Origin: a virus
Taxonomy: Duplodnaviria; Caudoviricetes
Virus record (IMG/VR): IMGVR_UViG_3300028805_000055
Span: 89,680 to 153,679 of that record
DNA: 64,000 nt
Direction: 5' to 3' (one strand)
Of the stretch, positions 1 to 64,000 are shown one piece after another. Each line of letters opens with the position of its first letter. Positions within the stretch are counted from its first letter, which is position 1. Position numbers and translations under genes: made by a program. The notes below the pieces were generated by a model. That model searched no databases and had not been told where the DNA came from. It worked only from the letters and a program-made list of their open reading frames with translations.

Positions 1-23
1 TACTGTCTGACACCCTTGTTCGT

Positions 24-740
24 TTACTCTTCCTCTGGGTCAACAGGATTGTCCTCATCAGTCTCCTCAGCAGCCTCCTCGAAGTCTTCCTCAGTGAGCA
101 GTGCAGCAGCCTCAGCACGTGCAGCAGCCTCTGCCTCAGCCTTTGCCTTCTTCTCAGCCTCACGCTGTGGTTTGATTATGGTCTCCTGGATAATCTTGGT
201 CTCTTCCTCATTGGCGAGGCGCAAGTCCTTGGGATTGATACACCACTGTTTCTTACCATCGGAGATACAGTGTGAGCCATCGTCGTAGCTATGCTGATAG
301 ATACCCAGGACTGTTTCACCGTTGAATTTCTTGGCACTCACCAGAGTACCCTTCTTGTGGTAGTTTACCTTTGCCATACTTTTACTAATCATTTGGTTGT
401 TATTAAATAATGAAATTAAAAAATCGAATAACTGTTCAATCTCACGCACATCCCCGAATGCCTTTGCCTCGAATGCCCTTGACACCAGGACGTTTAAAAC
501 CTTGTCTGGGCTGTCTTCATTGATGAAGTGGAGTACTATGTCATCAGTAAGCCATGAGTGCGATACTGAGAGGTATAGGAGTCTCATTGGCTTTCTTACG
601 AATGGTTCAGTCCTAACCATCGTGGAGATATACACATCTGGTTTGAAGATGTTGTCTCCGATGAGTTCTTTCAGTTTATCGAAGCTGTCTGTCCATCGTT
701 TTACAGCCTTATCAAGCTCCTGTAGTTCTTTATAATTCAT
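24..740 (-). CDS. hypothetical protein, acidic C-terminal tail
   Basis: ORF; ATG at 740 chosen because the longer start lies inside the promoter. Confidence 0.75.
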   Translation of the reverse strand: MNYKELQELDKAVKRWTDSFDKLKELIGDNIFKPDVYISTMVRTEPFVRKPMRLLYLSVSHSWLTDDIVLHFINEDSPDKVLNVLVSRAFEAKAFGDVREIEQLFDFLISLFNNNQMISKSMAKVNYHKKGTLVSAKKFNGETVLGIYQHSYDDGSHCISDGKKQWCINPKDLRLANEEETKIIQETIIKPQREAEKKAKAEAEAAARAEAAALLTEEDFEEAAEETDEDNPVDPEEE

Positions 741-759
741 ACTGTATTTAAATTTCTGC

Positions 760-793
760 TGCAAAGATAAATAAAAAATTTGAGATATCCAAA
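760..793 (-). promoter_or_regulatory. Bacteroidota-type promoter with overlapping hairpin
   Basis: TTTG..TATCTTTGCA; inverted repeat aaaatttgag/ctcaaatttt. Confidence 0.8.
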
Positions 794-824
794 GAATACC
801 TCAAATTTTAACAAATATTAGTAA

Positions 825-1733
825 TTATCTTTTTACTCTATAATAATCTGGAATGGGTTTCTGGGTATTCAGAAGCTCTTCGTTACCCTCGTATGGCACA
901 CACTGTAGATAATCAACATGTCTTGTGTCTATCATGCGGAAGGGCGAAAGGTTCTGCGGATGGAATGACTCGAAGAAGTGTGGAAACCATGTGTTATGCT
1001 CTCCGTCTCTTGCAAGCACAGGAGTGAATGCCTTCATCTTGGTAAAGTCATATCTCTCACCATCGTCAGTGTTTGAGGCATGATTGAACCTGTCAATGAA
1101 TTCAAACCAATTCATGACCTTAGAACATCCATTTCCTTGGTCAATGTATATAACTCTTTGAACCTGGTCGATTAATCCGACGTTGTAGATATCACCTAGA
1201 ACAAAACCCCAAGTACCTTTATTGTTGACGCACACAACTTTGTCATTATACTTGAAATCGAAGTTCCAGTCCTCGTCATCATCATATGTCCAGTTGCCCC
1301 TATTCTTCAGCTCCTCATGGAGTTCAAACAGATACTTGGGGACAATATCATTGACAAAGTGGCAGGAGTTTTCATAGTAGGATTTCGATTCATCCTCCAT
1401 ATAGCCGTATTTCTTCCACAGACACCTCTGGTCAGTCATTCTCATAACGGAATACTTAACCCTATAGAGCCTGTCTGGAAGCTCAGTATAATGTACATGG
1501 AGACCATTATTATGTGATACGTCTGATGGTGGTATATGAACTCTACCATCGTTGGTAATCTCTATGACTGTTTCTGGATTTGCCCACGAATCCGTCTTCA
1601 TTAGACCTAGGATGGGAAACTCGCCTACTCTGTCCCAGCAGATAATTCTAACTGGTGAGTCATTGAAGAAAACCTTGGCATTACCCTTCATGATTTTCTC
1701 CTTGAATTTGATGTTAAATTTCACTTTCTTCAT
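825..1733 (-). CDS. hypothetical phage protein
   Basis: 302-aa ORF in operon. Confidence 0.8.
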   Translation of the reverse strand: MKKVKFNIKFKEKIMKGNAKVFFNDSPVRIICWDRVGEFPILGLMKTDSWANPETVIEITNDGRVHIPPSDVSHNNGLHVHYTELPDRLYRVKYSVMRMTDQRCLWKKYGYMEDESKSYYENSCHFVNDIVPKYLFELHEELKNRGNWTYDDDEDWNFDFKYNDKVVCVNNKGTWGFVLGDIYNVGLIDQVQRVIYIDQGNGCSKVMNWFEFIDRFNHASNTDDGERYDFTKMKAFTPVLARDGEHNTWFPHFFESFHPQNLSPFRMIDTRHVDYLQCVPYEGNEELLNTQKPIPDYYRVKR

Positions 1734-2277
1734 ATAGCTTTGTTGGATTAAGATTTTTATATACTTCAGTATTAATAAAGCACTCTATTACCTTATCATA
1801 ACTAGCCTCGATAATAGGAATTGCTAAGTCGGTAGTATCTTCATAATGGTAATTACATGAATCATGGAAGAGATAGAAATTATCCCCTGTATAATTGTCC
1901 TTAAACATGTGCTGTGTCATGCGGCATCGTCTTACATTCAGCCAGCATGTAAACTCCCACATCTTATCATTCACGTAATCCACCCTGGATGTTATCATGG
2001 ATGATTTCTTGAAGTAGAATGTCTTTAAGTCACCCCACCCATAGAAGTTTTGGCTGAAATAGGCATCCCACAGGTGGCGTTCTCTAGTGACGCAATGATA
2101 GAAGAAATTCTCAAATACAGCAAGAATTTCGAACTTGAATGGGCAGAATGCGATGTATTCTCCCAGGTCAACCTCTATGTAGTCCTTACCGAACTTATAG
2201 TTTCTTAACTTAATACTGTCGTGTAGATTCTCCACGAACGTTTTATTCCTGTCGTAATATTGGTTATATGTGTTCAT
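1714..2277 (-). CDS. hypothetical protein
   Basis: 187-aa ORF, coupled to neighbours. Confidence 0.75.
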   Translation of the reverse strand: MNTYNQYYDRNKTFVENLHDSIKLRNYKFGKDYIEVDLGEYIAFCPFKFEILAVFENFFYHCVTRERHLWDAYFSQNFYGWGDLKTFYFKKSSMITSRVDYVNDKMWEFTCWLNVRRCRMTQHMFKDNYTGDNFYLFHDSCNYHYEDTTDLAIPIIEASYDKVIECFINTEVYKNLNPTKLYEESEI

Positions 2278-2279
2278 GA

Positions 2280-2636
2280 TTAAAATGGCATTTCTGGTCT
2301 TTCAGCTTCTATTACCACTATAGGTCTGGTGTCTTCCAGACACCTCGTCTCTGGATTCCACCTCATATGTTTTCTTTCCAATGCATCAAAGAGTAATTTC
2401 TTCTCCCTGTTGTTGGCAAGTTTAAAATCTCTACCCTCAACATATCCTATACCAGTCCTGGTGATAGTGGTTACATCATATAAATTGTGCCTGTTTATCA
2501 AGGCATGATACACTATAGCATGTCTGACTTCACGTCCAAACTCAGATGTTACGAGTCTGGCATAGATGAATATCCAGTTTCTTGTAACTATGACATCACC
2601 TTCCTTGTATGTTGCTAAAAAATCATCCTTCTCCAT
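2280..2636 (-). CDS. hypothetical protein (A..E...L...L...GY.WN family)
   Basis: motif shared with ORFs at 3766, 11554, 22237, 23100. Confidence 0.75.
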   Translation of the reverse strand: MEKDDFLATYKEGDVIVTRNWIFIYARLVTSEFGREVRHAIVYHALINRHNLYDVTTITRTGIGYVEGRDFKLANNREKKLLFDALERKHMRWNPETRCLEDTRPIVVIEAERPEMPF

Positions 2637-2905
2637 GTTCTATATGAATTAATTGTTTGTTCTCTGCATCCCACCTAAGCCCCTTCTTCTCCAGTGTATC
2701 AAAAAACAACTTTCTTCTACTGTTAGGAGCTTGGGCTATATTGGTATAATCCTCAATACATCCAAGACCAGGGCGAGGTGGCATGTTAATTTTTATAAAC
2801 TCTGTAACTCAGAATTATGTATAAACAAAAAATTTCCACTTTGGTTATGTGGTACTGCATTTGGATTAAGATAAATCTTCATTGGTGCTTCATTTGCTTT
2901 CATAG

Positions 2906-3253
2906 TCAAATCAAATTTTTAAGTGTATGCAAAATGCCTGCCTCAACTGCTTGTTCATAAGAAGTGTACAGTATTTTATCTACATAAGGATTACGCGCAG
3001 TTCTGGGAGTAATAACAAAAACTTGATAAAGCCAATGAATAACATCCCAAATAGAACAGATGTCGATATGAATATTATGCACTTCCCTCAACCAGCGCAT
3101 AGCCCTTTGTTGAGTACAAGTGGTTACTGCTTCAGATGTCCCGTCACCGTTGTTCTTTTGGATATAATGTGTGAAGCACTCTTTATCCATTCCTTTTTCC
3201 TTTAGTAATTCTGCAATTTCAGGGTTGCAGTATGCTTCTTTTATCATAATCAA
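2906..3253 (-). CDS. hypothetical phage protein
   Basis: 115-aa ORF. Confidence 0.75.
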   Translation of the reverse strand: MIMIKEAYCNPEIAELLKEKGMDKECFTHYIQKNNGDGTSEAVTTCTQQRAMRWLREVHNIHIDICSIWDVIHWLYQVFVITPRTARNPYVDKILYTSYEQAVEAGILHTLKNLI

Positions 3254-3636
3254 TCAATTTTATACATTCCTTCTGGTGCTTCAAGAGCAAGACCTTTCTC
3301 AATTAATCCGCGATAGTCAAAATGATGGGCATTGAGCCAATCTAAAGTGTCATAGGAAGGTATCAACGGTCCTTTAAATAAATGTATACCAACTCCCAAT
3401 ACAGAAAATTCCTTTAGTTCTTCCTCAGTCATACTTGACATTGGACGGAGATATGGTTTAATGTCTTTAATATTATTGTAATAAAATGCATTAAGTAGCA
3501 CATCCGCATAATTATGCTTTAAATCTAACAATCCTTCTTCAGTTGTTCCATCTTTAAGCCATATCTTACACTTTACATGATAAGACAATCTTGCACTTAA
3601 ATCCTTTAAAAGGAGTTCTTTATCTTCTTGTGACAT
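3250..3636 (-). CDS. hypothetical phage protein
   Basis: ORF from MSQEDKELLLKDL; start uncertain. Confidence 0.75.
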   Translation of the reverse strand: MSQEDKELLLKDLSARLSYHVKCKIWLKDGTTEEGLLDLKHNYADVLLNAFYYNNIKDIKPYLRPMSSMTEEELKEFSVLGVGIHLFKGPLIPSYDTLDWLNAHHFDYRGLIEKGLALEAPEGMYKID

Positions 3637-3765
3637 AAATCTTATTTGTTTACTTTGTTTTGTCATTAATACCAATGTATTATCCTAATAGAATACCTAT
3701 TATAAATCCGATAAATGTAAAAGTTTGAACAAATCCTAATCCTACCATAATTTTACTTATTTACT

Positions 3766-5577
3766 TTAATATGTATTTCTCTTTTTTAAATACCCTATTG
3801 CAGCACTCCAGCCATCATCAAATGTAGGCTCGCTACTATGATATTCAATTTTGTCAAGAGCATCATTATAAGCATCCTTTTTCGCTTGAGCAAGCTCTTC
3901 ATCAGTAATATTGGTTTGAGGCTGAATACGTTCTTTGAGCCAATTAATTAATTTATCCGCATTTCGCCCATCACCTCTCATTGTATGAATCATAGCTTCA
4001 ATATCAGAAAAATTGTATTTATCTTCTTCACTCCATTCTTTACTTGGTACAAGTTCTAAGAGAATGTTTGCTTGCTTTTTTATTGTATTTGTATCATTTG
4101 GGTCTAATCCTGCATATTGGCCAAAGAAAGAGCCACCTATGTACATCATTGCATTTTCAAAGTCAGTTAATTCGCCTGTATTTTCTTGCTTCCACTCTTG
4201 CTTTGGCTGTACCAGACCTTTGAGGGATTCGAGCCAATCAGAAAATTCCTTTCTTGAATTACAATATGGAGTAGAATAAATTAAATTATGTATTCCTCTA
4301 TACATTCTTTCATCCTCTTCACTCCATTCTTGCTTTGGTTGTGGCTGTACTCTGTCTTTGAGCCAATTAATATCTTTATCATATTCTTTTTTGCAAGGAT
4401 ATTGTTCCGAACAATATTCTATTGAAGAAAGAATTGAGTTGTACCTTCTTATATCCTCGTCATTCAAAGCATGGTTCTGCTCATCCATAGCGGACTTTTG
4501 TTCAATCTTCTTCAATTCTTTCTTCTCAGCATCCCACTCATATCCTGCTTCTTTCATTTTCTGAAATAAGAGGTCACGCTGTTCTTTGGTGGCTGGATAA
4601 GGCTCTTTATATGTAAAATAATTACCGATAGCACATTCAGTAAAGCGTAATCCATCATGAGTTTTGTAGATTCCACAATATGCACAAACTCTACCTCTTA
4701 AATCAAGTTTCCCATTATATATAAAAATCTTATCTTTATCTTCAGCTGCAAGCACATCACCAGCCTTTGCATCTGCAATACTCCAAAGATGATAGTTGTT
4801 CTCGATGGCAGTATGTGCTATTGTATGGTGATACCCTAAAATATCAACAACTTTATAATCAAGAGGGCTGGGTTTAGCAACTTTAATAATATTTCTTCTT
4901 TCATTGTGAACAAGCCAATCTCCAACTTTTGGTTCAACCTTATCAGTAGACTTCTGCTCAATCTTCCTCAACTCTTTTTTCTCAAAGTCAAAGATATATC
5001 CAGCATCAGCCATTGCTTTCATCAGAGTATCGCGCTGTTCTTTGGTGGCAGGATGCAACAGTGGTACGTCGTTTGTTTTTCCCCAGTAAAAATCTTTTTC
5101 TTGTATTTTAAATTTTCCACTATCAGCAACACAATGATAATCAACTACATCTTCATACTTTTTATTTCCTATCTTTCTAAACAATATTACACTAGCATCA
5201 TCTGCAAGCACATCGCCATCCTTTGCATCTTGGATTGTCCAAAGTCTTGCATCATTTTCCAACGAATAATGCGTACAAGAATACTCTTTACCTTCATTTG
5301 TCTTATAGGCATAAGTATTATCTAATACTTTCATTATTTGAAATATAGTGCCATCTTCATTATCTATGCACCAGTCGCCAACATTGAACTTTATCCTCTC
5401 GTCATCTGACTCTACAAGTTCGGGAAAAAGTTTTGCATACATGCCTCTTATGCCATCTTTTGTAAGATGATTGCAGATATAGTCATCAGCCAAGCAATCA
5501 AGTGCTAATTTTGCGCAATCCAAAGCCTCGTCATATCTTTGGGCTTTTTCTTCTATTGTAAGTTCTTTCATATGCAT
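3766..5577 (-). CDS. repeat-containing hypothetical protein
   Basis: two ~150-aa internal repeats and three WLK..VQP..EW repeats. Confidence 0.85.
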   Translation of the reverse strand: MHMKELTIEEKAQRYDEALDCAKLALDCLADDYICNHLTKDGIRGMYAKLFPELVESDDERIKFNVGDWCIDNEDGTIFQIMKVLDNTYAYKTNEGKEYSCTHYSLENDARLWTIQDAKDGDVLADDASVILFRKIGNKKYEDVVDYHCVADSGKFKIQEKDFYWGKTNDVPLLHPATKEQRDTLMKAMADAGYIFDFEKKELRKIEQKSTDKVEPKVGDWLVHNERRNIIKVAKPSPLDYKVVDILGYHHTIAHTAIENNYHLWSIADAKAGDVLAAEDKDKIFIYNGKLDLRGRVCAYCGIYKTHDGLRFTECAIGNYFTYKEPYPATKEQRDLLFQKMKEAGYEWDAEKKELKKIEQKSAMDEQNHALNDEDIRRYNSILSSIEYCSEQYPCKKEYDKDINWLKDRVQPQPKQEWSEEDERMYRGIHNLIYSTPYCNSRKEFSDWLESLKGLVQPKQEWKQENTGELTDFENAMMYIGGSFFGQYAGLDPNDTNTIKKQANILLELVPSKEWSEEDKYNFSDIEAMIHTMRGDGRNADKLINWLKERIQPQTNITDEELAQAKKDAYNDALDKIEYHSSEPTFDDGWSAAIGYLKKRNTY

Positions 5578-5595
5578 TTAATTTATAATTTCAGT

Positions 5596-5629
5596 TGCAA
5601 AGTTATACAAAAAAAATGGGATAACCAAA
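5596..5629 (-). promoter_or_regulatory. Bacteroidota-type promoter fused to terminator-like hairpin
   Basis: TTTG..TAACTTTGCA; atgggataa/ttatcccat. Confidence 0.8.
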
Positions 5630-5657
5630 TATTATCCCATCTTTTAAGATTTATTAA

Positions 5658-5819
5658 CTACTGACCCTTGATTATGGGTCGTACTATTGGCTGATTCTTT
5701 TTCTTATTGCCGTGCTTCTTTTCAAACCACTTTGCTACCTTCATCATCGTCTCGTAGGTGGTGTATACAGTTCCTGCTACCGCAACAACCGTATTGATTT
5801 TCTTAATGAGTCCTAGCAT
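5658..5819 (-). CDS. small basic protein (53 aa)
   Basis: MLGLIKKINTVV..., read manually; fills intergenic gap. Confidence 0.65.
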   Translation of the reverse strand: MLGLIKKINTVVAVAGTVYTTYETMMKVAKWFEKKHGNKKKNQPIVRPIIKGQ

Positions 5820-5831
5820 ACTGATTATTGT

Positions 5832-6191
5832 TTACTCTATCGGTAATTGTCTTTGAATATTATACAGGGTGTCGTAGAAATATGACTTATTATCACTTAC
5901 AATATCACACCATTCCAGATACTCGTCATATAGGATGCTGGTAGCACCAAGGAAATCCTCTGGGTCTGAGGGACGCATCCATGCACCCTCATAGCTGGAG
6001 GTACTGCATATACCAGCCTTGTAGATATTCCATTTGCCTTTCTTCTTCATCCATTTCATGAACAAAGACCTTGTTACGGCAATCTGGTAGCTATCGCTGT
6101 TTACCTTTCTGTTTTTTGGCAGCTTCATGAGATTTTCCAAGTTCTTCAACTCTCTTTCGGAAATCCCCAATTCCTTCAACATCTTCTCCAT
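5832..6191 (-). CDS. hypothetical protein (F..FLK..G.W family)
   Basis: 119-aa ORF. Confidence 0.7.
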   Translation of the reverse strand: MEKMLKELGISERELKNLENLMKLPKNRKVNSDSYQIAVTRSLFMKWMKKKGKWNIYKAGICSTSSYEGAWMRPSDPEDFLGATSILYDEYLEWCDIVSDNKSYFYDTLYNIQRQLPIE

Positions 6192-6408
6192 TGAATTTAA
6201 TTCCTATTACGATTTTTTCTGATAATGGTTTACCTGGCTCTAGCTTCAGTACCGTCACACTAATGTTCGTCCTGTACCATTTCACACTCTTGAAATGATA
6301 TGTAATTCTCCTACCCTCGTCCTCACGCTTAGCAGTGAAGCCGAAGAAACTGGCATCCTCCAGGATTTCCTTTACTGTGTCGTATTTAATGAATCCGCTA
6401 TCTTCCAT
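6091..6408 (-). CDS. hypothetical protein, probably leaderless
   Basis: ATG 4 nt after -7 box; overlaps next gene by ~100 nt. Confidence 0.6.
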   Translation of the reverse strand: MEDSGFIKYDTVKEILEDASFFGFTAKREDEGRRITYHFKSVKWYRTNISVTVLKLEPGKPLSEKIVIGIKFNGEDVEGIGDFRKRVEELGKSHEAAKKQKGKQR

Positions 6409-6410
6409 GC

Positions 6411-6444
6411 TGCAAAGATATACAAAATATTCCTAATAACCAAA
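6411..6444 (-). promoter_or_regulatory. Bacteroidota-type promoter
   Basis: TTTG..TATCTTTGCA. Confidence 0.8.
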
Positions 6445-6458
6445 GAAATTAAGGATTT

Positions 6459-6713
6459 TTAAGAAGTTTTTGGTGTAATCTCCTCAATCATCATGGTAAC
6501 AGCATAACGTTTTGCTTGTTCTCCTGTTTTCTTAGGCTTTAGTGAATTGAACATAGGACCAGTGATGTTGATTAAATCACTCGGCTCTCCTTGGAAGTAT
6601 GACTTTGCAATCACCTTCTTGGGTTCTTCCTCCAGGGCTTCTTTCACCTGTTGGTTCTTCTCCATTTTTTCTCTTAAGCCTTCAATAGCTTTCATTACAT
6701 CAGCCTCAGCCAT
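6459..6713 (-). CDS. hypothetical protein
   Basis: 84-aa ORF. Confidence 0.7.
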   Translation of the reverse strand: MAEADVMKAIEGLREKMEKNQQVKEALEEEPKKVIAKSYFQGEPSDLINITGPMFNSLKPKKTGEQAKRYAVTMMIEEITPKTS

Positions 6714-6718
6714 AGTTG

Positions 6719-7246
6719 TTACATTTTACTGTTTAATACTTCAGAAACGATATTTCCCTTAACGTTAGGGAACTTAGCCTTTACCACAGGCATAATCTTG
6801 CCCATGTCCTTTATTGAGAGTTTGTAGCCCTCTGGTTGCTCTGAGAGATACTTGTCAATTGTTTCGCTTACAAACGCCTTGATGTCGTCCTCTGTAGGCT
6901 GCGCTGGTGTGAATTCCTTGATAACATCAAGCTCGCCCTGTTCAATAGCAGCAAGGTCTTCTCTCTTTGCCTCCTTATATTTCTCTATAGTCTTATTCCT
7001 CTGCTCAGCCATTTCAAGCAGAATGCCAGTCTCCTGGTCTTCGGTAAGAACATACTTAGCCTTGGGGTTCTTATTGATGAACTCCGACTTTATTAGTTTG
7101 AGAGTCTTTATTCTCTCATTAACCTCTTTAACTACACCTTCCTCCTCTGCTGTTTTCTCCTTTTTGGTAAGCAGTGGTGCGTTCTCTTCCATAAGTTTCT
7201 GCAAGGCTTTCTCCACCTTGGCAAGAATTGTAACATTTGTGTCCAT
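6719..7246 (-). CDS. GatB/YqeY domain protein
   Basis: R..IE.Y..A.REDLA..E..E..VI.EF.P and KDMGKIM motifs. Confidence 0.85.
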   Translation of the reverse strand: MDTNVTILAKVEKALQKLMEENAPLLTKKEKTAEEEGVVKEVNERIKTLKLIKSEFINKNPKAKYVLTEDQETGILLEMAEQRNKTIEKYKEAKREDLAAIEQGELDVIKEFTPAQPTEDDIKAFVSETIDKYLSEQPEGYKLSIKDMGKIMPVVKAKFPNVKGNIVSEVLNSKM

Positions 7247-7258
7247 ATAATTTACTAA

Positions 7259-7951
7259 TTAGTTTTCGTTAAAAGACCAGAGGAATCCCTTATACTGGTC
7301 GCTCCTACCGCTGCAACACCTTGATACACAGGAGGGTGAGAAACCTCCGTCAGATGTTGCCATAATGCTTTCCCATGTATTCACGAGATTTCCCTCTGTG
7401 TCATATTGATATACTTTCTTCTTCTCCCTTCCTCCCTTTGTCCTAGGGTACAAATCTTGACTTCTCTTGAAGTGTTCGATTGTAAGTGGTTTATTAAGGT
7501 TCTCTTTATGCGTCATTACACACAGGTTATCAAGGTTGTTATTCTCTCTGTTTGTGTCCTTATGGCAGACTATTAATCCTTCTGGGACTTCACCCCTAAA
7601 GGTTATCCATACAAGATAGTGTATATACATATGTTTGCCCTTAACCTGGTCGTTTGAGAGTGACACATGCATATACCCACTAGCGGGAAGCTTCCCTGGC
7701 TTGAGGAGTTTTCCGAACTTGTTCATGACCTCTCCCTTCTCGTTTATCCTATACGATTCAAAGCCTGGTATCGGCTTCCATTCTTCGTCGGATATAGAGG
7801 CAGAGACCTCTTCTATTCGTCTAAGGGTGACAGACTCGTAATACTTCTGCTTTACGGTCTGCCTTACCCTCTCCTTATTTTCCCTATACCAATCCTTTCG
7901 GTAATGCGGGTGAGTTTCACGCCATTTTCTTGCCTGTTCTGGTTTAGCCAT
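7259..7951 (-). CDS. NUMOD4-HNH-NUMOD1 homing endonuclease
   Basis: EEWKPIPGF; VCHKDTNRENNNLDNL; KKVYQYDTEGNLV. Confidence 0.9.
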   Translation of the reverse strand: MAKPEQARKWRETHPHYRKDWYRENKERVRQTVKQKYYESVTLRRIEEVSASISDEEWKPIPGFESYRINEKGEVMNKFGKLLKPGKLPASGYMHVSLSNDQVKGKHMYIHYLVWITFRGEVPEGLIVCHKDTNRENNNLDNLCVMTHKENLNKPLTIEHFKRSQDLYPRTKGGREKKKVYQYDTEGNLVNTWESIMATSDGGFSPSCVSRCCSGRSDQYKGFLWSFNEN

Positions 7952-7953
7952 AA

Positions 7954-9018
7954 TTAACGTGGATATCCACCATGATTCTCCATATCCAGGGCTACAACCG
8001 TCTTCGCTGTCATATTGATAAGCGATTCAAGGTCTCTGTAGTCACAGACCTCAGCCTGGGTGTGCATATTCCTGTTAGGAATTGACAGGAGCTGTGTGAT
8101 ACAGTTTGATGATGCCTGTCTGATATACACTGTGTTAGTGCCCCAAGCAGGTGCTATAAACTCCTGGTATGGAATGTTATTTTTATTGCAAACAGCCTTG
8201 ATGAACTTGGTGAAATACGGATGGTTGTTTACACCATGAGCGATACATCCACCCTTACCAAGCTTGATGTCACCCCACTCATTAGCATCAGCGTGACCGT
8301 CATCTGTAGAGAATGTCACATCAAAGTCGATGGAGTAGTCTGGGTCAATACCAGCAGCAGCAACTATTGCTCCAGTGGCTGTGGTCTCCTCCTGTGTACA
8401 TGCAACGAAATACACGCACAGGTTATCAAGTGATGATTCCTTAGACAGAATTTCTGCTACCTCTGCAATGATGAAGATACCTGCCTTGTCATCAAGACCA
8501 CGACCAGCCACTCTGTTGACACCGATATCAAACGGTTCTCCATGAACAAGGGCAATGTCACCAATGTTCACGATTGCAGCAGCTTCTTCCTTGGTCTCAG
8601 CACCGATATCAATCTTCAAATCCTTGATTTCCAGCACCTTATTCTTCTCCTCACCCTTCTCGATGTGGATTGCTGCCTTACCAATGACACCATCGATGAT
8701 GCCAGTTGAAGTGAGAACCTTCACACGAGAACCAGGAAGCACCTTCTTGTCAATGCCTCCATCAGCCACGAAGTGAAGAAATCCCTTATCATCAATATTC
8801 TGAATTTGGAGAGCAATCTCGTCAATGTGTGCCGAAAGCATCAGCTTGGCTTCTGCCTCTGGATTACCCATCATGTAGATTGTGTTACCAGCATTGTCAC
8901 GCTTAACAAGTGTGGCAAACTTGTTCATGTGGTCAGCAAACACATTGGATGCACTGCCCTCGTAACCACTTGGACTTGATGCACTCAAGAGTGCATGTAA
9001 AAATTCTCTGTTAATCAT
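7954..9018 (-). CDS. M42 family aminopeptidase
   Basis: SPSGYE, AHIDE, LDDKAG, QEE, MHT motifs. Confidence 0.9.
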   Translation of the reverse strand: MINREFLHALLSASSPSGYEGSASNVFADHMNKFATLVKRDNAGNTIYMMGNPEAEAKLMLSAHIDEIALQIQNIDDKGFLHFVADGGIDKKVLPGSRVKVLTSTGIIDGVIGKAAIHIEKGEEKNKVLEIKDLKIDIGAETKEEAAAIVNIGDIALVHGEPFDIGVNRVAGRGLDDKAGIFIIAEVAEILSKESSLDNLCVYFVACTQEETTATGAIVAAAGIDPDYSIDFDVTFSTDDGHADANEWGDIKLGKGGCIAHGVNNHPYFTKFIKAVCNKNNIPYQEFIAPAWGTNTVYIRQASSNCITQLLSIPNRNMHTQAEVCDYRDLESLINMTAKTVVALDMENHGGYPR

Positions 9019-9478
9019 TACCTAATAAATCTTTATATTTTTCAAAATACTCCTTTACTTCTTCACTACCTCTAATACCATTTGTCTTAATGGCATCAAT
9101 AATATTGAAGCGTGTAATGTCTTTAATACAATCATTTGCAAAATCTATGGAATCCATGTTGTCTAACAGATAGAATCTCCATAGCTGCGATAGTTGTAAG
9201 TTCCTTTTGTATTGTTCGCTTTTCCTGTTTTCTTCCTTATACATGAAGTCATCGTCATCATAGACTATATATGGACTCCAGGTAAGCCAGAAATCTCCTA
9301 ACGTAGTATACTTCCCTTTTTTTATGTCCTTATGGGTTGGAACATGAGCGATTGCACGTTTAGTGTATAGCTTATGAAACAACCCATGTTTCTTCAAGAA
9401 ACTGTAGAAGATTTTGAAGAATGGAGTACTATCGTTGAAAGCGTTATCTATGGCTATTATGCGTCTTACCTTTGCCAT
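9011..9478 (-). CDS. hypothetical protein (F..FLK..G family)
   Basis: 155-aa ORF. Confidence 0.75.
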   Translation of the reverse strand: MAKVRRIIAIDNAFNDSTPFFKIFYSFLKKHGLFHKLYTKRAIAHVPTHKDIKKGKYTTLGDFWLTWSPYIVYDDDDFMYKEENRKSEQYKRNLQLSQLWRFYLLDNMDSIDFANDCIKDITRFNIIDAIKTNGIRGSEEVKEYFEKYKDLLGND

Positions 9479-9498
9479 ACGCCTCCTTCTCCTCCTTA

Positions 9499-10353
9499 TT
9501 AACTAAACTCCCTCTTGAAGGGCTTGAAGTTACCCTCTGGGTTATGTGCTCCGTTCGTTGATGGCAGGTTGATAATGGCGAATACAATCTCCTTGAACAG
9601 GTTCTTGTATTCCTCACTATCAATCACCTCATGGAACAGCTTGGCTACAATCTTCGGTGGAGTGCCATAAGCACCACAGCCGAATGCGCTAAGCACGATG
9701 GAGTCATTACCATTCTCTAGAGCTATGTCAAATATCTGCTTTATCTTTCCCCTTAGGGTATCCTTTACCCAGTCAGCAACGTCTCCAGTCTCATCAACAG
9801 TAGGTTTCCTTACTGCTGGAAGTGTGATAACGTCAATCTTGAACGGGTCATCCATTATACGGCAGTTCTCGTCCTCTGACTTCCTAAACACAGTCACGTT
9901 AGGGGTATAGATACCGCCATAGTGCATTTCAAGCGGGTATCTCTCCTCACGCTGTGGAATGTGATAGTTAGTACCTACCTCATGGAACTGATAGAGTGAC
10001 ATAAAGATATTGGTACGTCTGAAGATGCTCTCTTCCTGTGCGGCAGAGCCTTTCTCTACACCACCTCCAGGAGTGTGGAATGATGCCATGTTAAGCACTG
10101 CTGGCTTCAGACCAAGCTTCACCATAGCCTGTGCTGCATCAAGGCAGTCGCTGTCCATGATGGCTATATGGGTCTCATACTTAGGCAGGAGGTCATGATG
10201 AAGATTCACCTTAGTACTATAGAACTTGGTGTTGTTCTTCATATCCTCCATATCATCAAACTTTACGTCGATGTTTCTGATAGAATATCCCTTAGCCTTT
10301 ACCAGTCTAACGGTATTTCTAAAAATGTTGACTCTTTCTTCCTTTGTCATCAT
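9499..10353 (-). CDS. TIGR02452/DUF2263 PARG-like macrodomain protein
   Basis: LNMAS..PGGG..G..AQEE and LSAFGCGAY motifs. Confidence 0.9.
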   Translation of the reverse strand: MMTKEERVNIFRNTVRLVKAKGYSIRNIDVKFDDMEDMKNNTKFYSTKVNLHHDLLPKYETHIAIMDSDCLDAAQAMVKLGLKPAVLNMASFHTPGGGVEKGSAAQEESIFRRTNIFMSLYQFHEVGTNYHIPQREERYPLEMHYGGIYTPNVTVFRKSEDENCRIMDDPFKIDVITLPAVRKPTVDETGDVADWVKDTLRGKIKQIFDIALENGNDSIVLSAFGCGAYGTPPKIVAKLFHEVIDSEEYKNLFKEIVFAIINLPSTNGAHNPEGNFKPFKREFS

Positions 10354-10838
10354 ATCGTTCCCTCCTCAATTATAGTTTTCTTTTCCTCTTCTGAATAATC
10401 GTAGTCATCAATGTGAGCCACAAGATAGTTCCACGATTTTCCAGTTATGTCAAGCCTTCCACTAGAGAAATAATCCCTGCTGAATGAAAACCATCCTCCC
10501 TGCTTTGTCCTAACGAAAACCTGTGATGGACGGTCAACAGCATTAGAGTCTTTTATCACAACAAACTTGTCTGTGCTCCTAGCGTAGAGCCAATAGCATC
10601 TTTTAGTCTCTTCAAGCCACTGTTTAAAATCGTTCGGATATCTTTTCTTGAAAGCCATCTGTCCAAGCACCTCATATACACTGACGATATAATGCCTTGA
10701 GAAAGATATCTTACCATCATCAAAGCAATGGTACATTTTACCTTCCTCTGGTATAGGCATTATATGCTTTTTTCTGCTATAGATAACAGTCCTATCTGGC
10801 AGTGGATACCTATTAGGCTTGTTTCTTTTTCTAATCAT
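10350..10838 (-). CDS. hypothetical phage protein
   Basis: 162-aa ORF with FDDGKI motif. Confidence 0.75.
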   Translation of the reverse strand: MIRKRNKPNRYPLPDRTVIYSRKKHIMPIPEEGKMYHCFDDGKISFSRHYIVSVYEVLGQMAFKKRYPNDFKQWLEETKRCYWLYARSTDKFVVIKDSNAVDRPSQVFVRTKQGGWFSFSRDYFSSGRLDITGKSWNYLVAHIDDYDYSEEEKKTIIEEGTI

Positions 10839-11014
10839 TCCTTATTATTTTTTAGTCTGAACTCATAGTCTAGAATCATACTATCGTTTCTTGCTATCTC
10901 ATTGAGTATCTTATCCTTATCAGCCTTTGGAGCATCGGATAGTTTCTCCCTAAGAACCATGTTGGCGTGTTCAAGTTTCTTGACCGCCTCTGTCAATACG
11001 CCCTTTGTTGCCAT
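10835..11014 (-). CDS. small hypothetical protein (59 aa)
   Basis: MATKGVLTEAVKK..., read manually; ATGA overlap. Confidence 0.65.
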   Translation of the reverse strand: MATKGVLTEAVKKLEHANMVLREKLSDAPKADKDKILNEIARNDSMILDYEFRLKNNKE

Positions 11015-11015
11015 A

Positions 11016-11378
11016 CTATACTAATCCATGTGCTACAGCATTTAGAGTGGAAATGTTACGATTGACATTATCCATCTTTGCTGACAGTTGCCCAACTTTT
11101 GTCTCCAGCATTTCCTTGAGTACCATGTTATCCTTTAAGAGTTTCTGGTTCTCTTGGAATAGCTGTATGTTATCCCTCAGCAGGGTGTCTGGTGAGAGGT
11201 TTGCAACGGGGTTTCTCTGGTTCACAGACTGGGCTTGCTCAACGCTTGTAACAACGTCAAGTTCCTGCTTAAGAACGTATCCTATTTCCAGTGCCATCTG
11301 TCTGACATTGGGAGAACCTGTGGCATTGATTTGTGCAAGCAGGTCAATGCACCTGTTTAAACTTCTTGATGAAATCAT
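11016..11378 (-). CDS. coiled-coil hypothetical protein
   Basis: 120-aa ORF with heptads. Confidence 0.75.
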   Translation of the reverse strand: MISSRSLNRCIDLLAQINATGSPNVRQMALEIGYVLKQELDVVTSVEQAQSVNQRNPVANLSPDTLLRDNIQLFQENQKLLKDNMVLKEMLETKVGQLSAKMDNVNRNISTLNAVAHGLV

Positions 11379-11386
11379 AGTTCAAG

Positions 11387-11551
11387 TTATTTATATATTC
11401 CTGCATCAATCAGATGCCTCATTTCACTTTCAAAATACATCATCTGAGTGGTGGTGACAGAGTTTATCCACTCGTCACGATATTGCTGGTATTGTGTCCT
11501 GTTATTGACACGAAACCTCCACTCCAGATAACGCCTTAATGATTCATTCAT
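11387..11551 (-). CDS. small hypothetical protein
   Basis: ORF from MNESLRRYLEW. Confidence 0.65.
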   Translation of the reverse strand: MNESLRRYLEWRFRVNNRTQYQQYRDEWINSVTTTQMMYFESEMRHLIDAGIYK

Positions 11552-11553
11552 AG

Positions 11554-12126
11554 TTAATCGTAGTAACAACCGTATTCATCATCGTACCCATCCCAGCCGT
11601 ATCTACCATAGCCTTCGTAGCCACCACTATTCTGGTATGAATACTTCTTTCTATTTGTCTCTATGCAGAACATCCTAAGAAGCTTCTTAAACTTCTCGGT
11701 GATGGGTCTGATAATCTCACCATGATATTCCACCTTTGGAGTTACAACCTTTCTGACAATCTCGCCAGTGGCAATATTGATGATAGCCATAAGCTCTTCG
11801 TTCCAAGCATAACCATACTCTTCGAGTGTTCTTAAAGCCCTTGCTTTCTCCACGTCTGTACAGAGTCTTACCCAGTATGTCTCCTTATCATCGTCAAGGG
11901 TCTTCTCACACCTAGTGTCCTTGGTAGCCACTTCGAGGAATGGGGAATTACGGTATGTACCATCATCATGCTGACGATATTTACTTGGGTCGTAGTTTGC
12001 AATAACTGACAACTTCTTGTAGGAGGTTGTTGAATTATCAATACCCTCGAAGATGACGAATGAACCTGGCTTATTGTTGTAGGTTACGAAGTCACCTTGT
12101 TTGAAAGTTCTCTTCTCTTCTTCCAT
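11554..12126 (-). CDS. hypothetical protein
   Basis: 190-aa ORF; GY.WN family motif. Confidence 0.8.
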   Translation of the reverse strand: MEEEKRTFKQGDFVTYNNKPGSFVIFEGIDNSTTSYKKLSVIANYDPSKYRQHDDGTYRNSPFLEVATKDTRCEKTLDDDKETYWVRLCTDVEKARALRTLEEYGYAWNEELMAIINIATGEIVRKVVTPKVEYHGEIIRPITEKFKKLLRMFCIETNRKKYSYQNSGGYEGYGRYGWDGYDDEYGCYYD

Positions 12127-12747
12127 TTATCTGTAAAGATTATATTCGTTTATAATTTTTAATGTTTCCATCGTCACGTAAGGATATGGATTCATACCAT
12201 TCTTAATCATGCTTCTAACAAGCGTAGATGATATGTCCACCCTCTGGGTCTTGATAGTCCAGAACTCCTTGTTGGTGAGACTGCTTCTGCTACCCTCCCT
12301 CACAATGAAAGGGATATGTGGGTTCTCGAATTCAGTGCCATCACCCCTCTTAATCTCGATGAACGACACCTTATTCATTATCTCACTCTCGAACTTCTTC
12401 CATTGTGGAATGCGTTCTATAGTATCAGTACCAGCAATGATATATATTTCATCCTCTGGGTACGTCTCCAGTGCTTTACCTATTGGGAGATATGAGTATA
12501 CTGGAGGCTCAAATTCTTCCTCGAACCTGCATACCTCATACTTTCCCTTAATTAGGTCTATGGAGTCATTAATCATTCTGCACCTTAAATCATATGGTGC
12601 TGGTTCTTCTCCCTTCCAAGGGTTATGTCTTGCAACAACGAACAACACCTTGTCACACAGCCCACTGTTCAACACGGCTGATGCCATGTGGAGGTGAGCA
12701 ACCGTAACTGGGTTAAACGAGCCAAGAAGCAATCCTATCTTCTTCAT
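12127..12747 (-). CDS. nadD: nicotinate-nucleotide adenylyltransferase
   Basis: GSFNPVTVAH, NPWK, GTD....PQWK, ISSTLVR. Confidence 0.88.
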   Translation of the reverse strand: MKKIGLLLGSFNPVTVAHLHMASAVLNSGLCDKVLFVVARHNPWKGEEPAPYDLRCRMINDSIDLIKGKYEVCRFEEEFEPPVYSYLPIGKALETYPEDEIYIIAGTDTIERIPQWKKFESEIMNKVSFIEIKRGDGTEFENPHIPFIVREGSRSSLTNKEFWTIKTQRVDISSTLVRSMIKNGMNPYPYVTMETLKIINEYNLYR

Positions 12748-13039
12748 TTCCGTTGTAGATTAAAGCAAAATAGAGATAGTGTCCTAGGTCTAGTGAGAGA
12801 AAAAACACAATGGTAATCGGCCATACCATGCCGAAAAACGTTCCTATCTCCCTACTATACAATTTTATCAGTCTCGTATTCATGTCCAGGGTAATATCGT
12901 CCAACTCGTCAGATGTGGAAGTTGGTGGTGAGTATTGTTCAAGCTCACTGTTAGCTTTCATACCTATTAAGATTCCTACTGCAATATACAGGAGGAAGAA
13001 CACGAAACACATGCCAGTGTTGTAAAATTCTGCATTCAT
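12713..13039 (-). CDS. membrane protein
   Basis: two hydrophobic segments. Confidence 0.7.
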   Translation of the reverse strand: MNAEFYNTGMCFVFFLLYIAVGILIGMKANSELEQYSPPTSTSDELDDITLDMNTRLIKLYSREIGTFFGMVWPITIVFFLSLDLGHYLYFALIYNGNEEDRIASWLV

Positions 13040-13053
13040 TGATATTAATTTTC

Positions 13054-13087
13054 TGCAAAGATATAAAAAATATTCGAGAAAACCAAA
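13054..13087 (-). promoter_or_regulatory. Bacteroidota-type promoter
   Basis: TTTG..TATCTTTGCA. Confidence 0.8.
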
Positions 13088-13101
13088 CTTTTTAATGTTT
13101 T

Positions 13102-13455
13102 TTAAACGAAATCGTTGTCATCATCCATGATAACTGAATGAATCTTGCTGTCCACGACTCTATCCAAGCTACCCTTAAGCGACTCCTCCAGATATGACCC
13201 AATGACAGCTTCCACGTCAACGGTGTTACGGTAAGGACCTATCCAGATTCCCTTACCCCATTCCTTATGTCTGACGTAGTATCTGCCATTCTTAGCAATT
13301 TTGAACATAAACTCCGACCTGCTCAATGGTCTCCTGTACCAGGGTATTTGAGCAGGAGCAGCACCAACCTTGGGAGTCTTTATCTCAAGGCTGGTGGGCT
13401 TCCTTCTGTTCTTTATGAACTGAATAAGCGGAGCTTTATCCTCTATCTCACTCAT
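13102..13455 (-). CDS. hypothetical protein
   Basis: 117-aa ORF. Confidence 0.75.
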   Translation of the reverse strand: MSEIEDKAPLIQFIKNRRKPTSLEIKTPKVGAAPAQIPWYRRPLSRSEFMFKIAKNGRYYVRHKEWGKGIWIGPYRNTVDVEAVIGSYLEESLKGSLDRVVDSKIHSVIMDDDNDFV

Positions 13456-13457
13456 GA

Positions 13458-13811
13458 TTAGTTCTCGTTAGATTCCAGAGTCTTGGCGAGTTTGTCGGCA
13501 AACTCTTCAAGGATAACTGGGTAGTAAGTGTTGTACCAATACTTGATGGTAGGAAGGGTGTAGTCCTTCTGCATCTGACGGAAGATGGACTTAGCCTCCA
13601 TAATCATAATCTTCTGGATGTAGGTCTCTGGAATCTTACCATCACACCACTCCACTGCAAGCTTGTTAAACCTGCTAACATAGCCAAGATACTCGGCAAA
13701 GATAATGAAAATAGGAGCTTCAATGACATTTTCCTTGTCACTTTCCTCAGCAAGTTCAGCGAAGTTGCCTTTCCACTGCTGGGTCTCTTTTACAGTCTCA
13801 GTATTCTCCAT
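13458..13811 (-). CDS. hypothetical protein
   Basis: 117-aa ORF. Confidence 0.8.
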   Translation of the reverse strand: MENTETVKETQQWKGNFAELAEESDKENVIEAPIFIIFAEYLGYVSRFNKLAVEWCDGKIPETYIQKIMIMEAKSIFRQMQKDYTLPTIKYWYNTYYPVILEEFADKLAKTLESNEN

Positions 13812-13971
13812 TTGAATTCAATATTTAAAAAGTTAATAATCTTAGAAATACAACTCTGGAATAACCTCACAGTCGTAAGCAGCCATTTTCTCAACCTCTT
13901 CATCAGAGAGTTCTGCTGCCTTTAACAGTTCCTCTTCTTCCAAATCTACTATTGTAGATGCAGTAAAAAAA

Positions 13972-14358
13972 TCATTTTTCATTCTTGTTTATTTTATCAA
14001 TTGTTACTTTAAAATTCTTTCTGCACCTCTTCACTATTTTCTTGTACTCTGGGTCTGGTGTAGTAATCCTGATGACGTGGGTAGTACGAGTATTGGAATG
14101 GTATTGCCTCTGACCACTATCGTAATACTCATAGTTGTAATATCCCTCATCCTCTGGGAAGAACCATGAATGGCTGTTAGGATTGATGTTATTCCTTCTC
14201 ATATATTCCTTGTCGTCTTCGTCAAAGAACGAGAAGATAGCCCATACAAACATGGCTATTGGGAATAGCACATATTTGTAGTCATCCAATGTCATCATGG
14301 TAATGAATCCCATGATTGACATGAATATCATCATAGCCCTAAAAAACAGATACGTCAT
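13972..14358 (-). CDS. membrane protein
   Basis: two N-terminal hydrophobic segments. Confidence 0.7.
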   Translation of the reverse strand: MTYLFFRAMMIFMSIMGFITMMTLDDYKYVLFPIAMFVWAIFSFFDEDDKEYMRRNNINPNSHSWFFPEDEGYYNYEYYDSGQRQYHSNTRTTHVIRITTPDPEYKKIVKRCRKNFKVTIDKINKNEK

Positions 14359-14376
14359 CTTTTATATCCAAAGTAA

Positions 14377-14634
14377 TTAGAATTTCTTCTTCTTAATCAA
14401 AAACCTTGCGAATACACTTGTCCTGTGCATCTTACCCTCGGTTTCGTCGCCACCGTCAACACGCTTATAGATACCCTCGTTCTCTCCCTTTGACAGGAAG
14501 ACAATCTCTCTTCTCTCCAATGAGATAATTGGTGGGATGTGATAAACTGTGTTCACCTCAACCTGGTCCCAAGGCGTAATGCTCTTAATCTTCTGGAGCT
14601 GTTCCTTAAGCTCCTGTACTGAACGTTTTGCCAT
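14377..14634 (-). CDS. hypothetical protein, paralogous to C-terminus of next ORF
   Basis: WDQVEVNTVYHIPPII..ARFLIKKKKF vs WEDIQEGKIYVIPTII..ARFIVEYHKF. Confidence 0.75.
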   Translation of the reverse strand: MAKRSVQELKEQLQKIKSITPWDQVEVNTVYHIPPIISLERREIVFLSKGENEGIYKRVDGGDETEGKMHRTSVFARFLIKKKKF

Positions 14635-14643
14635 ATTGTCTAA

Positions 14644-15297
14644 TTAAAATTTATGATATTCTACAATGAATCTAGCGTCTAAATCTTGACGGTATACGTT
14701 ATGATAGTAAGATGTCTCCTTAAGGTCTTTGTCCAAGGTAACACATCTGAGAGTGTATTCGGTCTTTGCTACAGCCAGTACCACCTTTCCATTCTGTCGG
14801 ATAATGGTTGGAATGACATAAATCTTTCCTTCCTGTATATCTTCCCACTGTACATGGATTGGGAGAGCTTCGTATTTCTTACGCTTCTCCTGGTAAATCT
14901 CGTAAGCAGTCTTCTCTTCTGACTGGTGGGTTATATTACTCACGTGAGTAACGACATTTGGTACACGAGACGTAGGACTATCCAAGAGCTTAGGACACCA
15001 ATCTGGGACAGGAATATCCACAGGGTCTTCCAGTCTAAATGATATAGTCCTGGGTCTTGTAGTACCTTCACTCTGTATAAGATGCTTACCACAGCAGGCG
15101 TTATACTTTTTATCACCATGGTCCTTGTAATTCTTTATAAGATAACCACAGTAATTACAATTGCCATCCACCGTCACTGGTGTTTCATCTTTCTTAGGGG
15201 GTTCATACACAGGAATTGGTTCATCGAACTTGCACACTGTGCATTCTCGACAATCCCTTCCATCGCATGGATGATTCAATACATGTGCCATTGCCAT
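14644..15297 (-). CDS. Cys-rich hypothetical protein
   Basis: CxxxxCxxCxxC, CxxC, PDWCP. Confidence 0.75.
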   Translation of the reverse strand: MAMAHVLNHPCDGRDCRECTVCKFDEPIPVYEPPKKDETPVTVDGNCNYCGYLIKNYKDHGDKKYNACCGKHLIQSEGTTRPRTISFRLEDPVDIPVPDWCPKLLDSPTSRVPNVVTHVSNITHQSEEKTAYEIYQEKRKKYEALPIHVQWEDIQEGKIYVIPTIIRQNGKVVLAVAKTEYTLRCVTLDKDLKETSYYHNVYRQDLDARFIVEYHKF

Positions 15298-15309
15298 ATA
15301 CTATTACAA

Positions 15310-16041
15310 TTAGAATCCAGGGGCTTCATCAACAGCCTCTTCATCAGCCCACTCTTCGTCTCTGTCCTCGTCGTAGTCTTCGTCGTAGTAAGCGTCCTCA
15401 TCATCGTAGTACTCGTCCTCCATGTCTTCCATGAATCCGTCACCGTACATACCATGATTCTCTTCCATCATACGATTAATCTGCTCTGCCATGTTTGGAG
15501 GAAGCTCTGGCAGCTTACCAGCCTTGATAAGCTCGTGAATCTGCTTCATCTTCTCCATTTCCTCTGGTCTTGGCTGAGTCATGTCAACGAAGCCTACACC
15601 GAAGATTTCCTCACAAGTGCTGTTGAATATCTCACCACCAATCTCAGACAGGAAAGCGAAATCGTTGTTGTATCGCTCCACAAACACATGAATGAGCATA
15701 TTGGTGCAATTGGCAATGTGACGCTGAAGCATACCGTCCTGGTTGTTTTGGAAGTCAGAGCCGCACTTACCACCAAAGGTCTTCACCATAATACGCAGGA
15801 AGCTACCGATGTTCTCAGCCTTAACAAAAGCATTCTCCTTGGAACGATTCTGGATGACAGGTTGAAAACAATGCATCTTCTTGTACATGGTAGATACACA
15901 GTTGTTGGTCTCGATACCAACGGTACTCCTAAACTTCGAATACATACCATGTCTCTTAATGGCAGCAATGAAGTTCTTCAAGACTAGGAACTCAACGTAG
16001 TAGTTCTTGTCTGGACAATTTTCAATATTCAAATCTTTCAT
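15310..16041 (-). CDS. hypothetical protein, acidic tail
   Basis: 243-aa ORF behind promoter. Confidence 0.8.
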   Translation of the reverse strand: MKDLNIENCPDKNYYVEFLVLKNFIAAIKRHGMYSKFRSTVGIETNNCVSTMYKKMHCFQPVIQNRSKENAFVKAENIGSFLRIMVKTFGGKCGSDFQNNQDGMLQRHIANCTNMLIHVFVERYNNDFAFLSEIGGEIFNSTCEEIFGVGFVDMTQPRPEEMEKMKQIHELIKAGKLPELPPNMAEQINRMMEENHGMYGDGFMEDMEDEYYDDEDAYYDEDYDEDRDEEWADEEAVDEAPGF

Positions 16042-16061
16042 TTGCTATTTTATAAAGTTGG

Positions 16062-16094
16062 TGCAAAGATATTGATTTTTTTGGGGAAAACAAA
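16062..16094 (-). promoter_or_regulatory. Bacteroidota-type promoter
   Basis: TTTG..TATCTTTGCA. Confidence 0.75.
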
Positions 16095-16114
16095 ATTTCT
16101 GCACTTAAAAAAAG

Positions 16115-16297
16115 TTAATTGTCTCCTTGAATGTGTAAATTATGACAGTTAGGACAATAGAATCCCTGTTTCCAACCTGTTTCCTGGCTGGTAATACCGA
16201 ATGCCCTCCAAGGAAGGAACTCGTGTCCGCAGTGGCTGCATACTACCAAGAACTTCCTGTGAGCAGCCTTCTCCATGTCCATTTCAGCTTCTGTCAT
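16115..16297 (-). CDS. zinc-ribbon protein
   Basis: CSHC..CPNC. Confidence 0.7.
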   Translation of the reverse strand: MTEAEMDMEKAAHRKFLVVCSHCGHEFLPWRAFGITSQETGWKQGFYCPNCHNLHIQGDN

Positions 16298-16299
16298 TC

Positions 16300-16974
16300 T
16301 TATAACTCTATGTCAATATAGCATGGTGGGTACACCAGCTTATAGTTCTCATTCACTACCGATACATTCCTAATCTCGGTCTCTCCACGCTTTTCCATTT
16401 CGTGGTTGCACGAATGAAGGTGTCCACAGAAGTGATACCTCGGCATCTTATTATCCACAGCGTCACCAAGGGGGTGACAACCTATGTGGTCTCCTGTCTT
16501 CCAAGGACAATCCTCTTGCAGCAGCACATCATTGTTACCATAAGGACAATCATGTGTAAGCAGGATGTCAACCTTATATGGAATCTTATTGTATATCTTG
16601 GCAAGCTGAACGTCGGATGTCATAAATGCCCAGTTGTAGAACTGGTGACACCAGGGAGTGCCATAGATTCTGAAGCCCTCATACTCAGCCTCTTTATCAC
16701 AGAGATATGTAATTTTGGTGTTCTCAAACATTGCTTCCCAGTCGTCTGGATGCTCCATAGCAATCCAATCATGGTTTCCAGCAATGAGGAAAACCTGCTT
16801 ACAAGGCTGTTTCTCACACCAGGGTACAAACTCCTTGGCAAGCCACTTCAAAGTCCCCTGGTGATATGTCTGTACCCTCAGCGGGACAATATCGCCACAT
16901 ATGCACAGAATGTCGCACGGCTCTATGTCAAAATTAAGGATACCGTGCATATCCGATATAGCACAAACTTTCAT
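16300..16974 (-). CDS. calcineurin-like metallophosphoesterase
   Basis: SDMHG, GD, GNHD, TH, GHLH. Confidence 0.92.
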   Translation of the reverse strand: MKVCAISDMHGILNFDIEPCDILCICGDIVPLRVQTYHQGTLKWLAKEFVPWCEKQPCKQVFLIAGNHDWIAMEHPDDWEAMFENTKITYLCDKEAEYEGFRIYGTPWCHQFYNWAFMTSDVQLAKIYNKIPYKVDILLTHDCPYGNNDVLLQEDCPWKTGDHIGCHPLGDAVDNKMPRYHFCGHLHSCNHEMEKRGETEIRNVSVVNENYKLVYPPCYIDIEL

Positions 16975-16975
16975 A

Positions 16976-17350
16976 TTATTTTAATCTTATTGAATCACAA
17001 TGATATTTGTCAGATAGATACTTGTTCCACCCAGTTTCAAGATATTTTCTCCAGTAGTCAGAACCCTTCTTACTTTCAGACCAGTCGAATGAGCCACTGA
17101 ATGAAATAAAGAGCTGTCTTAAAGACCTGTTATACGCATATGCTACGTAAGAATATCCCTTTATATTGGCTACAATTATGGCTTTGGCATTATCTCTTCC
17201 GAAAGGCTCTGAAACACCAGGAAGATTACCCCTCACCTTGTGATAATCATAGCTGGCTATGACAAACTCACCTAGAATGCGATTTCTCTTGAGGAAATCA
17301 CATACCAGATGCGTGGCATCTTCATTACTTACTGTTACCTTATCTACCAT
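16976..17350 (-). CDS. hypothetical protein (F..FLK family)
   Basis: 124-aa ORF. Confidence 0.75.
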   Translation of the reverse strand: MVDKVTVSNEDATHLVCDFLKRNRILGEFVIASYDYHKVRGNLPGVSEPFGRDNAKAIIVANIKGYSYVAYAYNRSLRQLFISFSGSFDWSESKKGSDYWRKYLETGWNKYLSDKYHCDSIRLK

Positions 17351-17364
17351 TTCTGCAATTTTTT

Positions 17365-17414
17365 GGCAAAGATATAAAAAAAATTCGAGAATTCCAAATA
17401 TATTCTCGAATTTT
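17365..17414 (-). promoter_or_regulatory. promoter fused to terminator-like hairpin
   Basis: 13-bp stem aaaattcgagaat/attctcgaatttt with TTTG in loop; TATCTTTG. Confidence 0.8.
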
Positions 17415-17539
17415 AATATTTTTTAAATTAAAACGTCATCGTCTCCTTTACATTTTGTCCATGCCCAGGCAAACAGGCAGGAAAAGGCAAATACTATTAC
17501 CAACTGAATTAATTTCTCCTCCATAACACTATCTATTTG

Positions 17540-17622
17540 AGACACGGGTGAGATTCGAACTCACGTACCTTTCGGTCAAAGCTTTTGCAGAGCCAGGCGA
17601 TTGACCACTCCGCCACCGTGTC
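17540..17622 (-). tRNA. tRNA-Cys(GCA), long variable arm
   Basis: GACACGG/CCGTGTC acceptor, U73, loop CTGCAAA, V-arm ACC-GAAA-GGT, GTGAG-TTCGAAT-CTCAC. Confidence 0.85.
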
Positions 17623-17696
17623 TTGTAAGTCCCGACACGTATTTCACAATAGACATCGGGACAATTAAAAGTAATAAAGATGAAAATTAAAAATGT

Positions 17697-18278
17697 TTAC
17701 TCGCCAGCTTTTGCGAAGCGTCCGTTGGCTGCTCTTTTAGGCTTTGGTTTCGCAGCCGTAGCTGGTCTCCTCGGACTAAGACGCTTTTTCGCAGGCTTGG
17801 GGGCAGCGTCAGCCTCCTTCTCCTTTACTTCGCCTGGAGCGATGACCTTGGGGATACCAATCGTAGCTGTCTTAGCAACAGTGTTGATGGTTTTCGTCAC
17901 CTTGGTCACATCACAGTTTGCTGGAATAATAACAGTTGTCTCGTTGCTACGAGAACTCGTCTCGTCATTATAAGTTACGACAACCTTCAGTTTGTTACCA
18001 TCGATGGTGTAATCAAGCTTTTCACCTATTGACTCGTCGAATGGTACTGTAACGGAGAAATCATTGAAGCTATCCTTAACTTGCTTCAGAAGCTCTCCGA
18101 AGTCCTTCAGAAGTGAGTTACCTCTCTCAATGATGGAGTCTCTTTTCTCTGCAAAGAAATCGAGCTGGGCATCCCAGTCGAAATTGTCGATAGACTCACC
18201 TATGCCGTTCACCAGGTCTCTGGCTTTCTTGGCACTAGAGTCAATCACACTAAGTAATGTGTCTCTAAAACCTCTCAT
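17697..18278 (-). CDS. Hsp20/alpha-crystallin-like protein with K/P/A-rich tail
   Basis: GNKLKV...IP.NCD..KV......ATIGIPK pattern. Confidence 0.55.
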   Translation of the reverse strand: MRGFRDTLLSVIDSSAKKARDLVNGIGESIDNFDWDAQLDFFAEKRDSIIERGNSLLKDFGELLKQVKDSFNDFSVTVPFDESIGEKLDYTIDGNKLKVVVTYNDETSSRSNETTVIIPANCDVTKVTKTINTVAKTATIGIPKVIAPGEVKEKEADAAPKPAKKRLSPRRPATAAKPKPKRAANGRFAKAGE

Positions 18279-18290
18279 ATCTTTTATATT

Positions 18291-18395
18291 TTAACCAATT
18301 AAAAACTTCACAACAACAAGCAGGACGATGGCAACTCCTAAGAAGCATGCCATAGCAATCTTGCCCAATGTTATCATATCAATTACATTTTTCAT
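18291..18395 (-). CDS. small membrane peptide (34 aa), leaderless
   Basis: MKNVIDMITLG...; ATG 4 nt after -7 box. Confidence 0.6.
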   Translation of the reverse strand: MKNVIDMITLGKIAMACFLGVAIVLLVVVKFLIG

Positions 18396-18397
18396 GC

Positions 18398-18431
18398 TGC
18401 AAAGATATATATTTTTTTTCGTAATTCCAAA
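18398..18431 (-). promoter_or_regulatory. Bacteroidota-type promoter
   Basis: TTTG..TATCTTTGCA. Confidence 0.8.
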
Positions 18432-18435
18432 TATT

Positions 18436-18978
18436 TTAGGAATTTTTTTTCTTATCGTATACAAAATGCTTGCTTCTCTCCACAGTAGTATGAGTTGTAA
18501 CCTCAATTTGTCCACCAGAAAGCTTAGTCACCTTGTCTGCTATGTTATGGAACTCCTTACCATGACCCCTTGCTGGCTTAGTGCCATTCATGTATGTGTA
18601 ATAGTGACACATTTCATGAACAAGAGTCACCATGAAAGCCCACTCACTACCACGCTTATTACCATTCAACTCAATTCTTGGCTGGGCTAGAAGATAAAAA
18701 TTATCGTGGTTGATGTGGGTAATAATTGTTGCAAGACCAAGCGGCGTATGCTTGATGAGACCGCCACCGTTTGTAACATTAACCCCACCAGTTAGTCTGA
18801 ACCACCCATTAGTTGCTCCTCTGCTTCCTCTTCCAGTTGTGAATACTTTAAAGTCACACTTTCCAAGAGCACCGCCAAACAGCTTCTCGTTGGCTTCATC
18901 ATATCTCCTGGACATCCACTCTACCGTAGGTCTGAAATCCCTGGTATTGTAATCCAATTCAAAACTAACTGTCTTCAT
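18436..18978 (-). CDS. SprT-like zinc metalloprotease
   Basis: TLVHEMCH..HGKEF; N..LFGG.L. Confidence 0.88.
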   Translation of the reverse strand: MKTVSFELDYNTRDFRPTVEWMSRRYDEANEKLFGGALGKCDFKVFTTGRGSRGATNGWFRLTGGVNVTNGGGLIKHTPLGLATIITHINHDNFYLLAQPRIELNGNKRGSEWAFMVTLVHEMCHYYTYMNGTKPARGHGKEFHNIADKVTKLSGGQIEVTTHTTVERSKHFVYDKKKNS

Positions 18979-19001
18979 TTCTTTATCTTTTAAAATTATG
19001 C

Positions 19002-19034
19002 TGCAAAGGTAGATAAAAAATCCGAAATAGCAAA
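19002..19034 (-). promoter_or_regulatory. Bacteroidota-type promoter
   Basis: TTTG..TACCTTTGCA. Confidence 0.75.
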
Positions 19035-19072
19035 ATTTTCGAAAAGAAATTTATATATTTTAACTCATCCAA

Positions 19073-19486
19073 CTATGGTATTTCTCTATTTGTGGTGTCA
19101 ATTACCATCACATTTTGGAGTCTGTCAACCATACCAACCAATCTCAAAAATCTATCCCTATATTTCTTGAGGTCATCCATATTGTGATATTCCTCCTCAA
19201 TAGAGTCACCACGCTCAAGTATCCTTTTCTGGCATACTTCTGGCTCAGCATCGACAATCACAAACAAAGTATTTCCATCAGTACCTTCCTCATAGAAGTA
19301 GTAAGGACCACAGTAGTACGAATCACGTCCGATTTTCCTCAGTTTTTCTTCGTTATCTGGGGTATGTATCAGCTTGTTCACATCGCCACCAAGGATTCCA
19401 ACCCTGTAATCGTTTGCGATTTTGTCTACAGAGTAATCCTTATACTGGAACTCAAAGTTTCCTCCACAATAGATTATCTTCTTCAT
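19073..19486 (-). CDS. apparent chimeric ORF; C-terminus like NMP-kinase lid, no P-loop
   Basis: VDAEPEVCQKRILERG..VIDT. Confidence 0.5.
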   Translation of the reverse strand: MKKIIYCGGNFEFQYKDYSVDKIANDYRVGILGGDVNKLIHTPDNEEKLRKIGRDSYYCGPYYFYEEGTDGNTLFVIVDAEPEVCQKRILERGDSIEEEYHNMDDLKKYRDRFLRLVGMVDRLQNVMVIDTTNREIP

Positions 19487-19833
19487 TACTCACAGCCTTC
19501 TACAAAATTGAACTGTTCCTTCTCACCGTCCCATTCGATAATGTCCTTCGTATATTGCTTCCAGTGTTCAACGTTGTTGATACTAGTGAACATACCACGA
19601 AGGTTAATCTCATAGCAAGCGTCATCACCCCACTCAGACTCAGCGTTTTCCCTAAGTTTCTCATTTGTCAGCCCTGGAGGTATTGGGAAAATACTCTTCT
19701 CGTTGAGTATATCTATCAATTTGTCAGTCTCAGTGCTGTTAAGTGGATGAACAACGAATCTCACACCATTGTCTATTGATGCGTCGATTATCCTTAATAA
19801 TTCACTTCTAAATGTTTTCATACTTATATTCAA
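19486..19833 (-). CDS. hypothetical protein
   Basis: 115-aa ORF. Confidence 0.7.
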   Translation of the reverse strand: MNISMKTFRSELLRIIDASIDNGVRFVVHPLNSTETDKLIDILNEKSIFPIPPGLTNEKLRENAESEWGDDACYEINLRGMFTSINNVEHWKQYTKDIIEWDGEKEQFNFVEGCE

Positions 19834-20520
19834 TTACTCCAGTCTTTTACATTCTTCTTCACTAAACGTCGAATGAAGCTTCTCAAGCCACCATTTAGTC
19901 TTGACCTTGGACATTGGAAGCCTCTGTCCTGGAAGCCTCGTAGAACGCTTTAAAACCACTCCCTCCTTGACGTTAGGATACCTACAGCCTTCCTTAGTCC
20001 AGTCATTTTCCTGTATTGACTGTACGAAGTCAGCGGTGAGCTTACCGACATACACAACGTCTGGTGTCTCAACCCTAGCATCCTCACAGAAGATGTCAAT
20101 GAAGTCATTCGGTTCTACAAATCCTTTCTTCTTGATGAATACGTCAAACAATCCCAGGTGCATTTCATCACCAGGCTGGTGAAATCCAGCAAAGCTATGC
20201 TCTCCGTACCACTCAAAGAACAGGGTCAACTCCTCAGCACCATTGAAGATGCCATGTTTTCCAGAGTTATTGACAATGATATCCCTAAGAGCTGTTTCGT
20301 AGTTCTGTTTGAAGAATCTCACAGCGTCACCGAACTGCTCATTGGTCTCGTCCACAAGTTGAGTCCTTGACCCAAATGTGGTAAACTGTTTCTTTGTTAG
20401 ACCCTTGGGAGTGTATTTCACCCTAAAGTTCTGACCGTCCAGCTTGTTGAATGCCACTACCTGTTCACCTTTAAGCGTACCGTCATCCAATAGCCTTGGT
20501 ATACTTGCATATTCTTTCAT
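19834..20520 (-). CDS. ATP-dependent RNA ligase-like nucleotidyltransferase
   Basis: motif I KLDGQN, FEWYG, FDV, EGVVLK, KVK. Confidence 0.8.
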   Translation of the reverse strand: MKEYASIPRLLDDGTLKGEQVVAFNKLDGQNFRVKYTPKGLTKKQFTTFGSRTQLVDETNEQFGDAVRFFKQNYETALRDIIVNNSGKHGIFNGAEELTLFFEWYGEHSFAGFHQPGDEMHLGLFDVFIKKKGFVEPNDFIDIFCEDARVETPDVVYVGKLTADFVQSIQENDWTKEGCRYPNVKEGVVLKRSTRLPGQRLPMSKVKTKWWLEKLHSTFSEEECKRLE

Positions 20521-20532
20521 ATTATCTAATAG

Positions 20533-21057
20533 TTATAAACCACCCAGAAACTTTCCTCTCATCCTGGCATATCCAGACAAAGCCCTTTTCAACCTATGTA
20601 TTCCAGGAGAGTTTCTTACAAGACGCTTCATGGCATATATGATAGCTTCTCTCTGAGTAAGCCCAACTCCACTGCCATAGGAAAAGAAAGGGAATTTCAT
20701 ATATTCACCATCATGAAGGGGATAGGCACATGCCTCATAGCCAATAATAGGTTCTTTATCGTCTGAAAACCTTATACCTTTTGGCTCAAGGACAACCCTC
20801 ACTCCCTTAGATTGAAGTTTATCAATAAGTTCCTTGACAGAATCATCTATTGTGAAGTCTACCTTTTTGAAACAATTAACAGCTTCATTTTGAATATAGA
20901 GAAGATTATTCCTGTCATCGTAGAGACGTTCAGCACATACACCACATTTATACACTTTACCACGTGTGAACTTAGCATCACATGGTACATACCAACTATC
21001 AATATACATTATACCAGTATTCTCATCGGTACAAACGTAATACTCTCCTACTTTCAT
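20533..21057 (-). CDS. hypothetical protein
   Basis: 174-aa ORF, paralog of next. Confidence 0.75.
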   Translation of the reverse strand: MKVGEYYVCTDENTGIMYIDSWYVPCDAKFTRGKVYKCGVCAERLYDDRNNLLYIQNEAVNCFKKVDFTIDDSVKELIDKLQSKGVRVVLEPKGIRFSDDKEPIIGYEACAYPLHDGEYMKFPFFSYGSGVGLTQREAIIYAMKRLVRNSPGIHRLKRALSGYARMRGKFLGGL

Positions 21058-21093
21058 ACGTTATCCGAATCTGTAATAATACATTCCGTCAGC

Positions 21094-21750
21094 TCACATA
21101 CTAATCCTGCTGGCATCGAAAGCACCGAAATACATGCGCTTCGGTCTTATTACACAGCTCCTTACTCTGCATGCAAGACTACTCTTGAGTCTAAGCTTTT
21201 TCCACGCTTTGACTATTCCATCCTCCTGGGTCTCCACCTCATTAACTGTTGCATTGGCATAGATTGACCTATCACCTAGTTTTAGTAAGGTCATACATAC
21301 ATTCCATTTGATGATGAAGTCATCAAGCGAATATGTAGGAGTTTTTTTAGCCTCTTCTTTCATTACAGCAACAGGACTTATTGACACAGTGATACCCTTT
21401 CCTCTCATAATGTCAATTCTCCTTTGTGCCTCAGCAGTTATCTCATAGTTGAACTCCACGAAGTTATGGTAATTCTCCTCAGTTATTCCTATCGGATTAG
21501 AAAGAGCATCTGTGAGATAATTGTCAGCCTGGGACATGTAGTACTGTCCAATAAAGAATATAGGGTCTGGTTTCCACTCAGCATAACTAGGAGTTAAAAC
21601 ATTTCCATCCATAGTCATACGATAATAACAATTAGTAACAGAGTGGTAATACGTATCTATGAACTGGTTACGTAGTTTTTCCTTCTCTATCTCTTCCTGT
21701 GTTTTTACGTAAGCTCCGACACACAGATAAAGTTTGTTTTTCTCAATCAT
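21094..21750 (-). CDS. hypothetical protein
   Basis: 218-aa ORF. Confidence 0.75.
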   Translation of the reverse strand: MIEKNKLYLCVGAYVKTQEEIEKEKLRNQFIDTYYHSVTNCYYRMTMDGNVLTPSYAEWKPDPIFFIGQYYMSQADNYLTDALSNPIGITEENYHNFVEFNYEITAEAQRRIDIMRGKGITVSISPVAVMKEEAKKTPTYSLDDFIIKWNVCMTLLKLGDRSIYANATVNEVETQEDGIVKAWKKLRLKSSLACRVRSCVIRPKRMYFGAFDASRISM

Positions 21751-21764
21751 ATCTATTTAACTAT

Positions 21765-22232
21765 TTAGCATCCAGCAGCCCTTCTCTTGGTGATGGTATA
21801 CTTACCGAAAGAATCCCTTACATATAGCTCTGGATATATGAATCCACTTATAGTGAAAATTATAGTCCTGTTGCTACGTGAGAACCTTAACGTGTTGCCA
21901 TCATACAGGTATTCAAATGTATACACCCTGGAGTCAACACTACCAACAGCCTTGAATGTGATGTCACACTTCCTGGCATTGATGAATGAAATCCACTGCA
22001 TCTGGTATACAACATTTGGCTGTCCGTCAAGTATCTCGCCTATTCCTCTGATGTTCATGTCATAGGAACACTGCCAGCCTCCAATAAGCATATCTGCATA
22101 GAAGGCATCATTCTTTGAGTTATAGGAGCTGTTGTAGTAGCCCTTCTCAAACTTTCTCTCATTGAACTCGTTGTATGGACAGTCACATGCCCACAATGCA
22201 ACAAGTGATATGAGTAATAAAATCTTCTTCAT
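21765..22232 (-). CDS. putative lipoprotein
   Basis: signal MKKILLLISLVALWAC; LIGGW lipocalin-like start. Confidence 0.75.
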   Translation of the reverse strand: MKKILLLISLVALWACDCPYNEFNERKFEKGYYNSSYNSKNDAFYADMLIGGWQCSYDMNIRGIGEILDGQPNVVYQMQWISFINARKCDITFKAVGSVDSRVYTFEYLYDGNTLRFSRSNRTIIFTISGFIYPELYVRDSFGKYTITKRRAAGC

Positions 22233-22236
22233 GTCT

Positions 22237-22593
22237 TTACCACGTTAATAGTTTAATCTCTTTGTTCCTAACAGGAATCTTACTGCCTCTCTTGTATATA
22301 AGCTTTGTCTTCTTGTTATAAACATAACCATGAAACTTGAGTATGTCGCTTATCTTGCGATATTCCCTCTCAGTAATTTTGGTCACGTCAATAGCATCCC
22401 TAGCAAATATCCAGCCATTGATAACTGGAAAGTCAGATAAGCCTATGAAGAAGCTACAGAACATTCTTGGGGCAATACCTGTGTTGTCACTGTCATACTC
22501 TAATGGAGCAGTAGCAATGATGTGTCTTCCACCATAACGTAATTTCACAAACGCCATGCCCTGTGTGGCTTCCTTTAATTCAGCTAATCTCAT
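22237..22593 (-). CDS. hypothetical protein
   Basis: 118-aa ORF; GYVYN motif. Confidence 0.7.
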   Translation of the reverse strand: MRLAELKEATQGMAFVKLRYGGRHIIATAPLEYDSDNTGIAPRMFCSFFIGLSDFPVINGWIFARDAIDVTKITEREYRKISDILKFHGYVYNKKTKLIYKRGSKIPVRNKEIKLLTW

Positions 22594-22609
22594 TATCTGG
22601 TTATGGTAT

Positions 22610-23116
22610 TCAAATCTGGTTTATTTCCTTAAGTCTCTTCCTGGTCTCGTCAAGAACCTTACCAAGCAAGTTCTGTCCCCTCCAGTTTGACTCGTCATCC
22701 AGGGCAGTAACTTCGTCACAGCCAATACCCCATAGTTGGTCCGTTGGGCTGGCTTCAACAAAGCCCTTGCCATCAAACTCCTCGCTGAGGATGGTCTTCT
22801 TAAGTTCCTCGTTCTGCGTGAACTTCAACAGGTTGGCATCAAGCATGATGCCAAACCTCTTCTCGTTCCACACCTTATCGTCGTAACCCTGTACCTTCCT
22901 ACCCATAGCCTTAGCTGTACGAGGGTTAGAACCGAACTTGACAATCTGTTCAGCCATCTTGGTGTCACCGAAGGTAACAGCCTTCATGAACATGAAATAC
23001 TGCTCGGAGTTATAGAACTTATACTCCTGTCCGTTTACTGTGGTGGTAAATGTGGCTGAATACCAATTGGAAGGCCACTCACCCCAAAAGAATACGTGCT
23101 TATCTGTTACTCTCAT
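22610..23116 (-). CDS. NADAR (YbiA-like) family protein
   Basis: SNWY, SEQYFM..KA, KFTQN, EASP.D..WGIG, GQNLLG. Confidence 0.93.
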   Translation of the reverse strand: MRVTDKHVFFWGEWPSNWYSATFTTTVNGQEYKFYNSEQYFMFMKAVTFGDTKMAEQIVKFGSNPRTAKAMGRKVQGYDDKVWNEKRFGIMLDANLLKFTQNEELKKTILSEEFDGKGFVEASPTDQLWGIGCDEVTALDDESNWRGQNLLGKVLDETRKRLKEINQI

Positions 23117-23459
23117 AATCTTTTACTTTTATTATTTGTTTCTTTTTTCTGTTATATCTTAATCCATGATTTAATAGAATTCTGGAGAATTCAAGTATAT
23201 CATTTATATTTGGTCTCATAAGTGCATCATACTGCGTATTGAAACCAAAGGAATTATAATAATCGTTATACTCGCCATTAAAGTCTACTAAGAAGTCTAC
23301 ACCAATAACGGCAGCATACCCAGAAGAATTTAAAATAATATTATTTTCATTAGGCCATATGACAAGCATATAGTTTCTTTCGTAGTCGCAATATGGTGTA
23401 ACTATCTTGACGATATCGCCTTCTTTTGGTATGAATTCCTTAATCATATCTTCTATCAT
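23100..23459 (-). CDS. hypothetical protein, leaderless
   Basis: 119-aa ORF; ATG 4 nt after -7 box. Confidence 0.7.
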   Translation of the reverse strand: MIEDMIKEFIPKEGDIVKIVTPYCDYERNYMLVIWPNENNIILNSSGYAAVIGVDFLVDFNGEYNDYYNSFGFNTQYDALMRPNINDILEFSRILLNHGLRYNRKKKQIIKVKDYESNR

Positions 23460-23461
23460 AG

Positions 23462-23495
23462 TGCAAAGGTATAAAAAAAACGTGAGATAACCAAA
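23462..23495 (-). promoter_or_regulatory. Bacteroidota-type promoter
   Basis: TTTG..TACCTTTGCA. Confidence 0.8.
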
Positions 23496-23579
23496 TATAA
23501 AATATTAATTTATGTTTTTTAAAAGTTAAATATTGTTATTTTTTGAAATGTTGTACTATTTATAATAAAAAGGTTTAGT

Positions 23580-24683
23580 ATGAAAAAAAGGAAATTAACC
23601 TATGAATTTTGTGAAAAGATAGCAAAACAATTCACAAGAAAAGTAGATTTCGAGAAATTTGATATGTCTGCTTATGTGACATCAGTTAGAAATGGATGGA
23701 TTAACAATTGGTTTGATAGGAAAATTAAACCAAAAAATTACTGGACATATGAGAAATGTGAAGAGTGTTCTAAACAGTTTAAATATTATACTGAATTTAG
23801 AGACTCAGAATATTTGTCAGTTTATTTAAAATCCAAAAAAAATAAATGGATTTATGACTGGGATTGGCTTATTAATGACCTTGCTGAATTTGATAAAGAC
23901 GCAAAAATACATTTAATTTACATCTATATTTTCAAAGATACAAACTATTTCTATGTTGGGAGAACTATGCAGTTAAAACAAAGAGATTATGCCCATAGGC
24001 ATAAAATAAGAAAAAGGCATGGAGAAATATATTTAGATGCTGTTCAAAAACATTCAAAAGAAAATAATATAGATATACCTCAACCAATTGTTCTAGAAGA
24101 ACATTTAACAGTTTCTGAGTCAAAAGAACAAGAGCATTTTTGGCTTGAACATTTTAAAAAGAAGGGTATGATTCCATTAAATACAGCTAAAACAGGAAAA
24201 AAATATAGTTCAATTGGAGGCGGCAGGCAAAAATGGACATATAATAGAGTATATGAAGAAGCTAAAAAATACCAGCATAGAGGGGAGTTTTATAATGGTT
24301 CTACACAAGCATATAGAGTTGCATTAAAATACAACTGGATAAATGATTATGATTGGATGACTTTAAATGGTACACCTCCAGGAACTTGGACATATGAAAA
24401 AGTTTATAGTGAAGCAATTAAATACAAACATAAAACTGATTTTAAGAAAAATTCTACACTAGCTTATTCAGCAGCTATAAGACATGATTTTATGAAGAAT
24501 TTTACTTGGTTTAAACGCCCTAAAAAAGAAAAAAAATATGATTTTAAAGAAGATGAAATGCTTTTAATTTTTAAAGAATATGTAACGAAAAAAGATTTTT
24601 ATACTAAGAATGATGCTTTATACAGATATGCATTAAAAGAACATAGAGAACTTTTAAATAAATATTATAAAAATAGGGGGTAA
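23580..24683 (+). CDS. free-standing GIY-YIG homing endonuclease with WTYE repeats
   Basis: LIYIY..FYVGRT..R...H, E..W, LN; AT-rich; only + strand gene. Confidence 0.85.
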   Translation: MKKRKLTYEFCEKIAKQFTRKVDFEKFDMSAYVTSVRNGWINNWFDRKIKPKNYWTYEKCEECSKQFKYYTEFRDSEYLSVYLKSKKNKWIYDWDWLINDLAEFDKDAKIHLIYIYIFKDTNYFYVGRTMQLKQRDYAHRHKIRKRHGEIYLDAVQKHSKENNIDIPQPIVLEEHLTVSESKEQEHFWLEHFKKKGMIPLNTAKTGKKYSSIGGGRQKWTYNRVYEEAKKYQHRGEFYNGSTQAYRVALKYNWINDYDWMTLNGTPPGTWTYEKVYSEAIKYKHKTDFKKNSTLAYSAAIRHDFMKNFTWFKRPKKEKKYDFKEDEMLLIFKEYVTKKDFYTKNDALYRYALKEHRELLNKYYKNRG

Positions 24684-24698
24684 TCAGCCCCCTATTTG
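24672..24698. terminator. hairpin spanning two convergent stop codons
   Basis: aaatagggg/cccctattt. Confidence 0.6.
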
Positions 24699-25916
24699 TT
24701 TAAGAAGATATTCACATTTTTCTTTATTACCAAGAGTTTTACCTTTGTCGTTTGAAAGTTTAACACAGTCATGCCACTCACGAAGTTCGGTGATTCGCAT
24801 TCCAACGAGTTTAATGACGATATTAGAATATGGGAACTTCTCCCCAGTTTCAGAATTGGTCACGTCAGCACAAAGGTGCGTTCCAATTCCATAGGAATCC
24901 TTCATACGCCCATTAAGCCACTCATGAAGTTCAATTGCCTTGTCAATGGTAAGAGCATTAGAGTAGACGATAGATTTTGTTGCTGGGTCAATGCCAAGCG
25001 ACTGATACTTTTCAATCATCTTTTCAGTCTCTTCTCTCTCGTCACCGCTATCAATGCGGATACCATCGAACATCTTAGCCATCTTCTTGGAGAAATTAGA
25101 TAAGAATACCTTAGAGCCGAAACAATCTGGAAGGAAAATACCAAGGTCTCCATCGTAAACGTCAGACCACTTCTTCATCACTTGATAGTTACACTCAAAA
25201 ATACCACTTACACATTCCTCAAAAGAACAAATCTGATGAGACATAGTTCCAATTGGAACAAGACCAAATTCTTTAGCAAACCAAACATTAGATGTACCAA
25301 CAATTTTTCCAGGATAGTCTTTTTCTTCTCCGTATTTTTTTGCTTCGGCTAATGCTTTCACCACATCATAGTGGTTTTGGAAATCAAACCTTCTTCTAGT
25401 TCCCATGTCACTAAGCAAAAGTCCATTCCTTAATGCTTTAATGCTTTTTTCCAATGTTTTTTTATATTCATTGTCCCTGTTAACCTTCTCAATATCGCCA
25501 TTGAGAATATGCATCAATTCAGAAATGGTAGAAAGAATTGGCATTTCCCACATGATGGTGGAATACCATTTACCTTCAATCATAATTGATAAATAGCCAC
25601 TTTGGTCTTGCAAGATATGTACATCAGATGGATTAAATCTGAAACCACGAAGGAAATTGTAATACCATTCTGGCAAGAAATAAACCTTTTTCTTCATGAA
25701 CTCAATTTCTTCTTCTGTGATAACAACATCCTTCATGGCGTTAATTTGTTCTTGGAGTAATTTACCAAACCCTTCTGGATAACGAGTATGGTTGCGGTCA
25801 AAGAATGAATACCTTACTTCCGCACGTGGATACGTCTGTAAGATGTAATACTGACAAGTAAATGTATAAAGGTCGTTGTCAGTAAAATGATTAATAATTC
25901 TTCTTATTTCTTTCAT
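24684..25916 (-). CDS. pncB: nicotinate phosphoribosyltransferase
   Basis: DNDLYTFT, DMGTRRR, GTSNV, GTMSH, RIDSGD, GIGT, KLSNDKGK. Confidence 0.95.
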   Translation of the reverse strand: MKEIRRIINHFTDNDLYTFTCQYYILQTYPRAEVRYSFFDRNHTRYPEGFGKLLQEQINAMKDVVITEEEIEFMKKKVYFLPEWYYNFLRGFRFNPSDVHILQDQSGYLSIMIEGKWYSTIMWEMPILSTISELMHILNGDIEKVNRDNEYKKTLEKSIKALRNGLLLSDMGTRRRFDFQNHYDVVKALAEAKKYGEEKDYPGKIVGTSNVWFAKEFGLVPIGTMSHQICSFEECVSGIFECNYQVMKKWSDVYDGDLGIFLPDCFGSKVFLSNFSKKMAKMFDGIRIDSGDEREETEKMIEKYQSLGIDPATKSIVYSNALTIDKAIELHEWLNGRMKDSYGIGTHLCADVTNSETGEKFPYSNIVIKLVGMRITELREWHDCVKLSNDKGKTLGNKEKCEYLLKQIGG

Positions 25917-25939
25917 GTTATTTAATGTTTAATGATAGC

Positions 25940-26347
25940 TTATTTTAAGCCTAGTTTCTTGATTTCAACAGTGGTTGTTTCACCTTTTAGTTTTCTGAGG
26001 GGGTAAACCTTGACTGGTTTTAGCCCATTAATACCTATAACGAAGTTATGACCCTGCATTGACCTCACATGACATATGATATTTCCCTTATATTGGTAGT
26101 GTTCCAAGGCAGCAACGAATTTAAACACATGTGGTCTGTTTACTGCCATAGCTTGTCTGTTAGTATTAAAACCATGTGACTTCTGTTTGCCAAAACCGAA
26201 AGCATTGAATGCAGTTGTGAAATTACTATAGTGTTCACCCCAGTCAGCCACTTCTACAAGGTCTCCTGGTCTAAAGGGAAATGTTTTGTAAAGTTTCTCG
26301 CCATTTTCAAGCTTATAGGTGAATTCAAGCTTACCATCGTTCATCAT
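25940..26347 (-). CDS. hypothetical protein
   Basis: 135-aa ORF. Confidence 0.75.
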   Translation of the reverse strand: MMNDGKLEFTYKLENGEKLYKTFPFRPGDLVEVADWGEHYSNFTTAFNAFGFGKQKSHGFNTNRQAMAVNRPHVFKFVAALEHYQYKGNIICHVRSMQGHNFVIGINGLKPVKVYPLRKLKGETTTVEIKKLGLK

Positions 26348-26579
26348 AATAATCCTCCTGTGGCTCTTCTACAACCTGTTGTGCGGGTTGGGTGTTATAC
26401 CTATCATACACAGCAGGTGCTACTTTTCTCTTATAATGAGACTGTGATGCTTCGCCAATCCAAGTTACGCTCTGGGTGCATCCAGCAACAGAGAGAACAA
26501 CGAGGATTACCTTGAATAGTGTCCTCGTTAAATCTCTCATAATCTCCTGGTCTAGAGACCTATCGTTTCTTTGTACCAT
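26331..26579 (-). CDS. small membrane/lipoprotein
   Basis: hydrophobic stretch ending VAGC. Confidence 0.6.
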   Translation of the reverse strand: MVQRNDRSLDQEIMRDLTRTLFKVILVVLSVAGCTQSVTWIGEASQSHYKRKVAPAVYDRYNTQPAQQVVEEPQEDYYDERW

Positions 26580-27457
26580 GTGTTAAACTCTTCAAATTCA
26601 TCATCAGTGAACTCACTACGCACACGCTGGTATTCAATATAGTCAACGTATTTAACCTTGACTATGATGCGATTACCACGTCCATCACACATAGGGATAA
26701 CAGGACGAGCCACAATACCTTCCTCAATAAGGGTTGGGTCAGCAGCCCTGTCAAACTTGGTTTTGAAGCCCTTCATAACCATCTGCTCAATGTCACGCAG
26801 GGTCATATTGCCGATATAAGGCACGGTCTCCAGCTTGAGTGTCTTGCACATTTCGTCACGCATATCCTTTGGCAACCACCAGCCCTGCTGACGAATGTCG
26901 AATACAAGGAAGCCATTGCCATTCTGTATATAGCGTCCACCACCCTTCTGAACACCAGAGCCGAAGTACTCGCCATAGATGTAGATGGGGACTTCCTCAA
27001 GGCCGACGATATATTGTCCGTCCTTTGATGGGTTAACCTTTGTAATGTCAAGTGGGTCAACCATATTACAGTTCCAGTACTCTATCTTATTGGTCTCCTT
27101 GTCTTTCACCTGTGTGAAACGTGCTGTCTCTTTCGGGAACATAGCACGAAGCATAGGATGGATGCGGTCAGCAATCTCCTGGAGCATTTCGAACTGTCCA
27201 TGCTGTGAGGTTGCATTGTCTGACTTACCGCCTACTTTGATGACACCAGTAGAGGGGTAGAAAGCAATCTTGGAGTTAGTACCGTCAATCTTGCTGTATG
27301 CCTCCCACAGGTTGTCAAACAGATACTTAGCCTCGATGTTTGAGAACTCACCAAGGATAATCTTGTTTCTGAACTTTAACCACTTCTGGTTGGGGCATTC
27401 ATCACCCTTGAACTGATACCTCTTATACATGGTATCGATTTTTGTATATGTCTCCAT
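26552..27457 (-). CDS. RNA ligase (Rnl2-like) family protein
   Basis: KIDGTN, YGEYFG, FDI, EGIVARP, KVK. Confidence 0.85.
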   Translation of the reverse strand: METYTKIDTMYKRYQFKGDECPNQKWLKFRNKIILGEFSNIEAKYLFDNLWEAYSKIDGTNSKIAFYPSTGVIKVGGKSDNATSQHGQFEMLQEIADRIHPMLRAMFPKETARFTQVKDKETNKIEYWNCNMVDPLDITKVNPSKDGQYIVGLEEVPIYIYGEYFGSGVQKGGGRYIQNGNGFLVFDIRQQGWWLPKDMRDEMCKTLKLETVPYIGNMTLRDIEQMVMKGFKTKFDRAADPTLIEEGIVARPVIPMCDGRGNRIIVKVKYVDYIEYQRVRSEFTDDEFEEFNTWYKETIGL

Positions 27458-27461
27458 TATT

Positions 27462-27788
27462 CTAATCTTCTATTTCTAAATCTAATTCTTTTAGTAAACT
27501 CTCATAGAGACAGATAAGGTTATAAGTGTTCTGCGAGAACTCGACGAATGTCTTATCATCCTCGTCAATCTCGAACATCTTCTTATCAGTCAGTATGAAC
27601 ATACCGTTCTGCTGCAAGAGCAGACCTGTTATCTTTCTGTTACCGAAACTGAACTGGTTGGCTTTCTTAAACTTTACCAGCCCACTTGTTGCCAACAAGA
27701 CAGCGATGTCTCTTACGATGTTACACTTGAGCATGAAAACGCTCTGCTCGTGTAATGTTCTGTAATCTATGATATCTTTTCTGTTCAT
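27462..27788 (-). CDS. hypothetical protein, leaderless
   Basis: 108-aa ORF. Confidence 0.7.
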   Translation of the reverse strand: MNRKDIIDYRTLHEQSVFMLKCNIVRDIAVLLATSGLVKFKKANQFSFGNRKITGLLLQQNGMFILTDKKMFEIDEDDKTFVEFSQNTYNLICLYESLLKELDLEIED

Positions 27789-27790
27789 GG

Positions 27791-27824
27791 TGCAAAAGTA
27801 AGCAGAATTTTCGAGATAACCAAA
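27791..27824 (-). promoter_or_regulatory. Bacteroidota-type promoter
   Basis: TTTG..TACTTTTGCA. Confidence 0.75.
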
Positions 27825-27833
27825 TTTAGCTAG

Positions 27834-28475
27834 TTAAAACTTGTTAAATGTTAGGTAAATCAGATAAACTGCAAACACAATACCATGTATTCCTATCATT
27901 ATGAAGGTGAGCGTTGGGGATACGATGTACATAATCCACGCCATAAAGATATAGAACAGTGAGGTAATCGCTATAGCACCATACCAGGCAACAGTAAGTT
28001 CATTAGGTACTGGCTTATGAGTCTTCTTATACTCCTCGTAGTAGTCTTCACAGTACATACTGGTTACATCCTCTACTGATAGTTTATGCTCTCGTCTGAT
28101 ATCGCTGTAACGGCTATTAAGCATACTTCTCAATATAACCAACCTTCTAATGATAGGGATGTTAAGCACTGCCTTATACTCGTGACCATGTTTGGTCATG
28201 AAAGACAGTCCACAGAACTTAATGGTTGGATTACTCTTCATCTTCTTAATGACAATAGCATCCTCACTTTTCTCGTCACGATTCCAAGGATGAAGAACAT
28301 GTCCCTCCATTGGGTTGAAGCTCAACTGAAAATTGAAGAACTTCTTTCTCTTTTTAAGGACACGATAGGTCTCTTTAACAATGGATTTTGATTCCTCCGT
28401 TGCCTCCTTATCAAGACCCTTATGCTGATATCCTATGTTGAATGGTTCTACATTAAATGGTACACTATTCTTCAT
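27834..28475 (-). CDS. membrane protein
   Basis: two C-terminal TM segments. Confidence 0.75.
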   Translation of the reverse strand: MKNSVPFNVEPFNIGYQHKGLDKEATEESKSIVKETYRVLKKRKKFFNFQLSFNPMEGHVLHPWNRDEKSEDAIVIKKMKSNPTIKFCGLSFMTKHGHEYKAVLNIPIIRRLVILRSMLNSRYSDIRREHKLSVEDVTSMYCEDYYEEYKKTHKPVPNELTVAWYGAIAITSLFYIFMAWIMYIVSPTLTFIMIGIHGIVFAVYLIYLTFNKF

Positions 28476-28683
28476 CAGTTATTTCTTTAAGCAGTTTTTT
28501 CCAACCAAACACCCTAGCAAATAGACTAGCCTCAGTGATGTTATCGAGCATTTCCTGCAAGTTGTTTATACGCTCATTATATACCTCAATTTGTTTCTTG
28601 GAGTCAGCCCAGGACTTTTCAAGAGATTCTATCTTCTCTTTCATGCCCTTATACTCCTCCATTGGTATTTCTATCCTAGCCAT
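28465..28683 (-). CDS. small coiled-coil protein
   Basis: ORF from MARIEIP. Confidence 0.7.
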   Translation of the reverse strand: MARIEIPMEEYKGMKEKIESLEKSWADSKKQIEVYNERINNLQEMLDNITEASLFARVFGWKKLLKEITDEE

Positions 28684-28684
28684 A

Positions 28685-29260
28685 CTATACAAGTTCTACT
28701 CTTTCACTGTTAGCAATGAAATCGGTGAATGCCTGTGCAGTGTCCTCTGCGATAGCAGGGCAGAAATCCTTGAACACCACGAACTTCACATTAGGCAAGT
28801 AACGCAGACCATCCTTGACGGTATCAGCAACGCAGTAGTCATAGGCAATACCTCCGACATGAATCTCCTCGATGCCAAGTGCCTCAACCATTGCAAGAAT
28901 CTTCTTGCGTGACTCCTCGTTCTTGAAGACTGAGTATTCCTCGTGGTCTTCGTCGCATCCCTTAGTGAATACGGTGAAGTTAGGACAGGTCTTCATAACG
29001 TCATACAGAGGCTGGTAAATAGCAGCATCCTTTGTGAACTGTTCACAGTGGTTAGGCCATATTCCACCATTCTCCTTGAATGAGCAATGGGTTGATGGAT
29101 GCCAGTCTACAGTCTCTCCTACTGCTGCATACTTATTCCCATTTTTAGAAAGGTACTCAGCCTGGAGGTCTCCACACTTAGTTCCACCTGCTACTGCAAG
29201 GTTTCCACCCTCACGAAATCCATCCTGGTTATCAATACCAAGGTACATTATTTTACTCAT
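28685..29260 (-). CDS. pncA: nicotinamidase
   Basis: IDNQDGF..GG.LAV, DWHP..H.SF, WPNHC, KG, YS, GIAYDYCV. Confidence 0.93.
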   Translation of the reverse strand: MSKIMYLGIDNQDGFREGGNLAVAGGTKCGDLQAEYLSKNGNKYAAVGETVDWHPSTHCSFKENGGIWPNHCEQFTKDAAIYQPLYDVMKTCPNFTVFTKGCDEDHEEYSVFKNEESRKKILAMVEALGIEEIHVGGIAYDYCVADTVKDGLRYLPNVKFVVFKDFCPAIAEDTAQAFTDFIANSERVELV

Positions 29261-29345
29261 ACTTTTAAAACTATTTTAATATTTATTATATTTTATTTAA
29301 TAATATTAATATAATATATAACTTAATATATACTATTATAATATA

Positions 29346-30755
29346 TTACACAGTCAGAGTTCTCAGCTTAGCCTCTACGACCTCGAAACACTCATCCTTT
29401 GACATATTAGGATTCTCGATATAAGCCTCCTTAACTGCCTCCAGGAGTATACCTACGTTAGGACCTTTCTTAATCTTGAACTCGGTCATGATGTCGTTTC
29501 CGTCGATAGGGAGCTTAAGGTTTACCAGTTTGTCAACCTCGTCCAGCTCTTCAATTCTCTTTAAGACATCAAGCACCTGGGTCTTCTTCTTGTTGAAGAC
29601 TTTATGCACGTTGTTGGCATGCATCAAGTCCATAGTCACTGCAAGGTTGTCACCACAAGAGTTTATCAGCTTTCTGATTTTCTTGTCTGGTGGCAGGAAT
29701 CCATCAGTATAGGTAGAGAACCACTCATGGTGTCTGATAGCCACACACACAGACTTGATGACATCGTTAGGGAGCTTCATTTTTTTAAGGTCAGACTCAG
29801 CAACCTCAGCACTAAACTGGTTGGGTGATACAGTCCTGTCGTTGGCTGTAGCTATCCTACCAACATCGTGAAACAATGCAGCCAATCTGTGCTCCTCATA
29901 AGGTTCTACAGCGTCCAGCACTTCCATTGTATGGTCAAACGTTGTAATAACAGGGTTCTTACACTCGAATGCATGACGCATATCACTGATGTCTGGCATA
30001 ATGATATCCAAGAGGCCACAGTAGAACATCTTACGAACACCGACACTTGCATTGGCTGAGCAGATGATTTTCAGAACTTCATCCGTGATTCTCTCCTGTG
30101 ATACAATCTTAATTCTGTTGGCGTTCTTAACCATACCAAGCCATGTATCCTTTTCGATTCCCCATCCATATCGACAAGAGAATCTAATGACTCTGAGGAT
30201 TCTCAGTGGGTCATCACAGAAGGTAATATCTGGGTCGGCAGGAGTCCTTATAATCTGGTTGGTAATGTCGTATAAGCCAGTTCCGTTGTAGTCGTAAATC
30301 TTACCGTCTGATATGTTGTAGTACAGCGAGTTGATGGTAAGGTCACGTCTCTTGGCATCCTCCTGGATAGTACCGTAGCACGTCTCTGGATTGTGACTGT
30401 CCTTGTGGTATTGCTCCTTTCTGGTCTGCACACACTCCAGCTCCATACCCTCACACTCTGGGTCATTATAGAACTGTACCTTTGCAGTGCCGTAGGTCTC
30501 GAATACAACAGGGTTAGAACCAGACTTATAGGAATCATCCTTTATGGCTACAAAGTTAGCAAAGCTAAGACCACCATTCTTCTCTTCAACAACAATGTCG
30601 ATATCCTTTACAGGCTGTCCTAGTATCAAGTCACGGACACAACCACCAACATAATACACCTTACCCTCGAAGTAGTTGCCTTTAATCATTTCTTCCAACT
30701 TCTTCGTCACTGCAATTATCTTCTTATCAGCGTTTTTAAACAGTATCTCGTTCAT
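29346..30755 (-). CDS. cca: CCA tRNA nucleotidyltransferase (HD domain)
   Basis: VGGCVRD, DIDI, RRDLTIN, DDPLRILR, ERI, HD. Confidence 0.92.
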   Translation of the reverse strand: MNEILFKNADKKIIAVTKKLEEMIKGNYFEGKVYYVGGCVRDLILGQPVKDIDIVVEEKNGGLSFANFVAIKDDSYKSGSNPVVFETYGTAKVQFYNDPECEGMELECVQTRKEQYHKDSHNPETCYGTIQEDAKRRDLTINSLYYNISDGKIYDYNGTGLYDITNQIIRTPADPDITFCDDPLRILRVIRFSCRYGWGIEKDTWLGMVKNANRIKIVSQERITDEVLKIICSANASVGVRKMFYCGLLDIIMPDISDMRHAFECKNPVITTFDHTMEVLDAVEPYEEHRLAALFHDVGRIATANDRTVSPNQFSAEVAESDLKKMKLPNDVIKSVCVAIRHHEWFSTYTDGFLPPDKKIRKLINSCGDNLAVTMDLMHANNVHKVFNKKKTQVLDVLKRIEELDEVDKLVNLKLPIDGNDIMTEFKIKKGPNVGILLEAVKEAYIENPNMSKDECFEVVEAKLRTLTV

Positions 30756-30772
30756 TCGAAAATCATTTTTGG

Positions 30773-30806
30773 TGCAAAGATATAAAAAAAATCTGAGACT
30801 ACCAAG
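30773..30806 (-). promoter_or_regulatory. promoter with overlapping hairpin
   Basis: CTTG..TATCTTTGCA; ATCTGGGATT/AGTCTCAGAT. Confidence 0.75.
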
Positions 30807-30834
30807 TAACAATCCCAGATTTAATATTATTTAA

Positions 30835-31602
30835 CTAATCGTCATCATTTGTTGTACATTCGTATATTGACACGATAGCATTTTCATCTATCTTAGTGAC
30901 GAATTTCTCAAAGAAGGAATTTATCCATTCGTATTCATCCTTACCAGACATGTCAGTCCATCCGTTCTCATCAACATATCCAAAGTTCCAGTATGCCGTT
31001 GAATAGTTGACATAGGATTCCTTGTCTGGGAACTTAGAGAAATAGACATCCTTATCTTTCATTGCGTTATAGATAGTCTCTTCCTCCTCAGTCTCTGGTT
31101 TTCTTCCTTCCACAACCATTTCCCAAGCTGCCCTGTATACGCCCTGGTTATTGAGGTGCATTCTGTCCCAGTCAACATCAGAGCATTTAGCAGTGTATAC
31201 CTCCCTTCCATCTTTCAGTATCAGTGGTAGTGAGAAGTTCCTTCCGATGTGAGCTGTCTTCCATTTTCCGTTTGGATTCTTATCAGACAATGCATCACCT
31301 TCCTCATTGTAATACATCCCATCAGTGAGCTGCCTGTAGTAATCAAACGTAGAAAGCGATTTAAGCCGCTTTACGTTCTCTTCTAGGGCTGATTTCATCT
31401 GGGGGTTCATCATTGTAAGGGAGGCATCTTCTAAGAGCTTCTGGGAGACTTTTATGGCTGTCTCCTTATACTTCTCAGCCTGTAGGAACTTATACTTAAC
31501 GTATGGTTCTACTTTCTTATCAATCTTATAATCCTCAAGAATGGCTGCTGGGTCTTGCCCAACAACCATTACAGAGAAAAATTTACTATTCGTCTGTCCC
31601 AT
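30835..31602 (-). CDS. hypothetical phage protein
   Basis: 255-aa ORF. Confidence 0.85.
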   Translation of the reverse strand: MGQTNSKFFSVMVVGQDPAAILEDYKIDKKVEPYVKYKFLQAEKYKETAIKVSQKLLEDASLTMMNPQMKSALEENVKRLKSLSTFDYYRQLTDGMYYNEEGDALSDKNPNGKWKTAHIGRNFSLPLILKDGREVYTAKCSDVDWDRMHLNNQGVYRAAWEMVVEGRKPETEEEETIYNAMKDKDVYFSKFPDKESYVNYSTAYWNFGYVDENGWTDMSGKDEYEWINSFFEKFVTKIDENAIVSIYECTTNDDD

Positions 31603-31604
31603 AA

Positions 31605-33029
31605 TTAACCATGTCCTTCACCATCATCGGTTGCCATTACACCAGCAACTGCATTATTTCTGAAGTCAGTGATTGTATTCACCATTTGTTCTATTCTCTC
31701 ATTACGCTGTTGAATAGTCTCTAGTGGATGCCCAGGGTCAACTGGGTGTCCAAGATTTCCAGCCAACTCTGTTGGGTCGAACGTTATTCTTCTTCCGTGA
31801 ATGGGTTCATAGTTAATCCCATTGTCATCCGTAAAGATTCTTCTATCGACCCTATAGCCGTTTCCACCATTCTCTACTATTGCTATTCTAGGCTCTTCTG
31901 TAGCATCGCCTTCCTCGAACTCTGGCAGTTCCTCAAGTTCTGGTTCTCCACGCTCTTCCTCCACGTCATCAACACCCATTTCCATTTCAGCGTCACCATC
32001 CAGGTTGTTTAGGTCATCTAAAAGCTCCTGGTATGGGTCTCTCGGTGGTTGGTTACGAGGTGCTTGAATGCCATGTAGACTGCCCGTAAACCTTTTAGGG
32101 GCTTTCTTAAAAGTTTTGGATATGTCACCCATTTCAAGACGAAACCCAAATGCACCCTCCACTGTGTCGTTCAAGCTAAAAATGTTGTTGATATCTGTTG
32201 ATGCCATGAATCTGATGTTGTTGAGGTGACAGTTATCACCTTCACCAGTGAACATCCACACATACGGTTTCACATTAGCTTTAACGAACTCTGAGTAGAT
32301 TTTGTCAATCGTCAATCTCTCGTTGATTGCGTCATCGATAACCTCCTTGTCTGAGCCAGACCACTTGCTATCCGAATAGGTTGAAGTGTCAGTACCAACG
32401 AAAGAAGGTGGTACATGGGTCACAACACAAGCAATCTTATTGTCTGCCAGTATCTCCTTGAGTTCATCCTCGTTGAATTTGGTAGACTCGCCATCCCAGT
32501 ACAGGGTCTTCTTGAGCCTTCCACCCTGGGTCTGCTTCCACTTCCTGTCAAGTGAGACACCACCACCAATGCAAAGGCAGTTGAATCCATTGAACTTGAT
32601 GAGTGAATAATCATCTACAGCCTTGATGTTACTATAGTTGATTTTGCCCTCAGTAAAGTAGGAAGGGTCATCACTGTTACCACGAATGAAAATGATGTGG
32701 GTATTGTTCTTCTCCAGTATTTCGTTGAGTGACTTAAAGATTTCATCGAAATGTTCGAAACTCTTAGAGCCGAATCCTGTACTACCAGAGAAAATGATAA
32801 CACTGTCGTTAAACGTGCCATCACCCTTACGCATCATTCCAAGACCACCCTTTGGTGACTTCTTTCTCCTACTAAGTCTTTCCTGCCTCTCAATCTCCTT
32901 TGGATGGAGCTGGATGCTATTACTAGATGACAACCTTTTGGAGATTATGGGAATCAGTGACTCTTCTTTATTCAGTACGCTACCTCCCAGATAGACGTTA
33001 CTAAACTTTTGATAATCGTAAATCTTCAT
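31605..33029 (-). CDS. degenerate metallophosphoesterase with acidic extension
   Basis: RGNSD, IGGGVSLDR, VTH retained; DxH, GD and GHxH lost. Confidence 0.7.
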   Translation of the reverse strand: MKIYDYQKFSNVYLGGSVLNKEESLIPIISKRLSSSNSIQLHPKEIERQERLSRRKKSPKGGLGMMRKGDGTFNDSVIIFSGSTGFGSKSFEHFDEIFKSLNEILEKNNTHIIFIRGNSDDPSYFTEGKINYSNIKAVDDYSLIKFNGFNCLCIGGGVSLDRKWKQTQGGRLKKTLYWDGESTKFNEDELKEILADNKIACVVTHVPPSFVGTDTSTYSDSKWSGSDKEVIDDAINERLTIDKIYSEFVKANVKPYVWMFTGEGDNCHLNNIRFMASTDINNIFSLNDTVEGAFGFRLEMGDISKTFKKAPKRFTGSLHGIQAPRNQPPRDPYQELLDDLNNLDGDAEMEMGVDDVEEERGEPELEELPEFEEGDATEEPRIAIVENGGNGYRVDRRIFTDDNGINYEPIHGRRITFDPTELAGNLGHPVDPGHPLETIQQRNERIEQMVNTITDFRNNAVAGVMATDDGEGHG

Positions 33030-33070
33030 TTCGGTTGAATTTTAGATGTTAATGTTTCCAATATTGTTAG

Positions 33071-33104
33071 TGCAAAGATATATATTTTTTTCCTAAAAAA
33101 CAAG
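33071..33104 (-). promoter_or_regulatory. Bacteroidota-type promoter
   Basis: CTTG..TATCTTTGCA. Confidence 0.75.
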
Positions 33105-33121
33105 TTTTGAAGGAAAAAAAA

Positions 33122-33147
33122 GTGGTGTAACATCCCTGCTACACCAC
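33122..33147 (-). terminator. intrinsic terminator
   Basis: GTGGTGTAG/TTACACCAC then T-run. Confidence 0.7.
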
Positions 33148-33156
33148 CCGATGGTA

Positions 33157-35223
33157 TTACTGAGCCATCACAGTTGCAGCACTTTCAAGCTCACTGAGCA
33201 AGTCTGCCATCTGAGCCTCGCTTGACTTGAATATGCTCTCGTCTGGCTTCAAGTAGTTCTTAAGAACGATTCCACAGGTGCTAGCTGTTTTCTCGTCCTC
33301 TTCTGTAACCTTAAGGTCTGGACGCTTGCAAAGAGCCTCAACCACGTCCATGTTGTTGTGGGTCATGGCGATAGTCAGAGGTGAGAATCCGAAGTCGTTA
33401 GGAATGTTGACATCAGTCCTCTGCTTGGAGATAAGCTCCTTTGCAACCCAATTCATCTTGGAATACTCACAGGAGATTGTGAGTGCGGTATCACCGTTCA
33501 AGTCCTTGACGTTAAGGTCGAAGTTGTCATTAGCCATGATAGCCTTAATCATCTTCACCAAGTCTTCCTCTTCCTCCTGTGATGCAGATACCTCGTCAGC
33601 ACCGTAGATGTAGAGAATGCTCTCCAGAAGTGACTCACCGAATCCGTCCTCAATCTTTGCGTTGAACGTTGGGTGTGAAACCATCTTCTCGAACAGCTTG
33701 AACATCCTGTTGTTCAGAACTGTGAAGATAGGGATACGCATGTTGAACTCGTAGCTCACGTTGATGTTCTCCTTTTCCTTCTCGATAAGGGCGATTGCAC
33801 CAATCTCGTCGTTCTCGTCGATGAGCTTGTGGAGAAGAATGGATGGGTCTATAGCCTCACGGTTCAAGAAGTCGTTAGGTGAAATACCAATCTGGTTAAG
33901 GTACTTGCTATTTGTCATGTCGGCATTGAACAAGTCCCAGATGTTTCTGAGTGATACGTCACCGTACTGGTCTTTCTGATATCTCATAACAAGCAGAGCC
34001 TTGTCATCGTTGACAGGAAGGTTCATATCCAGGAGGACATATACCTTATTATTCTGGTCAACAGGAATGTTTCTGCCGTTGATGAGAGAGTGTGAGATAA
34101 GTTTGCTCAGACCATCACGTGCGAGGATGTTGATGATGAAGCGGTTATCCTTTTCCAGAGCCACTGCGAAGTAGCCTGGGTTCGCCTTGATGAACTCCAG
34201 CATGGACTTGGTGTCCCACTTGAACTCTGAGTCCTTTGGCAGGTGGATGAATGTACCCATCTTAGCACCCACTGACTGCAAAAGCGTGTGGATGTTGAAG
34301 GTCTCACGACCATTGCTAAGGTCTGCAATCATTGGCTTGTTGTCACAGCTCTGTGCCTCGACAATACCACTACCCTTCTGGATAGTGAAACCAACGTGTG
34401 CGAATGGGTCGGTCTCACGACGATTGAAGTCGAACAGGAAGTACTGACTCCTGCTATTATCGTGAGAGTCACCATTATAGCGTCCTACGTAGTCATTCCA
34501 GTGATGGCTTTCCATAGTGATACACCACTGTGTACGACCACCTCCACAAAGCTTTTTACTTGTCTCGAAGTTAGGGATACGGATGATTACATAAGGACCC
34601 TGGTTGAACACAATCTCACAACCCTTGGTGTTGTTCTCAACAAAGGCAAGAAGGTCTTCCTTGTCCCACGTATAGGTAGCTTCCAGAGCATCCTTGATAA
34701 GCTTCTGAAGCTCATTGATATCACGCACACCAGAAGCCTTGGTGTAGAAGTTGTTCTTACGTGACGATGGCAGACGGTTGAACTTGGCAAAAATCTTGCC
34801 CCATTCTGTCACATTTGCGTCATGAGAAGCCTCCAATCCGTTAAGCTCGTTTGGAATGATGGCTGCTGTCAACATTCTACGCTGGTCGGTGTTGAAGTGA
34901 GAGATAATGTCCTTAATGATAGACACATTATCCAGTGCCTTCATTTCACGCAGGAGCTGGGCAATCATAGTCTTGTTAGAATAAGACACAATGTTCTTCT
35001 TCTCCAAGTTCCTAATCATTGTCTGGTTGACAGTTGCCCAATCATGAATCTTAGCAAGAGTCTCGTAATCGAAGGTCTTACTAAACACACCCTTGACAGC
35101 CCAAATCTGATAGTTTGGCTGATTATCGAACATTTCGATGATGTTGATAAAGAGCTTGTTCGTCTCTGGATTGATTTGGAACTTATCAATCAAAGGCTGC
35201 ATCTGTTTCTTATTATAAGTCAT
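33157..35223 (-). CDS. large protein with WCI domain and C-terminal ankyrin repeats
   Basis: KDLNGDTAL, DVNIPNDFGFSPL; N-domain paralogous to 35544..38081. Confidence 0.8.
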   Translation of the reverse strand: MTYNKKQMQPLIDKFQINPETNKLFINIIEMFDNQPNYQIWAVKGVFSKTFDYETLAKIHDWATVNQTMIRNLEKKNIVSYSNKTMIAQLLREMKALDNVSIIKDIISHFNTDQRRMLTAAIIPNELNGLEASHDANVTEWGKIFAKFNRLPSSRKNNFYTKASGVRDINELQKLIKDALEATYTWDKEDLLAFVENNTKGCEIVFNQGPYVIIRIPNFETSKKLCGGGRTQWCITMESHHWNDYVGRYNGDSHDNSRSQYFLFDFNRRETDPFAHVGFTIQKGSGIVEAQSCDNKPMIADLSNGRETFNIHTLLQSVGAKMGTFIHLPKDSEFKWDTKSMLEFIKANPGYFAVALEKDNRFIINILARDGLSKLISHSLINGRNIPVDQNNKVYVLLDMNLPVNDDKALLVMRYQKDQYGDVSLRNIWDLFNADMTNSKYLNQIGISPNDFLNREAIDPSILLHKLIDENDEIGAIALIEKEKENINVSYEFNMRIPIFTVLNNRMFKLFEKMVSHPTFNAKIEDGFGESLLESILYIYGADEVSASQEEEEDLVKMIKAIMANDNFDLNVKDLNGDTALTISCEYSKMNWVAKELISKQRTDVNIPNDFGFSPLTIAMTHNNMDVVEALCKRPDLKVTEEDEKTASTCGIVLKNYLKPDESIFKSSEAQMADLLSELESAATVMAQ

Positions 35224-35261
35224 CTTTTAAAAATTAAATTAATTTGTTTTCGTTTCTATGG

Positions 35262-35295
35262 TGCAAAGATATAGATTTACTTTTAGAAAAACAAA
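35262..35295 (-). promoter_or_regulatory. Bacteroidota-type promoter
   Basis: TTTG..TATCTTTGCA. Confidence 0.75.
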
Positions 35296-35314
35296 TATCT
35301 CGTGTTAATAAACC

Positions 35315-35497
35315 TTAAAAACATGCAAAATAAACCGTCCAAAGTATTGCTACGAGAATCATGTTTCCGAAAGATAAATAAGCATCTTTTGTAGTCTCCT
35401 CCTCACCGAAAGCAATGATTCTGACACCCTTGCTAAACTTGTAGTTCCAGAAGAACAGTGAAGATAAGATTGCTAGAAAAAGAACTATCGTTTCCAT
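35315..35497 (-). CDS. small membrane protein
   Basis: two hydrophobic segments. Confidence 0.65.
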   Translation of the reverse strand: METIVLFLAILSSLFFWNYKFSKGVRIIAFGEEETTKDAYLSFGNMILVAILWTVYFACF

Positions 35498-35514
35498 TTA
35501 AGTGATTTTTTCGA

Positions 35515-35540
35515 AGGTGGAGTGCCGAAGCACTCCACTT
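35515..35540 (-). terminator. terminator-like hairpin
   Basis: GTGGAGTGC-TTCG-GCACTCCAC. Confidence 0.75.
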
Positions 35541-35543
35541 ATT

Positions 35544-38081
35544 TTATTGCCAGTCGTCATCATCAAGCTGATATCCTGCTGGCACAACAACTGGTTGTGC
35601 TACCTCATCACCAGTTGCAATTCTAGGAGCTTGGACTCTTGCAGTGAAAGGCTCAAATCTTACAAAGGTACGTGAAGACGACTGTCCTTCCATCTTCTTA
35701 GCCATAGCCTCCAGTCTTTCAACCGACTGTGCTACAGCCTGGTGCTTGCTTGCAAGCTCTTCCAGAAGCTTCTTAAGGTTTTCGTTACCACTAGTGAAAG
35801 CGTAGCCAATCCAAGATGAACAACCATCACATCTCTCGCTGAAGTTCATGAGCTTTGCTACTCTCTCCATGATATCGTCAAACACCTCACCCTTCTTATG
35901 TCCCATGAAAATGGTATTGACCAGTCTCTTGCAGTAGTAGTTGCCGTGCTCGTCCTTTCCCTCATGGTCAAGAATGTGTACAATGGCAAGATAAGTTCCT
36001 ACGTACATGGTCTTCTCGTAGGATTCAAGTTTCCTGTCATAGAATGCCTGGATATCCTCACTTGTGGGCTTGTTGTATTTACCGTCATCAACTCTTCTGC
36101 CGTTTTCAATGAGAGAGTTAATAACCTCTTTCAGTACGGTTGATGTATTACCATTACCAATAATGTTATGCATTGCAAGACCCCTTGAATAGAACAGGTT
36201 AAGGTAGTCGAATGACATACTTCCAACGATACTTGACACAATAAAGTCCACAGTGGTCTCACAACCAAGGTAGTCGAATATCACCTCAGAAAGCATGTGA
36301 CCGTCCTTGATGGTTTCGTTCAACATAGGAACGTTGTAAGACAAGAACGCATTTTTTGCTTTCTCATAAGGGTCATCAGACCTTCTGATAATGTCATAAG
36401 GAAGACCGAATTGAGCCAACTTTGTATTGAAATCGAAACCTGGGTTCTGGCTGTGCTCATTAAAGATATTCATACAATAAGCCTCATCCTGTCTCTTATC
36501 ACCGTTGACGATGATTGCGAATTGGATTCTGTTAGGGTCATACTGACTCATAGAGAAATCCATGAAGATGATATGCTGCAAGCCCCAATGGTTCTCATTG
36601 ATGGTCTCTATGTATGTGTCACCAAGGAAGTATCTGATGTTTCTGTCAGTAACAGAGATAGCTACCAGATTATCCTTGTCAACCAAAACGTCAACATTGT
36701 CTTTCTTGACGCACTCGTACAAATAGGTGTACATAGCCTCCTTGTTCCATTCATACAGAGCCTTATCGTAGTGAGCAACCAGGTTGATGTCGATTCCACA
36801 TTTGTCAAGGACGCTGTAGATACCGTTGTTAGTCCTAAAGTTGCTGATGAACGATTCAAGAAACACTCTCTCTTCCTGGGAGTCCTGCTTCATCATGTCG
36901 TTGTTCACGAAATCATGAGCATGTGTAATACCCCTGTTATACTGAGTGGTGAAACCGATGATGGACAACAGGTCATCCTCTTTCTTTGAAAAGTCAAACA
37001 CCATGTACTGAACAGCATCACTCTGGTTTTCAACATAGTTGTTCCAGTATGACTTGTTCTTTGAAATACACCAGTTGGTAGTCTTTGCGAGGTGCTTGAT
37101 TGTCTCGTAGTCAGTAACCTTAAGGAGTACAATATCATCTTTATCATACACAACCTCATATTTCATTTCCTCGACATTCTTGATGAAGTCCATGAAGGAC
37201 TCCTTATTCCAGTCGAAGTGAGTGCTGGTGATATGTCTCATCTGTCTCATAAACTCAGCGAAGTCCTCTATAGTGGACATCTTGCGGATGAAATTGGTCT
37301 TTTTAGCCTCTGAGAGACGATAGAACTTAGCAAGGGTAGTCTTATCCTTGTCAGAGAGTTCAACGCCCTTCAGCATCCTTTTCTGGGCTGTGTTGAATGA
37401 GTTAATGACATCGTTGACACGCTTCTCTTTCCTAAGGGTTGAAATCTCCTGTGAAAGAGCGTACATATCATTGCTAGATGTGTACGCAGTAATAGTACTC
37501 TTCGAGAGCTTCTTAATGAGCTGACCATATGACTCATTCCAAGCCATAACACGCTTGATGGTTGTCAATGACGTGCCATTCTGGAAATAGTTGTTGATAG
37601 CCCACATGTAGAAGTTCTTAGAACCCTCAGTATACATATAGATTCTCTTACTTATCTGGTCTTCGGTTGAGTAACCGAACTTGTCAGTAAGTGTACGAAT
37701 CATCTTGGCGTTGGTTGACAGGAAGTTATTATAATCCTTAGTGAACGTTGGGGGCAGAAGAATAATCTCGTTGATAAAAGGGAAACCAGCAAGGGTAATA
37801 TCACCAAACTCCATCAGTTTCTGGAACTGATAACCCATAAATGATGCTTCCTCTCTTGGGATAATACCAGAAGCCAGGGCACTATTAATACCAATGTTTC
37901 CGTAGTTGTAATGGTTGTTGAAGATAAGAAGCCTCTCACCAATGGGTGACTTAGGTTCAGTCTTCATAACCTTACAGAACTGATATCCAATACCCTCTCT
38001 GAAGTATATTAAAGCGTCTCTAAGAGAGGTGTCAGCTACTCTAAACAGATGTCTGACACCCCTAATATTCATTCCTATCAT
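35544..38081 (-). CDS. large hypothetical protein (WCI domain)
   Basis: 845-aa ORF; FNTAQKRML, TNWCIS, QYMVFDF shared with 33157 ORF. Confidence 0.85.
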   Translation of the reverse strand: MIGMNIRGVRHLFRVADTSLRDALIYFREGIGYQFCKVMKTEPKSPIGERLLIFNNHYNYGNIGINSALASGIIPREEASFMGYQFQKLMEFGDITLAGFPFINEIILLPPTFTKDYNNFLSTNAKMIRTLTDKFGYSTEDQISKRIYMYTEGSKNFYMWAINNYFQNGTSLTTIKRVMAWNESYGQLIKKLSKSTITAYTSSNDMYALSQEISTLRKEKRVNDVINSFNTAQKRMLKGVELSDKDKTTLAKFYRLSEAKKTNFIRKMSTIEDFAEFMRQMRHITSTHFDWNKESFMDFIKNVEEMKYEVVYDKDDIVLLKVTDYETIKHLAKTTNWCISKNKSYWNNYVENQSDAVQYMVFDFSKKEDDLLSIIGFTTQYNRGITHAHDFVNNDMMKQDSQEERVFLESFISNFRTNNGIYSVLDKCGIDINLVAHYDKALYEWNKEAMYTYLYECVKKDNVDVLVDKDNLVAISVTDRNIRYFLGDTYIETINENHWGLQHIIFMDFSMSQYDPNRIQFAIIVNGDKRQDEAYCMNIFNEHSQNPGFDFNTKLAQFGLPYDIIRRSDDPYEKAKNAFLSYNVPMLNETIKDGHMLSEVIFDYLGCETTVDFIVSSIVGSMSFDYLNLFYSRGLAMHNIIGNGNTSTVLKEVINSLIENGRRVDDGKYNKPTSEDIQAFYDRKLESYEKTMYVGTYLAIVHILDHEGKDEHGNYYCKRLVNTIFMGHKKGEVFDDIMERVAKLMNFSERCDGCSSWIGYAFTSGNENLKKLLEELASKHQAVAQSVERLEAMAKKMEGQSSSRTFVRFEPFTARVQAPRIATGDEVAQPVVVPAGYQLDDDDWQ

Positions 38082-38087
38082 ATAAAC

Positions 38088-39968
38088 TTAGAATTTAATC
38101 TCGTTACTAAACTTAGCAGTAATTACCTCCTCGAATGGCTTGTATGCCAGACCGTTAGCCTCGCAGACAGCCTTTATACCCTCAAGAACCTCCTCCTTGA
38201 TAGCCTTGATGTGACCATCGTACCTGTCAGCAATATACTTGACAGTCTCGAACTTAATCTCATCCTCCTTGCTAACAGTTGGCTTAGTAGATGAAGAGCT
38301 GCTAGAAGAGCTAGAACTGCTGCTAGAGTTCGACGCGCTGCTACCATATGACCTACGGTTCTTGTCGCCAAGGAGTTCAAGCTTACGGTTATCCTCTTCC
38401 TCGTCATTGTTACGCTGGTATGTACCATCGTTATGACGCACATATGAGTAGTTGGTAGAAGTACCCCAGGTCTTTCCAGTGTGCTTAAGGTAGTGACGTG
38501 TGCAACCGATTGCATCGATAAGGTCAATACCCATACCACAAGCCTGGTCCATGTCCTCCATAATACAGTACTCTGTACCTCCGATGTTATGGGCGTTGTA
38601 GCCACCGTTACCGAAGTTCATACAGATAACACCAATCTTCTCACGGATGTTCTTTACATCGGTGTAAGGCTCTGAGAAGAAGCAACCCTCGGTAAGACCC
38701 CAAGTGTCGCACACCTCTTTCATGTGCTTCTCGTAGAAGTCATAGTTGAAGAGCTTAGTGCCCTGGCAGCACCATGCAGCACGATAAAGGTCTGGAGAGT
38801 CAAAGCCGATTACATAACCCACATCCTTGAACCAATTCTCGTCAAGGTGGTCACTACCGTTACAACCAGTTTCCTCGTCAAGGAAGAAACAAGCCTTGAG
38901 CTTCTCCATGTGCTCGAACAATGCCAGACAGATACAGATACCAGACTTACAGTCAGCACCAATACCGATGTCACTACCAAGAGTACCATCCTCGTTGTTG
39001 ACGGACAGCTTGTGCTGCTTGTTCTTATCCTTCTCAATCTTCAACTGGAGAGGAACACCTGCATAGATGTATGGGTCATGCTTGGTCTGAACGGTATCAA
39101 GGTGTGAAGTCACACATGGGTAATACTCACCCTCGTCCAGCTTACCCTTCGTCAGATAGACGTTACCGTAGCTATCAAACTCATACTTAACCTTGTTACG
39201 TCTAGCCCACATGATGACAAATGCCACCATACGGAACTCCAACTTGCTGTGGGTTGGAACAGACATACACTCTAACAGGAAGTCCTTATCGATATAGTCC
39301 AGACGAATCTCGTCTTCCTCTTCCTCGTTATCTGTCACCTCTTCGGCATCAGCGTCCTCAACCTCTGAGTCATCATCGTTAGGAGTAGCCTCTATCACTG
39401 GTTCTGAATGAATCTGAGCTGCCTTGATGACATTTCTATCCAATTCGAGGTTAAGAACATATCCAACCTCCACGTCAACATGAAGCCTAAGCTCTTCGGA
39501 GTCAGTAATCATAATCTTCTTGTCACCCAAGGTTTCAAGGGTTACAATTGTCTTGTCTCCTTTCTTTTCGACTTTTGTCACCTTAGCCTGGATGTCGCCA
39601 CTCTCCAGTTCCACTTCCTCTGGAGCGTCATCCTGTGGATGCTCTGCCTCAGCAGCCTGCTGAGAACCAGCCTTTACATGCGAAACAATGTTAAGGATGG
39701 TCTTCTGACCATTCCTCTCTTGGAGGCGAAGCTCTACGATATCATCAAGGGAGACCTCTTCCTTATTAAAATGACTAATAGGAACGACTCCGATGTTACC
39801 GTCTTCAAGCTCGATGTTAACCCCGTCAGTGTCAATGCGGACAACCTTACCCTTCACAACGTCATCAGACTGTGTAGGGGTAGCTGGCTGTGCCTGGTCA
39901 ACATTTTCCTCATAAGGAGTGTTGGCTACCTGTCCAACTTTCTCATTCAAGTTTTCTGAATCAATCAT
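38088..39968 (-). CDS. S1-like domain fused to M20/M28 peptidase-like domain
   Basis: VVKGKVVRI..G.VP.SH; SHLDTV, GADCKSG, EETG..GS, YTDV, YNAH. Confidence 0.8.
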   Translation of the reverse strand: MIDSENLNEKVGQVANTPYEENVDQAQPATPTQSDDVVKGKVVRIDTDGVNIELEDGNIGVVPISHFNKEEVSLDDIVELRLQERNGQKTILNIVSHVKAGSQQAAEAEHPQDDAPEEVELESGDIQAKVTKVEKKGDKTIVTLETLGDKKIMITDSEELRLHVDVEVGYVLNLELDRNVIKAAQIHSEPVIEATPNDDDSEVEDADAEEVTDNEEEEDEIRLDYIDKDFLLECMSVPTHSKLEFRMVAFVIMWARRNKVKYEFDSYGNVYLTKGKLDEGEYYPCVTSHLDTVQTKHDPYIYAGVPLQLKIEKDKNKQHKLSVNNEDGTLGSDIGIGADCKSGICICLALFEHMEKLKACFFLDEETGCNGSDHLDENWFKDVGYVIGFDSPDLYRAAWCCQGTKLFNYDFYEKHMKEVCDTWGLTEGCFFSEPYTDVKNIREKIGVICMNFGNGGYNAHNIGGTEYCIMEDMDQACGMGIDLIDAIGCTRHYLKHTGKTWGTSTNYSYVRHNDGTYQRNNDEEEDNRKLELLGDKNRRSYGSSASNSSSSSSSSSSSSSTKPTVSKEDEIKFETVKYIADRYDGHIKAIKEEVLEGIKAVCEANGLAYKPFEEVITAKFSNEIKF

Positions 39969-39994
39969 CTTGTTATAAACTAATTAAAAATTTG

Positions 39995-40028
39995 TGCAAA
40001 GATATATTTCTTTTTTGGTAAAAACAAA
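39995..40028 (-). promoter_or_regulatory. Bacteroidota-type promoter
   Basis: TTTG..TATCTTTGCA. Confidence 0.75.
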
Positions 40029-40059
40029 CAATTTGAAAATTTTAACATACATTTAACAC

Positions 40060-40299
40060 TTAATCGATAATGGCGCACTTAACTAATGGGTTGCCTTTTA
40101 CCTGTGGCGTTATCTGTACTCTTACCTCTTTACGCTTTCCAATCGAAATCATTTTCTCGTGACTGTAGCTTGTTGCAACGTCAACTCCAATCCTGTAACC
40201 CAGTGACTCTATAAGGCTAACCCTAAGGTCAAGGTTCTTTACGTGAGTGACGAAGTAACAAATATCACGTATGTCGGTTGCGTAATTTTTTTTCTTCAT
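40060..40299 (-). CDS. hypothetical protein
   Basis: 79-aa ORF. Confidence 0.65.
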   Translation of the reverse strand: MKKKNYATDIRDICYFVTHVKNLDLRVSLIESLGYRIGVDVATSYSHEKMISIGKRKEVRVQITPQVKGNPLVKCAIID

Positions 40300-40648
40300 T
40301 TAATATAGAAGTAAGCAAAATCTTCTTGTCTGCTGGCGGTAGCGTAAACCACTTCGTAGAGAAGCTAGATAAGCCGAAGCGTCTCTTAATGCCTGTCTTA
40401 ATGTGATTAGATAACCCGTCGTATGTTCTAATGAGTTCGCCTTTGATAATAATGTTTCTCTGGCTCTGCGTTAATTCGGAGAAGTCATTTCTCCAGTCAT
40501 TCTCTGGAAGATGGAATTTGAGGAATACATGTTTGTATTTGTTTCCAGCATGGAGTCTCTTCTTCTCATCCTTCATGTTCCAGTTCTCTTCGGCTTTCTT
40601 TACAATGGTTTCATGCGACAGGGTTTCAATATTGCTCCTGTCTCTCAT
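40265..40648 (-). CDS. hypothetical protein
   Basis: 127-aa ORF. Confidence 0.7.
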   Translation of the reverse strand: MRDRSNIETLSHETIVKKAEENWNMKDEKKRLHAGNKYKHVFLKFHLPENDWRNDFSELTQSQRNIIIKGELIRTYDGLSNHIKTGIKRRFGLSSFSTKWFTLPPADKKILLTSILNEEKKLRNRHT

Positions 40649-41169
40649 CAGCTAGTCTTTTTAAATACCTGGAAATAGAAAGAGGTGTCAACACCTTCCC
40701 ACGTACTAACCTGCGCCATAGACTTGTAGTACTCGTACCACTCTTCATCCTTTAAGTCTGGGAAGTGGGCATCACCCTCTGCCTCATCGTTAACAACAGT
40801 AAGGCGCATTTCAGAGACAAGTCCCTTATCCAGGAACTGCTGATAGATTGACTCACCACCTATGACAAACAGCTCCTTGTCTGGGAAAAGAGCCTCGCAC
40901 AGGTCTATAGTATCTTCTATGGAGTTGGTGATGAACACATTATCTGCTGGTGTTACACCGTATTCCACATTCGAGGTGAGAATAATATTCACTCTGTCTT
41001 TCAGAGGCTCACCATTGGGTAATGATTCGAACGTCTTCCTACCCATGATAACGACATTACCTACCGTCATACGTTTGAAGTTGGCTAGGTCGTTCTTAAT
41101 GGTATACAGGAGCTTACCGTCCTTACCAATTACACCTTTCTTGTTAATACACGCAATAATTTTGAACAT
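40648..41169 (-). CDS. folA: dihydrofolate reductase
   Basis: IGKDG.L, D...FK, MGRKTFES, PL..R.N, IGG, GDAHFP. Confidence 0.95.
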   Translation of the reverse strand: MFKIIACINKKGVIGKDGKLLYTIKNDLANFKRMTVGNVVIMGRKTFESLPNGEPLKDRVNIILTSNVEYGVTPADNVFITNSIEDTIDLCEALFPDKELFVIGGESIYQQFLDKGLVSEMRLTVVNDEAEGDAHFPDLKDEEWYEYYKSMAQVSTWEGVDTSFYFQVFKKTS

Positions 41170-41195
41170 ATAAACCAATTTAAATTGTAATTTGG

Positions 41196-41246
41196 GGCAA
41201 AGATATATAAAAAAATTGGAAAATACAAATTTGTACCTTCCAATTT
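41196..41246 (-). promoter_or_regulatory. promoter with overlapping hairpin
   Basis: TTTG..TATCTTTG; aaattggaa/ttccaattt. Confidence 0.75.
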
Positions 41247-41259
41247 ATGTTAAAAAGTA

Positions 41260-41571
41260 TTAATGAGTATCTTCAATAAACTTAGAGAATATACCATAAA
41301 GCCAGTCGTTAATAAACTTTTCAATTACTCCATAATACAAATACCCACGACACTCACTAACAAGAGGCTTCTCCTTACAAAGAGCTTCTGGTTTACTGTA
41401 TCTAGGATAAGCAACCTTGTAGTTAAGCCCCCTAAGTTCTGATGGATTTATCTCATTCTCGTAGGGGTCTGTGTCTGGGTTGTAGTAAAGCGTAACGGTC
41501 TCAATGACGTAGCCAGCTTTTTCAAGTAGATTGGCACACTGTTCATCTGAAAAATCTAATCTGAAATTCAT
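41260..41571 (-). CDS. hypothetical protein
   Basis: ORF from MNFRL, ATGA overlap. Confidence 0.7.
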   Translation of the reverse strand: MNFRLDFSDEQCANLLEKAGYVIETVTLYYNPDTDPYENEINPSELRGLNYKVAYPRYSKPEALCKEKPLVSECRGYLYYGVIEKFINDWLYGIFSKFIEDTH

Positions 41572-42323
41572 CGCCAATAACAATATAAACATTTGTTTTC
41601 ACATTGATGAGGTCTTACCCTCAACAATTCGGATTTGTTCGCTGGGCAATGGCATGACTCCCTCTGCTCTGCTGAACCTTCAAGAGTAACTTGGTCTGTG
41701 AGACCAAGGATGTCAATATCTTTCTGTGATAAACATGATATGCTCTCAATGCCTGGTTCTCCACATGCTTCAATGCTCTCAAACCCTGCATCCCTAGCAA
41801 CTTCTTCAATTTTTTTCGCATGCTCCAGTCTCTCTTCAAGTGGTGCATGGAACTCGCCTCCATATAGCTCTGGAATACCCTCGTTCTTGAACCTGGTCTT
41901 AACGTGCTTGTAGTTGTCCAGGAAGGAGAATCTGAGCCTCTTGATGCCAAGACCACCAAATGCGGTAATCACATCGAGTGCTGTGTTCATACCACGCTCT
42001 GTCGGCACTATAGGGTCAACCCTCAGTACCACGTGTGAGACTGGAAAACCAGCTTCTAAGAGCTTTGTTAGTGCCTTGTGGGTATCTATAACCCTGGGGA
42101 CAAACGGCTCGATTCTAGAACCTCCCATGCCCGTTACGGTTAAGTGTAGGATAATCTTATCCTGGTGCTCAACCAACTTCTCAATCAATTTCTCAGTAAG
42201 ACGCTTGGTAATAATGATATTACCGCTATACAGCCTGTCAAATATATCTAGATTGAAAGCTACTTCACCAGCCTCTGTAACTCCTATGCGTTGAGTTTTA
42301 TCAACTTTGATTCCTTTTCCCAT
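41568..42323 (-). CDS. DUF1848-like radical-SAM-related protein
   Basis: ITK, IEP.VP, LRVDPI, C-terminal CENKCLYCYW. Confidence 0.8.
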   Translation of the reverse strand: MGKGIKVDKTQRIGVTEAGEVAFNLDIFDRLYSGNIIITKRLTEKLIEKLVEHQDKIILHLTVTGMGGSRIEPFVPRVIDTHKALTKLLEAGFPVSHVVLRVDPIVPTERGMNTALDVITAFGGLGIKRLRFSFLDNYKHVKTRFKNEGIPELYGGEFHAPLEERLEHAKKIEEVARDAGFESIEACGEPGIESISCLSQKDIDILGLTDQVTLEGSAEQRESCHCPANKSELLRVRPHQCENKCLYCYWR

Positions 42324-42700
42324 TTTTCGTAAAAACCTTTTCTTTTTGCATATCGTGTCCCTCTGATGGCATCATCGATACTTATGCCTCGACTTGCAAA
42401 TAACTTTGGACAAAAATAATAAGTATAGACAATGAATATATCCAAGACTGTCATCAAGTGTATGCCATGATTTGCCTCCAGATATCCACTGAAATTGGTG
42501 CTACCGAACACATTGTATGGGTTTTCACACTCAACCCAATTTCCATTTGGAAACCTTTTGGCAAAACTCTTATACCTGTCAGTTGTAATATATTCTTTCC
42601 AGTATGCCCACCAGCCCATTTCCTTCAAGAATCTGGAGACAATCTGGAATGTCTTACGATTACTTTCGTTTTCTGAAACTAATTTTCTTATCGAATCCAT
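42284..42700 (-). CDS. hypothetical protein (F..FLK..G.W family)
   Basis: 138-aa ORF. Confidence 0.7.
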   Translation of the reverse strand: MDSIRKLVSENESNRKTFQIVSRFLKEMGWWAYWKEYITTDRYKSFAKRFPNGNWVECENPYNVFGSTNFSGYLEANHGIHLMTVLDIFIVYTYYFCPKLFASRGISIDDAIRGTRYAKRKGFYEKWEKESKLIKLNA

Positions 42701-43436
42701 GCGACTCTATGTGTTGGTCGTTCGTTCTACTATCTGTAAACTCTTTATCCCTTAGTGAGGATATGTATTCATAGAGATTATTCCAGATTTCCATCGCATC
42801 GATGAACTTTGGAATGTACGTACTGAACAGGATAGGATTGTCTATCTTCTGTTCTTTGGTGAGATTGGTTATCTCGAACTTACCATCAGCACCAAGCCAG
42901 TGATACTTGTTGTGAGACACTGGTGCTAAACACATAGGCTCATACGATATCTTCTCACCCTTCTCAATATTTCTCTTCTCTATAAGGTCATACTCAAGAT
43001 GAAGCCTTGTCTCATCGTCATCATCGAGATAACGTTCAACCTCGAAATAGTAATGATGGTAGCCAATCTCCAGTACAAAGTGAAGCACTAGTCCTTCCTT
43101 GATTTGTTCGTCATCTATCTTCCACTTCCTAGTCCAGCTTAAGCCTTCCTCTTCAAGCTTCCTCTGCCTGTATACCAAGACTTTCTTACTTGAACCTCTC
43201 CTAACGGGTTCTCTCTTTTTATCTCCATAGATAGGCTCTTTTCTAAACCACTTCTCGATGTTGCTGTTCAAGTAGGCATTGCACTTGGTTAGACACTGCC
43301 TGTCAACATCATCACCCCATTTCTTGGTTGGGTCTATTGGAAAAGCATTCCTACGGTCATACACAACCAATTCGTCTTGCCCTAGGATTCCCTGGAGATA
43401 ATCGTAATAATCTTTATACTTTGAAATAATCTTCAT
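42660..43436 (-). CDS. hypothetical phage protein
   Basis: MKIISKYKDYYDY..HGFDKK.SFR. Confidence 0.8.
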   Translation of the reverse strand: MKIISKYKDYYDYLQGILGQDELVVYDRRNAFPIDPTKKWGDDVDRQCLTKCNAYLNSNIEKWFRKEPIYGDKKREPVRRGSSKKVLVYRQRKLEEEGLSWTRKWKIDDEQIKEGLVLHFVLEIGYHHYYFEVERYLDDDDETRLHLEYDLIEKRNIEKGEKISYEPMCLAPVSHNKYHWLGADGKFEITNLTKEQKIDNPILFSTYIPKFIDAMEIWNNLYEYISSLRDKEFTDSRTNDQHIESHGFDKKISFRKRK

Positions 43437-43450
43437 ATCAAAAACAATTA

Positions 43451-43480
43451 AACGCCAGTCCAGAGGACTGGGCTGACGTT
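43451..43480 (-). terminator. terminator-like hairpin
   Basis: AACGTCAGCCCAG/CTGGACTGGCGTT. Confidence 0.65.
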
Positions 43481-43506
43481 ATTAAATACTTCTTTTTCTC
43501 AGTAAA

Positions 43507-43680
43507 TTACTCGGCAATCACACTGTCAGCAACTTCTACTGAATCAACAACAACGGTGTCGATGGTATCGACTGCAACGCTGTCTGAATCAACTGTGCTA
43601 GCTGTACCAGCGGTCTGACCGCCACAAGCTGCAAACGTCATGGCTACTGTAGCCAAAAACGCAAATACTAACTTTTTCAT
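43507..43680 (-). CDS. small lipoprotein with VDS/DT repeats
   Basis: MKKLVFAFLATVAMTFAAC lipobox. Confidence 0.8.
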   Translation of the reverse strand: MKKLVFAFLATVAMTFAACGGQTAGTASTVDSDSVAVDTIDTVVVDSVEVADSVIAE

Positions 43681-43724
43681 TCTACTTTTTAATTTAATTT
43701 TTGATATGTTATTTAAAAAATCTG

Positions 43725-43758
43725 TGCAAAGATATAATAAATATTTGTAAAAAACAAA
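43725..43758 (-). promoter_or_regulatory. Bacteroidota-type promoter
   Basis: TTTG..TATCTTTGCA. Confidence 0.75.
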
Positions 43759-43775
43759 TTTTTGGGCAACTTTTT

Positions 43776-44456
43776 TTATAAAGCCCACAAAAAATCTTTA
43801 ATACCTTCACCGATGGACTTGAAAAATTTCTTTGTATTGAGCTTCTCGAAATACCATCCGTCTGGGTCAATGTACTCGTTGAATATCTCATAGATACGCT
43901 TCTTATGATTAAAAGCCCACTCGTATTTCTCTATATCCTCTATTGGAATCCAGGCAATCTTACCGACCTCTTCACCCTCGTTGTTAGCCCTGGAGAATGT
44001 GAAGTCCTCAGCCAGCTTGTGCTCAATCTCCACATAGAACCTAAAGGTAACATTCTGTCTGTTGGCAGTTACAGGGTCATCCTCATACGATACGAACTTG
44101 ATGGTAGTAGGGTCAATATCAACTCCAGTCTCCTCGAAGCACTCACGTCTTGCACAATCCTTCGTTGTCTCGTCGAAGTCCAAATACCCACATGGACAAT
44201 TCCAATAGCCTACGAAGTCTGCTGCTTCCTTACCACGCTCTGATGCAAGCACACACCACTGGTTCTTCTTGTTTCTACAGAACACGAACAGTGCCGTAGC
44301 CATTGAACGACTGTACCAGCCAATGAAGGCTTTCTTTAGAATCTCCTCTGGTTCTTTGTCATCTATTGAGCCGTGCTCATTTGCATACTCTTCAAATAGC
44401 TTGATAGCTAAATTCATGTCCAAACACGGACGATTTGTCATCTTCTGAATCTCCAT
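43776..44456 (-). CDS. Nudix hydrolase
   Basis: GYLDFDETTKDCARRECFEETGV Nudix box; AFNH. Confidence 0.92.
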   Translation of the reverse strand: MEIQKMTNRPCLDMNLAIKLFEEYANEHGSIDDKEPEEILKKAFIGWYSRSMATALFVFCRNKKNQWCVLASERGKEAADFVGYWNCPCGYLDFDETTKDCARRECFEETGVDIDPTTIKFVSYEDDPVTANRQNVTFRFYVEIEHKLAEDFTFSRANNEGEEVGKIAWIPIEDIEKYEWAFNHKKRIYEIFNEYIDPDGWYFEKLNTKKFFKSIGEGIKDFLWAL

Positions 44457-45112
44457 CTATCTTGTCTTCTAATGTTATTTCTATTTATACGGTCATACCA
44501 CTGACCACCTTCTTCTCTATTCCTGTGTCTTGGAGTAGCTGCATATGTACGTGCTGTTTCTGCAAGAGGTGGGTCTGGTAATTCAAAGTACCATTCTCCA
44601 CGTGGCTCTATGGTTCGTGAGTCAGAACCCCATATATCTCCACAAAGTTTCTTACGTCTCTCTTCTTCAGCCTTCCTAAGTTGCTCCCTTCGGATTTTCA
44701 TTCTCTTGTACATCCTTTCAAAAGCCTCATCGCCATACTTCTGTCTCAGTTCATATATGAAGAACTCCTTTACAACAGTAGTCCATGTAATATCCTTGAT
44801 AAAGACCTTTTGAACATATTCTTGATACCTGTACACGTTGTTTATAGAACTAACCCTGCTGTCAACCTGTCTCATAATCCTCATGAGGTCTGCCTTTGTT
44901 ACTTCCTTCATCTTAAGAGACCAGTATGGAGAACATGCTATATCAACAGAGTTCACTATGAACGCCTTGTCTGGCTTTGGTCTGTCTTTTGGCGAGAATA
45001 TAATGAAGAAGTTATAGTCTACAACCTTTCCCATTGTATAAAGGTACTCGCAGTAAAGACCCTTTATCTTCAGATACTTCACCCAGTTCTTATATGTTTC
45101 ACTGCACTCCAT
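44438..45112 (-). CDS. hypothetical protein
   Basis: 224-aa ORF. Confidence 0.75.
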   Translation of the reverse strand: MECSETYKNWVKYLKIKGLYCEYLYTMGKVVDYNFFIIFSPKDRPKPDKAFIVNSVDIACSPYWSLKMKEVTKADLMRIMRQVDSRVSSINNVYRYQEYVQKVFIKDITWTTVVKEFFIYELRQKYGDEAFERMYKRMKIRREQLRKAEEERRKKLCGDIWGSDSRTIEPRGEWYFELPDPPLAETARTYAATPRHRNREEGGQWYDRINRNNIRRQDRWRFRR

Positions 45113-45125
45113 ATTCTAATTTTAG

Positions 45126-45159
45126 TGCAAAGATATACAAAATTTACGAAATAACCAAA
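45126..45159 (-). promoter_or_regulatory. Bacteroidota-type promoter
   Basis: TTTG..TATCTTTGCA. Confidence 0.8.
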
Positions 45160-45312
45160 TTTAAAGTGTTAAAAAAGCATAAGCCACTATTTCTAGTAGC
45201 CTATGCCGTTCACTCACTTATATCCTTATATACCTGTATGCATCGTTATTATAAGCCTCCATGAAGGCATGTGCATACCACTTAACAAAACTCTTAATAT
45301 ATTTCATAGGCA

Positions 45313-45681
45313 TTAGAAATTAAATCCCTTGTTTCTAAGGGTTGCATTAAACACTACAAGATACTTGTGGTACTGCTTGTCATTAAGGATGTAAGACATG
45401 TGCTTAACGTTCTTGTTAACTGCGTTTACCACAACTTTCTTACGACCATCGTTGCTGTTCTCATAGAAAGCAAACTGCATGTCGTTTGAGAGTTCGTTAG
45501 TCACCTGCTCCACAGCATCCATCTGGTCTTCTGACAACTCAAGGAAAGATGCAAGCTTCCTGGTGTTAACGTTAAAGTCATACTTCTCAACACTCTCTAC
45601 CTCAGCTACGTTATTGTCCTCAGCGAACATAACTGCGTTCATGGTGAATAACATCACCAACATAATAAAATACTTCTTCAT
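45313..45681 (-). CDS. secreted helical protein
   Basis: signal peptide; LELSEDQ / LNDKQY repeats. Confidence 0.8.
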   Translation of the reverse strand: MKKYFIMLVMLFTMNAVMFAEDNNVAEVESVEKYDFNVNTRKLASFLELSEDQMDAVEQVTNELSNDMQFAFYENSNDGRKKVVVNAVNKNVKHMSYILNDKQYHKYLVVFNATLRNKGFNF

Positions 45682-45974
45682 AATAAATTTCCCTTTCTTT
45701 TAATTAAATTATTACTTCACTTACTTTTTATAATGTTCGGCATTGAAATGTGGGTTCACTACTCCCACACTTGCAACGCCAAACGGCACTTACTTCTTAA
45801 TCAGTCCAGCAGATATTTCCCAAACCGTTGACTGTTACAACACTTACTTCGTATAATATATATTCCGAATTTTCATATTCGAAACTATATAGCTGGACTA
45901 TTTTCAGCTTATGCCACGTATTGTTGATGTACATCAATTTGGATGTGTGCGCACACACCCTCAACGTTTAACGG

Positions 45975-46008
45975 TGCAAAGGTATATAAATTTTCTCTGA
46001 TTTCCAAA
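45975..46008 (-). promoter_or_regulatory. Bacteroidota-type promoter
   Basis: TTTG..TACCTTTGCA. Confidence 0.8.
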
Positions 46009-46071
46009 TAATTACAGGAAAAAAGTGTGTTTTTAGCAGGATAATTGACATAAATCAGTTATAAAAAAAAG

Positions 46072-46098
46072 GAGCACCCTGGTAGCCAGAGGGTGCTC
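46072..46098 (-). terminator. intrinsic terminator
   Basis: GAGCACCCT/AGGGTGCTC then T-run. Confidence 0.8.
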
Positions 46099-46169
46099 GG
46101 TGATAATAAAAATAAAAATACTACTAATCTAATACTATGAAAAACACACAATTTATGATTGGCTACCAA

Positions 46170-46273
46170 GGGAACTTAAGCCAGGATTCGAACCTGGAAG
46201 TCCTTACGGACGTTGGATTTGCAGTCCAATGAGTATAACCATTCCTCCACAAAGAAACTTGCTGTACGTTCCC
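46170..46273 (-). ncRNA. ACAGCA-type tRNA mimic (GCA loop)
   Basis: GGGAAC/GTTCCC closing stem, TACAGCAAG, D/AC/V/T arms, unpaired acceptor. Confidence 0.7.
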
Positions 46274-46277
46274 ACTG

Positions 46278-46362
46278 TAGCGTAAGCTGGATTCGAACCA
46301 GCGGCAGTGTTTCCACTAACGACTTATGAGACCGCCCCAATTGGCCACTCTGGCATTACGCT
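46278..46362 (-). tRNA. tRNA(CAT), long variable arm
   Basis: AGCGTAA/TTACGCT, A73, CTCATAA, V-arm TAGTG-GAAA-CACTG. Confidence 0.85.
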
Positions 46363-46931
46363 TTGTAATCGACATAGTTCAACAGAAGAATACCATCGTT
46401 ATACTTGAACTTGTCGATGTATTTGTTGTTCAACTTCTTTCTCATGAACGGAAACAGCCTGGATACGATACTATAAAATAACGATTCCTTGTCCAGGTCA
46501 ATAACATTCAGCTCTTCTCCCTTGAATTTGTAGATTTGCTTCTTGTCATATATCCTGTATCCTCCCACGAAGTTTATACCCTTGTAGATAGTCTCAGCCA
46601 CCTTACAGGTATTCTTGAAATTATTCTCCAGACTATTAGATGCTCCGTAGTTATATTTGTCTATACTCTCGTCAAGAGTTACACGTACAGTTACGTCACC
46701 GTATTTTTCTAAGAACTCTAGTACCTCATATATAGGGAATTCGCTTCCATTATTTAGGACTATGTGCCCTTTCATGTCTGCTGATACCCTAATGTCAAAA
46801 TATCTGACGCGGCAATAGAAATACTGAAACTGGTAATCCTTGCGCTGATGTCTGGTAATTTTGTTAAGTATCTTAAGCCACCACGAAGATGGCTCAAGAT
46901 ACGTTAATGAATTATTTGAACCAATTTTCAT
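46356..46931 (-). CDS. PI-PLC X-domain-like protein, catalytic His replaced
   Basis: GSNNSLTY (usually GSHNS), VRYFDIRV. Confidence 0.65.
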   Translation of the reverse strand: MKIGSNNSLTYLEPSSWWLKILNKITRHQRKDYQFQYFYCRVRYFDIRVSADMKGHIVLNNGSEFPIYEVLEFLEKYGDVTVRVTLDESIDKYNYGASNSLENNFKNTCKVAETIYKGINFVGGYRIYDKKQIYKFKGEELNVIDLDKESLFYSIVSRLFPFMRKKLNNKYIDKFKYNDGILLLNYVDYKA

Positions 46932-46994
46932 TCCACTGAATTTTTACTATATATTATCCCTAGTACATAATAAATATCAGTGTATTTCAAATAG

Positions 46995-48305
46995 TTACTC
47001 CCACCACTTCACGCTAGGGTCGCTAATCCAAGTTGCAAATGCTGGATATCTGCTCTGAATTGACACCCTCTCATCTGACCAAGCAGTTCCCGCAGGTACA
47101 GCAATCATTTCTGCTGGAGAGCCTGGATTAATAGTCAGATACACAATCTGTCCATTAGGATTCTGCACGATGATTGGGAGGTCATTGATAGCATCCCATG
47201 CCGTTGCATAATTGCTTCCTGGTAGTGTCACAATGAGAGGAACTGGGTCTAGTCCGTCAATGTGGTCTCCGAAGTTAGCGTGTGTATTAATCATCGTGGT
47301 GGTAGAAATACTCTGGTCGTTATTATCTTCTGCAAACAAGTTATGTACCTCCTGTCCACCGATTGTCAATGGCAATGTACCACCAGCAGCCTGTACAAGG
47401 ATATCAGCCTTGATGGTGCTACCTTCCTTGATGAACTTGATGTCAAATACGATGTCATTGTAGTCGAAGTCAGAGTTACTAGCACCCAAGTCCTCGCACA
47501 TTACACGTACCCTATCAACATGTGGAATGGTATAACCCTGTCCAGGAACAATCTTAACAATCCAGTCGTTGTAGATGTAGTCACGCTGAACCTGCTCATT
47601 AGGATTCTGTCCCTCTGCTGAGAAATCGAAGCCAACATAGTACATGCCGTTGATTTCCTCCATTCTGAAGTAGTAGAACACATGACCATTGTCAGTTGAA
47701 GACTTATATCCAAAACGCTGCGTTGAACTATTCATCATCAGCATAACAGAGCCATTAGCATTATTGAAGTTGTTTACGTGGTCATCACCGTTGGTTGCAG
47801 GGTCATAAGCGCACAGCCAATCCATCTGATTACCACCAACTACAGTTCCACCGTTTCCAGCCTTATAAGAAGCAGTACCTTTCCATACTTGCTGCACGAA
47901 GAAAGTGCTCCAATTAATTTTAGCCGTGTAGGACTCTGCGCCTTTCTGGTTGAATACTCTCAGCACATCGTTAAGCTCGTCGGCTGTAATTGCAGGAATC
48001 TCGTCTTTCTTCAACACATCCTTATACTTACCGTTGTTCTCATTAGTACCCCACTGGTTGCTGTTTGTCTCAGCACCACGTGTTACGCTCCAAGAGATTT
48101 GATTACCGTCGGCATCAATAAGAGGAACAGTGTTCATACCCCACTGGTGATTTGCGTAAACTTCTGGAGTTACACCAAAAGTCTTGTTGAAGTCAGCAAC
48201 GAAAGTCTCTTGCTTTGCCTGCTGATAGTTACCTGTCTCAAAATTGTCGTGTCCGCATGATACAAATGCTAGCACGGCAAACATTGTCAAAACTAAATTT
48301 TTCAT
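46995..48305 (-). CDS. lipoprotein, DUF4842/LruC-like C-terminus
   Basis: FVSC lipobox; CEDLG..DFDYNDIVFD, AAGGTLP, ER..I...YP.F..W. Confidence 0.8.
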   Translation of the reverse strand: MKNLVLTMFAVLAFVSCGHDNFETGNYQQAKQETFVADFNKTFGVTPEVYANHQWGMNTVPLIDADGNQISWSVTRGAETNSNQWGTNENNGKYKDVLKKDEIPAITADELNDVLRVFNQKGAESYTAKINWSTFFVQQVWKGTASYKAGNGGTVVGGNQMDWLCAYDPATNGDDHVNNFNNANGSVMLMMNSSTQRFGYKSSTDNGHVFYYFRMEEINGMYYVGFDFSAEGQNPNEQVQRDYIYNDWIVKIVPGQGYTIPHVDRVRVMCEDLGASNSDFDYNDIVFDIKFIKEGSTIKADILVQAAGGTLPLTIGGQEVHNLFAEDNNDQSISTTTMINTHANFGDHIDGLDPVPLIVTLPGSNYATAWDAINDLPIIVQNPNGQIVYLTINPGSPAEMIAVPAGTAWSDERVSIQSRYPAFATWISDPSVKWWE

Positions 48306-48328
48306 GTTTTATTTTTAATTAAAAGTTA

Positions 48329-48568
48329 TTATACGAACTTTGGCTTCGGAACTTTGAATAGCTCCACGCTAAGGGTGAACCAAGGGTCTTGGTCTTCTTC
48401 CACATAATCCTCTGGGGTTTCCTCCATGTTCTTAAGATACTGCTGTAGGGATTTTATAGCTTCCTCTACCAGCTTCTTCTTATCACTGCCTGGATGGTTA
48501 GTCCCAAACCTAAACTCCTTGCCTTCCATCAGCTGCATGCGCAACTGCATTTCCTTTAAAGCGTCCAT
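48329..48568 (-). CDS. hypothetical protein
   Basis: 79-aa ORF. Confidence 0.7.
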   Translation of the reverse strand: MDALKEMQLRMQLMEGKEFRFGTNHPGSDKKKLVEEAIKSLQQYLKNMEETPEDYVEEDQDPWFTLSVELFKVPKPKFV

Positions 48569-48573
48569 AACGT

Positions 48574-48720
48574 TTATTTCTTATCTTTCTTGTATTCCAT
48601 ACCATAGATGAAAAACTTCTTGCACAGTTCTATTACCTGGCTCTGAGTCATCATTGGTGCTTCACCTAATAGACAAATTCTCATCTTCTGGTTGAAATGC
48701 TTCTGAGTGTCTTTATCCAT
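48574..48720 (-). CDS. small hypothetical protein (48 aa)
   Basis: MDKDTQKHFNQK..., read manually. Confidence 0.55.
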   Translation of the reverse strand: MDKDTQKHFNQKMRICLLGEAPMMTQSQVIELCKKFFIYGMEYKKDKK

Positions 48721-48751
48721 AAGTGACAATCTTTTTTTAAAAAGTTATTAA

Positions 48752-48901
48752 CTAAAGAGTCATCATGTCAACGAATTTATCGTCGTCGTCCTCATCTATG
48801 CCAGTATCAACCTCTATACCCTGTTCGTAGTAGCAGGGGTAAGTTTCCCGTATGTGCTCACATTTAAAGAATATAGGGCACGAAATGTCACAGATAATCA
48901 T
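48752..48901 (-). CDS. small Cys/acidic protein (49 aa)
   Basis: MIICDISCPIFFKC..., read manually. Confidence 0.55.
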   Translation of the reverse strand: MIICDISCPIFFKCEHIRETYPCYYEQGIEVDTGIDEDDDDKFVDMMTL

Positions 48902-48905
48902 ACAA

Positions 48906-49235
48906 CTAATCTTTTAATTCGTTATTTAACTCTTCATCAATTATACGCCTCGATTCGTCACGTATCTCCTTGATGTGCTTCTTGTCGTCAACTTTCTTCC
49001 AGGGGTCTTTGTAAGGTGTTGGAGTGTCCTTTAGACTCTTATAACCAGCAGAACCAACCTCGTCTGCCTCTTTCCAACTCTCTGGAGACCTCCAGAGCTT
49101 TCGTTTGTAAACTTTGCCATTTGGCAATTTAACCTCAGTCTCACCATATTGGACTCTCATGTAGTAAAGTCTCTCCTTAATGCGTGAGGCATACTTGGTT
49201 AAGGTTTTCCACCTTCTGTAAGCTTTTCCTCTCAT
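48906..49235 (-). CDS. hypothetical basic protein
   Basis: 109-aa ORF. Confidence 0.7.
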   Translation of the reverse strand: MRGKAYRRWKTLTKYASRIKERLYYMRVQYGETEVKLPNGKVYKRKLWRSPESWKEADEVGSAGYKSLKDTPTPYKDPWKKVDDKKHIKEIRDESRRIIDEELNNELKD

Positions 49236-49237
49236 GC

Positions 49238-49447
49238 TTAATCGATTTTACAAGAACCGTATCTAAATGTTTTCAGATGCTCAGTTTTATCATCCAACTT
49301 TACACCACCATCATCTAGTGGTTTTCCATTCCTCACCCATTCATCGTATGTGAATGGTCTCCAGTACTCAGCGAATATATCGCCATTGCACCACATGTGG
49401 AATAGATAAGTTTGGAACTCGTCCTCGTATTTTCTCTTCTTATCCAT
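49238..49447 (-). CDS. hypothetical protein
   Basis: 69-aa ORF starting 2 nt after tRNA 3' end. Confidence 0.65.
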   Translation of the reverse strand: MDKKRKYEDEFQTYLFHMWCNGDIFAEYWRPFTYDEWVRNGKPLDDGGVKLDDKTEHLKTFRYGSCKID

Positions 49448-49448
49448 G

Positions 49449-49537
49449 TGGCTGGGGCGGGACTCAAACCCGCAACTATCTTGCGATAGACCTGCTTAGG
49501 AGGCAGGGACGGTCATTCGATTACGTTTTACCCAGTC
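49449..49537 (-). tRNA. tRNA-Arg(CCT), long variable arm
   Basis: CCTGC-CTCCTAA-GCAGG, V-arm CTATC-GCAA-GATAG, GCGGG-TTTGAGT-CCCGC. Confidence 0.8.
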
Positions 49538-49573
49538 AAATATTTACAATAAATATTGTGCTATTTCTAAATG

Positions 49574-49648
49574 TACCCCCTCAAGGAATCGAACCTCGCT
49601 CTCCATGTGAGTTTCCCCTAGGCGTCCTTACCGATAGACGAAGGAGGT
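49574..49648 (-). ncRNA. tRNA-Glu-like body without a canonical anticodon loop
   Basis: ACCTCCT/AGGGGGT, GTCT..GGAC D-arm, T-arm intact; AC arm CCTAGGG-GAAA-CTCACATGG. Confidence 0.7.
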
Positions 49649-49853
49649 ATGGATTGGGAATATGTTTTTGCTAGCGTCGCACAACTCCCGAAAAAAGCGA
49701 CATCCTTGACGTGGACTGACCGAACGGTTAACTTTCTTCCCCTTAAGTCCTATTCCGATAACCCGACTAGGAACATTTAGCGTTTCCCGTGCTGTGACTT
49801 CTGTTAAGTAAGTGGTGGGATAAGAAGGCACAAAAACCCCATCCACTGTATCG

Positions 49854-50219
49854 TTATAGCGGAGCTTCGAAACTCTCTAAGTCCTCAGAGATTGTATCGA
49901 CAATCCACTTTATAAAATCATCCTGTAACTTGGCTGCATCGTTAGGATTCATTCCAAGACCGCCACTACCAGTCAAGTATCCCCAGCCACGAACTAATAT
50001 TATGTTCTTACCTATGTAGATGATGTCTTTCTCAACCTTAATGGACTTCTTGTCGTATCTGTAATTACTGTCCCCATTGAGCACGTCAATGATACGTTTC
50101 AGTTCTCCCTGGGATGCTGGGTCAAAGGCAGTGAATGTTTTCACACCATTGGATGACTTAGCACACATCCCATCAATTACAACCTTGAAAGGTAATTTAT
50201 ATACTTCTTTGAAATCCAT
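49854..50219 (-). CDS. hypothetical phage protein
   Basis: VRGWGYLTGSGGL motif. Confidence 0.8.
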   Translation of the reverse strand: MDFKEVYKLPFKVVIDGMCAKSSNGVKTFTAFDPASQGELKRIIDVLNGDSNYRYDKKSIKVEKDIIYIGKNIILVRGWGYLTGSGGLGMNPNDAAKLQDDFIKWIVDTISEDLESFEAPL

Positions 50220-50237
50220 AATATTTTTTTATTTCTG

Positions 50238-50311
50238 TGGGCCAGCCTGGACTCGAACCAGGGACCTCAATCTTATGAGGATTTTGCTCTAACCTACTGA
50301 GCTACAAGCCC
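50238..50311 (-). tRNA. tRNA(CAT), probably Ile2
   Basis: canonical cloverleaf GGGCTTG.., CTCATAA. Confidence 0.9.
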
Positions 50312-50323
50312 TTTTTGAAAAAG

Positions 50324-50446
50324 TAGCCAAAGGAACTTCCTGGTTAATTCTGTGTGTAATCGTATATGACTACCCCTACGTCATACTATTTAACCCCTGT
50401 ATAGTAGAGGCGATAACAAAGTCCTATGTTAGGCTCTCTTTGGCTA
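50324..50446 (-). ncRNA. structured RNA candidate
   Basis: 9-bp closing stem TAGCCAAAG/CTTTGGCTA; two hairpins with AGGGGT loops. Confidence 0.5.
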
Positions 50447-50450
50447 TATG

Positions 50451-50552
50451 TTGAAGGTGGGCGAGTTCGCTTTACCATTTAAGCTCTACATCCACGTCTT
50501 TCGTGTCTGGCAGTTTGTACCTGCAATGACAACTCGTTGACCACATCTTCAA
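50451..50552 (-). ncRNA. circularly permuted tRNA-like (Y RNA/YrlA-like) RNA
   Basis: terminal stem, then T-arm, loop-closed acceptor, D-arm. Confidence 0.55.
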
Positions 50553-50566
50553 TTTCTAATTCACGG

Positions 50567-50600
50567 TGCAAAGATATATAAAATTTTCCAAATAACCAAA
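50567..50600 (-). promoter_or_regulatory. Bacteroidota-type promoter driving ncRNAs
   Basis: TTTG..TATCTTTGCA. Confidence 0.8.
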
Positions 50601-50626
50601 TTTTTTAAGGCTTTTTTTGAAAAAAA

Positions 50627-51076
50627 TTATGCTAGCTCAATTTTTAGCCCAAGGTCTTTGGCACTCTGTATGCGTCTTTCATCATCCCACTTACTGCGTT
50701 TCTTCTTACCATGACTATCCAGCCATATGTAGGCAATCATCATGGCGATAATAAATGGAATTGGCGTTAAGAACAGGACAAAGATTGCTATTCCTCCAGT
50801 CATCATACCATCAAGGAAAGCATCAATTTTATCACTATCATTGGCTTTACCTCTTACCAGCTTTCTGGGAGGCTGTGGCTTGGTGTCAGATTCAACAGGA
50901 ATACCGAAGTTCCCCTTCTTGACTGGATATCCCATTTCGGTATAGTTGAAATTGATGATATCTGACTTAACCTCATATTTATCCTTCTGTTGCCAGGGTA
51001 TGTCAAGCTTTACATTATCAGCATGTGTACACAATGGTAACATGATAAAGATTATAATCCAGAATTTTTTAATCAT
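50627..51076 (-). CDS. membrane protein
   Basis: signal peptide plus TM. Confidence 0.7.
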   Translation of the reverse strand: MIKKFWIIIFIMLPLCTHADNVKLDIPWQQKDKYEVKSDIINFNYTEMGYPVKKGNFGIPVESDTKPQPPRKLVRGKANDSDKIDAFLDGMMTGGIAIFVLFLTPIPFIIAMMIAYIWLDSHGKKKRSKWDDERRIQSAKDLGLKIELA

Positions 51077-51087
51077 ATTGTATCTAA

Positions 51088-51459
51088 TTAATAGTTTTGC
51101 TTACCTGGGATAACTCCACGAATGCCACCACGAGGGTTCTCACAATCGCCATCATAGCGAGGTATGATGTGTATATGACAATGCATCACAGTCTGTCCTG
51201 CACTCTGACCACAGTTGACACCGATGTTATAGCCAGTTGGGTGAAACTTGTCATCCAGAAGCTTCTTCACATCGTTCAGTCTGAAGTTCAATGACTCTTT
51301 CAGTCTGTCTGGCAGGTCGAAGAACGTCTCATAATGCTCCTTTGGAATGAGTAACACATGACCAGGGGTTACAGGGTATGCGTCAAACATGGCGACCCAC
51401 TCTGTTGTTTCAAACAGGATTCTACTCTTGTCAATGTTACAAAAAACACATTTATCCAT
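51088..51459 (-). CDS. HIT family hydrolase
   Basis: CVFC, PGH.L.IPK.H, AGQTVMHCHIH. Confidence 0.95.
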   Translation of the reverse strand: MDKCVFCNIDKSRILFETTEWVAMFDAYPVTPGHVLLIPKEHYETFFDLPDRLKESLNFRLNDVKKLLDDKFHPTGYNIGVNCGQSAGQTVMHCHIHIIPRYDGDCENPRGGIRGVIPGKQNY

Positions 51460-52012
51460 ACTCTAATTTACCATTTGGGTATTTGTTGAAAAACTCTATT
51501 ATAATATCTCTTATCTCGTCGCACATACCTTCTCTTTCTCCGTATATGATTTTCTTGCTATCGTACCCCTCAAGGAACTTGATAGCTGACTCAGCATCGT
51601 AGAACTTCTCTGGAGGGTAGCCGTAGACTCTGAAGTTATCCCAATACTCTGGGACTTGGTAGTAGTCATCCAAGGTCTTGCCAAATAGGATGTGCTCGTC
51701 TGATAATGCCTTTAGAAGTTTGTTTATATCAGTCTCGTCACTCTCGAAGAGTTCCAGCCTTCTCTTGTATTTCTTGATAGTTTTCTCGTAATACTCCTTG
51801 CTGTTCATTTTCTGGAGAATCTTGACCCAGTTTTTATCCTTTATCTTCTTGGAGTCTACCAGGTCTCTGCCAATACCATCAAGGAACTGCTTGCAGGTAC
51901 ACTTGAAGATGTGGGAGTTCCTTATGGTGTACGCCCCTCTCTCCTTGTATATCTTGATATGCTCTAGTGGTATATCAGCTATCTTATTGAAAAACCATGT
52001 ATGACATCCCAT
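51452..52012 (-). CDS. hypothetical phage protein
   Basis: MGCHTWF..YPNG. Confidence 0.8.
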   Translation of the reverse strand: MGCHTWFFNKIADIPLEHIKIYKERGAYTIRNSHIFKCTCKQFLDGIGRDLVDSKKIKDKNWVKILQKMNSKEYYEKTIKKYKRRLELFESDETDINKLLKALSDEHILFGKTLDDYYQVPEYWDNFRVYGYPPEKFYDAESAIKFLEGYDSKKIIYGEREGMCDEIRDIIIEFFNKYPNGKLEYG

Positions 52013-52039
52013 AATTAATAATGTTTATATTTGCCGTTG

Positions 52040-52125
52040 TGAGCGTAGTGGGATTCGAACCCACGTAGCCTTATCGCCATAATAGTTTTAGAGACTATCC
52101 CAATCGACCTCTCTGGCATACGCTC
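52040..52125 (-). tRNA. amber suppressor tRNA(CTA), long variable region
   Basis: GAGCGTA/TACGCTC, A73, ATAGT-CTCTAAA-ACTAT, GTGGG-TTCGAAT-CCCAC. Confidence 0.88.
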
Positions 52126-52128
52126 TTG

Positions 52129-52824
52129 TTAATCTAGAACTTGATTCTTAGATAATGGTAGGCCATAATGCTTAAACCATTTTCTAATTGCCACATCTGA
52201 CACACCATACTTTTTACCAACCTTCCTAAAGCTTTTCAGTTCTTTAAATGACTGAATAAACTCATCTTTCGATGGATGAGAATTTCTCCAGATTTCTTCT
52301 TTTAAATTTTTGTTGTATTCTTTTTTTGGAGCTTTAACAACATTTTTTTTCCTATATTTTGTTTTCTCACAAGTTCTATTCTTGGAGGTAAAATTATCTG
52401 TTTGAGAATGACAATTTGGGCATAAAATTTGTAAGTTTTCTAACCTATTATCATTATTAATACCATTAATATGATGTACTTGTAAAGAAATTGGCTTTCC
52501 TTGCCACTCTGTTATGCCACATATCTCGCATTTATTTTCTTTTAAGCCTTCATTAAGTAATCTTTTTTTTAATTTTTGATTTGTATATGTACTATTTTCT
52601 ACTAGTACACTTTCTATTGGCATTTTTTTACGATACTCTCCAATTTTTTCACTTTGATATGTGAATTTTAATTCTATGTTGTATTTTTTAGATAAATCTC
52701 TAATTTGTTTGTAATCATAACTATTAGGATTTACAATACCAATTTTGTGGCATAAATCAAGCATGTTAACAGAAGAACCACTTGATAATTCTATAAGTTT
52801 GTCTAAAAGTAATTCATTTTTCAT
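52129..52824 (-). CDS. HNH endonuclease with C-terminal HTH
   Basis: CEIC, HHING..DN..ENL..LCPNCH; AT-rich. Confidence 0.92.
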   Translation of the reverse strand: MKNELLLDKLIELSSGSSVNMLDLCHKIGIVNPNSYDYKQIRDLSKKYNIELKFTYQSEKIGEYRKKMPIESVLVENSTYTNQKLKKRLLNEGLKENKCEICGITEWQGKPISLQVHHINGINNDNRLENLQILCPNCHSQTDNFTSKNRTCEKTKYRKKNVVKAPKKEYNKNLKEEIWRNSHPSKDEFIQSFKELKSFRKVGKKYGVSDVAIRKWFKHYGLPLSKNQVLD

Positions 52825-52894
52825 ATTAAATCTATTTTATTATAAATAGTATTAATGTTAAAAAATCAAACTAATTACAAAACTTTTTTTTTAA

Positions 52895-52933
52895 CGGTTT
52901 GGACTGCCGCTTTCCCCATTCAGCCATACGCCC
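52895..52933 (-). pseudogene. orphan tRNA 5' half
   Basis: GGGCGTA-TG-GCTG-AATGGGGA-AAGC-G-GCAGT-C, then truncated. Confidence 0.7.
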
Positions 52934-52941
52934 ATTTATAA

Positions 52942-53331
52942 CTATTTCATATGCAGCCTTGCTCTTTCACTTCTGAATAAAGCAGCAAACATATTGGAGA
53001 CATGTGTCATAACAGTTCTACGCCATTCAGTAGATTCTAGCTCAAGAACCTTCCACTTGGAATTATTCTTCTCTTGCCACATCTTGCATACCGTTTTAAA
53101 ATACACCAGTTTGAAATTGTCGCTAGGCAGCTTTTCATAATAGTTGGCATACCACTTGGCAAACATGTTAAGATAAAGAACAACCTGGTTTCTTACGTAA
53201 GAGTTATTCTCACATAGAATCTCTTCCACAGTATCACAGATGCGTGACGGTCTGTTATCTAACCTCTTTCTGAAGAAGTTAATCGTCTTCTTGACGGTCA
53301 ACTCATCGTAATCCTTTTTGAACTTCCCCAT
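52942..53331 (-). CDS. hypothetical protein
   Basis: 129-aa ORF. Confidence 0.7.
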   Translation of the reverse strand: MGKFKKDYDELTVKKTINFFRKRLDNRPSRICDTVEEILCENNSYVRNQVVLYLNMFAKWYANYYEKLPSDNFKLVYFKTVCKMWQEKNNSKWKVLELESTEWRRTVMTHVSNMFAALFRSERARLHMK

Positions 53332-53645
53332 TATTCAGATTCTATTTGCTTAAGTTTCTTCTTCATGTTATCAAGTCTCCTAGTGCTAACTTTAATCATT
53401 GCCTCAGTGGTCACAATTTCCTGTCTAAGGCTCTCCATGATGGTCTGCTTGCACTCTTCCACGCTGTCATAAATAAACGAGCCACGAGTCAAATAAAAGC
53501 CATTATCGAGGTCTACACGACCAATAAGGAACTTGGGACGTGGATTGTCATCTATGGGCTTCTCTACAACAGTAGCCTCCACAACGTCATATCCAGACTT
53601 GTAGATAACTTTTTCACCAGGTTTAATATCTCCTACCTTTTTCAT
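53331..53645 (-). CDS. hypothetical protein, leaderless
   Basis: 104-aa ORF. Confidence 0.75.
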   Translation of the reverse strand: MKKVGDIKPGEKVIYKSGYDVVEATVVEKPIDDNPRPKFLIGRVDLDNGFYLTRGSFIYDSVEECKQTIMESLRQEIVTTEAMIKVSTRRLDNMKKKLKQIESE

Positions 53646-53647
53646 GC

Positions 53648-53680
53648 TGCAAAGATATACAAAATATTTGGAATATCAAA
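53648..53680 (-). promoter_or_regulatory. Bacteroidota-type promoter
   Basis: TTTG..TATCTTTGCA. Confidence 0.75.
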
Positions 53681-53701
53681 ATTTATTAACGTAAATTAAG
53701 A

Positions 53702-53732
53702 AAGCCGTACTGAATATTCTTCAATACGGCTT
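53702..53732 (-). terminator. terminator-like hairpin
   Basis: AAGCCGTATTGAA/TTCAGTACGGCTT. Confidence 0.7.
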
Positions 53733-53739
53733 TATATTA

Positions 53740-54039
53740 TTAGTCTTCGGTTACAATCTTCAAGTTCTTGAATAGCTCTTCGTGTCCGAAAACCGCTAAG
53801 GCTGTTGTCTTGTAATCAAGGTCTGGTTCTTTGAACTCAGTATACTCGACATCCATTGCCTCAAGCCTCATCTTCCACTTACTTATGTCAGCACTTAAGT
53901 AAATCAAATAATCGTTCTGCCACTCCTGGCTATCGGGATGCTCCAGCATCCACTGTGCCACTGCGTGTCCACCCTGGACACAGCCATATACAGGTCTGAG
54001 TGACTTGTCAATTAGTACATATAACTTTCTCTTCTCCAT
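53740..54039 (-). CDS. phage peptidyl-tRNA hydrolase (Pth2-like)
   Basis: KLYVL, QGGHA, F.EPD...TALA. Confidence 0.7.
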   Translation of the reverse strand: MEKRKLYVLIDKSLRPVYGCVQGGHAVAQWMLEHPDSQEWQNDYLIYLSADISKWKMRLEAMDVEYTEFKEPDLDYKTTALAVFGHEELFKNLKIVTED

Positions 54040-54350
54040 TATTCCTGTGGGTCTGCATACTTGTTATACTTACTGATGACTGAATTCTTGAACGAAGGTA
54101 TTGCTGTCCTTTCAGTCCAATCACCGCCAGACATACCGTGCCAACGTCCGCTGAAAAGCATCTTGTGGCAACGAGTATTAACCTCTTCCTCTAAGTATTT
54201 GTCACGCTCCTCGCCAGTTATCCTGTGCTTGAAGATGTAATAAGCTACATAGTCAGAATGGTCTTTCTCTGCGTCTGACTTAATGAATTCCTTAAACTTA
54301 AGATACTGCTCTTTTGTGGTATCTGTATTTGTAAAAATTTTCTTTTCCAT
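54039..54350 (-). CDS. hypothetical protein coupled to Pth2-like gene
   Basis: 103-aa ORF, TAATG overlap. Confidence 0.75.
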   Translation of the reverse strand: MEKKIFTNTDTTKEQYLKFKEFIKSDAEKDHSDYVAYYIFKHRITGEERDKYLEEEVNTRCHKMLFSGRWHGMSGGDWTERTAIPSFKNSVISKYNKYADPQE

Positions 54351-54421
54351 GTTGTATAAATTTTAATTTGATGTTATTAATTAAGTAAAGTTACCTCACT
54401 ACATTTCCCTTCAAATAAAAC

Positions 54422-54496
54422 TTATACGTCAGGACCACGAATCAGTTTCAGCTACCAGAACTGGTCAGAAACCTACCAAAAACTGTTTTTCTTCAT
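54422..54496 (-). CDS. putative leader peptide with two in-frame TAG codons
   Basis: MKKNSFW*VSDQFW*LKLIRGPDV-TAA; A-rich initiation region. Confidence 0.55.
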
Positions 54497-54529
54497 ACTA
54501 CTTTAAATTTTAAATTGTTATTAAAAAAC

Positions 54530-54593
54530 GGAAGCCATTCCTTTTCGTTGGCAGCGGCATTTCTACCGCTAAAGGGATTTGCTGTTAGCTTCC
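54530..54593 (-). ncRNA. ACAGCA-type element
   Basis: GGAAGC/GCTTCC, AACAGCAAA, GAAA hairpin. Confidence 0.6.
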
Positions 54594-54633
54594 TTGTTGT
54601 ATTTTAGTTTCTGAACTAATATTCTCAGAATAA

Positions 54634-54721
54634 GGGAACTACGATTTGTTGGAATCGAACCAACCTTTTCTGTTTTCAAGACAAAAATTTCACCCTGTAC
54701 AAAAACTTGCTGTAAGTTCCC
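54634..54721 (-). ncRNA. ACAGCA-type tRNA mimic (TGA loop)
   Basis: GGGAACT/AGTTCCC, TACAGCAAG, CTTGAAA loop, GTTGG-TTCGATT-CCAAC. Confidence 0.7.
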
Positions 54722-54724
54722 ATG

Positions 54725-54796
54725 TGGAGAATGTGGGATTCGAACCCCTCTGAATCCTTGCAAAGGACTAGTGCTAGCCGTTACACTACAAACCCC
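54725..54796 (-). tRNA. irregular tRNA-Ala(TGC)
   Basis: G3:U70, AGTCC-TTTGCAA-GGATT; mismatched acceptor and T stems. Confidence 0.65.
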
Positions 54797-54882
54797 AAAA
54801 TGCTAGTTTTTGTACAGAACTAACAAACTGCATACTATGAAAACAACTGTTTAGTGACCATCCATCCAACTGTTTCATTTGT

Positions 54883-54925
54883 AAGTCATGAAGGAGTCGA
54901 ACCTTCTTTTTACCACTTTGACCTT
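54883..54925 (-). ncRNA. tRNA minihelix-like element
   Basis: AGGTCA/TGACTT plus GAAGG-TTCGACT-CCTTC; no AC arm. Confidence 0.5.
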
Positions 54926-55252
54926 TTAGAGTATTTCAACAACCTTGCCGTAAATCTGGTTTCGGCTTATCCAGCCATTCATGTGACCATGATTATTACC
55001 GATTAGGTATTCCTTGTCATTCTTGATTGCATGTATTAAGTGCAAATAATGATAACCTTTTACCTTGCAGAGAACGATGTCTCTCTTCTTTAAGGTTGTC
55101 TTGTCTGTCACAGGCTCAACTATCACAGGTTGCCTGGATTTCAAAATAGGTGTCATAGAATTACCAATTCCAGTCACCTTACATGTCTCACCTGCTCTCA
55201 GATGATTGCATGTCTCTTGGTTTTCAAACCCACTATAAGTAAAATCTTTCAT
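54926..55252 (-). CDS. S24/S26 peptidase-like protein
   Basis: GNSMTP.L, DIVLCKV, YLH. Confidence 0.75.
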   Translation of the reverse strand: MKDFTYSGFENQETCNHLRAGETCKVTGIGNSMTPILKSRQPVIVEPVTDKTTLKKRDIVLCKVKGYHYLHLIHAIKNDKEYLIGNNHGHMNGWISRNQIYGKVVEIL

Positions 55253-55271
55253 AATTAAAATTGTTAAGCGG

Positions 55272-55382
55272 TGGAGCATAGGAGAATCGAACTCCAGAGG
55301 TCAAAACAAATACACCTCACGTATGGTCTTCTTATGCGCAAAACCGACCAGCAGGTCACCACCCAACGTGTTTTTATGCCCC
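55272..55382 (-). ncRNA. Ala-acceptor tRNA-like RNA
   Basis: GGGGCAT/ATGCTCC-A (G3:U70), T-arm; D/AC arms replaced. Confidence 0.65.
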
Positions 55383-55400
55383 ATAGATTTTACTTACTTG

Positions 55401-55521
55401 CAGGGACAGAAGGATTTGAACCTCCGTCGTTTATCCTTTTCCAAACATCAACACTTCCCGAAGTCCGTGTATATACGAATGGAATCGTAACAAATTATTC
55501 TAACCGCTAAACTATATCCCT
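55401..55521 (-). tRNA. tRNA with ~50-nt insertion in anticodon loop (Arg-ACG?)
   Basis: AGGGATA/TGTCCCT, normal D and T arms, long hairpin insert. Confidence 0.7.
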
Positions 55522-55535
55522 ATAAAAATACAAAA

Positions 55536-56399
55536 GACTGAGAACTTTGTCTTATTGTGGATGCCTTTTCACAACGGTTGGACGTTGCTGTTCACACGCC
55601 ACCTTACGATGGACGTAGACACCATGCACAATAGTTTTGCGAAAACTACTAAACACTTACTGGTTTAAACCTTTCGGTACAGAATCATAACATTCATTTC
55701 ACCACCAAGCTCTTGCGGATTCACTGGATGCCTCCAGCTAACTCAGATGACTACTTTTACTCGTTCATCGGATTCCTTGCGAGTCCCCGATGCCTCCATA
55801 TTGCAGGAGAGATAAGTGCATTTTATCTGCCCAGTGTCGCACACTTTCGCTTTTAATATTTATTTTAAAAGACGACAGGATTCGAACCTGTAACACTCGG
55901 ATTAACAATCTGATGCTCTACCGTTGAGCTACACTTCCACAACTAACGGAAGACGAGGTGCGACCCTTAGCATCCGTGCCTTTTGAGCACAGCCCACTAA
56001 ATCGCCTTCCTATGCCAAGACCACCACAGTCCTGTAGCACCGATACACACTCTCAGCCTTACGGTTCTTAACGCTTATAGACTACGCATTTCACGTTAAG
56101 ACGATTGTGTATCTGAATCCAACCCGCCAACTGGTGACTATTGAATCGGATTCAACAGAGTAATCTATTGTATCGCTACTCAACCAAAGCTGTTAACCTT
56201 GGTAGCACGTCGCACTGCATTTACCGACAGAACTCCGTGCCGTACCCTGTTCTTTTCAGTGAAATGCCCTGGTTTTCCAGAACATCTGAGTCGGGTTAGT
56301 TGCCAATATCCGTCTCATTTATCCCATCACTGGATTATCCTTATGGCTACGAAAGCTAGCCGTTCTTCCTCGTTTTCAGCCGAAGCCTACAACGTGAGA
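55536..56399 (-). ncRNA. large structured RNA, GOLLD-like, with embedded degenerate tRNA-Asn
   Basis: ~860 nt without a credible ORF, many GNRA hairpins, within tRNA cluster. Confidence 0.5.
55867..55938 (-). pseudogene. degenerate tRNA-Asn(GTT)
   Basis: D, AC (TTGTTAA) and T arms present; acceptor mostly G-U or mismatched. Confidence 0.65.
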
Positions 56400-56404
56400 A
56401 GTAG

Positions 56405-56519
56405 TTGGTAAGAGCAGATTTGCACTGCTGAAGCCGCCTAAGCGACACATCAAGCACGAACTTGATGCCCATTTGTCTACATCTAGGTGTTACCCTAGTT
56501 CTCCTCTGGTACTTACCAA
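56405..56519 (-). ncRNA. tRNA-shaped array RNA copy A
   Basis: shared covarying fold with copies B-E. Confidence 0.85.
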
Positions 56520-56724
56520 AAGGTGATTTTTTACTTTGTTCACCACAAAATATAGTAAGTAGTATTGTAAAGGCTGATTCATTTTTCAGAACCAATTTAA
56601 TGGTAAAGGACATCCGCTTTATTTCATACGGTTGTATGTTTGTCGCAACCTCACTTTCCTCGCCAACCTTTACTGCCGATTGCACCTGAGCATTTATACT
56701 ACTTTAACGCTTAACTGATACTCG

Positions 56725-56836
56725 TTGGAAGAGGTGGATTTGCACACACCGAAGCTCCGAAGAGCACACTAAGCACGAACTTAGTGCCCATTTGTCTACA
56801 TCAGCCTTGCGACTGTTCTCCTCTGGTATCTTCCAA
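56725..56836 (-). ncRNA. tRNA-shaped array RNA copy B
   Basis: shared covarying fold. Confidence 0.85.
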
Positions 56837-56837
56837 A

Positions 56838-56951
56838 TGGTTGGTAGAGGTGGATTTGCGCCACCGAAGCTCCTAAGAGCACATTACTCACGAAAGTAAT
56901 GCCGATTTGTCTACATCTGGATTACTCCAGTTCTCCTCTCGTATCTACCAA
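56838..56951 (-). ncRNA. tRNA-shaped array RNA copy C (encoded CCA)
   Basis: TGGTAGA/TCTACCA-A-CCA. Confidence 0.88.
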
Positions 56952-56955
56952 AGAG

Positions 56956-57066
56956 TTGAGAGAGTGGGATTTGCACACCACGAAGTCACCTAAGTGACAC
57001 AACATTTACCATGTTGCCCATTTGTCTACATCAGCCTTGCGACTGTTCTCCTCTGGTATCTCTCAA
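56956..57066 (-). ncRNA. tRNA-shaped array RNA copy D
   Basis: shared covarying fold. Confidence 0.85.
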
Positions 57067-57070
57067 AGAG

Positions 57071-57183
57071 TTGGAAGAGCTAGATTTGCACTAGCGAAGC
57101 CCCATAAGAGGCACATCAAGCACGAACTTGATGCCGATTTGTCTACATCAGCCTTGCGACTGTTCTCCTCTCGTATCTTCCAA
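57071..57183 (-). ncRNA. tRNA-shaped array RNA copy E
   Basis: shared covarying fold. Confidence 0.85.
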
Positions 57184-57184
57184 A

Positions 57185-57261
57185 TGGTAGCGGCACACAG
57201 GAGTCGCACCTGGTGTTTTTTGCTTATGAGACAAACGTGTAAACTGTTTCACTCTGCCGCT
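57185..57261 (-). tRNA. tRNA-Met(CAT), atypical T-loop, encoded CCA
   Basis: AGCGGCA/TGCCGCT-A-CCA, CTCATAA, TGCGACT. Confidence 0.8.
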
Positions 57262-57264
57262 ATA

Positions 57265-57753
57265 TTAACTGAATATTTTTTTCTTGTCTTCATCAGAGAG
57301 TTGACCACTATCAAACTCCCAATGGTGATTAGGACATAATGCAACTAGATTATTTATATCATTTATTTCTGAGACTAAACTATCATTACTGAATTCAGAT
57401 ACACCCTTTATGTGAGCAATCTCAATATGCTTATTATATCCGCATATTGCACATTCTCTAGGTTTATTAGACCTTTTGAAAATAGAATCAGCTAATTTTC
57501 TAATTGCTGTTCTAGCACTCTGCCAGTTTTTCCTACACCCAAACAATTCACCCTTGGTCATATTAAGTATCGGAGAGTTGTATTCAAGATTCAGTTCAAC
57601 ACCTAATGCTTTACATCTTTCCAATATTTTGTTATGAATTTTGAATGCCCTGCTAGAGTATCCCAAAGCTTCATTAACACCCTTCCAAGTTGTGTTGGCT
57701 TTTATTATTCTACAGAAATCTTCATCAGATGTTCTATATAATTTATCTACCAA
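57265..57753 (-). CDS. HNH endonuclease
   Basis: CAIC, AHIK, N.INNL..LCPNHH; TTG start only. Confidence 0.85.
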   Translation of the reverse strand: MVDKLYRTSDEDFCRIIKANTTWKGVNEALGYSSRAFKIHNKILERCKALGVELNLEYNSPILNMTKGELFGCRKNWQSARTAIRKLADSIFKRSNKPRECAICGYNKHIEIAHIKGVSEFSNDSLVSEINDINNLVALCPNHHWEFDSGQLSDEDKKKIFS

Positions 57754-57804
57754 TTGTTCATATTCATTACAATGAGTATCGCTACTCTTATTTCATTTTC
57801 ACGG

Positions 57805-57838
57805 TGCAAAGATATATATTTTTTTTCGTAATTCCAAA
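57805..57838 (-). promoter_or_regulatory. Bacteroidota-type promoter upstream of RNA array
   Basis: TTTG..TATCTTTGCACCGT. Confidence 0.85.
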
Positions 57839-57856
57839 TTTTTGAGGAACTTTTTT

Positions 57857-58120
57857 TTAATCAATTACACCTTTTATTTTTCTAAGCTCGTTGATTTCAG
57901 CATTAAACTCCTTCATTGTGTTGGTTGTTCCATCTTCATCAACATATTTGTCAGCTTCGATGTCAGCGACGAACTGAGTCAACTTGTTAACCAGGTCTGT
58001 CTTCAGTGCGCCATGATATTTCACACCGACAATTTTCTGAGCCTCTTTCTTCTCATACCCTGCGTCTACTAGAGACTTGTACAGGTTGTTTCTGAAATCA
58101 CTTTCTAATATCTTCTCCAT
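57857..58120 (-). CDS. hypothetical protein
   Basis: ORF from MEKILE. Confidence 0.75.
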   Translation of the reverse strand: MEKILESDFRNNLYKSLVDAGYEKKEAQKIVGVKYHGALKTDLVNKLTQFVADIEADKYVDEDGTTNTMKEFNAEINELRKIKGVID

Positions 58121-58142
58121 AACTATTATTTTTAATTGACGG

Positions 58143-58176
58143 TGCAAAGATATATATTTTTTTCCGTAATTCCAAA
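58143..58176 (-). promoter_or_regulatory. Bacteroidota-type promoter
   Basis: near-identical to 57805 copy. Confidence 0.85.
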
Positions 58177-58207
58177 TTTTTCAGAAGAAATTTTTCATCT
58201 TTTTTTG

Positions 58208-58581
58208 TGGAGCTGGTGGAAGTCGAATCCACGTCACAATTACCATCCCATAAGAGATTATACAAGCTTCTAGAGAATTGGTAAGTGGCTTGCGCCACCT
58301 TTCCTCTCTGCCACCTCATTTTTAAGAAACGAGGAAAACTGGGGGATTGACCAGAGGTCTATCCCAGCATGACCACCACTTGGTTTCTTGACACCAAGAA
58401 ACAAGTCACCAGGATGTTCTGTTCCTAAGAGCCTGGTCTCTCGGCTTCGCTTACGCTGCTACAGCGTATGCATAAGCAGGAGAATCTACGTTCTCGCCAT
58501 TTATGTTTTTTCGCTATTTCTAGTGTATGCCCACTGCTTGTCTCTTACCAGACGCATAACGTTCTATACCGTTTCAGCCCC
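58208..58581 (-). ncRNA. ssrA: tmRNA
   Basis: GGGGCTG/CAGCTCC-A, T-arm, ATAAAT resume context, tag GENVDSPAYAYAVAA*. Confidence 0.93.
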
Positions 58582-58642
58582 ATTTGTGTAAGATAAATAT
58601 ATCCTAATATGTAAAACTATCAAAGAACACTCTTTTTAAATG

Positions 58643-58717
58643 TGTTGGTGGAGGGATTTGGACCCCCGACCTCCTCGGTATCAGCGAGGTGCTACTAACC
58701 AGCTGAGCTACACCAAC
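58643..58717 (-). tRNA. tRNA-Ile(GAT)
   Basis: GTTGGTG/CACCAAC, CCTCG-CTGATAC-CGAGG. Confidence 0.88.
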
Positions 58718-58755
58718 ATGATGAATGCAGCCTTATGAGACTGCATTGCTTTTTT

Positions 58756-58932
58756 TTACCAGAAGAAGTGGAGCTTGTAGATTGCCCAAATTGGCAGTAC
58801 ACCAATCCAGAACAAACTGAACAACACCTTCTCCCATTCCTTGTTGTTCCACTTACTAATCCAGTACTTATATGCTGCAAAGGCAATGACCAGATAGAGA
58901 AGAACAAGCAATACAATGCCTACGGTACTCAT
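58756..58932 (-). CDS. small membrane protein (58 aa)
   Basis: MSTVGIVLLVLLYLVIAFAAY..., read manually. Confidence 0.7.
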   Translation of the reverse strand: MSTVGIVLLVLLYLVIAFAAYKYWISKWNNKEWEKVLFSLFWIGVLPIWAIYKLHFFW

Positions 58933-58973
58933 TTCTCAACGTTTTTTAGTCTAATTATTTTCATGGGTAGCAG

Positions 58974-59531
58974 TTATCGGAATGCACCAATGAACTGCTT
59001 TAGTATGTCCTTACGCTTAAGGACGCTTTCTGGAACGAAATCCTTAATCCATTCAGAGTTATCACTAATTCCTTCTCTCACCTTTGTTGCCGATATGTTA
59101 TCAGCGATAGTGCCTCTGGCATTCAACTTGAAGGAAACGAAGTTCCTTGTGATGAATGGTGGAAACCACAACATGATAATCTCGAACCCATCAGAATAGT
59201 AGATGGTAAACTCTGGAGACCTGGTGATACCAACAATCTTACTGTAGAGATAGAATCCCCAATCGTGAGAGTTGTCAGATTCATCCGTAAGGTCATCAAG
59301 TGGCTCGATGCGCACCCTATTAGCATCCTCTCCAAACGTCTGGTGTACAGCCTCAACTGCCATGTCCAGCCTTAGGTTAATCGGAATTGGATTCCTCTTA
59401 TTGAGTTTATCAGCAGAACCAACGAGAACAAGAACTGTGTCGTTCTCATTGAGTGCCTGGCGAATCAACTCCAGATGCCCGTTGTGAATGGGCTGCAAAC
59501 GTGCTATAATAACACCTACCTTTTCTGTCAT
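58974..59531 (-). CDS. NMN adenylyltransferase (NadM-like)
   Basis: ARLQPIHNGH, VGSA..RNP, ISATKVR. Confidence 0.85.
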   Translation of the reverse strand: MTEKVGVIIARLQPIHNGHLELIRQALNENDTVLVLVGSADKLNKRNPIPINLRLDMAVEAVHQTFGEDANRVRIEPLDDLTDESDNSHDWGFYLYSKIVGITRSPEFTIYYSDGFEIIMLWFPPFITRNFVSFKLNARGTIADNISATKVREGISDNSEWIKDFVPESVLKRKDILKQFIGAFR

Positions 59532-59554
59532 AATTATATACGTTTTCAAAAAAC

Positions 59555-59620
59555 GGAAGCAATCTTTTTAGAAAAAATGATTACAAGTCAAATCCTATAA
59601 GAAATCTGCTGTACGCTTCC
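59555..59620 (-). ncRNA. ACAGCA-type element (TGT loop)
   Basis: GGAAGCG/TGCTTCC, TACAGCAG, TGA-CTTGTAA-TCA. Confidence 0.65.
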
Positions 59621-59621
59621 T

Positions 59622-59700
59622 TGGTAGGACATGGGGGGTTCGAACCCTCGACCTTCTGCTTGTAAGGCAGACGCTACTGAACCAGCTGAGCTAATGTCCT
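59622..59700 (-). tRNA. tRNA-Val(TAC), encoded CCA
   Basis: AGGACAT/ATGTCCT-A-CCA, TCTGC-CTTACAA-GCAGA. Confidence 0.92.
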
Positions 59701-60005
59701 ATAAAATACGTGGTATCACTCGAAACTGCCTGTCATTGGACAAGCTTGCCTTACCTTCTTATGGTAAATTATAACCACGTGTCACAACCAGTAGCCAAAT
59801 GAGGGCTAAAAGGTTGCCTCCAATTTTTTTCGTGTTATAAAAATCGTAAACCGTCTCCCAGTCTTAATCGTAGCTTGGGTCACGCCATGTCTATTCCACA
59901 GTGCCATTCGAGTAGTGGGATATGCCGCCTTATGTTTTACTCTAGAAACCCACCATTAGATAGTCATCAACCTCTTTCCGAAGTTGGAGGTATATATCCT
60001 ACCAT

Positions 60006-60147
60006 GCCCTTGCAGTGAGGATTCGAACCTACTATTTCTAGTTGCCGCATAGTCTCAGCTATTACCAGCATGAGGGACTTATTCAGCTCCTTGTTAAACA
60101 CAAGTACTTTGCCCTCCTAGTGCGCTTCCTATTCGCCTTTCAAGGAT
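60006..60147 (-). ncRNA. tRNA-like RNA with ~70-nt structured insertion at anticodon loop
   Basis: CCTTG/CAAGG, GCG..CGC D-arm, CTAG/CTAG stem, AGG-TTCGAAT-CCT. Confidence 0.55.
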
Positions 60148-60421
60148 GATGCAAGTCCAACCACGTAGAAATAGGCTTTACTTGCGTGAGAGTTTGATGC
60201 ACTTCAGTCTATAAAGGTGCAATTTGTGGTACTCACAAACACAGTGTTTCTTCGCAAAAACTACAAAAAGCCCCCATTTCTAGATGATGGGATAACTGTC
60301 CGTCTCTTCCGAACTGTCATTCTAGTGGATGCATAATTGCTAGACGCTGCCAGCCCATCTAGCGCACCTTTCTACGGTATTCATACCCTTTCCGAAGTCA
60401 GAGTTATATAGCTCCGTATTG

Positions 60422-60507
60422 TGCCTGGGGTGGGATTTGAACCCTCCTATCTCTGTCTCTGCTTTTGGCTTCGAATCAGTGTTTTTACCAATTAATACTT
60501 CTCAAGC
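60422..60507 (-). pseudogene. degenerate tRNA with expanded anticodon arm
   Basis: GCTTGAG/CCCAGGC, TTGGTAA D-loop, TTCAAAT T-loop. Confidence 0.55.
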
Positions 60508-60691
60508 ATTTTGGGACCGTTTGTTTTAAGTGTGACTCAGCCTTTCAACAAGACCCGATTACGGTTCTCTTGTTCCACTATAACTTTGGCATGAACTTCC
60601 TATCCATAAATGCCACATCCAGACTCCATCTAAACTTCATCCTTCTCCAACATATATGTCACCGACAGGCTCGATGCCATAATCTTTCTGG

Positions 60692-60787
60692 TTACTTACC
60701 AAACCATCCTGCGACGGTATCAGCAATTGGCTCTTTATACTTGTGACCGAACCAACCCAGTGCTATGAATACTACTGCTTCAATCAT
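60692..60787 (-). CDS. small peptide (31 aa)
   Basis: MIEAVVFIALGWFGHKYKEPIADTVAGWFGK, behind promoter. Confidence 0.6.
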   Translation of the reverse strand: MIEAVVFIALGWFGHKYKEPIADTVAGWFGK

Positions 60788-60823
60788 AATTTTTTACTTT
60801 TAAGTTGAACTTCTGTTTAACGG

Positions 60824-60857
60824 TGCAAAGATATATATTTTTTTTCGTAATTCCAAA
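60824..60857 (-). promoter_or_regulatory. Bacteroidota-type promoter
   Basis: near-identical to 57805 copy. Confidence 0.85.
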
Positions 60858-60881
60858 TTTTCAGCAAGTTTTTTTCAACTT

Positions 60882-61334
60882 TTAACATACTAGGTCTTTC
60901 ACTAAGCTTGAGTCACCATGACTCGTCTGTAGGATGCTCCTAATTGCCGTACTACTTATATAAGATAAGGTATTAGGCGTTGGTATCACCAGGGTTGGCA
61001 TCTTTCCCAAGTTCCAGTTTATGTCAGCCTGAGCAACTTCATCTGTGAAGTCTGTACCATTCCTAGCACCCTTGATGATAAACTTAGCACCAATCTCTTG
61101 TGCCTTCTTGAATACCAACCCATCAGTGCTGATAACCTTTACACGAGGCTCATCCTTGAAGATTGCCTCAATCATCCTCACTCGTGCTACAGGCTCGAAA
61201 TAACCCTTCTTTAGATGGTTTATAGCAACGCATACGTAGACTTCATCGAAGACCTGTAATGCAGCATTCACAACGAACCTATGCCCTTTATGGAATGGGT
61301 CAAAGCTTCCTGGAAATAATGCTATATTCTTCAT
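60882..61334 (-). CDS. coaD: pantetheine-phosphate adenylyltransferase
   Basis: FPGSFDPFHKGH, N..KK..F...R, KG.R...DF..E, ISS. Confidence 0.9.
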   Translation of the reverse strand: MKNIALFPGSFDPFHKGHRFVVNAALQVFDEVYVCVAINHLKKGYFEPVARVRMIEAIFKDEPRVKVISTDGLVFKKAQEIGAKFIIKGARNGTDFTDEVAQADINWNLGKMPTLVIPTPNTLSYISSTAIRSILQTSHGDSSLVKDLVC

Positions 61335-61543
61335 ATCCTTCTGTATCTAACCAGATTGTATACCAGTTTCAGAGGCCAGAATATTGTCATGAACAGCAAC
61401 AGAAGGCTAACCATGCCTGCCTCTACTTCACCATTCTCAGAGAGAGTTCTGTACTCCTCTCCGAACTCTTTCTTAAACCACATGTTGGCTAGATACATAC
61501 CTACTCCCATGTAGACTATAAGACATACAATATCCAATCTCAT
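61331..61543 (-). CDS. small membrane protein
   Basis: two TM segments, FWP motif. Confidence 0.7.
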   Translation of the reverse strand: MRLDIVCLIVYMGVGMYLANMWFKKEFGEEYRTLSENGEVEAGMVSLLLLFMTIFWPLKLVYNLVRYRRI

Positions 61544-61561
61544 AACACTTATTTAATTAAG

Positions 61562-61647
61562 CTCGTCGGGTGCGATTCGAACACACGGTAGCGCAAAGCT
61601 ACACTAGTTTTGGAGACTAGCGGGTTAAACCACTCCCCCACCGACGA
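61562..61647 (-). tRNA. tRNA-Trp(CCA), long variable arm
   Basis: TCGTCGG/CCGACGA, G73, CTAGT-CTCCAAA-ACTAG, V-arm GTAGC/GCTAC. Confidence 0.85.
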
Positions 61648-61651
61648 ATAT

Positions 61652-62323
61652 TTAAGTTGCATCCCTATAGGCAAATCCATTCTTCTCTGTCTCAGCAACC
61701 CACTTGTCAAATTCACTGAAATCAATTGACAATCCTTTAAGTTTATTGCCAATATCTTCCTTCATGATGTTTGTCGCTTCAATCTCATCAGCAGCCATCA
61801 TCCTGGTTCTTGTGTCTATTGACTTGATAATGTCTGGTATTCTGAACTCACCGAACATCAGCTCAACCTTGATGGCGTAATGATTGACAAATGCATTCTC
61901 AGTGCAAGTCACATACAATGGTTTCTTTGATATACCCCTGTATACTTCCTCACAGTTTGGTATCTGCTTATGATATGGGTTCTTGGCAATACCGACAACC
62001 GATATGTTCTTACCATACTCTTTTAAGACAGCATCCTGGAGTCTCTTTCCAAGACCTGGAACTTGATTGCCTTCCCCGTCTACCACCCATGCAAACCCAT
62101 CGACAACCATTGATGTTACATTGTCAATCTTGATGTGAGACAGACACTGCATAATACATGGTAATTCACGCTTGTAAAGCTCTCCTGGAGTGTATTCAGC
62201 ATCGATGCCCTTCCTCCTGTTGCTTACGAAGAACTTAGCCTTCTCGGAGTCCCAGCTCTCAAATGCCCCACACACTGTGTAGGAATAACCATCATAATAG
62301 TATGTATCAAATGCAAGTATCAT
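61652..62323 (-). CDS. nfi: endonuclease V
   Basis: AFDTYY, Y.PG..YKRELP, VDG, GIAK, RIP. Confidence 0.88.
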   Translation of the reverse strand: MILAFDTYYYDGYSYTVCGAFESWDSEKAKFFVSNRRKGIDAEYTPGELYKRELPCIMQCLSHIKIDNVTSMVVDGFAWVVDGEGNQVPGLGKRLQDAVLKEYGKNISVVGIAKNPYHKQIPNCEEVYRGISKKPLYVTCTENAFVNHYAIKVELMFGEFRIPDIIKSIDTRTRMMAADEIEATNIMKEDIGNKLKGLSIDFSEFDKWVAETEKNGFAYRDAT

Positions 62324-62340
62324 TATTCAAAACATTTTTG

Positions 62341-62414
62341 TGGAGCTAGTGGGGCTTGAACCCACGACCCCCTGCTTGCAAAGCAGGTGCTCTAGCCAAC
62401 TGAGCTATAGCCCC
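62341..62414 (-). tRNA. tRNA-Ala(TGC)
   Basis: canonical cloverleaf, G3:U70. Confidence 0.95.
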
Positions 62415-62420
62415 AGTCTA

Positions 62421-62807
62421 TTAATCCCAACTTATATACACCTTAAACATCCTGTTACAAGCCCATCCGTATAATAGACAGCCTTCGCACATGTATCCCT
62501 TATGTTCGATTTTTACCTTAAAACCAAGGGGCTGCATCTTTCTATTGACATACTCTCTTACACTATGCAATGAATCATCGTCAAGTTTTCTAAGTCTCTT
62601 GCCAATGTTTGAAGGAAGTCTGAAGTTAATCCATTTGCGATTGGCATTCTGCATAATTGCCTTTTGTGCCAGAGCCTTGTATGTGGAGTTAATGTAGTTA
62701 TATACCTCCTCTGCAAGTTTTGACACGGCATCACTTTTCTGTCTTTTTACCTCTTCTGAAAGTGCCCTCAGCTTGCTGGCTGTAAGGGTGTCATTAGCTG
62801 TATCCAT
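62421..62807 (-). CDS. hypothetical protein
   Basis: 128-aa ORF. Confidence 0.7.
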   Translation of the reverse strand: MDTANDTLTASKLRALSEEVKRQKSDAVSKLAEEVYNYINSTYKALAQKAIMQNANRKWINFRLPSNIGKRLRKLDDDSLHSVREYVNRKMQPLGFKVKIEHKGYMCEGCLLYGWACNRMFKVYISWD

Positions 62808-62935
62808 TACTTATCAGTATATCTAAATTTGAAACCACAATGAGGACATTTGAATACTTCAGCATTCTCGTCACAGGCTTTGGAGATATCAATCTCAACC
62901 TCGCCCCCACATCTAATACAATTCACTTTTGTCAT
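62807..62935 (-). CDS. small zinc-ribbon protein (42 aa)
   Basis: CIRC..CPHC; TAATG overlap. Confidence 0.7.
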   Translation of the reverse strand: MTKVNCIRCGGEVEIDISKACDENAEVFKCPHCGFKFRYTDK

Positions 62936-62955
62936 ATGTCATGTAATTTTGATAT

Positions 62956-62989
62956 GGCAAAGATATATAAAAAATCTGAGATTACCAAA
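62956..62989 (-). promoter_or_regulatory. Bacteroidota-type promoter
   Basis: TTTG..TATCTTTG. Confidence 0.8.
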
Positions 62990-63024
62990 TTTTTCTCAAT
63001 CTTTTTTTCATTTTTTAATATTTG

Positions 63025-63108
63025 AGCTAGAGACAGGATTCGAACCTGCGTGGGATTTTTACCTTTGGATTACGAAACCAACCTATTCAACCACTCTAGC
63101 ACTCTAGC
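63025..63108 (-). tRNA. tRNA-Thr(CGT), long variable region
   Basis: GCTAGAG/CTCTAGC, U73, TTCGTAA loop, 15-nt V region. Confidence 0.85.
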
Positions 63109-63110
63109 AT

Positions 63111-63137
63111 ATCGTTTTACCACTTAACTATAGAGTC
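63111..63137 (-). pseudogene. orphan tRNA 5' fragment
   Basis: GACTCTA-TA-GTT-AAGTGGTAA-AAC. Confidence 0.5.
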
Positions 63138-63138
63138 A

Positions 63139-63561
63139 TTATTTAAACTCCTCTTCATCATACTGGTCTCCCATTATCTTCTCATACCAAGTATCAAGGA
63201 TGTATTCTGGAGTCCAAGATAAACCATTACGGTGGTTAAAACAATTCTGGATATATTTAATCTGCTCCAGGGTTGGCTTGTGAAGGTTGGGATATAACAG
63301 GTTGAACAATCCACTTCCACGAAATACGTCATCGTCTCTCACTTCCAATATGATGTCGTCGTATTGCCTGTATTCGTTTTCACTTTCTACATACACATAT
63401 CCGATTACTCTCACCTTATACTTGGTGATGTTAGTGTGAATAACCTCTTTTACAACACCCTTAAGGATGATGGTGTGGTCATATTCATACTCGATGTTGT
63501 GAACCACATCGTATACCTCATAATTAAAGACGATTGTATCGCCCACTTTCTTCTCCTTCAT
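63139..63561 (-). CDS. hypothetical protein
   Basis: 140-aa ORF. Confidence 0.75.
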   Translation of the reverse strand: MKEKKVGDTIVFNYEVYDVVHNIEYEYDHTIILKGVVKEVIHTNITKYKVRVIGYVYVESENEYRQYDDIILEVRDDDVFRGSGLFNLLYPNLHKPTLEQIKYIQNCFNHRNGLSWTPEYILDTWYEKIMGDQYDEEEFK

Positions 63562-63577
63562 AACATTCTACCTTTTG

Positions 63578-63649
63578 AGCCTTATGCCAGAATCGGACTG
63601 ACAACCACTACAATACCACAGTAGTGCTCTACCATTGAGCTAATAAGGC
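63578..63649 (-). tRNA. tRNA-Thr(GGT)
   Basis: GCCTTAT/ATAAGGC, U73, GGT anticodon, T-loop TCCGATT. Confidence 0.8.
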
Positions 63650-63656
63650 ATTCTTG

Positions 63657-63738
63657 AGCTGGGGACAGGATTCGAACCTGCGTTGTCTTTCGAACATGAT
63701 TACAAATCAAGTGCCTTCAACCTCTCAGCCACCCCAGC
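63657..63738 (-). tRNA. tRNA-Thr(TGT), long variable region
   Basis: GCTGGGG/CCCCAGC, U73, TTTGTAA loop, 13-nt V region. Confidence 0.85.
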
Positions 63739-63789
63739 AAGTAAGGGTACATTAAAACCGTCATTTCAACCCCTCCAGTTTATATTATG

Positions 63790-63875
63790 TTGCGGAGGGG
63801 GGAGTCGAACCCACGTTACACACAAATTTAAAGTCTGCTCGAATGTAATATTAATCTTGCTGTATGTACCCACAA
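63790..63875 (-). ncRNA. ACAGCA-type tRNA mimic (TTA loop)
   Basis: TACAGCAAG, GCAGA-CTTTAAA-TTTGT, GGG-TTCGACT-CCC. Confidence 0.65.
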
Positions 63876-63876
63876 G

Positions 63877-63958
63877 TGCATCGTGTAGGACTCGAACCCA
63901 CGTCGTGATTACTCACACAGATTAAGAGTCTGTTGCATAACCTCTCTGCCAACGATGC
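63877..63958 (-). tRNA. tRNA-Lys(CTT), long variable arm
   Basis: GCATCGT/ACGATGC, A73, ACAGA-CTCTTAA-TCTGT, V-arm GTGA-GTAA-TCAC. Confidence 0.87.
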
Positions 63959-63969
63959 ATATGAAAATG

Positions 63970-64000
63970 TGCTTCCACAGGGAGTCGAACCCTGCTATTC
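63970..64000 (-). tRNA. 3' part of a tRNA cut by window edge
   Basis: CAGGG-TTCGACT-CCCTG-TGGAAGC-A. Confidence 0.7.

Follow-up and report, generated by a model that had tools for sequence, protein, structure and literature searches.

The window analyzed here, 64,000 nucleotides of viral DNA, carries five units of 112-116 nt on its minus strand at 56404-57183, each of which folds into a five-arm cloverleaf (Table 1). Five minus-strand units, four of them closely spaced, had been described in the initial annotation, and this layout was borne out: units A to D are separated by gaps of 3 nt between unit limits (about 4-5 nt when counted from the discriminator), and 204 nt lie between units D and E. 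The statement that copy C encodes both the discriminator and CCA likewise agreed with the sequence, which reads A-CCA. The acceptor type of unit E recurs at the same array position in four related loci. The array is part of a same-strand tRNA island, and a genuine tmRNA lies separately. Weak tRNA(CAU) genes, orthologous to the atypical one at the head of the array, were present directly 5' of units in six related loci and in the complete genome G001. The pattern of the conserved module within the units occurred five times in the window and was not seen in 100 shuffles.

The spacer between units D and E contains an RNA element, termed X, that is about 95% conserved in three related loci. A part of 85 nt matched unannotated DNA in 29 Flavobacterium psychrophilum phages, and comparison with these matches revealed one 6-bp helix that is fully compensated. 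A match of spacer X to any Rfam family was not found. Directly 5' of unit E, a TTG box is followed by a short leader hairpin. A leader of the form TTG(C/T)GGTGGACAA...AAAAACCACCTT preceded 17 of the 18 units examined, solo copies included, suggesting that box and hairpin may represent a promoter and a 5' leader. A scan for sigma-70 promoters and terminators yielded none above shuffled expectation.

Table 1. Positions of the tRNA-shaped units and of associated features in the window
Feature	Position	Strand	Description	Basis
Phage CCA-adding enzyme	29346-30812	-	Domains PolyA_pol, PolyA_pol_RNAbd and tRNA_NucTran2_2	Pfam (PolyA_pol, 1.5e-25)
Divergent GOLLD-like RNA	55535-56403	-	5' domain 56011-56403, clade-conserved; core 55535-56010	Core matches Rfam
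tRNA-Asn	55867-55938		Nested in linker of GOLLD-like RNA	
Unit E	56404-56519	-	Subtype I; acceptor UGGUAAG; final unit ahead of GOLLD-like RNA	Family model R1, 126.6 bits
TTG box and leader hairpin	56520-56549	-	Adjoins unit E on its 5' side; 5-bp hairpin (GGTGA...TCACC, then UU)	Conserved
Spacer RNA element X	56550-56723	-	Between units D and E	Conserved
Unit D	56724-56836	-	Subtype I; acceptor UGGAAGA; one bulged U in T-stem	R1, 118.1 bits
Unit C	56840-56951	-	Subtype I; acceptor UGGUAGA; T-loop CGCAAAU; A73-CCA encoded	R1, 125.1 bits; sequence
Unit B	56955-57066	-	Subtype II; acceptor UGAGAGA; 5-bp arm, 7-nt loop U-G-GUA-A-A (Tyr anticodon, G33)	R1, 112.1 bits; arm classification
Unit A	57070-57183	-	Subtype I; acceptor UGGAAGA; D-stem CGA/UCG; sealed arm, UUCGUG loop	R1, 133.3 bits; minimum-free-energy fold
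Atypical tRNA(CAU)	57189-57261	-	Heads the array; T-loop UGCGACU (G55); D-loop without GG	Rfam RF00005, 32.5 bits
tmRNA	58205-58581		Genuine; separate from the array	

Structure and covariation of the unit family

Minimum-free-energy folding of single units returned the described cloverleaf for units A to D and a partial one for unit E. Compensatory change had been claimed for every helix. Within the five window copies alone, 18 of 37 predicted pairs were compensated; 26 of 34 pairs were compensated among 42 sequences, and 30 of 34 changed on both sides among 52 distinct sequences. In the latter set, 98.7% of cells were paired, as compared with 33-43% when the partners were slid, and none of 500 shuffles matched the observed covariation score. 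The acceptor helix (99.5% of cells paired, six of eight pairs compensated), the T-stem (96.5%, five of five) and the variable arm (100%, five of five) all contributed. As judged from these alignments, the units form a real, selected family of tRNA-shaped RNAs. The cloverleaf supported by sequence and covariation comprises a 7-bp acceptor, U8-A9, a 3-bp D-stem, a hairpin in the variable arm and a 5-bp T-stem; an eighth acceptor pair, U-1:A73, is possible. The first acceptor position is T in 47 of 47 sequences and the first pair U1:A72 in all members. The T-loop reads UGCAAAU in 43 of 48 members, and all 48 end with the 3' tail AC.

The D-loop of the units spans 33-55 nt including a hairpin and carries an insert of 22-45 nt in its 5' part. 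The module had originally been thought to stand in place of the D-loop; instead, it is inserted within a retained class-II D-loop, nucleotides of which remain on both flanks (GAG... ...AAA). The two strands described as invariant, GAGGAGAA and ATGTAGACAAA, proved to be highly conserved but not invariant, as the variants AAGGAGAA, GAGGAGAAA, ATGTGGACAAA, AGGTAGACAAA, GTGTAGACAAA and ATGTAGACAAC exist. The insert hairpin is flanked by GAGGAGAA and AUGUAGAC, and 39 of the 48 members cap it with a GNRA loop. A scan anchored on acceptor, T-loop and tail only recovered the module in every match; thus, its conservation is not circular. Several readings of the module were rejected. GAGGAG...AUG-UAG could be taken for a ribosome-binding site followed by adjoining start and stop codons, but the variants AGGUAG and AUGUGG are incompatible with this. 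The consensus motifs of kink-turns, loop E and hammerheads were not matched upon inspection. Finally, removal of the insert as a D-loop intron would leave the anticodon closed, and to our knowledge no bacterial mechanism removes a D-loop intron.

Two subtypes were distinguished by the anticodon arm. Subtype I (41 of 48 distinct members) has a 7-bp stem, which covaries, and a 6-nt loop that conforms to UNNGUG in 41 of 41 cases. In subtype II (7 of 48, unit B included), a 5-bp stem carries a 7-nt loop with G34-U35-A36-A37 in all seven and G or C at position 33. U33 is absent throughout the family. In six of the seven subtype II members, position 32 can pair with position 38, which would close the loop to 5 nt. 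The term anticodon-less, as applied earlier to all five units, does not strictly hold for unit B, which keeps a canonical GUA arm. Across the family the arm displays G-U-R but would be unsuited to reading codons. A role of subtype II as substitute for an absent tRNA-Tyr found no support; a further tRNA-like gene with GUA is present in the records that contain subtype II.

Relation to tRNAs and phage-restricted distribution

None of the five units was called by ARAGORN. Comparison of the units with Rfam gave no family at the gathering score or at E<=10, and the tRNA model RF00005 (detection threshold 29 bits) did not match any unit even at E<=10. Over 56300-57300, Rfam reported at E<=10 just tRNA and a chance-level twister (E = 4.3). 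A description of the unit family was found neither in the literature nor in Rfam, in keeping with the initial annotation, which had recognized no family for it. The structured RNA family is well supported and absent from Rfam and from searchable papers.

A search of phages, which the initial annotation had proposed, uncovered at least 48 distinct homologs on roughly 30 viral contigs, a number of which are 240-416 kb long. No family member was detected in one genome each of 185,579 prokaryote species. The five units are genes of a phage-restricted, tRNA-derived RNA family that is non-decoding. Tandem multi-copy arrays recur in related phages. Host inference via an M42 peptidase returned distant planctomycete matches only.

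Genuine tRNAs aligned with the family model from end to end, with scores of 15-38 bits. With strict filters the model found nothing in the E. coli chromosome; with filters off, E. coli tRNA-Tyr scored 37.9 bits, ahead of tRNA-Ser (27.9), tRNA-Leu (24.7) and tRNA-Arg (16.8). In the complete relative G001, a long-arm tRNA(CAU) scored 28.5 bits, tRNA-Ser 27.6 bits and the phage's own tRNA-Tyr 21.2 bits. Overall, the nearest real tRNAs were long-arm tRNA(CAU) genes that have the UGCAAAU T-loop in common with the units. The retention of GUA-A37 in all seven subtype II members points to a possible tRNA-Tyr-type ancestor, although the tRNA-Tyr of G001 scores below its tRNA(CAU) and tRNA-Ser. An origin from tRNA-Glu was discarded, as phage tRNA-Glu genes miss E<=0.01 with the family model.

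In overall architecture the units resemble class-II tRNAs, especially tRNA-Tyr(GUA). They share the 7-bp acceptor, the 5-bp T-stem, U8, the 3-bp D-stem, the GAG...AAA frame of the D-loop, a variable-arm hairpin followed by CUUCG, and A73-C. The likeness to tRNA-Tyr extends to the GUA-A37 of subtype II and to the rank of E. coli tRNA-Tyr as the top canonical tRNA tested. The units differ by the D-loop insert, the lack of G18-G19, the presence of G55 in the T-loop, U1:A72, the missing U33 and the mostly 7-bp stem with 6-nt loop, and their scores fall short of the thresholds that Rfam and ARAGORN set for tRNAs. Non-decoding tRNA-like RNAs include the tRNA-like domain of tmRNA, YrlA, MALAT1 mascRNA, plant-mitochondrial t-elements and the small stable RNAs of phage T4 (species 1/2), the last located in the phage tRNA cluster. 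In these RNAs the acceptor/T half serves processing or protein recognition, not codon reading. Rfam models of tmRNA and YrlA did not match the units. The units stand out by a complete five-arm class-II cloverleaf with a new conserved module added to it. A complete tRNA fold can evidently be put to new use while its decoding end is sealed and its elbow carries a newly acquired conserved module.

The adjacent GOLLD-like RNA

Unit E continues without a gap into a divergent GOLLD-like RNA, and the same layout was found in six of six assessable arrays. The RNA matched the entire RF02032 model, positions 1-416 of 416, at 72.4 bits (E = 2e-18). This score is below the gathering score of 150, as are those of its relatives (69-86 bits), and the match passes the published criterion of E<1e-5 (10.1101/2024.12.08.627333). 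Mismatches occurred in the strands of the long-range pseudoknot of the RF02032 consensus, where posterior probabilities are low. The divergent GOLLD was seen with the E-value threshold only; a scan of 12 loci at the gathering threshold missed it. In the window, in five related loci and in G001, a full-length GOLLD match (E 1e-16 to 1e-23) begins 350-630 nt 3' of the final unit. The interval in between is a clade-conserved 5' domain that aligned with three related loci, and a 17-nt marker from this domain was found in 10 viral loci, every one on a contig with units. By its position, the array is the predicted leader of the GOLLD-like RNA.

GOLLD has been reported near tRNA islands, often 3' of tRNA-Met, with a linker that can hold a tRNA, and it assembles as a 14-mer into a hollow cage in which tRNAs might be enclosed (10.1101/2024.12.08.627333). 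The order in the window is similar: tRNA(CAU), the units, and then the GOLLD-like RNA with its nested tRNA-Asn. The units themselves lie outside the RF02032 model, and none of the published GOLLD descriptions found mentions anticodon-less tRNA-like modules with such a D-loop insert. The function of GOLLD has been unknown since 2009, and the fixed place of the units ahead of a divergent GOLLD offers a concrete, testable handle on it. In G001, solo copies with their own leader lie at a distance of about 100 kb from GOLLD, and five solo loci lack GOLLD within about 5 kb. Solo copies at such a distance imply that the unit RNA can act apart from GOLLD.

Possible maturation and function of the units

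The units end in A73-C and the genuine tRNAs of the phage in N73-C. The phage CCA-adding enzyme is likely the maturation factor for both the CCA-less tRNAs and the units. The position in a tRNA island, the tRNA-like tail and this enzyme together make tRNA-type processing of the units plausible. They would be transcribed together with the tRNA island, released by RNase P and RNase Z, and completed at their 3' ends by the CCA-adding enzyme. The mature RNA is expected to adopt a tRNA-like L remodelled at both ends. At one end the anticodon would be closed, either by the 7-bp stem with its 6-nt UNNGUG loop or by a 5-6-bp stem with GUA and no U33; at the elbow, the D-loop insert would present a usually GNRA-capped hairpin.

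We tentatively favor a role of the units as high-dose, trans-acting tRNA mimics, a reading that appears possible rather than probable. Tandem genes would provide a high dose, an argument with which the tandem copies are in line, and the mimics would occupy a factor that recognizes tRNA-Tyr/His-type tRNAs (GUN-anticodon, long-arm) without ever entering translation. Such a factor might be, for instance, a host nuclease that targets tRNAs or an enzyme that binds them. Counted in favor of mimicry were the covariation, the score of E. coli tRNA-Tyr, the GUA-A37 of subtype II, the conserved UNNGUG, the common tRNA tail, the CCA-adding enzyme, the tandem arrays, the phage-only distribution and the solo copies. 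Against it stand the low score of the G001 tRNA-Tyr, the closeness of long-arm tRNA(CAU) genes to the units, and U1:A72 in place of the G1:C72 of bacterial tRNA-Tyr. Moreover, a decoy for an anticodon enzyme leaves the most conserved part, the elbow insert, unexplained, as well as the GNRA capping and the unit ahead of every GOLLD-like RNA of the clade. If the units were decoys for tRNA-Tyr/His-type factors, they would constitute a new RNA-based counter-defence in large Bacteroidota-type phages.

Some phage tRNAs with altered anticodon loops evade host nucleases, and at least subtype II, hence unit B, might be a working tRNA-Tyr whose non-U33 loop escapes an anticodon nuclease. The canonical 5-bp/7-nt arm with GUA-A37 in all seven members fits this proposal. 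We consider it highly improbable: no member has U33, the 32-38 pair can form in six of seven, a large insert sits at the elbow contacted by the ribosome, the T-loop has G55, another GUA-bearing tRNA-like gene is at hand in subtype II records, and four of the five window units belong to subtype I. Charging might also occur outside decoding, most plausibly with tyrosine by a host or phage TyrRS. The charged units could then be non-ribosomal aminoacyl donors or could regulate or sequester the synthetase, with the closed anticodon and altered elbow keeping them off the ribosome. The main identity elements of bacterial tRNA-Tyr for TyrRS are A73, the long variable arm and the anticodon-loop G-U, all of which have counterparts in the units; C74 is encoded, a CCA-adding enzyme is present, and G001 has a TyrRS near its tRNA island (TIGR00234, 331 bits versus a cut-off of 113.8). 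Such a function is nonetheless distinctly improbable. U1:A72 replaces G1:C72, the loop geometry is altered, the TyrRS of G001 already has a normal tRNA-Tyr, an aminoacyl-tRNA-dependent transferase was not recognized beside the units, and the 153-kb fragment containing the window lacks TyrRS. An improbable role as processing punctuation would make the units mainly RNase P/RNase Z handles that define the ends of neighboring RNAs (GOLLD 5' end, spacer X, tRNAs), analogous to plant mitochondrial t-elements and MALAT1 mascRNA, with an excised product that has no role. The acceptor and T half read by both enzymes is intact, unit E adjoins the GOLLD-like 5' domain and is preceded by the leader hairpin, and the 3-nt packing in a same-strand RNA island without terminators above chance would suit such handles. 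They would require neither the conserved 33-nt D-loop module nor the conserved UNNGUG loop, four tandem copies flanking only one another would be unneeded, and the island offers ordinary tRNAs for the same purpose.

Because the array leads the GOLLD-like RNA, a GOLLD-linked role is a serious rival to the host-defence decoy, although we still regard it as somewhat unlikely. The units may be dedicated partners of the adjacent RNA, either as attached or released modules that dock to the multimeric particle via the GNRA elbow hairpin and the conserved strands, or as cargo or assembly cofactor. This is suggested by the full-length GOLLD match 3' of the last unit with the clade 5' domain in between, by the restriction of the 5'-domain marker to unit contigs, by the GNRA loop of the insert, and by the published association of GOLLD with tRNAs and a cage that might hold them (10.1101/2024.12.08.627333). 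On the other side, the linkage was seen in one related phage clade only and may be inherited synteny, the solo copies lie apart from GOLLD, and GOLLD-bearing bacteria lack the unit family. A search for conserved complements between the unit loops and the GOLLD-like RNA yielded just one, UGUCUAC in GOLLD to GUAGACA of the module, and it is part of paired helices; as a single event with a chance of about 0.2-0.3, it was rejected as evidence of pairing. That the GNRA hairpin of the elbow module docks the tRNA-shaped units onto or inside a multimeric GOLLD particle is, in its specific form, doubtful. If it did, the association of GOLLD with tRNAs would reflect a tRNA-handling function that is exaggerated and dedicated in this clade.

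A conserved family of tRNA-shaped RNAs

The initial annotation had placed five tRNA-shaped units, of no family it recognized, on the minus strand at 56405-57183. Five units (A-E, see table) were indeed located, spanning 56404-57183 on that strand. The pattern GAGGAGAA-N10-22-ATGTAGACAAA matched five times in the window and not once in 100 shuffles, and it had no further match in the rest of the 153,679-bp virus record. When each sequence was folded singly, units A-D adopted a five-arm cloverleaf, and unit E most of the same fold. The closing helix of 8 bp can also be counted as 7 bp with U-1:A73 added; positions 8-9 are U-A, and within the 3-bp D-stem lie GAGGAGAA, a hairpin, and AUGUAGACAAA. 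Next come a long "anticodon" helix, the hairpin of the variable arm with UUC after it, the T-stem (5 bp, loop UGCAAAU), and an A-C tail. Unit C encodes A-CCA, as had been noticed. Across the window, ARAGORN called 15 genes for tRNA or tmRNA, none of them a unit. The Rfam comparison proposed with the annotation gave no match for the units, whether at gathering score or with E <= 10, in keeping with the absence of a recognized family.

A viral contig collection was scanned with the exact pattern of the module, the conserved D-loop insert. Forty loci were obtained, ~28 of which held full-length homologs (37 distinct sequences); the remaining loci were chance matches within coding sequence. In a structure test with 42 sequences, 97.9% of cells were paired, and both sides had changed in 26 of 34 pairs. 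A covariance model of the family (R1), which the annotation had also recommended, scored the window units at 112-133 bits and recovered extra members with a module unlike the search pattern. For 52 distinct rows, 98.7% of cells were paired and 30 of 34 pairs were compensated. The observed score was reached by none of 500 shuffles, and slid partners gave 33-43% pairing. Many of the 52 rows are paralogs or stem from related phages, and not all covariation events are independent; despite this kinship, the number of pair types per position leaves little doubt that the tRNA-shaped structure is selected.

Because the first search had fixed the module, a second scan was anchored on acceptor, T-loop, and tail only. 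The module was present in 20 of 20 loci, with one new locus carrying a GAGGAGAAA...GGUGUAGACAAA variant; the insert is thus conserved, but its strands are not invariant as had been stated. The family was not found in 185,579 prokaryote species (one genome each) or, by blastn, among 50,697 deposited phage genomes. It is phage-restricted and under selection. The units match none of the catalogued tRNA-like RNAs. We class them as non-decoding tRNA-derived RNAs, a known kind; a literature search found no paper describing this family.

The "anticodon" arm, core, and ancestry

The arm occurs in two forms. Units A, C, D, and E belong to subtype I, which has 41 distinct members, a 7-bp stem, and a 6-nt loop that reads UUCGUG in 39 members and UAUGUG and UUUGUG in one each; the loop is therefore UNNGUG throughout, while the stem covaries. 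A non-decoding TTCGTG loop had been annotated for four of the five units. Subtype II (seven distinct members, including unit B) has an exactly canonical 5-bp stem and 7-nt loop, N32-(G/C)33-G34-U35-A36-A37-R38. All seven contain the tyrosine anticodon and A37, none contains U33, and positions 32 and 38 could pair in six. The decoding loop is thus closed or crippled. The description as anticodon-less does not strictly apply to unit B, which retains GUA-A37 in a canonical arm. Because of these loop features, the arm is unfit for normal decoding, yet it is no arbitrary cap and puts G-U-R on display.

Genuine tRNAs aligned to R1 from end to end, with scores of 15-38 bits, and the scaffold of the units is therefore that of a tRNA. 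The position-by-position anatomy was deduced from the alignment, with positions numbered as is standard for tRNAs. Conserved nucleotides in single-stranded stretches would correspond to a class-II tRNA core, comprising U8, A9, and A73 as well as U54, C56, and A58 in the T-loop. The D-loop would open with G-A-G (positions 13-15) and close with A-A-A (~position 21), the conserved G.U pair topping the anticodon stem would be the equivalent of 26-44, and the C directly 5' of the T-stem is a candidate partner for G15. The insert, up to 45 nt long in some members, probably occupies the 5' part of the D-loop and would consist of GAGAA, a 5-6-bp hairpin, and A. The following U-G-U-A-G-A-C resembles GGUAGAC of class-II D-loops (exactly GGUAGAC in one member). 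Thus, the module, which does lie inside the D-stem, expands the D-loop rather than standing in its place as annotated, and class-II flanks (GAG/AAA, GGUAGAC-like) are kept. Its hairpin would project from the elbow of the tRNA shape. Of 48 distinct members, 39 have a GNRA loop on this hairpin, and such loops usually make tertiary contacts; UUCG-type loops prevail in the variable arm.

Among E. coli tRNAs, R1 scored tRNA-Tyr at 37.9, tRNA-Ser at 27.9, tRNA-Leu at 24.7, and tRNA-Arg at 16.8 bits. The units share the CCnGAG...AAAnGG D-arm, the GaCUUCG junction, and A73-C with E. coli tRNA-Tyr. In the complete related phage genome G001, the genuine tRNA-Tyr reached 21.2 bits, whereas a long-arm tRNA(CAU) reached 28.5 and tRNA-Ser 27.6. 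The best real-tRNA matches overall were long-variable-arm tRNA(CAU) genes, which have the T-loop UGCAAAU of the units and the D-loop AAGUAGUCAAA; tRNA-Glu genes gave no score, and an origin from tRNA-Glu is not supported for the family. In our reading, the family would descend from class-II-type tRNAs of the phage. The likeliest single candidate for the ancestor is a tRNA-Tyr-like RNA, chiefly in view of the GUA-A37 relic.

Features of the window and of related viral contig loci (L numbers)
Feature	Position	Strand	Remark
HNH endonuclease gene	57265-57753	-	first in minus-strand order; ends 4 nt before tRNA(CAU)
Atypical, weak tRNA(CAU)	57189-57261	-	second in order, heads array before units A-D
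Unit A	57070-57183	-	subtype I
Unit B	56955-57066	-	subtype II
Unit C	56840-56951	-	subtype I
Unit D	56724-56836	-	subtype I
Conserved non-coding spacer (~170 nt), TTG box, 5-bp leader hairpin	56520-56723	-	between units D and E
Unit E	56404-56519	-	subtype I
121-nt tRNA	55401-55521	-	Rfam 39.9 bits; large (~48-nt) insertion after anticodon stem region
Long-arm tRNAs: Cys, Met/CAU, Arg-CCU, amber CUA, Trp, Thr x2, Lys	17539-17622, 46277-46362, 49448-49538, 52039-52125, 61561-61647, 63024-63108, 63656-63738, 63876-63958	-	
Nicotinate phosphoribosyltransferase gene	24684-25916	-	
Two cytidylyltransferase-like genes	58974-59549, 60882-61334	-	possibly NMN adenylyltransferase-type
Long-variable-arm tRNA(CAU) genes	L012:901-984, L010:2778-2861, L016:2618-2700	-	R1 29-35 bits
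Second tRNA-like element	L001 ~5430-5523, L002 ~10890-10980, L031 ~6060-6153	-	
Non-canonical tRNA-Tyr-like gene	L066:1499-1590	-	missed by ARAGORN
Non-canonical tRNA-Tyr-like gene	L065:1430-1528	+	missed by ARAGORN

The array and the adjoining GOLLD-like RNA

All elements of the array region lie on one strand. The tRNA(CAU) at its head has the T-loop UGCGACU (G at position 55) and lacks G18-G19. A weak tRNA(CAU) in this place is conserved in related phages, echoing the published note of GOLLD RNA downstream of tRNA-Met. The element between units D and E is also present in L024, L007, and L016. In 29 Flavobacterium psychrophilum phages (e.g. FpV4, KT876724 82784-82868), unannotated DNA matches 85 nt of this element. 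One 6-bp helix of the element shows full compensation (GCAATC/GGTTGC vs CTGTGG/CCACAG), and no Rfam family matched it.

Downstream of unit E, ~870 nt without credible ORFs precede the 121-nt tRNA. With an E-value threshold, Rfam matched the whole GOLLD model (RF02032) at 55535-56010 with E = 2e-18 and 72.4 bits, below the gathering score of 150; this RNA is GOLLD-like by E-value, not by the curated score. A tRNA-Asn is located in its A-rich linker. The 390 nt from unit E to the match are conserved in related loci, and they fit the variable 5' domain described for GOLLD (10.1101/2024.12.08.627333). GOLLD-like matches of 69-75 bits follow the last unit in L003, L006, L010, L014, and L016, and in G001 (295 kb) two units are followed by one of 85.7 bits. 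A 17-nt marker of the GOLLD-like 5' domain was found at 10 viral loci, all on contigs bearing units. Solo copies, standing outside arrays, have the same leader hairpin as unit E. Both in the window and at 8 of 12 loci, the units are no more than a few kb away from a tmRNA gene.

tRNA matches of 121-135 nt also follow the GOLLD-like RNA in L006, L010, L016, L014, and G001. UGUCUAC, the complement of GUAGACA in the module, occurs at 55617-55623 (minus strand) and at the corresponding site of six related GOLLD-like RNAs, 87 nt from every 3' end and inside predicted helices. The pair guagac/gucuac also occurs within the canonical GOLLD pseudoknot consensus. The complementarity is probably a coincidence.

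Possible roles and other tRNA-like elements

The units may be expected to mature through RNase P, RNase Z, and CCA addition because tail and context are the same as in genuine tRNAs; a CCA-adding enzyme is encoded in the window. Tentatively, we favor the idea that the units are trans-acting tRNA mimics occupying a tRNA-recognizing factor, which might be a nuclease or enzyme of the host with specificity for long-arm tRNAs that have a GUN anticodon. Such a decoy would best explain the conserved G-U-R loop, the dosage from multiple gene copies, and the solo copies. Somewhat less probably, the units are a dedicated partner of GOLLD, which would best account for the elbow module with its GNRA tip and for the fixed position. 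The two need not be linked in cis, since a third unit copy in G001 is ~100 kb distant and five solo loci have no GOLLD within ~5 kb. A role as processing handles is unlikely, and one as aminoacyl carrier or ligand of TyrRS, which is encoded in G001, is less likely again. That the units are a decoding tRNA-Tyr variant is very improbable; they do not pass the tests that define a decoding tRNA.

Eight phage tRNAs of 83-91 nt in the window combine hairpin variable arms and Ser/Tyr-like D-arms with anticodons normal for short-arm tRNAs. Immediately downstream of solo units is a second tRNA-like element of another kind, in which the acceptor TGATAGG or TGGTAAG is followed by TA, a body of irregular shape, a GGTTCGATTCC T-arm, and a tail ending in ...CAAC. 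The tRNA-Tyr-like gene of L066 and L065 is in synteny with the normal G001 tRNA-Tyr. Its anticodon arm is perfect (GCAGA-CUGUAAA-UCUGC), but its D region is aberrant and its variable region long and irregular. The tRNA island of the window also contains scattered HNH endonuclease genes, one at 52129-52824 (minus strand) and one heading the array region. The nicotinate phosphoribosyltransferase and cytidylyltransferase-like genes suggest a phage NAD salvage module.
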